Shown here in pieces: positions 1 to 39,563 of a stretch of 39,563 nt of DNA. Positions within the stretch are counted from its first letter, which is position 1, and each line of letters opens with the position of its first letter. The notes below the pieces were generated by a model, which ran no database searches, had not been told where the DNA came from, and saw nothing but the letters and a program-made list of their open reading frames with translations. The translations under genes were made by a program, and so were the position numbers. Origin of the DNA: a virus; the UHGV virus genome UHGV-0170560; one strand, written 5' to 3'.

Positions 1-29
1 CGGCAGCGTCAGATGTGTATAAGAGACAG
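1..29. other. Sequencing adapter remnant (Nextera/Tn5 read-1 adapter with mosaic end); not biological
   Basis: Bases 1-29 CGGCAGCGTCAGATGTGTATAAGAGACAG equal the Nextera transposase adapter lacking its first 4 nt. Confidence 0.9.
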
Positions 30-109
30 CCTTAATACGCAATACATTTACTTTCCTCTTTTGATGATCTTAAATGTCTTATTTTTCGTAATGTGTATAA
101 CAAGGAATA

Positions 110-628
110 GTGATGAAATTTAAAAAATGTCTTCTGCCTGTGGTAATGTTAGCGTCATTCACTCTGGCAGGATGCCAGTCAAATGCTGATGATCATGCCG
201 CCGATGTTTATCAAACCGATCAACTGAATACCAAACAAGAAACTAAAACCGTTAATATTATTTCCATTCTTCCCGCAAAAGTTGCCGTAGACAACTCCCA
301 AAATAAACGAAACGCACAAGCCTTCGGCGCGCTTATTGGTGCAGTCGCTGGCGGTGTTATTGGCCACAACGTCGGGTCTGGCAGCAATTCCGGAACGACG
401 GCAGGTGCAGTTGGCGGCGGAGCTGTTGGCGCGGCAGCGGGTTCTATGGTGAATGATAAAACCTTAGTGGAAGGTGTTTCTCTAACGTATAAGGAAGGCA
501 CCAAAGTGTATACCTCCACCCAGGTGGGTAAAGAGTGCCAGTTTACGACAGGTTTAGCCGTTGTTATTACCACGACGTATAACGAAACGCGTATTCAGCC
601 AAATACCAAATGTCCTGAAAAGAGCTAA
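110..628 (+). CDS. Lipoprotein with glycine-zipper-like Gly/Ala-rich segment (cargo/moron)
   Basis: 172-aa ORF; AAGGAA RBS before tandem ATG; N-terminal signal with lipobox LAGC; GAVAGGVIG...GGGAVGAAAG stretch. Confidence 0.7.
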   Translation: MMKFKKCLLPVVMLASFTLAGCQSNADDHAADVYQTDQLNTKQETKTVNIISILPAKVAVDNSQNKRNAQAFGALIGAVAGGVIGHNVGSGSNSGTTAGAVGGGAVGAAAGSMVNDKTLVEGVSLTYKEGTKVYTSTQVGKECQFTTGLAVVITTTYNETRIQPNTKCPEKS

Positions 629-643
629 TAATCAGGAGGAGTC

Positions 644-1183
644 ATGAAGAAAGTTTTTCTTTGCGCCATCTTAGCTTCCTTAAGCTATCCGGCTATCGCC
701 TCATCATTGCAGGATCAACTCTCTGCTGTCGCAGAAGCGGAACAGCAAGGTAAAAATGAAGAGCAAAGGCAGCATGACGAATGGGTCGCGGAGCGCAACA
801 GGGAAATCCAGCAAGAGAAGCAACGTCGCGCAAACGCCCAGGCCGCCGCTAACAAAAGAGCGGCAACGGCAGCGGCAAATAAGAAAGCTCGTCAGGATAA
901 ACTGGACGCCGAAGCCTCTGCGGACAAAAAACGCGATCAAAGTTATCAAGATGAGCTACGCAGCTTAGAGATTCAGAAACAAAAACTGGCGCTGGCGAAA
1001 GAAGAAGCCCGCGTTAAGCGAGAAAACGAATTTATCGATCAGGAACTGAAGCACAAAGCTGCGCAAACCGATGTGGTGCAATCTGAAGCTGACGCAAACA
1101 GGAATATGACTGAGGGCGGTCGAGATCTGATGAAAAGCGTGGGCAAAGCAGAAGAGAACAAATCGGACAGCTGGTTTAATTAA
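644..1183 (+). CDS. Secreted charged coiled-coil protein (cargo/moron), function unknown
   Basis: 179-aa ORF 15 nt after previous stop with AGGAGG RBS; Sec-type signal peptide ending AIA; K/E/Q/A-rich body. Confidence 0.6.
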   Translation: MKKVFLCAILASLSYPAIASSLQDQLSAVAEAEQQGKNEEQRQHDEWVAERNREIQQEKQRRANAQAAANKRAATAAANKKARQDKLDAEASADKKRDQSYQDELRSLEIQKQKLALAKEEARVKRENEFIDQELKHKAAQTDVVQSEADANRNMTEGGRDLMKSVGKAEENKSDSWFN

Positions 1184-1224
1184 TCGATGTAAGTAACTTC
1201 AAGCCTATAATTCTTGAAGATAAA

Positions 1225-1254
1225 AAACCCTCTGTAGTAACAGAGGGTTTTGTT
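1225..1254. terminator. Rho-independent terminator, potentially bidirectional
   Basis: Stem CCCTCTG (1228-1234) / CAGAGGG (1241-1247), loop TAGTAA, A-run upstream and T-run downstream; lies between convergent genes. Confidence 0.7.
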
Positions 1255-1402
1255 CATTCATAGTGCAGGGATCAAAATCATTCCCACTCAATTATTTACG
1301 GCAACCATAACCAATTGAGTGATAACATTTTTCCAAAACTTCATTTTTTTAGTACCGTTTTATATACCGTCACCGGAAATCAGTACCATGAAAAATGCCA
1401 TG

Positions 1403-1885
1403 CTATCTTGTCAGGGTGTCATACTGTTTTTCGCAGACTCTTCCGGCTTCGGCTGCCCGGTCAGCATACTCTGCCAGTTGTCTGTTTCTCTCGAGAGATT
1501 TGCTGAGCACGTCGGCAAGCAAAACTCCGGTGTCTGCGGCTGACGTCCCAGCGCCGACAATGGCGTTATACTGCCTGAGCTGCTCACGGATGGCAACGAG
1601 CTGTTTCTGCAACCGGCCAGCGCGAGCGGCAGCATCAAGAGCATCATTGCGCGCCTGGTCGATCCTCTGCTGCGCTTCACGTTCATTGATCGCTTTCTCC
1701 TGTTCGTAGTGCTGACGAACTTTCTCATCTTCGGCTTTGCGCTCTTCCTTCGCCTGCACATACCCGGCGTCGTACTGACGGCTACCGTGCACATTCCAAG
1801 CAACAATTCCGGATATGACCAGAACAGCAAGCATCACCACGATAATTAACTGTTTCCAGTATGCTTTTGCGAATGCCCAGATCAT
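1403..1885 (-). CDS. Rz-like i-spanin (lysis)
   Basis: 160 aa; N-terminal TM helix then charged coiled-coil periplasmic domain; ATGA start/stop overlap with upstream endolysin; embedded lipoprotein ORF in +1 frame. Confidence 0.75.
   Translation of the reverse strand: MIWAFAKAYWKQLIIVVMLAVLVISGIVAWNVHGSRQYDAGYVQAKEERKAEDEKVRQHYEQEKAINEREAQQRIDQARNDALDAAARAGRLQKQLVAIREQLRQYNAIVGAGTSAADTGVLLADVLSKSLERNRQLAEYADRAAEAGRVCEKQYDTLTR
1411..1686 (-). CDS. Rz1-like o-spanin, embedded in Rz in alternate frame
   Basis: Internal Met followed by basic n-region and MMLLMLPLALAGC lipobox, Pro-rich mature part; start ambiguous (alternative ATGs at 1647/1644). Confidence 0.5.
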   Translation of the reverse strand: MNVKRSRGSTRRAMMLLMLPLALAGCRNSSLPSVSSSGSITPLSALGRQPQTPEFCLPTCSANLSRETDNWQSMLTGQPKPEESAKNSMTP

Positions 1886-2511
1886 ACCGCCAGCACCTTA
1901 CTGGCAGTGATGTACCGCGCGCGCCGGTCGTCGATGCCGTTCCGGCCACCATTGATAATCAGAGTTACACGTGCAATATCGCCGGTATACTTCATGCATC
2001 CTTTGCTGGCAAAGAACCACGCTGCGCTACGAGCCGCATATTCGTCATGCGCCAGCAATTCAGGGCTCTCCAGCAGGTCAACCTTCAGACCGTTTCCGCA
2101 ATCACGATAGTTATTCAAACCGGTTATCTGGATAAGCCCGCGCCCACGGTAATTCCAGCCATCGCCGGGAGCATTGTTACCCATGCGTTTGCTGTACACC
2201 AGATTGGCGATCGCTCGCTGGCGCTCGAGTGGCAATGGAGGTTCGCCTGCGCGGCGACCCAATGCGTTGGCCTGTCCCTGAGTGAGACGCCCAGCCCGAA
2301 CGAAGTTAGCCAGTCCGGTGACACTGTAGTTGAAATTCTCCTGCAACCGGATGAAACCACCAGACTCATGCCCGACCTGAGCAATAAACATTGCCTGATC
2401 TTCAGCTTTGCTGATACCAAACTCTTTCATCGCAGAAGTTATATGCGAGAACCAGCGTGCGGCCAGCGCCTCGCTAATACCAGCAGCTCGCTGGAATTGT
2501 TTAATCTCCAT
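1882..2511 (-). CDS. Endolysin, glycoside hydrolase family 19 (chitinase-like lysozyme)
   Basis: 209 aa; motifs QVGHESGGF and NYRGRGLIQITGLNNY match the GH19 catalytic signature; sits between holin and Rz. Confidence 0.85.
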   Translation of the reverse strand: MEIKQFQRAAGISEALAARWFSHITSAMKEFGISKAEDQAMFIAQVGHESGGFIRLQENFNYSVTGLANFVRAGRLTQGQANALGRRAGEPPLPLERQRAIANLVYSKRMGNNAPGDGWNYRGRGLIQITGLNNYRDCGNGLKVDLLESPELLAHDEYAARSAAWFFASKGCMKYTGDIARVTLIINGGRNGIDDRRARYITASKVLAV

Positions 2512-2809
2512 GTTTAGACCTCGTTATTTTGAAAATCTGAACGACGTTACCGCGAGTTTTAAGAACCGCAGCAAACATGACAGCGTTGATAATGACCTCA
2601 GATAAATCCACAGCCATTGGCGTGCGTAACCAGATTGCATAGACGACACGAACAGGAATACTGGCCGCAGCAACAATAAGGAAATAAGCAAGCCACCCTC
2701 CCCATCTTCGGTGTTGTGAACCGTTACGCCGGAATGTGACAACACGAATTGCTATGCCAGTACAAATAAGTGCATTGGTGATAAGCAAAAAATACTCATG
2801 CGTTACCAT
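2501..2809 (-). CDS. Holin-like small membrane protein
   Basis: 102 aa with 2-3 hydrophobic helices and charged C-terminus; overlaps endolysin start by 11 nt. Confidence 0.6.
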   Translation of the reverse strand: MVTHEYFLLITNALICTGIAIRVVTFRRNGSQHRRWGGWLAYFLIVAAASIPVRVVYAIWLRTPMAVDLSEVIINAVMFAAVLKTRGNVVQIFKITRSKHGD

Positions 2810-3155
2810 CGCCTTTTCTCCCCGGAATTAACTCGCGTGGATTATCGGAGCGGTGATAGAGCCAGATGCCAATTCGCACTGCGACGATTGCTGACACGAA
2901 TGCGCCGGCAGAGAAAACAATCCCTTTCTCGAAGGAATCCTGTGTGATGGTAGGGATCAGGCTGGCTATGCCGATAAGAATTGATGCTGCTGGTTTGTAA
3001 AAAAGAAGGCCGCAAAGAAAGCTGAGCATCGACAGGAGTACCCGGCGGCGGATCGGATATTCGACAGCAGAGGTAACAAAAATCACAGCTCCAGCAAGGG
3101 AGCCTAAAGCCACCTCAGGAGGTGCTCCTGCTATAACCGCCGCCAGAGAACTCAT
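2796..3155 (-). CDS. Holin/antiholin-like membrane protein
   Basis: 119 aa, several predicted TM helices, first gene of the lysis cassette; overlaps next gene by 14 nt. Confidence 0.55.
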   Translation of the reverse strand: MSSLAAVIAGAPPEVALGSLAGAVIFVTSAVEYPIRRRVLLSMLSFLCGLLFYKPAASILIGIASLIPTITQDSFEKGIVFSAGAFVSAIVAVRIGIWLYHRSDNPRELIPGRKGDGNA

Positions 3156-3315
3156 GCTAAGCCACTGATTTAAAGACTCATTGGTTATCTAAACTGACAT
3201 AAAAACCACCGTTTAATGTGCATGAAGAACCACCTTAGTATGGGGTTCACCATGCATATTAAACCATATATGAATAGTTATTACCTCTACATCAATTAAA
3301 TCACTATCATATAAA

Positions 3316-5901
3316 TTACATCTGGTTATTAATTTTCATTTCAATATTTTTAATGCGCTCAACCAATCCTCGCATAATGAAACGATCAAGTTCTTGATCG
3401 CGGAATTGCCACAAATCTCCTGCTTTCTTAACTAATTTTTTTTCACCAGTATTCACAGGAACAATGAATTTTTCACCATTTTGATCCGTAATTAACTCAT
3501 CTTTAATGACATCTTCATATACATCATCCCATTTGTCATACCCTATAAATCCATAATCTCGCCAGTCCAGGCCCTCATCCTCTAAAACAGCAATAACTGC
3601 CTGAACAGTGGTGCCAGAGTGCAACCTTTTAGAATCATCATCAATCCATGTCCAGAAACCTAGCAGATCAGCCACTTTAATTGCTGCATTAATTTCAGAT
3701 TTGGTGAATCCGCGAATCGGGTCTTTAAGACGACCATCTGAACTTGACTGGGTTCCTCCGGCAAAATAACCAATGTTATATCGTAGTGATGCGCTACCTA
3801 TATTTGAAGTGGCATCAGCTCCAGGAGTGATTCCCCCTGATGTTGCTATTTGCATTGCTGGAGTAGATCCAGACCCATCAGGTCTGAACTGTAATTGACC
3901 TACACTGTTGTATTGTGTTCTCATGAACCAAGATGTAGCATTGCCATTACTGAGCAGGCCAAGAATAGCATCAGAACCAGATGGAGCCGATACAGTGTAC
4001 ATTCCTGTCTTAGTGAGTGACGTCATGGTTTTTCCATCCTTGCTGACCAATAGTCTGTCGGAGCTTGCATCCATCATCACTTTCCATCCTGTAGACCCAT
4101 CAGCAGCATTCTTCGTAAACTGAATTGATGCGTCACCAATATTCCCATCAGAGCCAAGAATTGCAACGGTATAACCGCCTGCTGGGTCTTTACCCACAAC
4201 TCCAAATCTACCGTTTAGCGGATCGCCTGAAACTATTATTTTTACAGGAATCACTCCGGCAAAATTGTCATTAAATATCTGAGAAATATAATTCATGCGC
4301 ATGCCATAAAAACTAACACCTCTCTTTACATTCTCAGAACCAATAAAAGTCGGAATATCTGAATTTGTAATACCATAAGGTGATTGCTCTACCACACCAC
4401 CATAAAACTGGATGTTGGATGCGTGATCAAATTCTAATGCATGATTAGCTCTGGTTCTAAACTCACAGCCATAAAAGTAATGCCCATTTATTTCAGCGGA
4501 TGTCGCATTAACATCACCATCTATATAAAGGCATCGCCATGTGTTTGCGCTAGAGTAATAAGAAACAAGCTCTTCATGAGACATTGATGCGCGACTGTGG
4601 TGATCAAGGGTATAAATACCACATTTATCTACTCTAGTTCCGCTGAGACCATAACTTGCAGGCCCAGTGTTTGAACCAAGAATTGCTAAACCGACTCGCC
4701 CCATAGTTGACCCACCAGTAATGGTATTGTAATCAGGGTCATCGTTTCCTTGCTTTGACTGAATTATTGTACCTGCTTTTGAAAAGTATCCGAATACACA
4801 AACATCCTCCTGAAGATTTCTTGCAGAGTCATCGTAATAAACCCCACACTCATAATCTGCACGTTGGTCTTCATCAGGTTTTGTGTGATTACCGATGGAA
4901 TCATAACAAATCATGTCTTGAACCACGGCAATGCCTTTAAGGACAGATCCACTTGAACCATATTCTGGAGAAAGAACTCTCACGCAATATCGAACACTTG
5001 CGAAATGATCGTCTCTGTTATCTGTAGTAGCTATCTTTGTTCCTGCTCCAGAAAATATAAACGTAGCACCAGGCATATTTTCTTTTCTACCTTCAGCAAG
5101 AAAGAATTTGTCATCATCAGTACCAAATCCAAGAACAGGAGAACCATTACCAATGAATCGAAAATCACCAGGTATTTCTATACCATCAGAGAATCGATAA
5201 ACCCCATCAGGAACAAAAAAAGTTTTCTTTCCAGATGCAAGCAAAGCCTGCCACTGCGTTAAGTTGTCCGTTTTATAGTCACCTTTTAATCCAAAATCGG
5301 TTATGCTGACTGTATCTCGCATCTTATCCTGGAACGTTCGATATATCGCACCAGAACCATACTGAATAAACCAACCAAAACCACCAACAACTCCGGCGAT
5401 TGCAGCATCAACATAATTACGCATTGAGCGATTATTTACAGCATCCTGCTCAAGTGATGGATCTGCAAGGTTAGAAATTCTGTTTTGCTTTGCATCGTAA
5501 TATTTTGCAAGCAAAGATGGTTTCATCAATGCACGTCTGAACCACCCAAAACATTGCTGGATCAGCATCGTCAGGTAGTCAAAAGCATCTTCATGCACTT
5601 CGGGGAAAAATTTTCCCTGATTGCGAAGGTCTGTCTCCTGCACTACATCAAGCACACGATCTATCGTAATTCGCCATCCAGCAGCAAGCGGCGACGGAAG
5701 AACAACAGAACCGCCACTATAAGTGCCCGCCCCAGTTACCGTATAACCGGTATCCAGAACCAATTCTGTTACGTTCCCGTTCAGGTCAGACACCTGAACA
5801 ACCAGGTCGGATTTTTTGAAAATACGGAAGGTATACGGAAATGATGTCGTAGCGCCGTTACCGGTGTATTCGTTGTGGTCAACTTCGGTTGAGACCGTCA
5901 T
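3316..5901 (-). CDS. Tail fibre/tailspike with T7 gp17-like N-terminal adaptor domain and C-terminal intramolecular chaperone (peptidase S74-like) domain
   Basis: 861 aa; N-terminal ~110 aa resemble the T7 gp17 adaptor region by recollection; C-terminal ~140 aa begin with SSDGRLKD (S-D-x-R-x-K autoprocessing motif); central part AT-rich. Confidence 0.8.
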   Translation of the reverse strand: MTVSTEVDHNEYTGNGATTSFPYTFRIFKKSDLVVQVSDLNGNVTELVLDTGYTVTGAGTYSGGSVVLPSPLAAGWRITIDRVLDVVQETDLRNQGKFFPEVHEDAFDYLTMLIQQCFGWFRRALMKPSLLAKYYDAKQNRISNLADPSLEQDAVNNRSMRNYVDAAIAGVVGGFGWFIQYGSGAIYRTFQDKMRDTVSITDFGLKGDYKTDNLTQWQALLASGKKTFFVPDGVYRFSDGIEIPGDFRFIGNGSPVLGFGTDDDKFFLAEGRKENMPGATFIFSGAGTKIATTDNRDDHFASVRYCVRVLSPEYGSSGSVLKGIAVVQDMICYDSIGNHTKPDEDQRADYECGVYYDDSARNLQEDVCVFGYFSKAGTIIQSKQGNDDPDYNTITGGSTMGRVGLAILGSNTGPASYGLSGTRVDKCGIYTLDHHSRASMSHEELVSYYSSANTWRCLYIDGDVNATSAEINGHYFYGCEFRTRANHALEFDHASNIQFYGGVVEQSPYGITNSDIPTFIGSENVKRGVSFYGMRMNYISQIFNDNFAGVIPVKIIVSGDPLNGRFGVVGKDPAGGYTVAILGSDGNIGDASIQFTKNAADGSTGWKVMMDASSDRLLVSKDGKTMTSLTKTGMYTVSAPSGSDAILGLLSNGNATSWFMRTQYNSVGQLQFRPDGSGSTPAMQIATSGGITPGADATSNIGSASLRYNIGYFAGGTQSSSDGRLKDPIRGFTKSEINAAIKVADLLGFWTWIDDDSKRLHSGTTVQAVIAVLEDEGLDWRDYGFIGYDKWDDVYEDVIKDELITDQNGEKFIVPVNTGEKKLVKKAGDLWQFRDQELDRFIMRGLVERIKNIEMKINNQM

Positions 5902-6059
5902 GTTAAATCTCCAGATAGTCGCAGCACCCGTTGCGCCGCATATCTGGTTATTCTATTACCTGAAAAACCACATATGGATAGATAACCCATAAATACGAAA
6001 AGATATTACCTTTCAGGTGATTTGCAAAACGTGCTGGATAGCAAACAAATTATTTGATA

Positions 6060-6075
6060 CTGTATATTTATACAG
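6060..6075 (+). promoter_or_regulatory. LexA (SOS) box
   Basis: CTGTATATTTATACAG = CTGT-N8-ACAG with AT-rich spacer, flanked TA..TT, about 20 nt upstream of the 6097 start codon. Confidence 0.65.
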
Positions 6076-6096
6076 TTATTGCATGGAGAAGATAAG

Positions 6097-6354
6097 ATGC
6101 AGCAGTATCACTATCCACTGGAAGACGGATTTACCGAAAGGATTCACACGCCGGGAGGCGTCAGATCACTGGTGGAGGGATCGCACTTGATGAAATTACT
6201 CCGGGATCTCGATAAGGATGGATTTAATGTCGATGGCCCACTTGCCGAACTGACTGCACTGATTAACTACGTCACCAGCTCACAGATGTCTATGCGGGAT
6301 CTGCAAACACATCTCGACTATTGTGCCGAACAATTACGAAAACAAACCAGATAA
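6097..6354 (+). CDS. Small protein paralogous to the C-terminal domain of the downstream antirepressor
   Basis: 85 aa from ATG with GGAGAA RBS (track ORF begins at an upstream TTG); aligns with the last ~65 aa of the 6670..7380 protein (shared pattern IH.P.GV..L.E.S.LM.LL..L..DG..V.G..AELT....Y.......RD.QTH..Y). Confidence 0.6.
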   Translation: MQQYHYPLEDGFTERIHTPGGVRSLVEGSHLMKLLRDLDKDGFNVDGPLAELTALINYVTSSQMSMRDLQTHLDYCAEQLRKQTR

Positions 6355-6490
6355 GGTTTGCAATTACCAAGTGGAGTGCTTATATTTACCTTTGAGGTGA
6401 ATTTACATCGCACTCCTCTTATGCCATAGTAATCGGGCACTGGCAAAATCCAGTGCCGGGATTGGCGTCCCGGGTTACTAAGTGGCGCAT

Positions 6491-6514
6491 ACCACGCCAG
6501 ACGTGGTTTTTTTA
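6491..6514 (+). terminator. Rho-independent terminator-like hairpin
   Basis: Stem ACCACG/CGTGGT with loop CCAGA followed by TTTTTTT. Confidence 0.6.
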
Positions 6515-6669
6515 TGCGTTAAGCACAGCTATATCCGAATTATGGTGGGCTGGGCAGGGGTCCGAAAGGACGCCGGTACCACTTAGGCCGGTACGCCAAC
6601 CTTGTCCAGTTCACCACCAGTAATTGGCGTTGCGGTGGTGATTAAAATCACTAAGTGGAGATAACCACC

Positions 6670-7380
6670 ATGGCTAATGCTCAAACTGCCATCTTCAAAT
6701 TTGAATCTGTTAACCCTATCCGTTCCATCATTATCGATGGCCAACCATGGTTTGTAGCCCAAGACGTTTGTAGTGCGCTGCGTATCCAAAACGTCACCCA
6801 AGCACTTGAAAAACTGGATGATGATGAAAGGTCTATGTTCAACATAGGGCATGAACATCGTGCAATTTTTGACAGCCGAGTAAAAGAGATCAACATCATC
6901 TCCGAGTCAGGCCTCTACACACTGATCCTCCGCTGCCGCGACGCAGTGACACCAGGCACTATCCCCTACCGCTTTCGTAAATGGGTTACAGGTGAGGTTC
7001 TTCCTCAGATCCGCCGCACCGGAAGTTACATTAAAAACTCGCTCCCGCAGGAAGAACGCATAAAGATGGTTGCCGACCAGGTAGCCAACGCCACGGCGTC
7101 AGCAGTAATGCAGGCGATGAAGATAGAGAACAAAACCTACAGCGCCCCGCTGCAGCCCGGCTACCGCAGCCTGATTCACTCGCCGTCTGGTGTTCTCGGC
7201 CTGACGGAGAACTCACTGCTGATGAATCTGCTGAACCAGTTACAGGACGACGGGCACGACGTATCGGGCGCGGCGGCGGAGCTGACCACCATGTTCTGCT
7301 ACATCGTCGGTGTGAGTAAATGCCTGCGTGATATCCAGACCCACGCGGAATACATCAACGACAAGGCAGGGTTCTTCTGA
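6670..7380 (+). CDS. Antirepressor (Bro-N domain protein)
   Basis: 236 aa from ATG preceded by GGAG; N-terminal Bro-N hallmarks (WFVAQDVCSAL, ISESGLYTLIL, FRKWVTGEVLPQIRRTGSY). Confidence 0.8.
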   Translation: MANAQTAIFKFESVNPIRSIIIDGQPWFVAQDVCSALRIQNVTQALEKLDDDERSMFNIGHEHRAIFDSRVKEINIISESGLYTLILRCRDAVTPGTIPYRFRKWVTGEVLPQIRRTGSYIKNSLPQEERIKMVADQVANATASAVMQAMKIENKTYSAPLQPGYRSLIHSPSGVLGLTENSLLMNLLNQLQDDGHDVSGAAAELTTMFCYIVGVSKCLRDIQTHAEYINDKAGFF

Positions 7381-7504
7381 CGGGCGGCGGCACAGGGATG
7401 TGCCTTTAAATAATTCTGTACGATTGCAGACAGGGGGGTGAATAGAGTACTATTACCTTACGGGTGATCCATAGCGATTAGGCACCGATACAGGAGGAGC
7501 CCAC

Positions 7505-7537
7505 ATGAGAAAATTTGACGAGTACGAAGGCGTTTAA
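7505..7537 (+). CDS. Possible 10-codon leader peptide (MRKFDEYEGV)
   Basis: Strong RBS CAGGAGGAG 5-8 nt upstream; located between an operator-like palindrome and a terminator hairpin; too short to call confidently. Confidence 0.25.
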   Translation: MRKFDEYEGV

Positions 7538-7555
7538 CATTCGGATAGTTTAATG

Positions 7556-7579
7556 ACGGGGCCATTAGGCCCCGTTTTC
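7556..7579 (+). terminator. Rho-independent terminator / possible attenuator
   Basis: Stem ACGGGGCC/GGCCCCGT with loop ATTA followed by TTTT; immediately upstream of the 7597 gene. Confidence 0.6.
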
Positions 7580-7596
7580 ATGTCTGGAGACAGTTT

Positions 7597-8136
7597 GTGT
7601 TAAGTGAAGAAATGCAATTTGCCATGGCTGTGGCTCAAATCGTAAGTGCAGTCGCGGTTTCGCTTGGCTTGTTCATAGCTATCGCTACTATTATTTATAA
7701 TGTAAATACAGCGAGAAAAGTACACACTTCAGTATTCCTTGGTGAAAGCAGGTTTGATGTAGATTATAAGAAAGGCCTATCTACTATGCGCCGCATTCAC
7801 GAATCGAACAAATCATTCCGCTCTTATATGTATCCAAGCAATGGGCAGGCTGATCTTACGGATGAAGAAAAGATAGAGAAGAGAGAAATAATTTACTGTC
7901 TAGGTTTCTACGAACGCATGGCTGTGAGCGTGAAGCGGAAAACTTATGATGAGACCATGATTAAGGAAGTATTTTACAGCTCCGTTGTAAATAACTATCA
8001 GATTGCGCTACCTCTTATACAAGCTATTAGAGAAAAAGAAAACATAAACACATATTTTAAAGAATATGAATGGTTGGCAACACGATGGAAGGATTGTCCA
8101 TTGAAGGATAAATCCCCATGGTACAAGTTTTGGTAA
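7597..8136 (+). CDS. Membrane-anchored accessory protein; candidate superinfection-exclusion/defence protein
   Basis: 179 aa, GTG start with GGAG RBS; N-terminal TM helix; markedly AT-rich relative to the structural genes; position matches the P22 immI/sieA neighbourhood next to the tailspike. Confidence 0.55.
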   Translation: MLSEEMQFAMAVAQIVSAVAVSLGLFIAIATIIYNVNTARKVHTSVFLGESRFDVDYKKGLSTMRRIHESNKSFRSYMYPSNGQADLTDEEKIEKREIIYCLGFYERMAVSVKRKTYDETMIKEVFYSSVVNNYQIALPLIQAIREKENINTYFKEYEWLATRWKDCPLKDKSPWYKFW

Positions 8137-8158
8137 GCCCGCAGCGCGGGCTTTTTTG
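8137..8158 (+). terminator. Rho-independent terminator
   Basis: Stem GCCCGC/GCGGGC with loop AGC followed by TTTTTT. Confidence 0.75.
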
Positions 8159-8229
8159 TGGACGAAACAAAAGTCAGTGCTACACTCATTGACGCCACAT
8201 TGAGGTGGCTTATAGATGGAAATTTCACA

Positions 8230-8391
8230 ATGAAAAAAGCATTTGCTGCACTGTTCGTTTTGTTGTCTCTGGTAGCTTCAACTCAGGCCTTTGCCGGTCG
8301 TTGTCAGCACGACAGCGATACTGCCGCTGACGGCTCCCGCTGCGGTGGGCGTTCTGCGGATTCCCGCCCGGGCGGCGGTGGCATTCGTTAA
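8230..8391 (+). CDS. Small secreted peptide, function unknown
   Basis: 53 aa from internal ATG; clean Sec signal MKKAFAALFVLLSLVASTQAFA; two Cys in the ~31-aa mature part. Confidence 0.45.
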   Translation: MKKAFAALFVLLSLVASTQAFAGRCQHDSDTAADGSRCGGRSADSRPGGGGIR

Positions 8392-8413
8392 AAACAAGGC
8401 CGCGAAAGCGGCC
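8391..8413 (-). terminator. Rho-independent terminator for the minus-strand virion operon
   Basis: Stem GGCCGC/GCGGCC with loop GAAA; on the minus strand it is followed by a T-run. Confidence 0.6.
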
Positions 8414-8422
8414 TGTGACATG

Positions 8423-8719
8423 TCACGTTCCTTTTCTGAATGATAGCCGTTCGAAAAATGATGACATTCCACCGCAGACAATAGCAAAGATGATCCCACC
8501 AAAGAAGAGAAGGCCAGCCTGCCACCACTCCCACCGCCATACATCCACAGCACCAACCATACCAACAATCGCTCCAACAAATGGAATATAGCTCACGATG
8601 AAAGCAATGGGGGCTGCAATTATCCAGTGCAATCCCCACCATGATTCAAGCCCAGCCATAATTGCTGCCAACTGAAAAAGGCCAACGACGATATAAACAA
8701 TGAATCCTATCGCTTGCAT
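8423..8719 (-). CDS. Small integral membrane protein
   Basis: 98 aa, 3 hydrophobic helices, GGTG RBS; last gene of the minus-strand virion operon. Confidence 0.55.
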   Translation of the reverse strand: MQAIGFIVYIVVGLFQLAAIMAGLESWWGLHWIIAAPIAFIVSYIPFVGAIVGMVGAVDVWRWEWWQAGLLFFGGIIFAIVCGGMSSFFERLSFRKGT

Positions 8720-8731
8720 GTAGTCACCTAT

Positions 8732-8905
8732 TTACCCAGTAAAAATCAGAGGCCTCCCCTCAATAAGGCTTGCAACAAGAACTATTCCCTGCACAACAAA
8801 GATGAACCAGCAAATAGCTTGAGTCTGAGGGTTAAGAAAATATTTGTAGCGGTCAATAAATAACAACCCACCAGAAATTATCACACTCAAAATAATTAAA
8901 AACAC
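8732..8905 (-). CDS. Possible small membrane protein (57 aa, GTG start)
   Basis: Below the track cutoff; my own translation gives VFLIILSVIISGGLLFIDRYKYFLNPQTQAICWFIFVVQGIVLVASLIEGRPLIFTG with AGGAAG RBS upstream. Confidence 0.3.
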   Translation of the reverse strand: MFLIILSVIISGGLLFIDRYKYFLNPQTQAICWFIFVVQGIVLVASLIEGRPLIFTG

Positions 8906-8914
8906 AACACTTCC

Positions 8915-11389
8915 TTATTGCGGAGTGACATCCTGAGGTCGCCACCAGTATGTCTGATTAAACTCTTTCTTCGAACGTTGCTCCATTTTACGCAAATAGC
9001 CTGGTGAAAAATACTCCTGCATCTGGTTAAAGATCATATGATCGAGAGCCGCCTTTAAGTACCAGAGATTCGCACCTGGCATCAAACCTTTCCCCAGCTT
9101 CACCAGATCACCACCAGTCTGCTCACTCTTCCCTTCCACAGCATTTAACGGTATGCCCTGAGCAATCTTCACTACGTCATCAACCAGACCAGCTACCGGG
9201 CCAAGCATCGACGCCAGCGCGCCGCTTCCGTACCTAGTGTGATCTGACAATAAAAAGTCACCGTAAAGGCCAAGGCCACCACCTTTCAGTAGAGCACCAA
9301 GCCAGAATTTTGCGGCACCTTCTCCTGTCATCTCTCGAGGATTACGACCAGACGCAAGGTCGTTAAGTTGCTGCGACAAAGCGCCAAGAATGGTCGTACT
9401 GGCAATAAACGTCGCAATATATGCCGCACGCCCACCAGCAGACGGCATACTCATAGCGCGTGACCAGTGACGCATAACAACCGAGATAGGGAACGATTTA
9501 AACAGGAAAACACTTCTCGTTAATTCACCTTTCCATGTTCCACGCTGAATACCAGAACCGGTTATCAGTTGCTCACGTGCTCCCGGTGTAATAATAGCCA
9601 TATCAACTTCTTCAGTTACGGCACCGAGCAGTTTACGCATTGCCTCAAATTTCACTCGTTCAGGCTCACCAAGATGTTTAACTGCTGAATCAGGGATACG
9701 CATAATGCTTTCCGGTGTCAGCATCGTATTATTACCGTTCCCCCAGTCCTCCTGTTGCGCCAGCTTCCATACGCTCCAGTCTGTGTCAGTAATCCCTTTG
9801 CTTTTCAGGATACGAAAATCAGAGTCATCGAGGCTACGAAGGTCTGGTGTCCGTGACACTACTTCTCCCAGGCTTCCCATCATGGTTACGCCATAGGCGC
9901 GCTTGTGCGCATCTGACCATGCTGTAAGCCCACTGGCACGCATTACCGCCGTTGCCGCCCAACGAGACACAGACGGCCCCATATTATCCATCGCCCAGCG
10001 GTTAACGCTGCCAAGTAGAGATTCCATCGCCAGGCCAGCGCGGCGCGCCCGCGCAAGCTCAGTACGGTTCGTTGGGTCCATAGCTTCAAGCTGGTTGCGA
10101 AATAACTGGTTCATTGGAAGGTTGGTAACCTTCGCAGACAGATACATGGTTCCAAGATCAGAGAACGATGACAGCAACGCGGATCCGAGTCTGCTGGCAA
10201 CCAGCCAGTTGCGGATATTGTCAGACCATCGCGCGATGTGCGGATTCGCTACAGGCTGTGTTTTTCCGGAAATAAAGTTGTACAGATTCTCTGTGTTGTT
10301 CGCCAGCCGCTCGACTTTACCGGTTTTACTCGGGTTAGCTGTTGCCGTTTCTGCCTTAACCTGATCAAGAAGGGAGCGGAAAACATGATCGGGGTTTGGG
10401 CCATATGTTTCCACCAGCGCAATATCTTTACTGATACCTTCCAGGTGACCGACCATGATTTCCCATAGAGAGCGATCGCCATAAAGTTGCTGATATTGCA
10501 GATAGGAATCTGCATCTTTGAAATGTATCTGTCGTGATGCATTACCACGGTTAGCACGTACGCCGGAAATTCGCATTCCGGTATCAGTAAGCTTATTCAG
10601 CCCACCAGTAGCGATCGTGTTATAAGCCTCTCCAAGAAATGCAGACAACTCGGCATCGTTCATCAGTTGTCCATCGGCTCGGGTATAATATTTGCGATCC
10701 AGCTTACCTATAACATCGCTAACCCATTTATCTTTTGATACCGCCCCAACCTTTTCCATAGAATGATGTTGAGGGATCCCCCAGTTTTCGAGATAGCCAA
10801 TGTCCCCACCAGCATCATTAAACCGGCGGCGCAGTAGATCTGTCACTTCTCTCCACGCCTTAGCACCTTTTCTTGCTTTAGCATTGCCAGTATTTTGCCC
10901 TCGCATTTCATATACCAGGTCACGCACGCCCGCTTCATCTTCAAACAGGCCAAAAAAGCGAGGATCAACTGCTTCAAATGCCTCCTGCAATTGACTCAAT
11001 GCATAATCACGAGTGGCTTTTGTTCTGGATTCAACAGAGAGGAAATTCGATTTACCGTCTGCATTAAAAGCAATAGTACGGTTAAGAGCGCCAAGTTTCC
11101 CATCAGCCCCTTGATAGCTATTGATAAATTTATCCAATCTCTGACGTGCGGCTATAGTGAGGGCCACACGACGTTTCTTTAATGCCGCTTCTCGCTGTAA
11201 TTCTTCAGATGCCAATTGTGCTGCACGATACAACCGTTCTGATTCGGAAAGTTGTCGCCACGACATCGGGTCATCACGAGCAATGGAGCGCATATTTCGA
11301 TAAATGCGGTCTTCAATGTTCTGTATTTCTCGCGCCGTTAACGTGCGCTGCGCCGCCTGCTGGACCGCTTGTATACATTCCTGTCTCAT
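8915..11389 (-). CDS. Internal virion/ejection protein (T7 gp16-like position)
   Basis: 824 aa; translationally coupled within the long minus-strand virion operon. Confidence 0.65.
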   Translation of the reverse strand: MRQECIQAVQQAAQRTLTAREIQNIEDRIYRNMRSIARDDPMSWRQLSESERLYRAAQLASEELQREAALKKRRVALTIAARQRLDKFINSYQGADGKLGALNRTIAFNADGKSNFLSVESRTKATRDYALSQLQEAFEAVDPRFFGLFEDEAGVRDLVYEMRGQNTGNAKARKGAKAWREVTDLLRRRFNDAGGDIGYLENWGIPQHHSMEKVGAVSKDKWVSDVIGKLDRKYYTRADGQLMNDAELSAFLGEAYNTIATGGLNKLTDTGMRISGVRANRGNASRQIHFKDADSYLQYQQLYGDRSLWEIMVGHLEGISKDIALVETYGPNPDHVFRSLLDQVKAETATANPSKTGKVERLANNTENLYNFISGKTQPVANPHIARWSDNIRNWLVASRLGSALLSSFSDLGTMYLSAKVTNLPMNQLFRNQLEAMDPTNRTELARARRAGLAMESLLGSVNRWAMDNMGPSVSRWAATAVMRASGLTAWSDAHKRAYGVTMMGSLGEVVSRTPDLRSLDDSDFRILKSKGITDTDWSVWKLAQQEDWGNGNNTMLTPESIMRIPDSAVKHLGEPERVKFEAMRKLLGAVTEEVDMAIITPGAREQLITGSGIQRGTWKGELTRSVFLFKSFPISVVMRHWSRAMSMPSAGGRAAYIATFIASTTILGALSQQLNDLASGRNPREMTGEGAAKFWLGALLKGGGLGLYGDFLLSDHTRYGSGALASMLGPVAGLVDDVVKIAQGIPLNAVEGKSEQTGGDLVKLGKGLMPGANLWYLKAALDHMIFNQMQEYFSPGYLRKMEQRSKKEFNQTYWWRPQDVTPQ

Positions 11390-11394
11390 TTAAT

Positions 11395-13197
11395 TTAACC
11401 TCTCAAGAAACACGCCACAGCAACATCAAACAGGCTGGAATCCTGTATTGCCTGCTCACTTTCCCTGTTCGCTTCATCCAGTACTTCACGCGCACTGCGC
11501 GATTGTGGATTACCATCATCATCCAGCACGGTGATTATCATGTCCGGAGATTCAAGCAGCGAGTCTTCAGCTATACGCAGATCAATATCTCCTGCCGGAT
11601 CTGCCATCATTTTTTGTTCTGTCTGTTGCAATATCTTACCGGGCTCAAAAGGAGCTACTTCGTCTGGCGTCCTGACCTCTGCTGTTTTATAGAATGAAAC
11701 AGCCTGAGCATTAAGTTCACTTTCTGCCTGCTGTCGCCGTGCCAGTTCTGCTCGAGCTTCAAAAAACTGACCTCCAGGCTCGTGCGGCGCCAACGCGTTA
11801 CGGGAAAATTCCAGGCGTTCTTGTGCCTGCCGGATTCGTTGATCAATATCGCGAAGTCTGGCCTGTTTATCTGATCGAGCACGAGACAAAGCTTTACCGC
11901 TACCGGTTGGCTCTTCTGCAAGAATTTGTGCACGCTGTTCAGTGAGATTGTCGATAATTCGTTGGCTATTAGCGATTTCAGACTGGTAAACCTGTCTATC
12001 GCCACGCGGCAAAAGCTGCGCAGCCTGTTCTTCAAGCAACCGATTTTCGATAGCGCGCGCCGTTACTCCATCATCTACAGATGACAGAGCCTCATTAACT
12101 GCCTGAGACAGCAGATTCTTGCGCCCAGGAATTTCACTGAAAGATGCAGACTCAACAATGCTGGCAACGTCTACAGGTCTCCCCTGGCTAACATCAGACA
12201 TAGCTTTTCGCAGAGCCTGAATGTGAGAATTGCGCGAAAGCACGTTGATCGGCACGCCGGGAGCAATATCAATTTCAGCATGATGAGCGGCATTCGCCGC
12301 CAGTGCAGCATCGATATCAACTGGTGAAAAATTTGGTGCGCTTGTAGACTCGCCGCGAGAGTTAATAAATCTGCCGACACCACCAAACGCCACCCCAAGA
12401 ACAGCATCAATAGCAATTGCCTGTCGATCCAACACATCATACTGGTTAGCCATTTCGCTATAGCCACCATCACGAAGCGTTTTTGCAGTAAGCCCACGCT
12501 GTGCCATACCGAACGCAATATTTGTACCTGCGGCATAGGCAATATCTGGCGTTGCACGTACTGCTGTTGCTGCGGCGCGTCGCACTGAACTCTCACTCGT
12601 CCGCGCAAGCTGAGCCGCCACACCTTCCGCCAGCGCACCACCAGCACGTAACCCGAGGCTCATAGGGATCAGTGTTCCGGCACCAGCAGTAATACCCTGC
12701 ACTAATCCCGCTTCCTGCGCCGTCCTGAAATCAACACCCTGTGCTGTCAGCCGTTCAAACTCAGAAAAACCCTGTAGCGAAGTTACCGCCGCAGCACCTC
12801 CGACCGGACCACCGAGCGTTGTACCGATAACAGCCTGCCCGCCCATATCGAACAACCCATAAAGAACCTGCCCGGCGGTTCCGGTTGTCGCGGCATCAGG
12901 CGTCAGCCGCTTAACCTGCTGCTCTGCTAGTTTTCTCTGCTCGGCAATGTATGAAACTGAAGTGTCATTGAGCGAGGTGTTTTCGTTAACAAACTGAGCA
13001 ATCGGGGATACGATTTTATCCATCCCTGCCCAGAGCAACTGATCAGGCTTTGCCACCAGCCCGGAGTACAAACCAGACAATGCCGCTCCTACAGCATTGT
13101 CGAAAAAACCAACATCGCTGTTAAAGCCCGCTGGATTTGATGCTGCTTCGTCAAGTTGCTGATTCTGGTTTACTGGATTAAGGCCAAAGTAACTCAT
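11395..13197 (-). CDS. Internal virion/ejection protein
   Basis: 600 aa, Ala/Gly-rich N-terminal part and coiled-coil C-terminal part; start abuts upstream stop. Confidence 0.65.
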   Translation of the reverse strand: MSYFGLNPVNQNQQLDEAASNPAGFNSDVGFFDNAVGAALSGLYSGLVAKPDQLLWAGMDKIVSPIAQFVNENTSLNDTSVSYIAEQRKLAEQQVKRLTPDAATTGTAGQVLYGLFDMGGQAVIGTTLGGPVGGAAAVTSLQGFSEFERLTAQGVDFRTAQEAGLVQGITAGAGTLIPMSLGLRAGGALAEGVAAQLARTSESSVRRAAATAVRATPDIAYAAGTNIAFGMAQRGLTAKTLRDGGYSEMANQYDVLDRQAIAIDAVLGVAFGGVGRFINSRGESTSAPNFSPVDIDAALAANAAHHAEIDIAPGVPINVLSRNSHIQALRKAMSDVSQGRPVDVASIVESASFSEIPGRKNLLSQAVNEALSSVDDGVTARAIENRLLEEQAAQLLPRGDRQVYQSEIANSQRIIDNLTEQRAQILAEEPTGSGKALSRARSDKQARLRDIDQRIRQAQERLEFSRNALAPHEPGGQFFEARAELARRQQAESELNAQAVSFYKTAEVRTPDEVAPFEPGKILQQTEQKMMADPAGDIDLRIAEDSLLESPDMIITVLDDDGNPQSRSAREVLDEANRESEQAIQDSSLFDVAVACFLRG

Positions 13198-15707
13198 TGC
13201 GGAATATCTCCGGAGAATCTCTGACGCTTCTGTGTCAGATCAAGAACAACAGGAGAACCATCATCCTTCAGCAGATATCCAGTCCCAAGTTTTACCAAGT
13301 ACTGACTATCGCCGTAACTTTGCAAACCATACTGACCAGGCGGTGTTTTTATCCCTGTGCCGACAACTTGTTCATTCCAAGCCTGATTAACCTGCTTATC
13401 GAATTGCTCTGCAGACATTCCCCACGGCAAAAGAACATTCCCCATTCCGTTATAGTCATGCACGCCACCTGTAGCTACGTTAACAGCCTGTTTCCAGATA
13501 TCATTGTCAATTTCGCCTGATACCACGCCTTTTTTCGCCATCACACCAGCGTAATAGTCCTTTGCGATCTCGTATGCCATTGATGCCCCCTGAGCATCAC
13601 CAGCAAATGCATCCTTCACCATGTCAGAAAACTCAAGGCGAAGATCAGCATCTTTAGGCATCGGAATACCTTTCGCATCATCAGTACCTTTACGAGCCGC
13701 CGCGCCAGCAAGAATTGTCTGCGCAGCGGTTTCAGGTGACACGGAAACATCAGGATTAAACCAGTTTTTTTCTGCCAAAATACCACCAGGTTTATCCATC
13801 AGTATCCCGGCAACGGCAGCAGATGGAGCGTTGGCGCTGATCTGCTGTAGTGCTGACATATACACCTGCCCACCACCAGTGCTCTGCCTGATGGTATCGA
13901 GATATGCTGCCTGTTGGGAAACGGGCGCATCACGAAAGAAAACACCGATCTGATTGGCCTCGTCTTTGGAAAAGAAAGTCAGTGGAGTGCCATATGACTT
14001 GGCAAGGTCACTGACCTGAGCGGCACGCAAGGCAACGCTCTGTCCAAAGTTATCCTTATTGCTCATGTCGATAGGCTTTGCCTGTCCGGCGGCAAGAGAG
14101 AACTGCACAGGATCCGATTGCCGCTGCTTTATCACCTGATTTGCAGCCGAAACAACGTTGTCATAAAGAGCTGCGCGTGCCGCATACCCCTCCCCTGTCT
14201 CACCAGTATCCGGGCGTAATTGCTCAACATATGCTGTAATGCTGCTTGTCGGCATGTTGCGGAAAGAGCCTATATACTGTCCGGCGATCTGCGTATTTCT
14301 GAACTCGGTATATCGCAGGTTTCCTTCTCTGACGCCATAAGCTGCAATAAAATCAGCCTCACCAGGTGGATTAGGAAATTCAACGCCACGCATATACGCA
14401 GCCGTCGCATCGCGAACCTGGCTGTCAATCATCGTTTTATATTCAGCCTGCTGCTGCCGACGCAGTTGATCCGCCTGTCGCATAAAACTTGCCTGCGCCT
14501 CAGGAGAGGCCGCATCGAATGCTGCATTACCGGTATAGCGTTTGGTGTTGGTTGGAATTGTTGATAAACCAAGTGCTGCACTGACACCAGCAGTTAACTG
14601 CTGATCACTGTATGGCTGGCTACCGTTCTCATGATGGATAATGGCTGCACAAAGCGCCTTCAGGGTATCAGGATTTGATGCATCGAGAGGCTCATCAGCA
14701 GAAACGCCAAGTTGTTCGCATACTGCTTTGATATACGACATAGTGTCATTTTTATCAGTAGGCGGTGCCCAGCGATTAATTATCTCGCTGACTGTATCAA
14801 TACCCTGCCGCTGATACGACATCAGGTTCCGCCCTAATGCACGAATCCCGTGTTCAGGTGTTTCGAATTTAGCAAATCGACCATCATCACCGGTCTGGCC
14901 TACCCACGGATTAGTTTTGCTGTATTCGAGATTTCCTGGGTTATTGTTGCGTATGCCACGGGCACGCTCGGAAGAATCACTATCTGCTACAGCACGGCGA
15001 GCTCCAGCAGAAGTATCACTTAACTCGCCATTACTTTGGATGAATGCGGTCGCATTGTTTGCCGACCACTGGGACAATGCGGCATCAGCAACCTTCTCTT
15101 TAAACTCGATTTTCTTGGCCTGGATTTGCTCGTCGCTCCAGCCATGCGCAATGCCGTAATCCTCAATTTGCTGGAAAGTTTGCTTATTAGCCAATACATA
15201 TGCGGCGTTGTCGCCATACAATGCTGCGGCATTTTTACCATTGTTCAGCAGCGTAGCCTGAAACTGGCCTTCTTCGTAGGCATTTATTTGCCCTATCTCG
15301 TGCCGCCCGGCCTGCGTAGTGAACTGAATGCGCTGCTGCTGCGCCTGCTGCATGAAAGCATTACGAGCCTGTTCATCCGGCAGCGACATAGCCAGTTGTT
15401 CGATCTGAGCATCAAACTGCTGCGTATACTCCTGACCTTTTCCAATAGCATTTTTCCCTTTCAGGTTAAGCAATCCTGTTTCAGGATTATTCAGCAGATC
15501 GCTGCTTATCTGACTGAGGTTAAGAGATGCCTCCTGAGCCAGAGCGATATTGGCACGCTGTTTTGCCTGACCAAAAACATCAATTGCCTCTGCCCCTGCC
15601 CGAACAAAAGCATCACCAATACCTGGCTGAGAAAACGCCTGCAAGCCTGCTGACTGAACTCCACGGCTCTCAACCTGACGTCCGGATACTGTTGGTACGA
15701 CTGGCAT
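13194..15707 (-). CDS. Internal virion/ejection protein (T7 gp15-like position)
   Basis: 837 aa from ATG overlapping the upstream stop (TAATG) with GGAGG RBS; the track ORF extends 25 codons further upstream. Confidence 0.65.
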   Translation of the reverse strand: MPVVPTVSGRQVESRGVQSAGLQAFSQPGIGDAFVRAGAEAIDVFGQAKQRANIALAQEASLNLSQISSDLLNNPETGLLNLKGKNAIGKGQEYTQQFDAQIEQLAMSLPDEQARNAFMQQAQQQRIQFTTQAGRHEIGQINAYEEGQFQATLLNNGKNAAALYGDNAAYVLANKQTFQQIEDYGIAHGWSDEQIQAKKIEFKEKVADAALSQWSANNATAFIQSNGELSDTSAGARRAVADSDSSERARGIRNNNPGNLEYSKTNPWVGQTGDDGRFAKFETPEHGIRALGRNLMSYQRQGIDTVSEIINRWAPPTDKNDTMSYIKAVCEQLGVSADEPLDASNPDTLKALCAAIIHHENGSQPYSDQQLTAGVSAALGLSTIPTNTKRYTGNAAFDAASPEAQASFMRQADQLRRQQQAEYKTMIDSQVRDATAAYMRGVEFPNPPGEADFIAAYGVREGNLRYTEFRNTQIAGQYIGSFRNMPTSSITAYVEQLRPDTGETGEGYAARAALYDNVVSAANQVIKQRQSDPVQFSLAAGQAKPIDMSNKDNFGQSVALRAAQVSDLAKSYGTPLTFFSKDEANQIGVFFRDAPVSQQAAYLDTIRQSTGGGQVYMSALQQISANAPSAAVAGILMDKPGGILAEKNWFNPDVSVSPETAAQTILAGAAARKGTDDAKGIPMPKDADLRLEFSDMVKDAFAGDAQGASMAYEIAKDYYAGVMAKKGVVSGEIDNDIWKQAVNVATGGVHDYNGMGNVLLPWGMSAEQFDKQVNQAWNEQVVGTGIKTPPGQYGLQSYGDSQYLVKLGTGYLLKDDGSPVVLDLTQKRQRFSGDIPQ

Positions 15708-16252
15708 TATAATCCTCCGGGTAATCTGGTTCCTGCTGCTGCCCCGATTGGCGCAGGAGTGCTTTGAGTAAACGGACTCCACGTCCCACCAAACATCTGG
15801 TACGCACCGTATGCCTTCAGAGGCGCAGTGAGCAATGTTGTTGCTGCTCCCACATTCCCCTGTTTACGGGCTGAACTGGCTTCTGCTTTATAGTTGGCAG
15901 CCTGAACCTGATAACCGTAAGCCTCGCGTTGCGCGTTATTCACCGTCGTCAGCGAATCAAGAGCGCCAAACTGGGCAGTGTCGCCAAATATATCCAGCGC
16001 GTTACCTGTAGATAAATCAGCGCCGGCAGCCCCCATTGTCGCCGCCTGTGTACCAAGCCGCTGTCGGGTCTCTCTGCGCCGTTGCTCAGCTTCAGCGTTA
16101 CCTCTGTTTATTGCATCATTTGCCTGAGCAGTGGCTATATCTGCGTTCGCTTCTGCAACCTTCGAGGCATACTTTCCCTGTTGGTACTGGGTGTATGCCT
16201 GAATGCCACTCATGGCGAGCATTGCGCCACCAGCAATAACCGGATCGCACAT
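15707..16252 (-). CDS. Internal virion protein (T7 gp14-like position)
   Basis: 181 aa, Ala/Gln-rich; start overlaps upstream stop. Confidence 0.6.
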   Translation of the reverse strand: MCDPVIAGGAMLAMSGIQAYTQYQQGKYASKVAEANADIATAQANDAINRGNAEAEQRRRETRQRLGTQAATMGAAGADLSTGNALDIFGDTAQFGALDSLTTVNNAQREAYGYQVQAANYKAEASSARKQGNVGAATTLLTAPLKAYGAYQMFGGTWSPFTQSTPAPIGAAAGTRLPGGL

Positions 16253-16716
16253 TATTTTCTCTCCATGTGAAATCTGTGGAAATTAAGACCAAGAGCACCA
16301 TAAGGCGCGACTTCTTCAAGCCTGAATCCAAGCCAGTGCAGCCATGCTTTGGCAACATGGTTTCGCTCGTCGACATAGTTTTCCAGGCGCGGATAAACTG
16401 CCAGCATCTGCTGCAATACAGGGCGGCAGTGGCGAAGAAATGTCTTCTGATATTTTTCAATACGGCTGGTACCGACCAGCCATGGCGTCCCATTGCCACC
16501 GATCATTGACGCCGGAGATACACCAAACATGGTTACCAGTTCTCCGTTCGCAAATCCTGACCAGGCCATAGTCGCAGTGCGAAGACCAACACGCAGCGCA
16601 TCTTCGGTAGTCATCAGTGATACCGCATACAGTTCGTCAATATCAGCCTGACGAACATCCGGCAAAATCATCTGAAGATGCTCTTCGGTGGCGGGAATAA
16701 TTTGAACGTCGATCAT
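16252..16716 (-). CDS. Internal virion/assembly protein (T7 gp13-like position)
   Basis: 154 aa; ATGA coupling at both ends. Confidence 0.55.
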   Translation of the reverse strand: MIDVQIIPATEEHLQMILPDVRQADIDELYAVSLMTTEDALRVGLRTATMAWSGFANGELVTMFGVSPASMIGGNGTPWLVGTSRIEKYQKTFLRHCRPVLQQMLAVYPRLENYVDERNHVAKAWLHWLGFRLEEVAPYGALGLNFHRFHMERK

Positions 16717-19187
16717 CAGAATCCCCCAACAGTAAGGCGAGGAATAACGGCAAGAACAGACAGCGGCAACGGGTCAAGCTGACGGATTTTTACACGTCCG
16801 TTTTTGCCCCAGTTACTGTCCAGTTTCACTTCTACTTTTCCGGTAGCGTCATCAACAGGATCATCATAGAACTCGAATTCACGCTGTGGATATTCGTACC
16901 ATTTACCTCCGGGCGTAGTCGCCCAGATGCCGCGACTGGCATTCACAACCAGAGTAACGGAGGGGATCACCTGTTTTTTGTCCAGCAGCGTTTCCTGTCC
17001 GTTGATGTTGATATCCAGTGTTTCGAATTCAGCAGTTATTGGCAGGCCGATGTGCACTACAGCCCCCGGAGATTCCAGCGTGACGGCACCTCCGGAAACC
17101 ACTTTCTGTGGTTCCACGTTCGCATCAGAGAGAATGTTTACGGTCTGGCCTTCAAGATGAGACAGGCCTCCAAATGTCCGGCGCGCCATCTGCCAGTTCG
17201 TGGTGGCCACATTCCTGAGGGATGGCGGGACGTTCCTGTTAGCACGAACCACTACAGCGGTATTGCTGGTTACAGAAATAATGTCGCAACGTAATTCTTT
17301 TGACACCTCATCGCCAGTATCAGGAGCAGTTCCGGTATAAGGGAACTGTAGTTGCGCGCCGACATCACTACTGGTGAAGTACGCACCACCAGAAACACTG
17401 ATTGTATATTCCGCGCGGTAATCCCATTCGCCAGAACCACCAGTGATGATCATCGTTCTGTCAGACGTATTTCTTCCATCATAGCTAAGTCCAGAATCAA
17501 CAAAGAAAGCATCTTCATCGCCGGTAAATAAACGGCTGGACAGCCGCTCGATGTATCTCACTGTTTGCCCGTTAACGGTTCGGTTAACGACGAAATACAC
17601 CGCATCTTCATTGCCTTCGCTGATACTGCATGTGCTTTCATATTTTCCGGTACTGGATTGTGGTGCCCATGCAAAAACCTGCTGATCACGCAAATAGGTC
17701 ATCACCAGTAATTTACCGTCATCACGAATGCAGAAGGCGCTGGAGTAAGGGACAATAGAGAAGCACCAGTCAACAATGCTGTGCTTCTGAAAAAGATGAT
17801 TGGCAAGGATGGTCAGGTCGTTCCCCTGATAGCCGTCAACATCGAATGAGTAGGCCAGATCACGGACAACACTGCCTTTCTCCTGGACGAACAGAGCAAT
17901 ATTCGCCACGGCAATTGGTGGGACATTGCTCGAGCCATTTGATCCCTGAGAGCTGAATGCAAATGATGATGGGGTTAACACTTTGTTCTGGTCGCCGGTG
18001 ATGACGTACTCACCTCCGGAAGTCAGCGCCACCAGCGAACCAACATCAATCAGGTGGCGGATCTCATTAACCTGACGCCCGGCATAGGTGTAGATAATTC
18101 TGTCGTCATCCTGCGTAGGATTGCTTTTGCCAAAATCCTTATAATCCCCGGTACGGCTGGCCCAGATAGTCTGAGGGAACGCAGTAGATGCGGCGAAGTA
18201 AAGACGTTGTTGATAATAAACAACAGTGCCAGGATAACCGTTAATACTGTTCCAGGCATATTTAGCCCATTTATAGCTGGCATTATCCTCGCCAACTACC
18301 TGCGAAGGGATATAGGAAATCACCTCGGCAGTTGCAGTAGTTCCATTTGCAGCAGAGATACGGGCAATGCCAAAACCACTGTGCAGATACTCCCACTCAA
18401 TGCCGGTATCATCATCACCGGATCCGCCCCAGCCATCCCATGATGTGCCTTCTGTATGCGAAGGGCGCAAAGTACCTGTTTTGCCTGCTGTAACGGCGCG
18501 ATAGTAATTACTGTCTGCACGGCGAATATCGCCAATCGACGTACTCTTACTGGTTTCCCATACCGGTACTGAATCCACTGCTGGCTGTTCCAGATAGAAC
18601 AATTTGCCTACCTGCTCCGCGCCAAAAATAGAGGCGCTTGCCGTTAACGTAATTGTCCCGGTGCTGGCGCTGGCATAAACCGTCACTGACTCGTCAATAT
18701 TGATATCTTCAAATGGCCCGTTCTTCGTTACCACATCAACCAGTTGCCAGTTGTCATGAGCATATCGGCGCAACTCTTTCGGCGGGTATGCCGGGTGAAC
18801 CAGCGTAAGCACGTCGGCGCTTTGCGTGAATTTAATTCGGAACAGATCGGCTTCAGTATATGGCGTGGCAATTTCATAAATAACATTGCTGCTGTTCAGC
18901 ACCAACGCACCATCTTTGATAACGCGCATGTACTGGTGTCCGAACTCCAGAGCATAGGTCTGAACCGTCGAGAACTGGAACGGGATCAGGCGGCATTTCC
19001 GATTTGGGTATTTGGCGGCACCGACAAAACGCGTACCAGGTCGATTCTCAACGCCGCCATACTGCCGCACGATAAAATTATCGCACTTGCGCAATGCCAC
19101 CTGGTACTTCGCCATGTCGATACGCCCGTACAACGACGGTCCAATCTCACCACCGGCAAAGCTGGGCTGGATCCAACTGATAGCCAT
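16716..19187 (-). CDS. Tail tubular protein B-like (nozzle)
   Basis: 823 aa; size and position after the gp11-like gene match the T7-type tail module. Confidence 0.6.
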   Translation of the reverse strand: MAISWIQPSFAGGEIGPSLYGRIDMAKYQVALRKCDNFIVRQYGGVENRPGTRFVGAAKYPNRKCRLIPFQFSTVQTYALEFGHQYMRVIKDGALVLNSSNVIYEIATPYTEADLFRIKFTQSADVLTLVHPAYPPKELRRYAHDNWQLVDVVTKNGPFEDINIDESVTVYASASTGTITLTASASIFGAEQVGKLFYLEQPAVDSVPVWETSKSTSIGDIRRADSNYYRAVTAGKTGTLRPSHTEGTSWDGWGGSGDDDTGIEWEYLHSGFGIARISAANGTTATAEVISYIPSQVVGEDNASYKWAKYAWNSINGYPGTVVYYQQRLYFAASTAFPQTIWASRTGDYKDFGKSNPTQDDDRIIYTYAGRQVNEIRHLIDVGSLVALTSGGEYVITGDQNKVLTPSSFAFSSQGSNGSSNVPPIAVANIALFVQEKGSVVRDLAYSFDVDGYQGNDLTILANHLFQKHSIVDWCFSIVPYSSAFCIRDDGKLLVMTYLRDQQVFAWAPQSSTGKYESTCSISEGNEDAVYFVVNRTVNGQTVRYIERLSSRLFTGDEDAFFVDSGLSYDGRNTSDRTMIITGGSGEWDYRAEYTISVSGGAYFTSSDVGAQLQFPYTGTAPDTGDEVSKELRCDIISVTSNTAVVVRANRNVPPSLRNVATTNWQMARRTFGGLSHLEGQTVNILSDANVEPQKVVSGGAVTLESPGAVVHIGLPITAEFETLDININGQETLLDKKQVIPSVTLVVNASRGIWATTPGGKWYEYPQREFEFYDDPVDDATGKVEVKLDSNWGKNGRVKIRQLDPLPLSVLAVIPRLTVGGF

Positions 19188-19792
19188 CAGGACAACCTCG
19201 CAATGGTAAACTCATCAACCGGTGGCTGTGGTTCCTGTGATTCATTCTGGCTATGCGAGCCAGCACTAAGAATCACGCGATTGTACATATTGAGGGCAAA
19301 CGTACCGAGGTCTGCATTCCCAGTCAGCGCCATGTTAATAGCTGCCGCAAGACGCCAGGCCAACGCCTCCATAAAAATGGCATCAAACATGTTCACATCT
19401 GAAACGCGAGAGACATACTTGAGCCATGCCTGCGGCTGGTCTGTGTAGATCAACTTTCCTGTTCCGTTGGTGTCTGCACCAACTTCGTACTGAACGCGCA
19501 TTGCTGCTGTTGGATTGCGTACACCAGGAAGCATAATTTCAGTAATGCGCAGACAATCGGACGGGTACTGATACGCATATTCCCAGTCAGGCGGTGGATT
19601 GCTCGTATCTGCAAGCGCCACGCGTTTGGTAGCAAAGTTCCAGTCAAAATCAGAAAGCACAGCATCACGGCAGGCCTCAAAGTGCAGCGAACATTCCCCC
19701 GCTTCCTTGCTGGCTTCCGTCAGGCTGTTAATGCTGCGGCTATTGCCAATATTGGACAGCGCACGATTGCAGATCTCTACTACAGAGGCCAT
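19187..19792 (-). CDS. Tail tubular protein A-like (adaptor)
   Basis: 201 aa; weak recalled resemblance to T7 gp11 at N- and C-termini; synteny. Confidence 0.55.
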   Translation of the reverse strand: MASVVEICNRALSNIGNSRSINSLTEASKEAGECSLHFEACRDAVLSDFDWNFATKRVALADTSNPPPDWEYAYQYPSDCLRITEIMLPGVRNPTAAMRVQYEVGADTNGTGKLIYTDQPQAWLKYVSRVSDVNMFDAIFMEALAWRLAAAINMALTGNADLGTFALNMYNRVILSAGSHSQNESQEPQPPVDEFTIARLS

Positions 19793-20121
19793 TACTCACC
19801 CCCATTGCCGTACAGGGTTTCAGCCGCTGATTTTTCTACATCCCCGGAAACAGGAGCGATCGCCATATCAGTGATCTGCAGATCGGCGCTGCGATTAACA
19901 CCATCGTCAGTTTCTCTGGCAGACAGGCCTCGAATAACAGCTTTTGCAGTTATCATCACTTCTGTTCCGACGCCCTGAGGTTGCGCCTTCAGCTTATTCA
20001 ATGTGTCGTTATTAAGAGTGATGCACAGCCCCCACGGGTATTCATCGCGAGTTCTGGTTTCTCCGCTCTCATCCTGGTAGCTGTCAGTGCCGGTTTTGAG
20101 GTTTACGAGTTCCATATACAC
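19792..20121 (-). CDS. Hypothetical virion-associated protein
   Basis: 109-aa ORF in the head-tail gene block. Confidence 0.5.
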   Translation of the reverse strand: MYMELVNLKTGTDSYQDESGETRTRDEYPWGLCITLNNDTLNKLKAQPQGVGTEVMITAKAVIRGLSARETDDGVNRSADLQITDMAIAPVSGDVEKSAAETLYGNGGE

Positions 20122-20127
20122 TCCTGC

Positions 20128-20148
20128 AATAAAGGGGCCGAAGCCCCT
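20128..20148 (-). terminator. Rho-independent terminator inside the late gene cluster
   Basis: Minus-strand stem GGGGC/GCCCC with loop TTCG followed by TTTATT. Confidence 0.55.
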
Positions 20149-20165
20149 TGTCGGATTCGCGAGGC

Positions 20166-20510
20166 TTACACGCCTAGTTCTTTACGCTTATCTGCGATCT
20201 TCTCGCGGAGCGTTTCGGCTTTAGCGTTATGGTGTGGCTTCTCGTTAAAGAGCAATTCGTACTCTTCACGGAGCTTATCCAGTTCACCATCATCTGACAC
20301 ATCGTTGATGATTTTGGTGCTGGTTGCTGCCATTGACACCTTTCCTGCAACTTTTGCTTTTGCCTGTCTGGCTGCATCGTTAACAGGTTCCAGTGCGCTA
20401 CCAGGCTCACCTTCGTATTCGATTTCTGCCCCCTCCGGCCACAGAGTGTTATGGATATGAGAGAGGCGCAGAACGCGGTATCTTGGTTTCTCACCTGACA
20501 TCGATATCAC
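20166..20510 (-). CDS. Hypothetical head protein
   Basis: 114-aa ORF directly after the 145-aa gene. Confidence 0.5.
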   Translation of the reverse strand: MISMSGEKPRYRVLRLSHIHNTLWPEGAEIEYEGEPGSALEPVNDAARQAKAKVAGKVSMAATSTKIINDVSDDGELDKLREEYELLFNEKPHHNAKAETLREKIADKRKELGV

Positions 20511-20511
20511 C

Positions 20512-20949
20512 TTAACCAGTTACTTTTGAGCGGATCGGATACGGCGTATTGGCATCAACATCAAGACTGATACCAGCAGTGAATTCGCCAGCCGTTAGTG
20601 GGCCAGTTGCGACGGAGTAGTTAACACGCAGATATCGCTGAACACCGGCAGGCACCTTTGCAGAAACAACTCGTTTACCTGCTGTCAGGGTGGTCTTTGC
20701 CAGTGCACCACTATCATAAATAGTGGTCCATGAGCTGTTATCCTCACTCGTCTGCAACTGGATGTTTACAGTTGCATTACCGCTTGCTGCGGCGGCTGTG
20801 TTAACCAGCGCCCAAAACTCAAGCGGGTAACCCACGCCGATATCACGACGTTTTCCGTCAATTGGACCGAGATCGATTACGTCAGTAGAAGCCGCGGTAT
20901 CAGTTACCGCCTGTGCTTCGGAGAACATCAACAGTTTGTCGGTGATCAT
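20512..20949 (-). CDS. Putative capsid decoration/minor capsid protein
   Basis: 145 aa, Thr/Ala/Gly-rich beta-type composition, immediately after the major capsid gene. Confidence 0.45.
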   Translation of the reverse strand: MITDKLLMFSEAQAVTDTAASTDVIDLGPIDGKRRDIGVGYPLEFWALVNTAAAASGNATVNIQLQTSEDNSSWTTIYDSGALAKTTLTAGKRVVSAKVPAGVQRYLRVNYSVATGPLTAGEFTAGISLDVDANTPYPIRSKVTG

Positions 20950-21000
20950 CTTCTTTCTCCATTAGTGGGTCTGTTACGACCCACAGGTTAATAACAGGCG

Positions 21001-21993
21001 TTACACCACGCGGGCTTCTGTTTCCAGAAGCGTATCAGTTTCACGGATTGGTACACCACGGAATGACGTCCACCACTCGCCTTCAGTCTCTTTTACGCTG
21101 ATCGCCAGAGATGTTTTCTCCAGAGACTGCAAATCAAGAGCCTGGCCTACAGTGCGGTTCATGTAGAACACCGGGCGCCCCATGCCACGGTTCGGAATGC
21201 GATGCAGTGCTTTAACCATCAACTTCGCAATATTTGCGGTAGAGGAAGGTTCTGAAAGATTGCTGACATCGATGTTTGCAATGCGAACAACATAACGCCA
21301 GTCACGCAGAGCAAGTCCGTTGTCCCATTTGTAATGGGTTCGGTAGCCTTCGTACTTGCCACCATTAGCATCTTCCAGTGTCACCTGGCCTTTATCTTCC
21401 ATCTGGATGCCAGCCTTCTGCCCTTTCGGGAAGATGCCATGCACGGTGTTTTCGCCCCACACCACTAACCAGATTGAGGTGTTATCTGTACCCGTGCCAC
21501 CAGCATCAATGATGTTCTGAGCATTACCTGCAGACAGGCTGGAATAGCGGGAGGACAGTCCCATAAACTGCTGAGGGTTAACGCTGGAATCACCATAAAA
21601 CAGCGTCTGCGCCATCTGCTGATTCATCGCTTCAATAAATGCGCGGTCTTCAGACAGGCGGAATTCGGCGGTATTGCCGTTCAGATCAGCCAGTGACTTA
21701 TCGACTTCAGCATAGGTTTCCAGCATGCCAACGGAATCGGTTACCTGCACTGTGGTTGATTTGCTTGGCTGTACGCCATAGTTCAGCAAACGCCAAGTAG
21801 CTGAAGGTAAACCAGAACGAATGGTGGTTCGGTGTCCGGTAGGAAGGTTCCCTTCGACAAAAGGCATATCCTGAAGGATCGGGTTAGTTTGACCGAGAAG
21901 CTCGATAATCTTATCGACTTTCCCGTTTGGATCGACGCGCTTACCCCAGTCAGCCAGCGTTAGCGCAGTTAAGCCTTTAACAGCCATTGTCAT
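21001..21993 (-). CDS. Major capsid protein
   Basis: 330 aa; position directly after the scaffold-like gene; size and composition typical of an HK97-fold coat protein. Confidence 0.7.
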   Translation of the reverse strand: MTMAVKGLTALTLADWGKRVDPNGKVDKIIELLGQTNPILQDMPFVEGNLPTGHRTTIRSGLPSATWRLLNYGVQPSKSTTVQVTDSVGMLETYAEVDKSLADLNGNTAEFRLSEDRAFIEAMNQQMAQTLFYGDSSVNPQQFMGLSSRYSSLSAGNAQNIIDAGGTGTDNTSIWLVVWGENTVHGIFPKGQKAGIQMEDKGQVTLEDANGGKYEGYRTHYKWDNGLALRDWRYVVRIANIDVSNLSEPSSTANIAKLMVKALHRIPNRGMGRPVFYMNRTVGQALDLQSLEKTSLAISVKETEGEWWTSFRGVPIRETDTLLETEARVV

Positions 21994-22001
21994 TTCCTCT
22001 C

Positions 22002-22703
22002 TTATTTGCCATAGAGCACTTCGGCCGCACTACGCTGGCCTTCATTACCACCGGTGACCATGCCATCTTCAGACATCGCCTTTCCGATTTTCACGAACGT
22101 TTTAACCAGATCAGGGTGATTACCCAGCCCGGTGGTGTTCAGATATTCTTTGAGTTCAGGTGTCCCGAACTGGTCAAGCGCACGCTGTGCGGCGCTAAGG
22201 TTAGAAATCAACTTGTCGCCACCGATTTCTTTGTCAGCTTTTACATCAGCAGCCCACTGCTCGGTCGTTTTCTGCCAGGCTTCTGCCTGACGCTGCTGCA
22301 CACCTGCCAGAATCTTCGGATAAGCATCAACCAGCTTTTGCGCTTGCTCGTTGGTCAGGTTAAGGTCTCGCGCCACCGGCTCGAATTCCTTCAACGCTTC
22401 TGTATCCAGCTCTACGCCTTCGGCAGCCTGAAACTCGTACTTCTCAGGCGCACCATCTGGTTTATCGCCGTCCTTTTTTTCATCCTGCTTATCGTTTTCA
22501 GACTTTTTGTCATCAGTAGGTTTATCGCCATCAGCAACAGGTTGTGGCTTATCACCTTCCTGTTGTGATGGCTCACCAACTGGAGCAGGGTTATCACCTG
22601 CAGGCGCTGACGATTCTGACGCAGCCGGAGCTGCTCCACCATCGACTGGTTGCTCATTGCAAAGACGGCGATACAGCAAACGCTCAAATAAATTCATGAT
22701 CAC
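22002..22703 (-). CDS. Scaffolding protein
   Basis: 233 aa, acidic low-complexity Pro/Asp/Lys-rich middle and helical C-terminus, between portal and capsid. Confidence 0.65.
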   Translation of the reverse strand: MIMNLFERLLYRRLCNEQPVDGGAAPAASESSAPAGDNPAPVGEPSQQEGDKPQPVADGDKPTDDKKSENDKQDEKKDGDKPDGAPEKYEFQAAEGVELDTEALKEFEPVARDLNLTNEQAQKLVDAYPKILAGVQQRQAEAWQKTTEQWAADVKADKEIGGDKLISNLSAAQRALDQFGTPELKEYLNTTGLGNHPDLVKTFVKIGKAMSEDGMVTGGNEGQRSAAEVLYGK

Positions 22704-22996
22704 TCCTGTTCACTGGCCTCTTTGGCCATCTTCAAATACTGTTCAGGGCAATGCGCCATAACGCGCTGAAACAGTTCCAGCGCCAGATTGCGTTGCCCCT
22801 CATTAAATGCCATTGCCATAGCGTCCATCGGCGAGATAGCGGAAAACACACGGCCTTTCTCCAGCACCGACCAGACAACGCGACGCCCCTGTTCACTGCT
22901 CATGACAAAGCGAATGTCATCAATTTCACGCTGCGCCATGTCACGTTGCTTACGGGCGTTTTCTTCTTTCAGATGATCGTCTTCGTAATCTGTCAT
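22700..22996 (-). CDS. Hypothetical protein between portal and scaffold
   Basis: 98-aa ORF, overlap coupling at both ends. Confidence 0.5.
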   Translation of the reverse strand: MTDYEDDHLKEENARKQRDMAQREIDDIRFVMSSEQGRRVVWSVLEKGRVFSAISPMDAMAMAFNEGQRNLALELFQRVMAHCPEQYLKMAKEASEQE

Positions 22997-24672
22997 TGTG
23001 ATTGCCCACCCTGGCCACTAACTGCATTCGCCATAGCTGACAAAACACTCGGATCCGAAGTTTTAGCTTCGCTAAGCGTCTTGGCACCCTGTGCCGCCGC
23101 CATCCCCATCGCCATCATTTGTTGCTGCTGTTGCTGCTGTGCCCGTTGCTGGCGAGCCTGCTCAACCTGTTCCTGCGGAACAATGACGGTTGGAGACACT
23201 CCGGACATATCAGCGAATGCATCGATCGCCTGATCAACGTTGAGTTTGTCGAGAGCTTCTGGTTTCGCTTGCGCAAGTTGACCAATGAAGTTGACCGTGG
23301 ACGCCAGACTGGACAAGCCGATAGACTTCTGCGCCTGAGCCATGACGGAAATGTATTCGACCTTCAGGGGCATACCTTCCATCACGTCTGGCGGTGGCGG
23401 CAGCATGTTTTTACGCACCATCATCGAGAAAGCGCGGTCAATGAGAGGATTAAGACATTCGTCGTTCAGACGCTCCAGAACCGGCCCCAACATCAGAAGT
23501 TTTTCTTCTTTCATTTCGATCACCGCTTCAACAGGCATCGAGCGGGTATTGATGTTCTGCAACATCATGAACAGATCGACAAAGTAGGCGCTGTTAATGA
23601 TTTGACGAGTGTCCTGAATGTCTGCCACCAAATCTGCTGTACTGGGGTTAACCAGATAAGCAGGCCTGAAACCATCCTGACCAGTAATCTGATCGATATA
23701 CGTGATGTCGCCAGGAAGAAGGGAGGCACGCTGATTCTTGAGGGAAGTCGGAGCAACCATCGGCGGATTGGTGGCTTTATCAATCAACTGCGACTTGCGC
23801 TTCTGGAGAAGCTGCAATGCCTTAACAGGTCCAAGCGCCAGCATACCCGGGCATGATGATCCATAAACATCTTCGCCGTTAACTTCCCAGCGCGGAGCCA
23901 TAATTGGAAACTCATCGAATCCGGACTCACGCAACAACTTGTCGTTATCGCCGCCAACCTCGTAATAAACCGATTTGAATGGCTTGTTCTTGCTATCCAG
24001 CTTCGATGTATCGCGGTCAATGTTCGGGTAAACCGAATGCATCACTTCAATCCACTTCTCGTAGGTGCCGCTTTCCCACATGCTTTTTACGGATTCGCTG
24101 ACGTTATTTAGCCCGAACTCCTGAACAAGCTGACGAACAGTCATAGAGAACTTGCGAAAACAGGTGTCCACACTGCCACGAGGTGAGTTAGCCAGGTAGT
24201 AACTGCCTATCGGGAATGGCATTGTGCGAATGATGTCCTCGTCATCCTCCAGCACTGCCATTGCACCAGTGCTGTATGTGCCGAGGCTTCCGTATAACTG
24301 CGGCAGCGACTGATAGAGATTCGACTTATTGAACATATCGTTCATGCGGTTCTGCACCGCCTCAAGCCACAACTTAACAGGGCCATAATCCATCATTTCA
24401 GGATCTGGCGTAGCCAGGCGAAACCACGGACGCGCGGGGCTTGTGATGCCTGACATCATGCCGCTGGCGAGAGTGCGCGCCGCCATAGTCCCGGTCGAAT
24501 CAATAATGCGTGTATTGCGCCGATCGTTACGGTTGACCTCAGAAGTCAGAAAGCGGGAACCACGCGGGTTGATGTAATCACTCAACTCGCGCCAGTGCGG
24601 CTCGAACGACTGACGCTCGCTTTCAAGTTGTGCGAACTGTTTGTTCAATCGCTCTTTAGTTGTTTCCGCCAT
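22993..24672 (-). CDS. Portal protein (T7 gp8-like)
   Basis: 559 aa; C-terminal Q-rich/MAMGMAAAQG region resembles the T7 gp8 C-terminus by recollection; lies after the terminase region. Confidence 0.8.
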   Translation of the reverse strand: MAETTKERLNKQFAQLESERQSFEPHWRELSDYINPRGSRFLTSEVNRNDRRNTRIIDSTGTMAARTLASGMMSGITSPARPWFRLATPDPEMMDYGPVKLWLEAVQNRMNDMFNKSNLYQSLPQLYGSLGTYSTGAMAVLEDDEDIIRTMPFPIGSYYLANSPRGSVDTCFRKFSMTVRQLVQEFGLNNVSESVKSMWESGTYEKWIEVMHSVYPNIDRDTSKLDSKNKPFKSVYYEVGGDNDKLLRESGFDEFPIMAPRWEVNGEDVYGSSCPGMLALGPVKALQLLQKRKSQLIDKATNPPMVAPTSLKNQRASLLPGDITYIDQITGQDGFRPAYLVNPSTADLVADIQDTRQIINSAYFVDLFMMLQNINTRSMPVEAVIEMKEEKLLMLGPVLERLNDECLNPLIDRAFSMMVRKNMLPPPPDVMEGMPLKVEYISVMAQAQKSIGLSSLASTVNFIGQLAQAKPEALDKLNVDQAIDAFADMSGVSPTVIVPQEQVEQARQQRAQQQQQQQMMAMGMAAAQGAKTLSEAKTSDPSVLSAMANAVSGQGGQSQ

Positions 24673-24686
24673 TTCAATGACTCCGG

Positions 24687-24893
24687 TTACTGACCAAGTA
24701 GCGTTTTACCGCTGGTATTAGCGGTTGATGTGTCGCCCTGAGAACCGGTAAGCAGCGTAGAACTACGACCAGCAGCAGCGCGACGGCGACGAGTTTCTTC
24801 GTCGCGGGCATCAACAACGGCGGCATCCTGCTCCTGTGGTGCTGCCTGAACTTCTGGTGTTGCAGGCACTGATGGTGAGCTACCCATGCACAT
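24687..24893 (-). CDS. Hypothetical small Ala/Gln-rich protein upstream of portal
   Basis: 68 aa with GGAG RBS at 9-nt spacing; preferred over the overlapping 79-aa ORF, which would need a TTG start. Confidence 0.4.
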   Translation of the reverse strand: MCMGSSPSVPATPEVQAAPQEQDAAVVDARDEETRRRRAAAGRSSTLLTGSQGDTSTANTSGKTLLGQ

Positions 24894-25320
24894 ATCAATG
24901 ACTCCGTACGCAATTAAATTATTACCAATTTAACCACATATGATTTATTTATCGTAGATAGTTGACATTTTATGCACGAATTATTACCTTTTGGGTAACC
25001 AAAGAGTTCATTCCGGTTACTAACCTGACTGGCTTGTCGTTAAATTGAACAGGTGGAGTGAGCTTTTATTTTGAGCAGTACGGCGTATGGCACATGCGCC
25101 GATAGCGGTCTGGATACGTTTAAGGGGCACCCTCCCTTGCTCGGGCAAACGAACCAGGTAGCCGGAATGTGCAAGTCGAGCGGTTTTATTCCGCGCACGG
25201 GGATTCACCATCCCGGCGATTCGGTGTGACGCCTCGGAAGAGACGAGGGTACAACGATGAGAGCATTTATGGAGCCGCGACAAAGTGTGGCGCCTTAACA
25301 GGCTAAGTGCTCTCAGCGTT

Positions 25321-25397
25321 GTGGCATTAGCTCAGTTGGACAGAGCAACCGCCTTCTAAGCGGTTGGCCGCAGGTTCGAATCCTGCATGCCACGCCA
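25321..25397 (+). tRNA. tRNA-Arg (anticodon UCU), CCA encoded
   Basis: Hand-folded cloverleaf: acceptor GTGGCAT/ATGCCAC, D-stem GCTC/GAGC, anticodon stem ACCGC/GCGGT with loop CTTCTAA, T-stem GCAGG/CCTGC with TTCGAAT loop; argU-like. Confidence 0.9.
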
Positions 25398-25439
25398 GAA
25401 TCACGCCTAAGGACCGTGATGCCAGAAGTTCAAGGGCTT

Positions 25440-25481
25440 GGCGGTGATGGTTTCCCTTGAAGGACTATCACCGCCCTTTTT
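25440..25481 (+). terminator. Terminator-like hairpin after the tRNA
   Basis: 9-bp stem GGCGGTGAT/ATCACCGCC followed by CTTTTT. Confidence 0.6.
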
Positions 25482-25559
25482 ACAGCAGGACGCCATTGCG
25501 ATGACTTCATGCTGTAAACCAGTACAGCCACGGAAGGCATAACTCATTGCTTCCAGTTC

Positions 25560-25584
25560 GCCCGGTTCGTCCGGGCATTTTTTT
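25560..25584 (+). terminator. Rho-independent terminator
   Basis: Stem GCCCGG/CCGGGC with loop TTCGT followed by a 7-T run. Confidence 0.7.
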
Positions 25585-25637
25585 GCCTGTAGGTTACCTT
25601 ACAGGTATCATCGAAATTCACATAGCAAGGAGGAATT

Positions 25638-25820
25638 ATGACTGACCAGGTTTATGATTTAACTAAAATTACCGAGATTGAACAGACTAACGATGCGCAA
25701 AGAGCAAACTTCCTTTTAGGAAGCGGATGGGTATTACTCAAGGTAACTGAAACGCAATTCCATGATAACTATGGTGCTTTAAAAGCAGACGTGGTTTTCA
25801 CATTAGGCAATCCACAGTAA
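25638..25820 (+). CDS. Hypothetical small protein (moron)
   Basis: 60 aa, AGGAGG RBS, followed by a hairpin at 25829-25851. Confidence 0.5.
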   Translation: MTDQVYDLTKITEIEQTNDAQRANFLLGSGWVLLKVTETQFHDNYGALKADVVFTLGNPQ

Positions 25821-25895
25821 TTGTTAATAGCCCGCCCTATGCGGGCTCTTTAGTGTGGCAAGATCAGTTATATTATTTTCCGCAGCGAGCCAGCA

Positions 25896-26177
25896 ATGAA
25901 ATTAAAACAGAAGATCGTTAATGCCTTTGTGAATTCAACACATGAGTGGAATATGGCAATGCACAATGCCATCGAGAGAAAAGTACATGAAGGATTTAAA
26001 GATACCTTCCCAAATGGACTGAAGGATCCAGAGGAAACAGAGGAAAGAATCGAGTCCATGCGCACATTCTATTACCAGCGAATGATGAATACAGCCTCCT
26101 TGCTTCTAACAGGCTCATCGCTAATCATCGCTTTAATAGCTCTGCTTGTGGCAATGGTCTCAATCCACTATGCATAG
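25896..26177 (+). CDS. Hypothetical small C-terminally membrane-anchored protein (moron)
   Basis: 93 aa, AT-rich, C-terminal TM helix; converges on the TerL 3' end. Confidence 0.5.
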   Translation: MKLKQKIVNAFVNSTHEWNMAMHNAIERKVHEGFKDTFPNGLKDPEETEERIESMRTFYYQRMMNTASLLLTGSSLIIALIALLVAMVSIHYA

Positions 26178-27643
26178 GGGTCGTAATCTGTGACCGCTTT
26201 CCCCTGCTGGCTCTCCTGACCAAGAATGCGCAGGCGCTTCGTAACCGGGAACGCAAACGTCAGCAGTAGCGCATCGCCTTTACCCGGCGAACGCCCAAGC
26301 CGCTCCTTGATATCTTCCTTCGGTTCGATAACGATTTTACCGTCCACGCGAACTTTGTACTCTGCCGCCGACAGGTCGTCCGCTGTTTCCTGGTCATCCA
26401 GCATGCCGCCCAGCCTCAGCCATGTCTTGCATGAGTTGAACATCTCCCCACGCTTGTTAAGCATCTGCGGGTCAGTAGACGCGCCACCGAACGGAACAAG
26501 TTGCCATGTACGCCCCCAACCGTCACCGATTGACTTCAGACCGGTACCGTAACCGAAGTCGATGAACACCGCGTCAGCCTGGTACTGGTCTTCAAAGTCA
26601 GCGATACGCTTCGCCATAATCAGATCGTCGGTGGTCTTGTTACCAGTCCATAGCACCTTACTGTGCAGCCCCTGCCGCAGGTATATCACCGCGTCATCAA
26701 CGCCGGAGTATGCAGGGTCAACGCCGATTATCACCGGAGCATGTGCAACCTGCGCAGCAGTTACCACCCGTTTCATTGCCTCGTCAGTAAGTCCGGTAGG
26801 GATAAACTGCAATTCAGATGCATCCGGGAATATGCCGCGCACACGGATTTTAACGAAGTCGCTGTCTTCCCCGTAGTCATCAACCCATTTCTGCAACTGC
26901 TGTTTGTTAGTGCCTTCCACCGTCCGGCTGTCAATCTGCGCAGTTTTCCAGCGGTGTTTATATTTGCGGAAACATTCGCGGAAACGACCGGTATTACGCG
27001 TCGGGTTCCCGAACGCCACCCAGATGATTTCGGTGTCTTCGTCCGTCAGCGCACCCTCTGCTACCTCCCACACCAGATCCGCAATGTTCGACGCTTCATC
27101 GAATACCACGATGATGCGTTTGCGCTCGTTGTGTAGTCCGGCGAATGCCTCAGTGTTGTGCTCAGACCAGGGGATTGCGTCAGCTCGCCACCGCTTGTCG
27201 TGCCCAGGGTCATTGCTGTACATCGCGGTAGCGGTACAGGTAAACCAGTCTTTCGTGATAGCAAGGTTCGACCACTTGATAATTTCCGGCCAGGTCTTCG
27301 TTCGTAGCTGGTTGTCGGTGTTGGCGGTCACCACGACCTTACAATCCTCGCAAGTGGACATGCCCCAGTTGATCAGCATTGAGATGAATGCTGATTTACC
27401 AATACCGTGACCAGAAGCACGTGCCAGCATAATCGGCTGATAGCGCGTCTCTGGATTCTGCAGGTGGTCACGTATCTCTCGGAACGCATCAGCCTGCCAC
27501 TGACGTGGGCCGGTAGCATGTGCCAGTTCAGTCCCCTCTTCCCCCCACGGGAACGCATAGAGGGCATAGCCAAGCGGATCGTGAGTGAACCCTGCAATAT
27601 CCTCGATTAACTGCTCTTCAGGAGATAACGCTGTATCTGTCAC
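26168..27643 (-). CDS. Terminase large subunit
   Basis: 491 aa; Walker A-like GHGIGKS, Walker B-like IIVVFDEAS, C-terminal nuclease-type acidic motifs; ATGA-coupled to TerS. Confidence 0.85.
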   Translation of the reverse strand: MTDTALSPEEQLIEDIAGFTHDPLGYALYAFPWGEEGTELAHATGPRQWQADAFREIRDHLQNPETRYQPIMLARASGHGIGKSAFISMLINWGMSTCEDCKVVVTANTDNQLRTKTWPEIIKWSNLAITKDWFTCTATAMYSNDPGHDKRWRADAIPWSEHNTEAFAGLHNERKRIIVVFDEASNIADLVWEVAEGALTDEDTEIIWVAFGNPTRNTGRFRECFRKYKHRWKTAQIDSRTVEGTNKQQLQKWVDDYGEDSDFVKIRVRGIFPDASELQFIPTGLTDEAMKRVVTAAQVAHAPVIIGVDPAYSGVDDAVIYLRQGLHSKVLWTGNKTTDDLIMAKRIADFEDQYQADAVFIDFGYGTGLKSIGDGWGRTWQLVPFGGASTDPQMLNKRGEMFNSCKTWLRLGGMLDDQETADDLSAAEYKVRVDGKIVIEPKEDIKERLGRSPGKGDALLLTFAFPVTKRLRILGQESQQGKAVTDYDPYA

Positions 27644-28236
27644 TGATTACCATCCTGACGTTCTTTGAGTCGCTTCCTGGCTGCTGCTATGCGATCAGCA
27701 ATTGTCACATTCACATTAACATCCAGACGTTCTTTGAACGCGTTGACATCAACATGCTTACCAATCAGTTCTAGGTTCTTCACCTTGTCAGGCCATTTAA
27801 TTTTTTTGAGGATTGTCTCTATCGAGTCCTCGTTCATGTTCATGATGGTCGATGACAGATCAAAGCCGCTAAGCGTAGTGCGCCAGATTTTCGGCCACTC
27901 ACGGATTGGTTTAAGGCTCCCATCGTCGTTGAGGATATCGATCACGTCCATCTGGTCGATCTCCACCAGGCGCATGAGAACGTAATCAGCACTGACGCGC
28001 ATTCGTTTGTTGCGCTCCTCCATCAACTCGGCAATCCGTTTTTGAATGCGTTCATCGCGCATCATAACACTGGCTTTAACTGCCGCTGTATTTGGGGAGA
28101 ATCCAGCGTTAATCGCAGCCTGAGTCTGGTTTTCAGGCGTTTTGATGTATGACTGGCAATAAGCCTCCTGCATTGCTGTGAGCGGCTTAAATTGCGTTGA
28201 TTTGCGTTTATAGGTTTTAGGTTCAGCAGGCATCAT
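27640..28236 (-). CDS. Terminase small subunit
   Basis: 198 aa from ATG (the track ORF starts at an upstream TTG); basic helix-rich protein immediately upstream of TerL. Confidence 0.6.
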   Translation of the reverse strand: MMPAEPKTYKRKSTQFKPLTAMQEAYCQSYIKTPENQTQAAINAGFSPNTAAVKASVMMRDERIQKRIAELMEERNKRMRVSADYVLMRLVEIDQMDVIDILNDDGSLKPIREWPKIWRTTLSGFDLSSTIMNMNEDSIETILKKIKWPDKVKNLELIGKHVDVNAFKERLDVNVNVTIADRIAAARKRLKERQDGNQ

Positions 28237-28354
28237 AACCACCCTGGTAATTGTTACCGTTGTGGTAATAGTACCATGCAAAATAAAGCCACCATAGTTG
28301 GCGGCAGTATTCAAAACCCATCAAATTCATCATGCATAATCTACTCGTGACATG

Positions 28355-28696
28355 TCACACTATTAATTTAGTTTCATGCCAGCCTTTAGTCACCCAGCAT
28401 TGCGAGTCACCATTACACGGGCATGAATTAACGGGAACTTTCTCGCCGCACTTACCGCAACGTTTTCTGCTAATCGATTTTATACGCCCGCGCACGCGTG
28501 CATCATCCTGGCGGATCAGTAACGCTATATACTCACCAAATTCGTAAGGAGAACGCCCGGGGCGACGCGTGGCACAGTTACGTTCCAGCATTTCAATTTC
28601 CTGAGTATCAAGCACAATCTCCAGCTTACGTACACCGGATTCAGCTTGTCTGGCTCTCTGAGCGGCTTTGCGCTCTGCTGCTGATTTAGCCATCAA
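28355..28696 (-). CDS. Hypothetical Cys-rich protein (possible zinc-binding)
   Basis: 113 aa with CGKCGE...CPCNG cluster; no HNH His signature recognised. Confidence 0.45.
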   Translation of the reverse strand: MMAKSAAERKAAQRARQAESGVRKLEIVLDTQEIEMLERNCATRRPGRSPYEFGEYIALLIRQDDARVRGRIKSISRKRCGKCGEKVPVNSCPCNGDSQCWVTKGWHETKLIV

Positions 28697-28967
28697 TATT
28701 TACCTTTATCGCGAACACCTTTACCGGTTTATCACCGAAGTGCGGATGTGTGATTGTCTTGATTTCATATCCGTCATACGGGACGTTAATTCTGCGACTG
28801 GAGTCGTCGCGCTTCGGATATCCCCTTGTGATAATCAGGCGGTCATACTTACGGTTAACGAGGCGCTTATTCCAGTAGTCATTACACAGGCGATACTCTT
28901 CCGTTTTCTCCCCGCGAATCATGGCATCGAAGTATTCACCTTTAACGGCAAGTTGCAGGTTAGCCAT
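28686..28967 (-). CDS. ASCH-like domain protein
   Basis: 93 aa from internal ATG; N-terminal G-x-K-T-x-E-x-R pattern typical of ASCH. Confidence 0.45.
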   Translation of the reverse strand: MANLQLAVKGEYFDAMIRGEKTEEYRLCNDYWNKRLVNRKYDRLIITRGYPKRDDSSRRINVPYDGYEIKTITHPHFGDKPVKVFAIKVNIDG

Positions 28968-29227
28968 TACCGCACCTCCAGTCTCCATACCGCCTGACCA
29001 ATCCGGCTGGCATAGGTATCTTTGGATACTGCTCCGTCTTTAGCCAGCTCCATAAGAATTTTGCGCAAATCTGCCGAACGCCATTCTTCATCAGGAAATT
29101 CCTTCTCCATTGCCAACCGCAGATTCCAGGTTGCCATCCTGAATTGATATTCCCCGCCGAGAGCTTTATCTTGCAGGGCAGCCCGGGAACGCATCACCTG
29201 CAAAACCTTCTCTTTTACATCCATCAT
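28967..29227 (-). CDS. Hypothetical protein
   Basis: 86 aa from ATG overlapping the upstream stop (ATGA). Confidence 0.45.
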   Translation of the reverse strand: MMDVKEKVLQVMRSRAALQDKALGGEYQFRMATWNLRLAMEKEFPDEEWRSADLRKILMELAKDGAVSKDTYASRIGQAVWRLEVR

Positions 29228-29799
29228 TTCGCCTCCTGCGGCGGTTCTGGTAGCGGCATCCAGTGTGACGGTTTCCACGACGCACCAGGAATTATCCACC
29301 CATCATTAGCGTCAGGATGACCCGGGATGTAAGTCGCCCATTTCATTCGCCAGTCACCTTTCCTGCCAAACTCCACGGCAACAAGAACGGCTGTTTTGGT
29401 ATCCGGCATTCGCTCACTACAGCTTATCCAACCATCCGGAGTTACCGGAGAGTTGCCATTTACATCGAAGTTTGGCTCTGCGTCCTGAACCAGGAGGATG
29501 TAACCATTCTTGGCCGTATCAAGTTCTAACGCCTCGGTGACGGTGCCGAAATAGCGATTACCTAAATCAGCATCACAAGTGCTTACATCAATGGAAACTT
29601 CCATCCCTTCGATTAATTCTGGCAAGTTGTAAGTTTGGCTTACAGGTTCTGCACTATCAGCTTCGCGCCGCTTCTGTAGCTCTGCTGCCATCGCTCTCAC
29701 GACTTCAACTGGTGCCCTTGCAGCAAACTCTATGTTGGTGATTAGCTCATTAAGATATTGCTCGCCTGGATACTGTTTCTTATCGGTTATAGTGGTCAT
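29224..29799 (-). CDS. DUF551-like protein
   Basis: 191 aa; C-terminal HWMPLPEPP motif characteristic of DUF551. Confidence 0.6.
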   Translation of the reverse strand: MTTITDKKQYPGEQYLNELITNIEFAARAPVEVVRAMAAELQKRREADSAEPVSQTYNLPELIEGMEVSIDVSTCDADLGNRYFGTVTEALELDTAKNGYILLVQDAEPNFDVNGNSPVTPDGWISCSERMPDTKTAVLVAVEFGRKGDWRMKWATYIPGHPDANDGWIIPGASWKPSHWMPLPEPPQEAK

Positions 29800-29800
29800 A

Positions 29801-30253
29801 TCACTCTCCTTTTCCCTGAAGCATGGCGGCACGACAGGCGTTCCAGCCTCTCACCTCTGCAATAGCGGCAACAGCATCGACCGCGTACATTTTAAGAGGG
29901 TTAGGCATTGGTTTTTCTTCAGGTACTACTGGAATGGGTGGGGCGGCGTAGACCTCAATAATTCCATTATCAATAGGCCATTCTCCATCCTTGAGGTAGT
30001 CACTTGTGCCGTCAACTTGCTGTTCTGCAATGTGGAATGCACCTATTGGTTTTGCCTCAAGCGATGCCAGAGCAATCCGCGCCAGCTCACGCACAACTTC
30101 AGGGGGAGCGTGACGGTCATTCAGGTCATCCCACAGACGTAGCATGTTATCGCTACCAGGGTGAACATCCTCATTAGTTCCGGCCAGCGCACTAATAACC
30201 TCATCGGCTGCTTCAATAATTTTCTGTGCCTGTTCTCTGGTAATAGTGGTCAT
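29801..30253 (-). CDS. Hypothetical protein (shares MTTIT N-terminus with the adjacent gene)
   Basis: 150-aa ORF with GAGGA RBS. Confidence 0.5.
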   Translation of the reverse strand: MTTITREQAQKIIEAADEVISALAGTNEDVHPGSDNMLRLWDDLNDRHAPPEVVRELARIALASLEAKPIGAFHIAEQQVDGTSDYLKDGEWPIDNGIIEVYAAPPIPVVPEEKPMPNPLKMYAVDAVAAIAEVRGWNACRAAMLQGKGE

Positions 30254-30459
30254 TTGTTAATCCTCAAAACTTTATGCCCTGGCGCAAAAGCACGCGTTTT
30301 GTCTTTGCTTATTCGCCAGCCATCCTTGCGCGCCTCTTTTGCACAGCCAGCCCATGACGTACCTATATACTCACCGAAGTCTGGCACTGGATATACACCT
30401 TCCGTACACTGGCGGCAGTCACAATAGAGATGCATGGTGTAACTTGCGGCAATAGACAT
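30250..30459 (-). CDS. Hypothetical small Cys-rich protein
   Basis: 69 aa from ATG with AGGAG RBS at 7 nt; CDCRQC...C pattern. Confidence 0.45.
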   Translation of the reverse strand: MSIAASYTMHLYCDCRQCTEGVYPVPDFGEYIGTSWAGCAKEARKDGWRISKDKTRAFAPGHKVLRINK

Positions 30460-30460
30460 A

Positions 30461-30652
30461 TCAGGCTCCTTTAGTGCGCAAGTGGTTTTTCCAGCGGTTT
30501 TGCGCCGCGCTGCGCTTATCTTTGATTCCCTCTCTGGCAATTCCAGAATATAAGTACAACACCACACGGCGATTGCTAACTCTCAACCACTGGCTGGGAT
30601 AGCAACGTCTGTATACACGGGAAATAAGCATCTTTGCCTTACGGTTTTTCAT
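30461..30652 (-). CDS. Hypothetical small basic protein
   Basis: 63 aa; ATGA overlap with the upstream gene. Confidence 0.4.
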   Translation of the reverse strand: MKNRKAKMLISRVYRRCYPSQWLRVSNRRVVLYLYSGIAREGIKDKRSAAQNRWKNHLRTKGA

Positions 30653-30825
30653 CGTTTTGCTCTCCTGCGTTTCTTTGCTTCGCGTCGTGCAGCCGCAATA
30701 CCGGTATGGCGGCGCTTTGGTGCCGGGATGATGTTGTCAGCCATCAGTACATGCGGCTTTGCAATTAGCGCAGAAGCCCAAAATCGAGTCGGATACGGTA
30801 ACAAGCCGATACATGCCACACGCAT
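30649..30825 (-). CDS. Hypothetical small protein with basic C-terminus
   Basis: 58 aa, below track cutoff; GGAGG RBS 7 nt upstream of ATG; my translation MRVACIGLLPYPTRFWASALIAKPHVLMADNIIPAPKRRHTGIAAARREAKKRRRAKR. Confidence 0.4.
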   Translation of the reverse strand: MRVACIGLLPYPTRFWASALIAKPHVLMADNIIPAPKRRHTGIAAARREAKKRRRAKR

Positions 30826-30828
30826 TAC

Positions 30829-31524
30829 TCACCTCCTTTGATGCGAATGCCAGCGGCGTGGCACATTAACTTCCACGATGCGCACAGTTGGTTTGTACAT
30901 CTCAATCGCTGTCAGCCAGTCAGCGCCAGTCATGCGCTTTTCTGCATCGCCATTAGTCCACTTAACCGGTACACCAATAGCCTTCATCGCGATTTCTATT
31001 TCCCCGGCAATGGCGCTTTTTCCGCAACCAGTAAAACCAGAAACAACGACAAGAACTTCACCTTTGGCTGGTTTTATTTCCCGTGCTTCCAGTTCTGCAA
31101 TACGCTTACTCCCATCCGAGATAACACCTTCGTAATACTCGCGTTGCTCGTTGAGTTTTGATTTTGCTTCCTCAAGCTCAACACGCAGCTTCCCTACCGT
31201 TAGCGCAATTTCCTCGTTCTCCTGGTCGCGGCGTTTGATGTATTGCTGGTTTCTTTCCCGTTCATCCAGAAGCGCCAGCACAGTAGCCGGATTGGCTGCG
31301 GCGATGAATTCAGCATTGGCCTGCTGTTCAGTTTGGAAATCTTCATCGAAACCGCTTTCAGGATGCGCTCCTTCAATTCTGCAAATGGGAATATATCCAG
31401 CAACTTCACGATGAATTAGTGCATCATCACCATCAAATCGGCCATCTCCATATTCGAGCGACCACTCGCCACACGTTGCTTTCTCTGCCGCCTCGCGCAG
31501 TGCCTGATAGTTAATTTCGCTCAC
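30829..31524 (-). CDS. Ea22-like protein with C-terminal Walker-A-like motif
   Basis: 231 aa; N-terminus MSEINYQALREAAEKATCGEWSLEY resembles lambdoid Ea22-family proteins; C-terminal GFTGCGKS. Confidence 0.55.
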   Translation of the reverse strand: MSEINYQALREAAEKATCGEWSLEYGDGRFDGDDALIHREVAGYIPICRIEGAHPESGFDEDFQTEQQANAEFIAAANPATVLALLDERERNQQYIKRRDQENEEIALTVGKLRVELEEAKSKLNEQREYYEGVISDGSKRIAELEAREIKPAKGEVLVVVSGFTGCGKSAIAGEIEIAMKAIGVPVKWTNGDAEKRMTGADWLTAIEMYKPTVRIVEVNVPRRWHSHQRR

Positions 31525-31828
31525 TGGCTGCCTCCTTTGCTGGGCTTTCTAACTTCTGAGTGGTTGTATCAAACTCAAACAACTTAACCACGTCATCAAA
31601 CAGGACATAATCGCCATCAGAATCTTCAGTCATGTCAGCGCCACAATCCTGACCGAACGAGTCACAACCATCCATATCAAGTTCGTATCGCTTGAGTTTT
31701 GCGATATTTGATAAATTCAGCGCCAGTACAGCAAGGTCATAAACCTCATCAGCGGTATACCCGGCACCATGCCCATACATTTCAATACGGGATATGATTT
31801 CTTCTACACGTTGTTTTGTGATCGTCAT
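31511..31828 (-). CDS. Hypothetical acidic protein
   Basis: 105-aa ORF in the nin-like block. Confidence 0.45.
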   Translation of the reverse strand: MTITKQRVEEIISRIEMYGHGAGYTADEVYDLAVLALNLSNIAKLKRYELDMDGCDSFGQDCGADMTEDSDGDYVLFDDVVKLFEFDTTTQKLESPAKEAASERN

Positions 31829-31830
31829 TT

Positions 31831-32349
31831 TTACTCACCTTCCTGTTCTTCCAGAAAAATACGCATAGCCTCAAGCATCTCTTCGGTGTCATACGGTGAC
31901 AACTTGTCACGCAGGATGTGTTCAATGCTGTTAATGAACTTGCGGATTGCTTTGCGTTCAATTTCAGCAAGGAATGCGTCGGTGGCCGGGGTTTTGATTT
32001 CGTTAAGTGCATCACTGAATCCACCTCTCTCCATACCTAGCTCTGCTTCGTAATCGGCATCGAATGCAGCGTCTTTGCAGAACTTCTTCAGCCCCGCATT
32101 CTCCGCAGCCAGCGCCGAAAATTTCTCGTGTGCCAACTTAACAGCTGCATCAGCCTGCTTAATTGACTCAATCGCTTTCTGCTGGTCTTCGGCCAGCGCA
32201 TTAGCACGCACCAGTTGCACTTCCAGTTGCGTTGCCAAATCGCTGATCAGCTTTGCCACACTGCGCATATCAACGGCACCACATTCTGCTTTCAGTTCCG
32301 AAGCCATCTCATGCCCGGCGGCAACTAACCCTTTGATATTACTTTCCAT
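31831..32349 (-). CDS. Hypothetical coiled-coil protein
   Basis: 172-aa ORF. Confidence 0.45.
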   Translation of the reverse strand: MESNIKGLVAAGHEMASELKAECGAVDMRSVAKLISDLATQLEVQLVRANALAEDQQKAIESIKQADAAVKLAHEKFSALAAENAGLKKFCKDAAFDADYEAELGMERGGFSDALNEIKTPATDAFLAEIERKAIRKFINSIEHILRDKLSPYDTEEMLEAMRIFLEEQEGE

Positions 32350-32410
32350 CTTTACCCTCGCTTATCCACATAACTTATTGATTACATTGATAACTAAAAA
32401 GATCGTCGAT

Positions 32411-32755
32411 TCAGAACTCTTCGATGTTCCAGCCACCACCCGCTTTCTTTGTCTTAACCGTTACCCCGATGATGCGAAACGGGTACTGGTCTGCTGCGAC
32501 TTTGGTTTTCACCCTGGCGTCGTCGGTCCAGAAACCTTTCACTTCGTGTAGTTCCATCTCGCCGGTGGCGAGCATCACAGCAAAATCGGGCGTATAGAAC
32601 GTGTTGTCAGCTAACCGCAGCTTGATACCCTCGAATCGATACCAGGCGATTTCCCCTGCACGTTTACGCAGCTCAAGGTGCTGGCAATACGCAGATTCTG
32701 TTTTGTTCATCTGGCCTGTTTTGAGTCGACCAAGAGCCTGTATCTGTTTTCTCAT
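32411..32755 (-). CDS. DUF1064-like protein
   Basis: 114 aa; YTPDFAV...ELHEVKGFWTDDARVK pattern recalled for DUF1064. Confidence 0.5.
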   Translation of the reverse strand: MRKQIQALGRLKTGQMNKTESAYCQHLELRKRAGEIAWYRFEGIKLRLADNTFYTPDFAVMLATGEMELHEVKGFWTDDARVKTKVAADQYPFRIIGVTVKTKKAGGGWNIEEF

Positions 32756-32872
32756 GATTTACCCCTTAGGTAATTAAAAACCACATAAGACATGAAATCA
32801 ATAGAAGTTAGAAGATTTTATTACCTTCTAGGTAATCATATAGACGTAAAAAAATGCGCTATCGCGCTGGTA

Positions 32873-33673
32873 TTACTTGATAAATCCTGCCGCCTTTCCC
32901 CGCCTGTATTCCTCCATCAGCCACTGCGCCGGTGTTATTCCCCCAAGGGTGGCGGCGTTAGGCATGCACCCGAAACTTCGCCCTGGTGGATGGTAAACGT
33001 CTCTCCCTGTGTCCGGAGGCGTACTCATGGGTTCTGGCTTTGCCTGTATGCTGATCACCGGATCGGGTATCTGCTGTCCGGAAGCCACCTTTTTCGCCCA
33101 ATCATCGAGCAGCCTGCGCGCGTGTTTCTCAACCTCAATCTCGCTAAGCTGGCGCTGATACATTGCACGGCGGGTATCACATACGACCCAGTACATAACC
33201 GGATGTCGCCACGGGAATCTTTCCGGACCACCAGGATATAAACTTTTTTCCTTGCTGTACCGGTGAAACTCCGCCATCACATCGTCAATGGTGATGCCAA
33301 GAACCATCTTGCTGTCTTTACACCACTTGATGAATTGCCCTGGCGACGGCCAGAACGGAGATTCACTGGCGCGGGCGTGGCGCATACCAGCAGAAACCTG
33401 TTCACGGGTTCGGATCCCACCTTCGGCAAACGCAGCAATCCACTGCTGTTTTGCAGCGACTTCCTGCTCTGGCGTCTTCAGGTTGGTTACCACTGCCGCC
33501 GGAAACAGTTGTTTCAGCTGTTTGAAAAGGGCATCAACAAGCCTCTCTGCTGACATGTTCACCACATTGTCATTGTTGACGTACTGATGCTCATAACCTG
33601 ACATGCGAGAAAGGGCTTCTCCGTCACGGTTTTGTATCGCGGTAAAAACGTTGTTCACAAGAAATCCTCCCAC
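32873..33673 (-). CDS. Replication protein P-like (helicase loader)
   Basis: 266 aa; QWIAAFAEGGIRTREQVSAGMRHARASESPFWPSPGQFIKWCKD closely parallels lambda P by recollection. Confidence 0.8.
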   Translation of the reverse strand: MGGFLVNNVFTAIQNRDGEALSRMSGYEHQYVNNDNVVNMSAERLVDALFKQLKQLFPAAVVTNLKTPEQEVAAKQQWIAAFAEGGIRTREQVSAGMRHARASESPFWPSPGQFIKWCKDSKMVLGITIDDVMAEFHRYSKEKSLYPGGPERFPWRHPVMYWVVCDTRRAMYQRQLSEIEVEKHARRLLDDWAKKVASGQQIPDPVISIQAKPEPMSTPPDTGRDVYHPPGRSFGCMPNAATLGGITPAQWLMEEYRRGKAAGFIK

Positions 33674-34470
33674 GCTTCAGGGCTGTTCCAGTGCGGAACG
33701 TTGTTATCAGGTAATGTTGATTGCTTCTGTCTGCTAATCTGCAGCCGCCTTGCCAGCTTCTGCTCCCACTGTGCCTGATGGTATGCCTTACCCTCAGCCA
33801 TCCAGTAAATTCTGAACTCTGCAAGTTCCTGTGCCGTTGGCAGACTGTCCAGGTAGATTCCCTGCAATGAGCTTTTTCGAAGAAAGTCATCTGATGGCTG
33901 CCATTGTTCATGCATGACAAATTTGCCTAATTGCCCTGGCCCACCAGGAGGAACAAAGTTATTCATCACGGCGTTGTTTGCGCCGGGGTCATGAGGCACA
34001 GAATCCCCGGTTTTTGTCCTGCTCTCCCTCTCTTGGTTAAATGACTGGTTATATGACTGGTTCTGGATCCCGTTTTTGGGATCATTCAACATCCCGTTTT
34101 TGGGATCATTCAACATCCCGTTTTTGGGTATATTCCCGTTTTCGGGAACATTACCGTTTTCGGGTTCATTACCCCCCTCCCGGTTGCCTTTAATGTTCCC
34201 GTTTTTGGTTATATTAAGAGAGAAAACCCGCACTCTTTTCGTCGCTCCCTTTCTCTCTCCGGTATCTAAAATAAGCCCCATTTTCATGAGCGATATAAGC
34301 CCGGCCTGCACGGTTTTTTTATTCAGGCAAGTGTCTTTAACGAGGCGTTCTATGCTGGGGTAGCAGAGGTTATATTCATCGGCTCTGTCAGCCATCGAGA
34401 GCAGTATGAGCTTTAATGACGAGCTACCTGGATCTGTCTCCCAGGCCCAATCTGTTGCATGTCTGCTCAT
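33655..34470 (-). CDS. Replication initiator O-like protein (iterons inside the gene)
   Basis: 271 aa; N-terminal HTH-like domain; internal NGN.P.NG repeat region encoded by the iteron array; overlaps the P-like gene. Confidence 0.75.
   Translation of the reverse strand: MSRHATDWAWETDPGSSSLKLILLSMADRADEYNLCYPSIERLVKDTCLNKKTVQAGLISLMKMGLILDTGERKGATKRVRVFSLNITKNGNIKGNREGGNEPENGNVPENGNIPKNGMLNDPKNGMLNDPKNGIQNQSYNQSFNQERESRTKTGDSVPHDPGANNAVMNNFVPPGGPGQLGKFVMHEQWQPSDDFLRKSSLQGIYLDSLPTAQELAEFRIYWMAEGKAYHQAQWEQKLARRLQISRQKQSTLPDNNVPHWNSPEAWEDFL
34066..34215. repeat. Iteron array, probable replication origin within the O-like gene
   Basis: Two perfect 24-bp copies ATCCCGTTTTTGGGATCATTCAAC (34066-34089, 34090-34113) plus 3-4 degenerate copies. 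Confidence 0.75.
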
Positions 34471-34485
34471 GATTAATCTCCGCTA

Positions 34486-34686
34486 TCAGCTTGAATGTTG
34501 TGGGGAGGAATTAATCATGATCTGCTTAATCTCTGCCCTGATACGACGGTTTGATTCCATGGTGCACTCAACACAGTGTCCGTTGTAAACCCAGCGTTCA
34601 CTGTCATGTCCGTGCTTACATGTTTTTCCGGTGTAGTAGCGTTTAAGTCCGCGCTTTGCGGCATCAATACGTGTAATGATTTCCAT
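34486..34686 (-). CDS. Small putative zinc-ribbon protein at the cII position
   Basis: 66 aa from internal ATG (start uncertain); CKHGH...CVEC motif. Confidence 0.4.
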   Translation of the reverse strand: MEIITRIDAAKRGLKRYYTGKTCKHGHDSERWVYNGHCVECTMESNRRIRAEIKQIMINSSPQHSS

Positions 34687-34790
34687 GGTAAGCCCTGTTA
34701 TTAGTATTGGGATTACGGTCATTTTGTGCTGACACAAAAAAAAGATCAACCAGATTTGGTTTTTTATTACCTTTGAGGTGCGAATAGATA

Positions 34791-34814
34791 TGAAAAGACC
34801 GCCGGGTGGCGGTC
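34791..34814 (-). terminator. Rho-independent terminator downstream of the Cro-like gene (tR1-like position)
   Basis: Stem GACCGCC/GGCGGTC with loop GGGT; T-run on the minus strand. Confidence 0.65.
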
Positions 34815-34836
34815 TACAGAGGGTTGTAGCTGGATA

Positions 34837-35067
34837 TCATGAGTAGAAGAAGTATGCCAGTTCTGCTTTTGAGCGCAGCCATTGTCTTGTTTTACAGGCT
34901 TTAAAAAGCCCATTCATCAATACTTTACCTGGCATTTTGCGCTTACCTGTTAAGTGAGTCTGGATATAGTGACTCGTCGTTCCGGCTTCCTGTGCGAAGG
35001 CTTCACGCTCATCCGGAGTAAGTGCAAGCCAGTGCTTTTTGAAATCGAAATGTCCGTTATCGCTCAT
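34837..35067 (-). CDS. Cro-like HTH regulator
   Basis: 76 aa with HTH-like segment EAFAQEAGTTSHYIQTHLTG; divergent from the repressor gene across an operator-rich intergenic region. Confidence 0.55.
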   Translation of the reverse strand: MSDNGHFDFKKHWLALTPDEREAFAQEAGTTSHYIQTHLTGKRKMPGKVLMNGLFKACKTRQWLRSKAELAYFFYS

Positions 35068-35103
35068 AGCTATTGCCTGATATTTATTTCAGATAATAAA
35101 TAT

Positions 35104-35166
35104 TCACCCATAAGGTAACAAAAATCAAGGATAGTTACCTATGGGGTGCATTTACCTGTTGGGTAA
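35104..35166. promoter_or_regulatory. Three adjacent operator-like palindromes in the repressor/cro intergenic region
   Basis: TCACC-CATAA-GGTAA (35104-35118), TTACC-TATGG-GGTGC (35135-35149), TTACC-TGTTG-GGTAA (35152-35166). Confidence 0.6.
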
Positions 35167-35221
35167 TATTGCTTTAAATTGAATCATCTACTGATTCATA
35201 TATGAGGCGATTTTCCAGAAA

Positions 35222-35806
35222 ATGAAAAGTATCCAGGACGTCCGCAGGCAAAATCTCAACGACTTGATCGACCGTGAATTCAATGGTGTTCAGACGCGGA
35301 TGGCAGAAAAACTTGGAACTCAGGCAAATCTGGTAAACCGCTGGGCTCTTGGCAAGAAGGTTATCGGCGACCAGGTTGCGCGAAAAATTGAAGCTGCCGC
35401 CAATAAACCACGTAACTGGCTTGATATCGATCGCTCGCTTTCTCAGGAAGGTTTTCAGCCTGTCGGCCCAAGCGACATTGGTCAGCTGGCGGCTCACAAC
35501 CTGGAACGCTGGATGAGCGAAAGCCGCGACCTTTCAACACAGGGAAAACTTCACCGCGCATCCGGCGTCGCCCAGGTGACAATCAGCCGCCTGTTAAACA
35601 ATGAGGTCAGCGTTTCCATTTCCACCCTGGAGAATGTTGCATCTGCATTCGGGCGTCACGGATATGAATTACTGATTCACCCGCACGACCCCGCGACTAT
35701 CAACTATGACCGCTCGCGCTACGCATTGTTACCTGAAACAGAGAAGGCAAAGATCGAAAGTTACATTGAATTTGTCATCAACCAGAACGAAAAAAGCAAA
35801 CAATAA
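35222..35806 (+). CDS. CI-like repressor without recognisable S24 autocleavage domain
   Basis: 194 aa with two HTH-like segments; no Ser/Lys peptidase-type C-terminal motifs recognised. Confidence 0.6.
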   Translation: MKSIQDVRRQNLNDLIDREFNGVQTRMAEKLGTQANLVNRWALGKKVIGDQVARKIEAAANKPRNWLDIDRSLSQEGFQPVGPSDIGQLAAHNLERWMSESRDLSTQGKLHRASGVAQVTISRLLNNEVSVSISTLENVASAFGRHGYELLIHPHDPATINYDRSRYALLPETEKAKIESYIEFVINQNEKSKQ

Positions 35807-35828
35807 AACTATAGTTTTCAGCAAGTAA

Positions 35829-35850
35829 GCCGCCTCATGGCGGCTTTTTT
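35829..35850 (+). terminator. Rho-independent terminator after the repressor gene
   Basis: Stem GCCGCC/GGCGGC with loop TCAT followed by TTTTTT. Confidence 0.75.
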
Positions 35851-35959
35851 ATTGCCCATGAAATTACCTTACGGGTAATTTTTTTAACTCATATCTATTG
35901 ACATCAAACCAAATACGAATAATCATTACCTCAACAGTAACAAGCCGAGGTAACAAGTT

Positions 35960-36112
35960 ATGCAGTGGAAAATCATCAACGGTTGGTACTGCGTTACTGC
36001 ATGCGGATTCATGAGCTGGAAGTTCCGCACCTTACAGGAAGGCATTAAGTGGGCTTTCGTCAGCAAAGAAGCTCGCGATGTGGCCAACGATAACGAGATA
36101 TGGGAGGGCTGA
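35960..36112 (+). CDS. Hypothetical small protein, first gene of the leftward-early-like operon
   Basis: 50 aa, below track cutoff, GAGG RBS; preceded by an operator-like palindrome at 35864-35878. Confidence 0.4.
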   Translation: MQWKIINGWYCVTACGFMSWKFRTLQEGIKWAFVSKEARDVANDNEIWEG

Positions 36113-36114
36113 TA

Positions 36115-36414
36115 ATGAACGTTAATCAGCAGAAAAATCTTCAAAAAATCATGCTGGCATTCGACAAGGACTACCGCCTGTCAGAACAGCTATATGACCG
36201 ACAAGTTGAACTGATTGAGAGCATCCGACTTCATCAACTGTCCTCAACTTTCGACGTTGTAACAGGCAAAGGCGTTCGCCAGGAAGTACTGGAGGCTGCT
36301 AAAGACAGCCCTGAGTTCGAAGAACTGATGGATGCATACCGGCGCGAGGCAATGGCAATTATCGCCCGCTGGGATCTGGCGGATCAGCTTGATGGGCAGA
36401 GGGACGCGGCATGA
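36115..36414 (+). CDS. Hypothetical protein
   Basis: 99 aa from ATG preceded by GGGAGGG; coupled to the exonuclease gene. Confidence 0.5.
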   Translation: MNVNQQKNLQKIMLAFDKDYRLSEQLYDRQVELIESIRLHQLSSTFDVVTGKGVRQEVLEAAKDSPEFEELMDAYRREAMAIIARWDLADQLDGQRDAA

Positions 36415-37232
36415 AAGCGGGAATTTATTTCGACATCAGCAACGAAGACTACCACGCCGGTGACGGCGTGAGTAAATCGCAACTGGACATGGTTGCCAAG
36501 AATCCGGCGCTTCTTAAATGGGTTCAGGCAGCACCAGAAGACGAAGAGAAAAAGTCTGCACTGGATATGGGAACCGCATTGCACTGTCTGCTTCTGGAGC
36601 CTGGAGAGTTCGACAAACGCTTCATTGTTTCACCGAAATTCGAACGTCGGACGAAACAAGGTAAAGCTGACGAAGAGGCATTTCTTCGTGATGTGGCGGA
36701 TATGGGGATTACGGTACTTGATGCCGAGCAGTGGCGGAAACTGGAGCTGATGCGTGATAGCGCAATGGCTCACCCGGCGGCACGCTGGATGCTGGAAGCA
36801 CCTGGTTACTGCGAAGCATCAATGTACTGGAACGATGAAGATACTGGTGAGTTGTGCCGCATTCGTCCAGACAAATGGCTGAACGAGCACAACGTGATCG
36901 TCGACGTGAAAAAGGTTGCAGATATGGACCGTTTTGCACGCCACATCGAGGAATTCCGCTACCACGTGCAGGACGCAATGTACCGCGAAGGCGCAATGAG
37001 GGTTACTGGTCAGCCGCATGGTTTTTTCTTTCTTGCCGTGAGCGAAAGCATTGATTGTGGTCGATATCCGGTACGCGTGTTCGAGCTGGATGCGCCGGAT
37101 GTCGATGCCGGGCACGCTCTGTTCCGCCGGGATCTGAATACCTATCACGAATGCCGCATCAACGATGAGTGGGGCGGAGTGGAAATTATTAAACGCCCTG
37201 ACTGGGCACGCAAACAGGATATGTACATATGA
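36411..37232 (+). CDS. PD-(D/E)xK-type recombination exonuclease
   Basis: 273 aa; D...E/D-x-K-like motifs (RIRPDKW, VIVDVKK); directly upstream of and coupled to the annealing-protein gene. Confidence 0.6.
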   Translation: MKAGIYFDISNEDYHAGDGVSKSQLDMVAKNPALLKWVQAAPEDEEKKSALDMGTALHCLLLEPGEFDKRFIVSPKFERRTKQGKADEEAFLRDVADMGITVLDAEQWRKLELMRDSAMAHPAARWMLEAPGYCEASMYWNDEDTGELCRIRPDKWLNEHNVIVDVKKVADMDRFARHIEEFRYHVQDAMYREGAMRVTGQPHGFFFLAVSESIDCGRYPVRVFELDAPDVDAGHALFRRDLNTYHECRINDEWGGVEIIKRPDWARKQDMYI

Positions 37233-38170
37233 GCAACGACATCGCAAACATCAACGCACCAGTAGACACAGCAATCGCTGGAACTGCTGCAACTATTTTC
37301 AGCCCAGACGGCTTGAACCAACTGATGAAATTCGCCGAGGTAATGGCGCAAAGCCGCGTAACGGTACCGGCGCATCTCGCCGGGAAACCAGCTGATTGCA
37401 TGGCCGTGGCAATGCAAGCTGCGCAGTGGGGAATGAACCCGTTTGCCGTGGCTCAGAAAACCCATGTTGTGAACGGCACGCTAGGTTATGAAGCCCAATT
37501 AGTAAACGCAGTTATCTCAACGATGTCGCCAACAAAAGATCGCATCAACTACGAGTGGTTCGGGCCGTGGGAACGCGTGATCGGTAAGTTTGTTGAGAAA
37601 ACATCCAAAAACGGCAATCCATATATCGCACCAGGCTGGACTCTAAAAGACGAAGAAGGCTGCGGTGTTCGCGTATGGGCAACCATGAAGGGCGAGGATC
37701 AACCTCGAGTGCTTGAGTTAATGCTGTCTCAAGCACAGGTAAGAAACTCCACACTTTGGGCCAGTGATCCGAAACAACAACTCGCATACCTTGCGACAAA
37801 ACGCTGGTCTCGCTTGCACTGTCCTGACGTAATCATGGGCGTCTACACACCAGACGAATTACAGGAAACGGCACCGCGCGTTGAGCGAGACATTACTCCG
37901 CAAACGACCACTGCTGCGGGAATGAACAGTCTGATCAACGCTAAACAAGTGAAAAAGCCTGATGAGCAAACGCGTAAAGCGGATAGCCGTGATCCAGAAG
38001 AAATGCTGATGGCCTTTACCAGCGCAGCGATGAATTACAGCACTGTCTCCGAACTGGATAAAGCTTACAAATACATTGCACAAAAACTTTCAGATGATGA
38101 CGAACTGCTGGCAAAAGCCACCGACGTTTACAGCGTTCGTCGGGAAGAATTAAACGAAACATCTATGTAA
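37229..38170 (+). CDS. Single-strand annealing protein, Redbeta/RecT-like
   Basis: 313 aa; QWGMNPF...NGTLGYEAQ and ERDITPQ resemble lambda Redbeta regions (QYGLNPW, ERDITPV) by recollection. Confidence 0.6.
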   Translation: MSNDIANINAPVDTAIAGTAATIFSPDGLNQLMKFAEVMAQSRVTVPAHLAGKPADCMAVAMQAAQWGMNPFAVAQKTHVVNGTLGYEAQLVNAVISTMSPTKDRINYEWFGPWERVIGKFVEKTSKNGNPYIAPGWTLKDEEGCGVRVWATMKGEDQPRVLELMLSQAQVRNSTLWASDPKQQLAYLATKRWSRLHCPDVIMGVYTPDELQETAPRVERDITPQTTTAAGMNSLINAKQVKKPDEQTRKADSRDPEEMLMAFTSAAMNYSTVSELDKAYKYIAQKLSDDDELLAKATDVYSVRREELNETSM

Positions 38171-38219
38171 CCACCACCGCGGCGCCACGCGCGTCGCACT
38201 GCAACCAAGAGAGGTATTT

Positions 38220-38468
38220 ATGAAAGGTGCATTAGGTAAGAAGGAACTCCTGGCGGTGGTGCCACTGTCATGGAGCACTATCGACCGCATGGAGCGCGCA
38301 GGGGAATTTCCTAAACGCTGGTATATCACTGACAAACGCTGCGCATGGAACCGTGATGAAGTTGAGCGTTGGCTTGATGAACGTCAGGCAGCAAGCCCGG
38401 CAGAGTTCCAGGGTAAAAAGCCTCCTGTTCAGCAACGTGTATATCGTCCTGTGAGCAACGCTGCATGA
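38220..38468 (+). CDS. AlpA/excisionase-like HTH regulator
   Basis: 82 aa; LSWSTIDRMERAGEFPKRWYIT...WNRDEVERWL fits the AlpA-type HTH pattern. Confidence 0.6.
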   Translation: MKGALGKKELLAVVPLSWSTIDRMERAGEFPKRWYITDKRCAWNRDEVERWLDERQAASPAEFQGKKPPVQQRVYRPVSNAA

Positions 38469-38577
38469 GTGTGCTGCTAAGGCACTGGAGCAAATGGTCA
38501 GGATGGTACTTATTCCTGGCCTCTGTTTCAGCATGGCTTTATCTGCTGGCATTAATTTTCAGAGAGGGTTGGATTAA

Positions 38578-38877
38578 GTGAAAAAGTTAAGCCGACTTGA
38601 AAAATATCACATGAACAAGGTTTCAATGCGCAGTCCGTCAAAGATTGTCGCCGTTACTCCTGCGGCGATAGAGATCGAAAAACGCGCGATTGAAAGAGAG
38701 AAAAAAGGGCAGTTCCGCATTGCCGCTCACCTTTGGCTTCAGTGTATGGATGTTGCTTCTGGTGATGTTGAGCGTGCGAGGATCGCGGTTCGCAGGGACC
38801 AATGTATCACAAAAGGTAACGGCCTTCGCCGTGGCGACTATAGCGGCATAGGATGTTGTGGGGTGGTTTATGACTAA
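38578..38877 (+). CDS. Hypothetical protein (weak, uncertain resemblance to PerC-type small regulators)
   Basis: 99-aa ORF, GTG start, weak GAGGG RBS. Confidence 0.35.
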   Translation: MKKLSRLEKYHMNKVSMRSPSKIVAVTPAAIEIEKRAIEREKKGQFRIAAHLWLQCMDVASGDVERARIAVRRDQCITKGNGLRRGDYSGIGCCGVVYD

Positions 38878-39520
38878 GAAATACACACTAATCTATGCAG
38901 ATCCACCCTGGGTATACCGGGACAAAGCCGCAGATGGTAATCGCGGTGCCGGTTTTAAATATCCGGTTATGAGTGTGCTGGACATCTGCCGCCTTCCTGT
39001 GTGGGATTTGGCCGATGAAAACTGTCTGTTGGCCATGTGGTGGGTGCCAACACAACCACTCGAAGCACTAAAAGTTGTTGAAGCCTGGGGATTCCGTCTG
39101 ATGACCATGAAGGGATTCACGTGGATAAAATGTGGTAGTCGACAACCAGATAAACTGGTTATGGGTATGGGACACATGACTCGCGCCAATAGTGAAGATT
39201 GCCTGTTTGCGGTAAAGGGAAAACTACCTCCGCGCATTAATGCAGGTATCGTTCAGTCATTTACCGCACCGCGGCTTGAGCACTCAAGAAAACCAGATGT
39301 CGTTCGTGAAAAACTTGTGCAATTGTTAGGCGATGTTTCTCGCATTGAACTGTTCGCCCGCCAGTCGTCTCATGGCTTCGATGTTTGGGGTAATCAGTGC
39401 GAAGACCCGGCAGTGCAACTACACCCTGGATACGCGTTGGATATTGGCGGATTAACAAATGCATTCAGCAATTCTCCGCTGTCACCAACAGACAACCAGG
39501 GGCGGGAGCGTGCAGCATGA
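38870..39520 (+). CDS. DNA N6-adenine methyltransferase, MT-A70 family
   Basis: 216 aa from ATG; DPPW catalytic motif in IYADPPWVY near the N-terminus; stop codon lies 2 nt before the adapter. Confidence 0.75.
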   Translation: MTKKYTLIYADPPWVYRDKAADGNRGAGFKYPVMSVLDICRLPVWDLADENCLLAMWWVPTQPLEALKVVEAWGFRLMTMKGFTWIKCGSRQPDKLVMGMGHMTRANSEDCLFAVKGKLPPRINAGIVQSFTAPRLEHSRKPDVVREKLVQLLGDVSRIELFARQSSHGFDVWGNQCEDPAVQLHPGYALDIGGLTNAFSNSPLSPTDNQGRERAA

Positions 39521-39522
39521 AC

Positions 39523-39563
39523 CTGTCTCTTATACACATCTGACGCTGCCGACGATCGCATAA
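39523..39563. other. Sequencing adapter remnant (reverse complement of Nextera read-1 adapter plus 8-nt index-like tail); not biological
   Basis: CTGTCTCTTATACACATCTGACGCTGCCGACGA followed by TCGCATAA. Confidence 0.9.

Follow-up and report, generated by a model that had tools for sequence, protein, structure and literature searches.

We analysed the UHGV virus genome UHGV-0170560, a stretch of 39,563 nucleotides (the window in the following), and describe the genes that lead up to its far end. All genes named in the window lie on the plus strand. The block is preceded by an HTH repressor gene (35222-35806), the equivalent of phiV10 p40. A repressor role was shown for ZX5 ORF21, which is identical to it. 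The gene is followed by a terminator-like hairpin with a T-run on the same strand (35827-35846), which is annotated as a terminator in phiV10, and by the promoter-like site TTGACA-17-AATCAT (35898-35926, plus strand). The latter is a candidate early-left promoter that matches in consensus only, and such matches showed no enrichment over shuffles. The first gene of the operon is a conserved ORF of 50 aa (35960-36112; phiV10 p39; phrog_898, 1.9e-38). It is followed by a conserved ORF of 99 aa (36115-36414; phiV10 p38; phrog_856, 1.9e-55) with a stop codon that overlaps the start of the exonuclease gene (ATGA). A third small gene further downstream encodes a single-pass membrane peptide of 38 aa (38465-38581; phrog_17484, 4.7e-27) that is conserved across genera. 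These three genes had been missed in the preliminary description, whereas the ORFs it did describe all exist and have family matches well beyond chance. The gene overlaps in the block are ATGA or GTGA, and we found no plus-strand terminator inside it.

The larger genes start with a RecE-type 5'-3' exonuclease that consists of the nuclease domain only (273 aa, 36411-37232). Its earlier assignment as a PD-(D/E)xK exonuclease agrees with the matches to Pfam DUF3799 (5e-22) and to the RecE nuclease domain in PDB 3H4R (2.9e-77). The motifs RPD (aa 152-154) and DVK (aa 165-167) of the catalytic D...D-x-K are intact. We rejected the full-length RecE (exonuclease VIII) equivalog, as the match reached 306 bits against an NCBIfam cut-off of 1269 and covered only positions 606-873 of the model. 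The neighbouring gene, linked by an ATGA overlap, encodes a RecT-family single-strand annealing protein (313 aa, 37229-38170; PF03837, 2.6e-44, 151.6 bits compared to a gathering score of 24). It had been described as Redbeta-like, which holds at the level of the superfamily but not of the family: a Pfam scan at E<=0.01 returned RecT only and no Red-beta family model, and all PHROG matches were RecT-like or generic annealases.

Next in the block is an AlpA-family winged-helix protein of 82 aa (38220-38468), a probable recombination directionality factor for a P4-type integrase. The AlpA-like assignment was recovered with Phage_AlpA (PF05930; 24.2 bits, cut-off 21), with PDB 8c3t_A ('AlpA family phage regulatory protein', 1.8e-11) and with phrog_66 ('excisionase and transcriptional regulator', 2e-16). 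Beyond the membrane peptide lies the small GTG-start ORF that had also been reported (38578-38877). It encodes a small helical protein (99 aa from the GTG) of the PerC family (PF06069, 30.1 bits compared to 22.6; phrog_868, 6e-62) and overlaps the start of the methyltransferase gene by 8 nt. The GTG start is supported because the N-terminal extension is conserved in other genera. A profile search for relatives yielded little beyond close Uetakevirus-type proteins and Lonsdalea.

The last complete gene encodes an MT-A70 family N6-adenine methyltransferase (216 aa, 38870-39520; PF05063, 7.6e-22, 78.5 bits compared to 23.9), as previously proposed, and solved MT-A70 and METTL3 relatives were matched. 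The ORF could start at 38858 or 38870; both PGAP and phiV10 place the start at the second of these, an ATG, and in this form the DPPW motif (38900-38911) occupies aa 11-14. The enzyme is an orphan as described, with no nuclease gene adjacent and the PerC-like and DUF1382 genes as neighbours. A type II restriction-modification system was rejected since there is no cognate endonuclease gene beside the methyltransferase. In Klebsiella and Scandinavium relatives we observed a weak PDDEXK_5-like ORF at that spot, with a score below the cut-off. Of the DUF1382 gene the window holds the first two codons (ATGAAC, 39517-39522), and the genuine sequence ends six bases into the gene.

Both ends of the window are technical. 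A Nextera adapter remnant (…AGATGTGTATAAGAGACAG) takes up positions 1-29, and adapter read-through (CTGTCTCTTATACACATCTGACGCTGCCGACGA plus 8 more bases, TCGCATAA) takes up positions 39523-39563. The adapter sequence CTGTCTCTTATACACATCT starts at 39523 and its reverse complement is found at 11-29. The preliminary description had noted that the window ends in adapter; this is borne out at both ends, and the genuine sequence stops at 39522. Positions 30-1275 are E. coli chromosome with yfgH (110-628) and yfgI (644-1183), as identified by genome matches and by the Pfam families Gly-zipper and DUF5384. This flank was matched in 5422 of the 5426 complete E. coli genomes. It is joined on the yfgI side to the att core AATCATTCCCACTCAAT (1276-1292), which marks the junction between prophage and host and duplicates the 3' end of guaA. 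The homology to phiV10 begins at the same position, 1276. Read in reverse complement, the window core equals the attP/attB core published for phiV10, epsilon15 and ZX5, and its 17-mer also adjoins int/guaA in a further locus (L002). With the core joined to yfgI, the window shows integration at the guaA 3' end via the core attgagtgggaatgatt. At 1364-1372 we encountered ATACCGTCA, one copy of the motif TGACGGTAT, which is repeated on both arms of the phiV10 attP and is a candidate arm-type site of the integrase.

Across 36100-39522 the window is 98.5% identical at the nucleotide level to Escherichia phage phiV10 (Uetakevirus, epsilon15-like). Apart from mosaic gaps, it is collinear with this phage from the attP core round to the stop codon of the methyltransferase (phiV10 26736 round to 28370). 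The sole phiV10 segment that is missing is 26737-28369 (1633 bp), which holds an attP arm, int and the DUF1382 gene. Very probably, the region forms the distal part of the early-left operon in a prophage of the phiV10/epsilon15 type (Uetakevirus) that is integrated at the guaA 3' end. The gene block 36411-39520 is not a new module and consists of ordinary early genes of a published phage family.

The preliminary description had seen no integrase, and a tblastn search across the whole window likewise gave no homologue (best E 0.24). Among its explanations, synteny with phiV10 and with near-identical prophages in complete E. coli genomes lends strong support to an integrase just outside the window. 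In phiV10 and in E. coli EFF60 and KOr019 the order is methyltransferase, DUF1382, convergent int and guaA, with attL between int and guaA. The DUF1382 gene measures 195 nt in phiV10 and the near-identical E. coli prophages. We found the block from methyltransferase to guaA contiguous in 534 of 5426 complete E. coli genomes. As informative we then counted the IMG/VR loci that extend 1442 nt or more past the methyltransferase (n = 69). A convergent tyrosine integrase of the P4/IntA type follows in all 69, in 41 of them after a gap of ∼200 bp and with attL and guaA beyond it; the distance was about 0.2-1.3 kb in every informative relative. Furthermore, eight species representatives of other genera have kept the order AlpA-Mem38-PerC-...-MTase-...-Int. 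The integrase found downstream shows Arm-DNA-bind_3 and Phage_integrase domains and 29% identity to K-12 IntA (4e-49). Judged by this gene order, the missing integrase most likely lies ∼200 bases past the contig end. Its absence is most likely an assembly artefact; the contig end was made by sequencing adapter. This strain's own integrase is outside the data, and there is a small probability that int was deleted in this strain.

For the operon as a whole we propose the following course of events. Once the repressor is inactivated, a single transcript would cover nine tightly coupled genes. Phage-driven homologous recombination would be the task of the RecE-domain exonuclease and RecT. The AlpA-family protein, as excisionase, would bind the att arm beside int and steer Int, expressed on the other strand from a separate promoter, towards attL x attR excision. 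Late products of the same transcript would be the PerC-like protein and the MT-A70 enzyme, and the enzyme would methylate adenine during lytic growth, most likely in DNA at GATC-like sites.

Within the module, only the AlpA-like protein qualifies as an excisionase-type candidate, and a role in excision is probable. The preliminary description had noted that an Xis-like gene normally neighbours an integrase. A premise that the two have to be adjacent is too strict: alpA of CP4-57 is located 1.24 kb from intA with one gene between them, a distance similar to that found here. In CP4So, P4-type integrases depend on AlpA-family proteins as excisionases, and AlpA promotes excision of GIsul2, an island that targets guaA. 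We found no excisionase experiment in any Uetakevirus in the literature; the proteins named in the ZX5 study are limited to integrase, repressor and anti-repressor. The AlpA annotation itself spans both excisionases and pure transcription regulators. It is rather unlikely that the protein is purely a regulator, either an activator of int or of downstream early genes or an antiterminator, and that excision is left to another factor or to Int alone. Such a role would fit the annotation of K-12 AlpA as a transcriptional activator, to which the protein shows weak similarity (a marginal 32% over 28 aa). However, no other protein in the module matches an excisionase-type family (phrog_66), and the gene sits downstream of the recombination genes in a position like that of lambda xis. 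It also accompanies this integrase in eight further genera, including cases in which other genes stand in place of RecE/RecT.

The methyltransferase is closely related to M.EcoPA8orf6770P of an Stx phage, with 155 of 187 residues identical (83%, aa 1-187). This relative needs the product of the overlapping upstream gene, PNB-2: alone it has weak activity on DNA, and bound to PNB-2 it prefers 16S rRNA (Gong et al. 2023). The rRNA claim rests on a SAM-utilisation assay, and the modified base is unmapped. M.EcoGV, its relative from O104, is assigned the motif GATC in secondary sources (after Fang et al. 2012). We also considered avoidance of GATC in the prophage and rejected it, as the ratio of observed to expected sites (0.72) is unremarkable among 4-bp palindromes. 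The methylome of a lysogen, which the preliminary description had proposed as a check, is a weak test and cannot probe the methyltransferase. No new motif would be expected there from an active enzyme either, because the early-lytic operon is repressed in the lysogen and the nearest characterised relatives are assigned GATC or 16S rRNA. GATC is already methylated by the host Dam, which masks the likely DNA motif of the enzyme.

The Stx-phage relative suggests another reading, in which the MT-A70 protein would serve as catalytic subunit in an enzyme of two proteins that targets 16S rRNA or another RNA and tunes prophage induction, with the PerC-like protein as partner or controller. We regard this as quite unlikely. 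It would be consistent with the shared core and with the dependence of the Stx-phage enzyme on an overlapping upstream gene. At that exact position, overlapping the methyltransferase start, PerC-domain genes occur in no fewer than five distinct prophage contexts, the present one and four that are unrelated (L100, L102, L104 and L105). The PerC model is all-helical with no HTH match and has a conserved but disordered C-terminal tail (YSGI...GVVYD). A Foldseek search with this model against the PDB gave nothing significant (best E 0.89, none below 0.8) and returned generic MIT/TPR-like helical repeats only. Against this reading, PNB-2 is absent from the window and has no detectable similarity to the PerC-like protein: the two did not align and the PerC-domain HMM gave PNB-2 no score. 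In the window enzyme, other residues stand in place of the C-terminal ∼27 aa for which binding of PNB-2 was proposed, and the tails are unrelated. In related prophages of other genera the PerC and methyltransferase genes are 0.15-1.2 kb apart with other genes between them. The rRNA preference rests on the assay noted above. The idea that the methyltransferase tail co-varies with the presence of an adjacent PerC gene found no support, as the tails differ among PerC-linked loci. PNB-1 and the AlpA-like protein did not align either, and homology of the partner genes (PNB-2 with PerC, PNB-1 with AlpA) was rejected; only their position is analogous. We see a slim chance that the product of the PerC-like gene is devoted to the methyltransferase as its partner or controller, as its repeated position might suggest. 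If so, some 'PerC family transcriptional activators' would work via an MT-A70 enzyme, possibly on rRNA, and not by DNA binding. The effects reported for the PerC family range from activation to repression to none, and the recurrence of PerC-domain genes next to MT-A70 genes offers an inexpensive lead on the molecular mechanism of these proteins.

An integrase-less element in this strain, either a plasmid prophage or a decayed prophage without int, is very improbable: none was found in the 39.5-kb window and a plasmid form was raised as a speculation in the ZX5 study to account for discrepancies in titre, but chromosome and phage DNA are joined at the known att core within the window, which refutes the plasmid prophage considered earlier, the contig end is adapter and not biology, and int lies downstream in the 69 informative relatives and the 534 complete genomes.

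The closest known systems are phiV10 (NC_007804, p33-p39), epsilon15, vB_EcoP_ZX5 and phiv142-3, which share the gene order, the att core and the guaA integration site with the window. In phiV10 a single RecE-RecT fusion of 586 aa is annotated, whereas the window has two overlapping genes. phiV10 carries an extra A in an A-run (window 37212-37214), and EFF60 and KOr019, both E. coli genomes aligned, have two overlapping genes. The DUF1382 gene, int and one att arm of phiV10 are absent from the window most likely only because the contig stops. The exonuclease aligns over its full length with the C-terminal domain structure 3H4R of the Rac prophage RecE and with positions 606-873 of the exonuclease VIII model, and like RecE it is paired with a RecT-family annealase; the N-terminal part of Rac RecE, ∼600 residues, is missing.

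Close systems also include M.EcoPA8orf6770P-PNB-2 of Stx phage PA8 and M.EcoGV. In PA8 the catalytic core with DPPW is shared with the window enzyme at 83% identity. In PA8 a DUF1382 gene likewise comes next, a convergent integrase is nearby and the upstream gene overlaps the methyltransferase start. Here, however, that upstream gene belongs to the PerC family and is not PNB-2, and the C-terminal tail differs. The trio of P4-type integrase, AlpA-family and PerC-family proteins also recurs in gram-negative PICIs (int-alpA ... perC). These are satellites, whereas the window element has structural and lysis genes and is a phage in its own right, complete. PerC-like proteins of PICIs had variable or no effect on LEE, and a similarity to ANR proteins was noted for them; we obtained an ANR match for the PerC-like protein here as well.

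CP4-57 (IntA/AlpA), CP4So of Shewanella (AlpA), the Yersinia HPI (Hef) and GIsul2 (AlpA) all combine an arm-binding P4-type integrase with a small winged-helix AlpA ∼1.2 kb away, and GIsul2 targets the guaA 3' end as the phiV10-type prophage does. In contrast to these elements the AlpA gene of the window is embedded in a phage early operon, and its excision role is a prediction. The lambda PL operon has the order gam-bet-exo ... xis-int. Both are repressor-proximal leftward early operons with an exonuclease/annealase pair followed by an excision factor (a candidate in the window), and both end near int and att. The pair in the window is of the RecE/RecT type and not Exo/Bet, and the excision candidate is an AlpA-family protein and not lambda Xis. 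Unlike in lambda, int of the phiV10 type is convergent with its own promoter region beside attP, and the PerC-like, MT-A70 and DUF1382 genes intervene.

The preliminary description reported a recombination and modification module at 36411-39520 with an AlpA-like gene and no integrase in view. We confirmed this observation with corrections: the module belongs to the known gene content of the phiV10/epsilon15 phages, and the integrase seems to be missing because the contig ends in adapter. The same (i5-side) Nextera adapter occupies both ends, at 1-29 (last bases AGATGTGTATAAGAGACAG) and 39523-39563 (opening with CTGTCTCTTATACACATCT at 39523), and the contig terminated there because the reads were untrimmed. 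The final 8 bases, TCGCATAA, look like index S522 (TTATGCGA) in reverse complement. Genuine sequence spans 30-39522 and breaks off six bases into the DUF1382 gene (ATGAAC, then adapter). The window contains no integrase homologue, and the sole phiV10 segment absent from it, 26737-28369, carries one att arm, int and DUF1382. Downstream of the MT-A70 methyltransferase (MTase) gene, phiV10 and the E. coli genomes EFF60 and KOr019 have DUF1382, a convergent 416-aa tyrosine integrase, attL and guaA, and 534 of 5426 complete E. coli genomes carry the block from MTase to attL unbroken. The integrase is likewise present in each of the 69 IMG/VR loci that have a 97-100% identical MTase and at least 1442 nt downstream of it (gap ∼200 nt in 41, ∼680 nt in 23), and the gene order is kept in eight species representatives of other genera. 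The integrase of these relatives has arm-binding and catalytic domains and 29% identity to K-12 IntA. Synteny thus supports the proposal that the integrase lies just beyond the window, almost certainly ∼200 bp (at most ∼1.3 kb) past the contig end, judging by the relatives. In some E. coli prophages (H81-H83) a Ser/Thr protein phosphatase gene replaces DUF1382 between MTase and int; this position is a second variable slot, starting exactly at the contig break.

The AlpA-like protein (38220-38468) scored above the Phage_AlpA threshold and matched a solved 'AlpA family phage regulatory protein'. Alone among the module's proteins it falls into an excisionase-type family (phrog_66), and its gene accompanies this integrase in other genera, even where RecE/RecT have been replaced. 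In CP4So, P4-type integrases depend on AlpA-family proteins as excisionases, and excision of the island GIsul2, which targets guaA as here, is stimulated by an AlpA-family protein. By analogy, the protein is probably an excisionase. The expectation that an Xis-like gene normally neighbours its integrase fails for CP4-57, where alpA lies 1.24 kb from intA with one gene between; this is about the spacing inferred here, and therefore the distance from int is no argument against an excisionase role. A role purely as transcription regulator is unlikely, but it draws on the presence of pure regulators within the AlpA family, the marginal similarity to K-12 AlpA and a literature in which we found no experimentally tested excisionase for any Uetakevirus.

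All ORFs previously listed are real, and the block shows 98.5% identity to phiV10 genes p33-p39. The PD-(D/E)xK exonuclease (36411-37232) aligned over its full length with 3H4R, a structure of the RecE nuclease domain (2.9e-77), and its RPD and DVK motifs are intact. The gene at 37229-38170 does encode an annealase, of the RecT family (2.6e-44); no Red-beta model matched. Three genes of the same operon had been overlooked: two upstream genes and one for a conserved 38-aa membrane peptide (38465-38581). The window, EFF60 and KOr019 have RecE and RecT as two genes with an ATGA overlap, and PGAP also annotates two genes in the other E. coli records listed. phiV10 p37, annotated as a 586-aa 'RecE-RecT fusion', differs by one extra A in the A-run 37212-37214, within 37209-37232 (CGCAAAACAGG against CGCAAACAGG), and the fusion probably arose through a homopolymer sequencing error, unless the frameshift is specific to that strain. 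Between a 99-aa ORF and the AlpA gene, the RecE-like and RecT genes are missing from about 15 of the 80 near-identical IMG/VR loci; in these 80 loci the two recombination genes form an exchangeable cassette, and the genes for AlpA, the membrane peptide, PerC, MTase and Int are fixed.

The small GTG-start ORF (38578-38877) is present and encodes a PerC-family protein. PGAP annotates an ATG start at 38626 and phiV10 a start at 38611. We favour the GTG, which overlaps the stop of the preceding gene (GTGA), because the residues upstream of the PGAP start are conserved: 16 residues from the GTG (KLSRLEKYH...) are kept in PerC homologues of other genera. The 99-aa form, including 38578-38625, is thus likely the real one. 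The structure model shows a small bundle of helices and a conserved, low-confidence C-terminal tail (YSGI...GVVYD); it had no HTH and no significant structural matches. The protein matched the ANR family weakly, a similarity already noted for PICI PerC-like proteins, whose LEE effects vary.

A PerC-domain gene overlaps the MT-A70 start in the window, and one also lies directly upstream of an MT-A70 homologue and overlaps its start in four other prophage contexts, none Uetakevirus-like, from Dryocola, Buttiauxella (two) and Lonsdalea (L100 3567-4010, L102 3546-4004, L104 3492-4004, L105 3778-4002); in three of these an N-terminal winged helix is fused to the PerC domain. The recurrence suggests a gene pair. 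That the PerC-like protein is the dedicated partner of the enzyme would fit this overlap but is improbable, as PNB-2, partner of the related Stx-phage PA8 enzyme, shows no detectable PerC likeness and other genera have 0.15-1.2 kb of accessory genes between PerC and MTase. This gap is a variable slot in the related prophages (L085 3393-4004, L088 3417-3995, L092 2937-4004, L093 3492-3998, L087 3771-4001), holding a DndB-like protein (Citrobacter werkmanii), DUF1317 or a 203-aa ORF, and is a possible hot spot for accessory or defence genes. In Klebsiella and Scandinavium a weakly PDDEXK_5-like ORF lies directly upstream of the MTase and is perhaps its nuclease partner.

The MTase (38870-39520) has the DPPW motif, and 'orphan' is a fair label because no nuclease gene is adjacent. 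Phages commonly carry members of its family (451 records, ∼120 of them Stx phages at 82-83% identity), and its residues 1-187 are 83% identical to M.EcoPA8orf6770P of phage PA8. That enzyme alone has weak activity; with PNB-2, encoded by an overlapping upstream gene, it forms a 1:1 complex that favours 16S rRNA as substrate and increases spontaneous induction (Gong et al.). PNB-2 was not found in the window, and the enzyme here differs in its C-terminal tail, the proposed PNB-2-binding part. The O104 relative M.EcoGV is listed as GATC-specific and reportedly methylated GATC on over-production. Our best guess, by analogy, is that the MTase methylates DNA adenine during the lytic phase with Dam-like specificity. 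A lysogen methylome would be uninformative either way, because the operon should be repressed there and GATC is already methylated by the host Dam.

At the other end, 30-1275 is E. coli chromosome (yfgH and yfgI, present in 5422 of 5426 complete genomes), and collinearity with Escherichia phage phiV10 begins at 1276, running with some mosaic gaps from phiV10 position 26736 across the genome ends to 28370. The junction is the 17-mer AATCATTCCCACTCAAT (1276-1292), which in reverse complement is the attP/attB core published for phiV10, epsilon15 and ZX5; the 17-mer also occurs next to int and guaA in a complete genome. We therefore identify the window as an integrated phiV10-type (Uetakevirus) prophage, covered from its yfgI-side junction to nearly its opposite end, and the suggested plasmid prophage is excluded by the host junction. 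Copies of the motif TGACGGTAT / ATACCGTCA flank the attP core on either side (window 1364-1372; phiV10 26640-26648, 26862-26870 and 26891-26899) and mark candidate arm-type integrase binding sites. Segments in which no match to phiV10 reached 150 bp (3273-5466, 7392-8911, 25585-26168, 28967-30233, 31321-32191) comprise the tailspike region and small early genes and look like ordinary mosaicism.

A terminator-like hairpin at the end of the repressor gene (35827-35846) is followed by a promoter-like TTGACA-17-AATCAT (35898-35926, consensus match only) and then nine genes on the + strand, most overlapping by ATGA or GTGA, with gaps of at most ∼50 nt and no terminator-like site on that strand within the block. 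This arrangement points to a single operon. It would resemble the lambda PL operon, in which recombination genes precede the excision factor and then int; unlike in lambda, int is convergent in the relatives and would have to be transcribed from a separate promoter within the 190-bp arm adjoining attP.

Follow-up and report, generated by a model that had tools for sequence, protein, structure and literature searches.

A 41-nt tail of very probable Nextera library origin caps a phiV10-like Escherichia coli prophage contig

Introduction

The UHGV virus genome UHGV-0170560 was analysed over its whole length of 39,563 nucleotides, referred to below as the window. Its last 41 bases, positions 39523 to 39563, follow almost directly on the stop codon of a methyltransferase gene and raise the question of whether they belong to the genome or to the sequencing library. 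An earlier note on the same letters had favoured the library, and had drawn consequences for the methyltransferase gene and for the lack of an integrase in the window. The answer therefore bears on where the genuine sequence stops, on whether the neighbouring gene is complete, and on what kind of molecule the window represents.

Results

Identity of the terminal sequence

The last 264 and the first 240 bases of the window were read directly, and the adapters were compared by exact string matching. Positions 39523 to 39555 on the plus strand, with the letters CTGTCTCTTATACACATCTGACGCTGCCGACGA, matched the reverse complement of the full 33-nt Nextera read-1 (Tn5 ME-A) adapter TCGTCGGCAGCGTCAGATGTGTATAAGAGACAG in 33 of 33 positions and were annotated as an artefact. 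The stretch was composed of the 19-nt mosaic end (39523 to 39541) followed by GACGCTGCCGACGA, both on the plus strand. The mosaic end of Tn5, CTGTCTCTTATACACATCT, directly abutted the insert at both ends of the window, at 39523 to 39541 (plus strand) and at 11 to 29 (minus strand), with 0 mismatches each, and no further copies with up to 3 mismatches were found in the window (expectation 0 in 100 shuffles). The A adapter matched the tail over 33 of 33 positions, whereas the B adapter matched only over the shared 19 nt, and the mosaic end was followed by the read-1-specific GACGCTGCCGACGA and not by the read-2-specific CCGAGCCCACGAGAC. The remaining octamer at 39556 to 39563 (plus strand), TCGCATAA, was the reverse complement of the i5 index S522 (TTATGCGA) and was likewise annotated as an artefact. 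P5, which would read GTGTAGATCTCGGTGGTCGCCGTATCATT as reverse complement, was absent from the window, and the contig stopped at the last index base.

At this end the adapter string CTGTCTCTTATACACATCTGACGCTGCCGACGATCGCATAA adjoined the last genomic bases ...GCAGCATGAAC, and two bases, AC (39521 to 39522), lay between the methyltransferase stop and the adapter. The earlier description of the tail as the reverse complement of the read-1 adapter was thus borne out, as were all of its coordinates, including the end of the methyltransferase reading frame at 39520 (TGA at 39518 to 39520), 2 nt before the adapter. A spurious reading frame of 55 amino acids was noted at 39394 to 39561 on the minus strand; it begins at an ATG within the index (TTATGCGA), consists of adapter over its first 13 codons, and runs antisense into the methyltransferase gene. 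A gene caller could list it as a hypothetical protein, and if reported it would be a false gene call.

The octamer had been taken for the reverse complement of an i5 index, and two published tables agree with this. The S522 primer is given as AATGATACGGCGACCACCGAGATCTACAC-TTATGCGA-TCGTCGGCAGCGTC in one primer table (PMC12630345), and S522 is listed with the index TTATGCGA in another (PMC7589761). The last 22 bases of the window, GACGCTGCCGACGATCGCATAA, were identical to the 3' 22 nt of the S522 primer read as reverse complement, so that the octamer stood in the correct slot beside TCGTCGGCAGCGTC.

Occurrence of the terminal string in other records

IMG/VR contigs contained the S522 22-mer in 34 stretches, and a single dataset (3300045988) accounted for 33 of these. 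In all 35 IMG/VR occurrences the complete mosaic end stood ahead of the 22-mer, and ahead of that came genomic sequence that was unrelated and differed each time; the 41-mer lay 0 to 11 nt from the contig end, once 74 nt. The octamer was followed by the start of the reverse-complement P5 (GTGTAGATCTC...) in 31 of the 35 occurrences, in one at full length, and reverse-complement P5 came after the 41-mer wherever a contig continued. The junction of the window itself, GGAGCGTGCAGCATGAAC running into CTGTCTCTTATACAC, had 0 matches in IMG/VR and in JGI metagenome contigs. Both A- and B-type adapters were present at IMG/VR contig ends (at least 120 matches per scan); some contigs were capped at both ends, and mixed A/B-capped contigs also existed. 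The occurrence of A-type adapters at both ends was considered as a signal and rejected, since both types are abundant and A with A is one of four ordinary outcomes. One of the contigs, IMGVR_UViG_3300045988_015885 (11462 bp), carried the S522 adapter at both ends with an identical 12-nt genomic flank (aggggtcagtag) on both strands, which suggests an inverted-terminal or palindromic assembly artefact.

Similar strings with other octamers were found in deposited phage records. Vibrio phage JSF6 (KY883635.1, locus 301-400) reads ...CCGACGA-TCTTACGC-GTGTAGATTTCGGTGGTCGCCGTGTCATT, the last part being reverse-complement P5, and then runs into homopolymer junk; TCTTACGC is the reverse complement of GCGTAAGA, an entry of the index table of PMC7589761. 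The JSF6 record is labelled circular and complete, and still holds the Nextera adapter and index near its end. The record of ESSI2_ev040 (LR597638.1, locus 301-345) reads ...CCGACGA-TCTACTCT, with another octamer in the index slot; here the adapter and TCTACTCT stand about 930 bp from the record end with other sequence after them, suggesting a chimeric join. Since these two records share the architecture of the tail but differ from it in the octamer, they and the IMG/VR contigs identify the 8-nt slot as the index slot, whose occupant in the window is S522.

Where the genuine sequence stops

The 3' kilobase of the window was compared with phage records by megablast and showed 98 to 98.6% identity to phiV10, TL-2011b, vB_EcoP_ZX5 and others. 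These matches ended at query positions 1022 to 1025, corresponding to 39521 to 39524 of the window, and for the final 37 to 41 bases the only matches were to the termini of unrelated phage records (Bacillus, Listeria, Vibrio and Escherichia). A three-way alignment with phiV10 and TL-2011b placed the break exactly between 39522 and 39523, where the relatives read ...GCAGCATGAAC-AGGGCATCACCAGC... and the window turns into adapter. The break fell at the first adapter base also against 9 independent assemblies that encode the identical methyltransferase. Homology ended at 39522 to 39525 for over 360 E. coli genomes as well as for phiV10 and TL-2011b, none of which carried the adapter. The adapter string was found in 0 of the 566 complete E. 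coli genomes having this region. An independent assembly with the tail as genuine DNA had been named as the finding that would overturn the adapter reading; the tail was absent from these 566 genomes, from the 9 assemblies, and from phiV10 and TL-2011b. The genuine sequence before the break, from 32192 to 39522, was 98.3% identical to the prophage of E. coli FDAARGOS_1268, and some E. coli genomes had up to 3 copies of the right-end region of the window.

The methyltransferase gene

The gene that ends beside the adapter (plus strand, starting at 38858 or 38870 and ending at 39520) was annotated as a complete MT-A70 family adenine methyltransferase gene on the basis of PF05063, its relatives and identical database proteins. 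Either GTG 38858 or ATG 38870 is the start, the ATG being more likely. The Pfam match to PF05063 covered profile positions 1 to 172 of 172 (E=7.6e-22, 78.5 bits against a cut-off of 23.9), and YADPPW, containing the DPPW catalytic motif, was invariant in the alignment of the window protein with its relatives. On these sequence features the product is identified as an adenine methyltransferase, and N6-adenine methylation is predicted.

Orthologues in phiV10, TL-2011b, FDAARGOS_1268 and EC21 showed 97 to 99% identity, the same stop position and the same end, ...NQGRERAA*. The 216-aa product, from ATG 38870 to the stop, was recorded without a single difference in 116 blocks of independent assemblies, some of them on contigs longer than 1 Mb. 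The earlier caution that the C-terminus should be treated as unverified can be lifted, since the stop shared by four relatives and the exact protein in independent assemblies verify it; the gene is usable as it stands. That the stop lies so near the adapter is coincidental and reflects the point at which the insert of the last read ended. In the EC21 prophage (locus 5054-6121) an extra DGQHR-domain gene, with a DndB/DpdB-like annotation, lies between PerC and the methyltransferase gene; it has no counterpart in the window (38877 to 38879) and is an accessory insertion by the methyltransferase gene in some relatives.

Prophage sequence missing beyond position 39522

Six bases at 39517 to 39522 (plus strand), ATGAAC, are the first 6 nt of a DUF1382 gene, whose ATG overlaps the methyltransferase TGA and which is cut at the end of the genuine sequence. 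In the relatives the DUF1382 gene overlaps the end of the methyltransferase gene by 4 nt (ATGA), and the sequence goes on as ATGAAC-AGGGCATCACC.... The order past the methyltransferase gene was a 64-aa DUF1382 protein, a 416-aa tyrosine integrase on the opposite strand, an att site and guaA, a layout seen in phiV10, TL-2011b, EC21, FDAARGOS_1268 and 8 of the 9 assemblies. The tyrosine integrase gene lay 200 to 1450 bp past the last genuine base of the window in all relatives examined, and in FDAARGOS_1268 the distance from that base to the att core was 1,633 bp. By comparison with these relatives, about 1.63 kb of prophage (DUF1382, the tyrosine integrase and the second att site) is predicted to be missing past the right end.

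No integrase or DUF1382 homologue was found inside the window by tblastn (integrase E>7); the P4-type tyrosine integrase expected beside the other att site is absent from the window. The absence of the integrase follows from truncation of the contig and is not evidence of its loss. The view of the earlier note that an integrase lacking from the window is not evidence that the phage lacks one agrees with this, as the gene lies just past 39522 in all relatives examined.

One assembly with the identical methyltransferase, GCA_022363095.1 (L045, locus 3648-4877), had an 82-aa gene and an AntA-domain gene in place of DUF1382. It reads ...CATGA-AGCAGATT where the others read ...CATGA-ACAGGGC, and so diverges immediately after the methyltransferase stop. 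This divergence right after ...CATGAA places the right end of the window on a mosaic module boundary.

The left end: adapter, host flank and attachment site

Positions 1 to 29 (plus strand) matched the Nextera read-1 (Tn5 ME-A) adapter in forward orientation in 29 of 29 positions, without its first 4 nt (TCGT), and were also annotated as an artefact. Homology to E. coli chromosomes began at base 30; the genomic base ahead of it in strain DTU-1 is C, where the adapter has G. Positions 30 to 1275 (plus strand) were annotated from genome matches, collinearity and Pfam as a flank of the E. coli core chromosome with yfgH (110 to 628) and yfgI (644 to 1183), whose products were assigned by Pfam to a glycine-zipper lipoprotein and to DUF5384, respectively. 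The flank taken up to 1292 had matches in 5422 of 5426 complete E. coli genomes at 95 to 100% identity. Collinearity with strain DTU-1, which lacks the prophage, extended to window position 1292, at which homology continued into guaA in prophage-free strains.

A 17-bp att core, AATCATTCCCACTCAAT, was located at 1276 to 1292 (plus strand), where host and prophage join on the Rz-proximal side. Its letters correspond, as reverse complement, to the final codons and stop of guaA, and it is the overlap between host homology (30 to 1292) and phiV10 homology (from 1276). One copy of the core was present in prophage-free DTU-1 (at the guaA stop), 1 in the free phage phiV10 and 2 in EC21, where they flank the prophage. 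As judged from these matches, the prophage is integrated at the 3' end of guaA, between guaA and yfgI. The RefSeq "complete genome" of TL-2011b (NC_019445.1, locus 1-3425) also runs past att into host DNA, with yfgI, yfgH and yfgG, and its F365_gp55, the yfgH homologue, is labelled "DNA methyltransferase", while the window orthologue is a glycine-zipper lipoprotein by Pfam.

The earlier note had treated the two ends of the window as a putative junction to be checked by PCR. This did not hold, for the left end is E. coli chromosome (yfgH-yfgI), and the ends are not adjacent in either the phage or the prophage map. As they are not neighbours, PCR across them should give no product. A Tn5 9-bp target duplication joining the ends of a circle was also considered and excluded: the first 9 genomic bases (CCTTAATAC) differ from the last 9 (AGCATGAAC), and the ends are therefore not two sides of one tagmentation event.

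In prophage-free E. coli the flank beyond the left break was single-copy (median 1 place per genome) and intergenic, with 120 bp at 23% G+C. No repeat or REP-like element that would explain the left break was found in this flank, and a repeat-induced break is accordingly not supported.

Identity and content of the prophage

Positions 1293 to 39522 (no strand assigned) were annotated by nucleotide identity as a phiV10-like (Uetakevirus-type) prophage of 38,230 bp, truncated at its integrase-proximal end. The part from 1293 to 26000 showed 97% identity over 81 to 87% to HEMP4, phiv142-3 and phiV10, and the part from 33513 to 39522 showed 98% identity to phiV10. Read from left to right, the window is a chromosomal contig made up of adapter, yfgH-yfgI, att, 38,230 bp of phiV10-like prophage, and adapter again.

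Two RNA features above the Rfam gathering threshold, isrK (6437 to 6513) and C4 antisense RNA (6538 to 6621), were found directly upstream of a Bro-N domain reading frame (6655 to 7380). Together these look like a P1/P7-style c4-antirepressor immunity module in a phiV10-like prophage. A phage-borne tRNA-Arg (anticodon TCT) was located at 25321 to 25397, between the terminase and portal regions; the EC21 prophage and the O157 typing phages 9 and 10 have it annotated as well.

Discussion

Origin of the terminal sequence and of the contig ends

The reading preferred here, to which we give a probability of about 96%, is that the 41-nt tail is untrimmed Illumina library sequence and not genome, capping an E. 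coli contig with a phiV10-like prophage. A Nextera molecule has the order P5-i5-ME_A-insert-ME_B'-i7'-P7', and where read 2 exceeds its insert in length, it passes from the insert into CTGTCTCTTATACACATCTGACGCTGCCGACGA and from there into the reverse complements of the i5 index and, last, of P5. This read-2 read-through form was seen at both window ends, once on each strand. The library would have been made with Nextera chemistry (Tn5 tagmentation), with S522 as the i5 primer in the amplification. On short inserts, read 2 would run off into the reverse-complement ME-A adapter, the i5 index and P5, and such reads would have been left untrimmed or only partly trimmed. Where the genuine path gave out, as it did twice, the assembler may then have had no extension to follow other than an adapter tail, one read-through read giving the 3' end (insert ending at 39522) and another, on the opposite strand, giving the 5' end (insert ending at base 30). 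The comparisons above show the identity of adapter and index, the exact break points, the host flank, the complete methyltransferase gene and what comes next in the relatives. We infer the read-through mechanism from how such libraries are built, and any cause given for the stop of the assembly at these two places is also an inference. A tagmentation coverage gap is consistent with the left break, which lies beside the 120-bp stretch of 23% G+C, and a graph branch is compatible with the right break at its mosaic boundary.

That branch could replace a coverage gap as the cause of the right break only, with a strain mixture or a second related prophage offering more than one path at the module boundary. 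The relatives do diverge immediately after the methyltransferase stop (GCA_022363095.1 against the others), and the threefold presence of the region in some E. coli genomes would provide such paths, but a unitig broken in this way should end at the last shared base, 39521, and the window has one more base of the DUF1382 type. The left end, moreover, has no known repeat, its flank occurring at a median of 1 place per genome and holding no REP element. A branch is thus a possible but rather unlikely cause of this break. A different proposal would make the tail genuine DNA, for example the end of a Tn5/IS50-type transposon that had inserted behind the methyltransferase gene. In its favour, IS50 ends are the source of the 19-nt mosaic end, of which the window has one copy at each terminus in inverted orientation. 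The match, however, is to the synthetic hyperactive mosaic end with a synthetic 14-nt primer site and a catalogue index, and not to the natural outside or inside ends of IS50; dozens of unrelated genomes have the same string attached, with P5 following it there, 0 of the 566 E. coli genomes with this region carry it, and nothing transposon-like stands beside either copy. With a synthetic primer site and index after the mosaic end, and with the string on dozens of unrelated genomes, a natural Tn5/IS50 end was excluded, and a genuine tail of any such kind is extremely improbable.

The adapters could also be artefacts on a contig whose ends are real, that is, an aberrantly excised and packaged phiV10-like genome of the specialised-transducing type, carrying yfgH-yfgI with 1.25 kb of host DNA gained and about 1.63 kb lost on the DUF1382/int side. 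A gain at one end with a loss at the other is the geometry of lambda gal/bio-type particles. The host DNA gained roughly balances the phage DNA lost, and the genuine span of 39,493 bp is near both the 39.1 to 39.9 kb of related complete genomes and the approximately 39.9 kb inferred for the prophage (38,230 + 1,633 + 17). Such an excision, if true, would join ...GCAGCATGAAC directly to CCTTAATACGC..., but no sequence joins the two ends, across which an excised circle or concatemer should have assembled, and no novel joint of the host flank to the prophage interior occurs within the window, both ends of which run into adapter. Tagmentation does not mark the ends of molecules, so that the adapters are silent on physical termini, and adapter-capped ends are commonplace in unrelated contigs. 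The left break lies by the 23% G+C intergenic stretch, where poor Tn5 coverage is expected, and a contig of about 40 kb is unremarkable, the match in length being a single coincidence. A transducing genome is therefore very improbable, and read-through from an integrated prophage is retained as the explanation.

For users of the record the finding matters only for data hygiene: the 41 and 29 adapter bases are to be trimmed, and the recovered index S522 could help to trace the library of origin. The contig should be regarded neither as a complete phage genome nor as one that can be circularised. The missing integrase should likewise not be read as a sign of a non-temperate lifestyle; the sequence is an integrated temperate prophage with a 1.25 kb host flank.

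Comparison with known systems

The tail resembles Nextera i5-side read-through contamination in the order of mosaic end, 14-nt read-1 primer site and 8-nt index and in its terminal place. It differs from read-through on other contigs in that the window is without the P5 part and its left adapter copy is 4 nt short; nothing essential differs. Compared with phiV10 gp33 and the MT-A70 phage methyltransferases, the window protein is alike in its full-length domain, DPPW motif, length and C-terminus, and shows no difference of note (97 to 99% identity, with the 216-aa product identical to database entries). The prophage has the same gene order as phiV10, TL-2011b, phiv142-3 and HEMP4, epsilon15-like temperate podoviruses at guaA, at about 97 to 98% nucleotide identity over most of the window, and shares with this group the PerC, MT-A70, RecT and repressor genes, the Rz end and the att core. 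Its tailspike and accessory regions are partly different (81 to 87% of the query covered), whereas DUF1382, the integrase and the second att site are missing only because the contig ends earlier, and 1.25 kb of host flank is present in addition.
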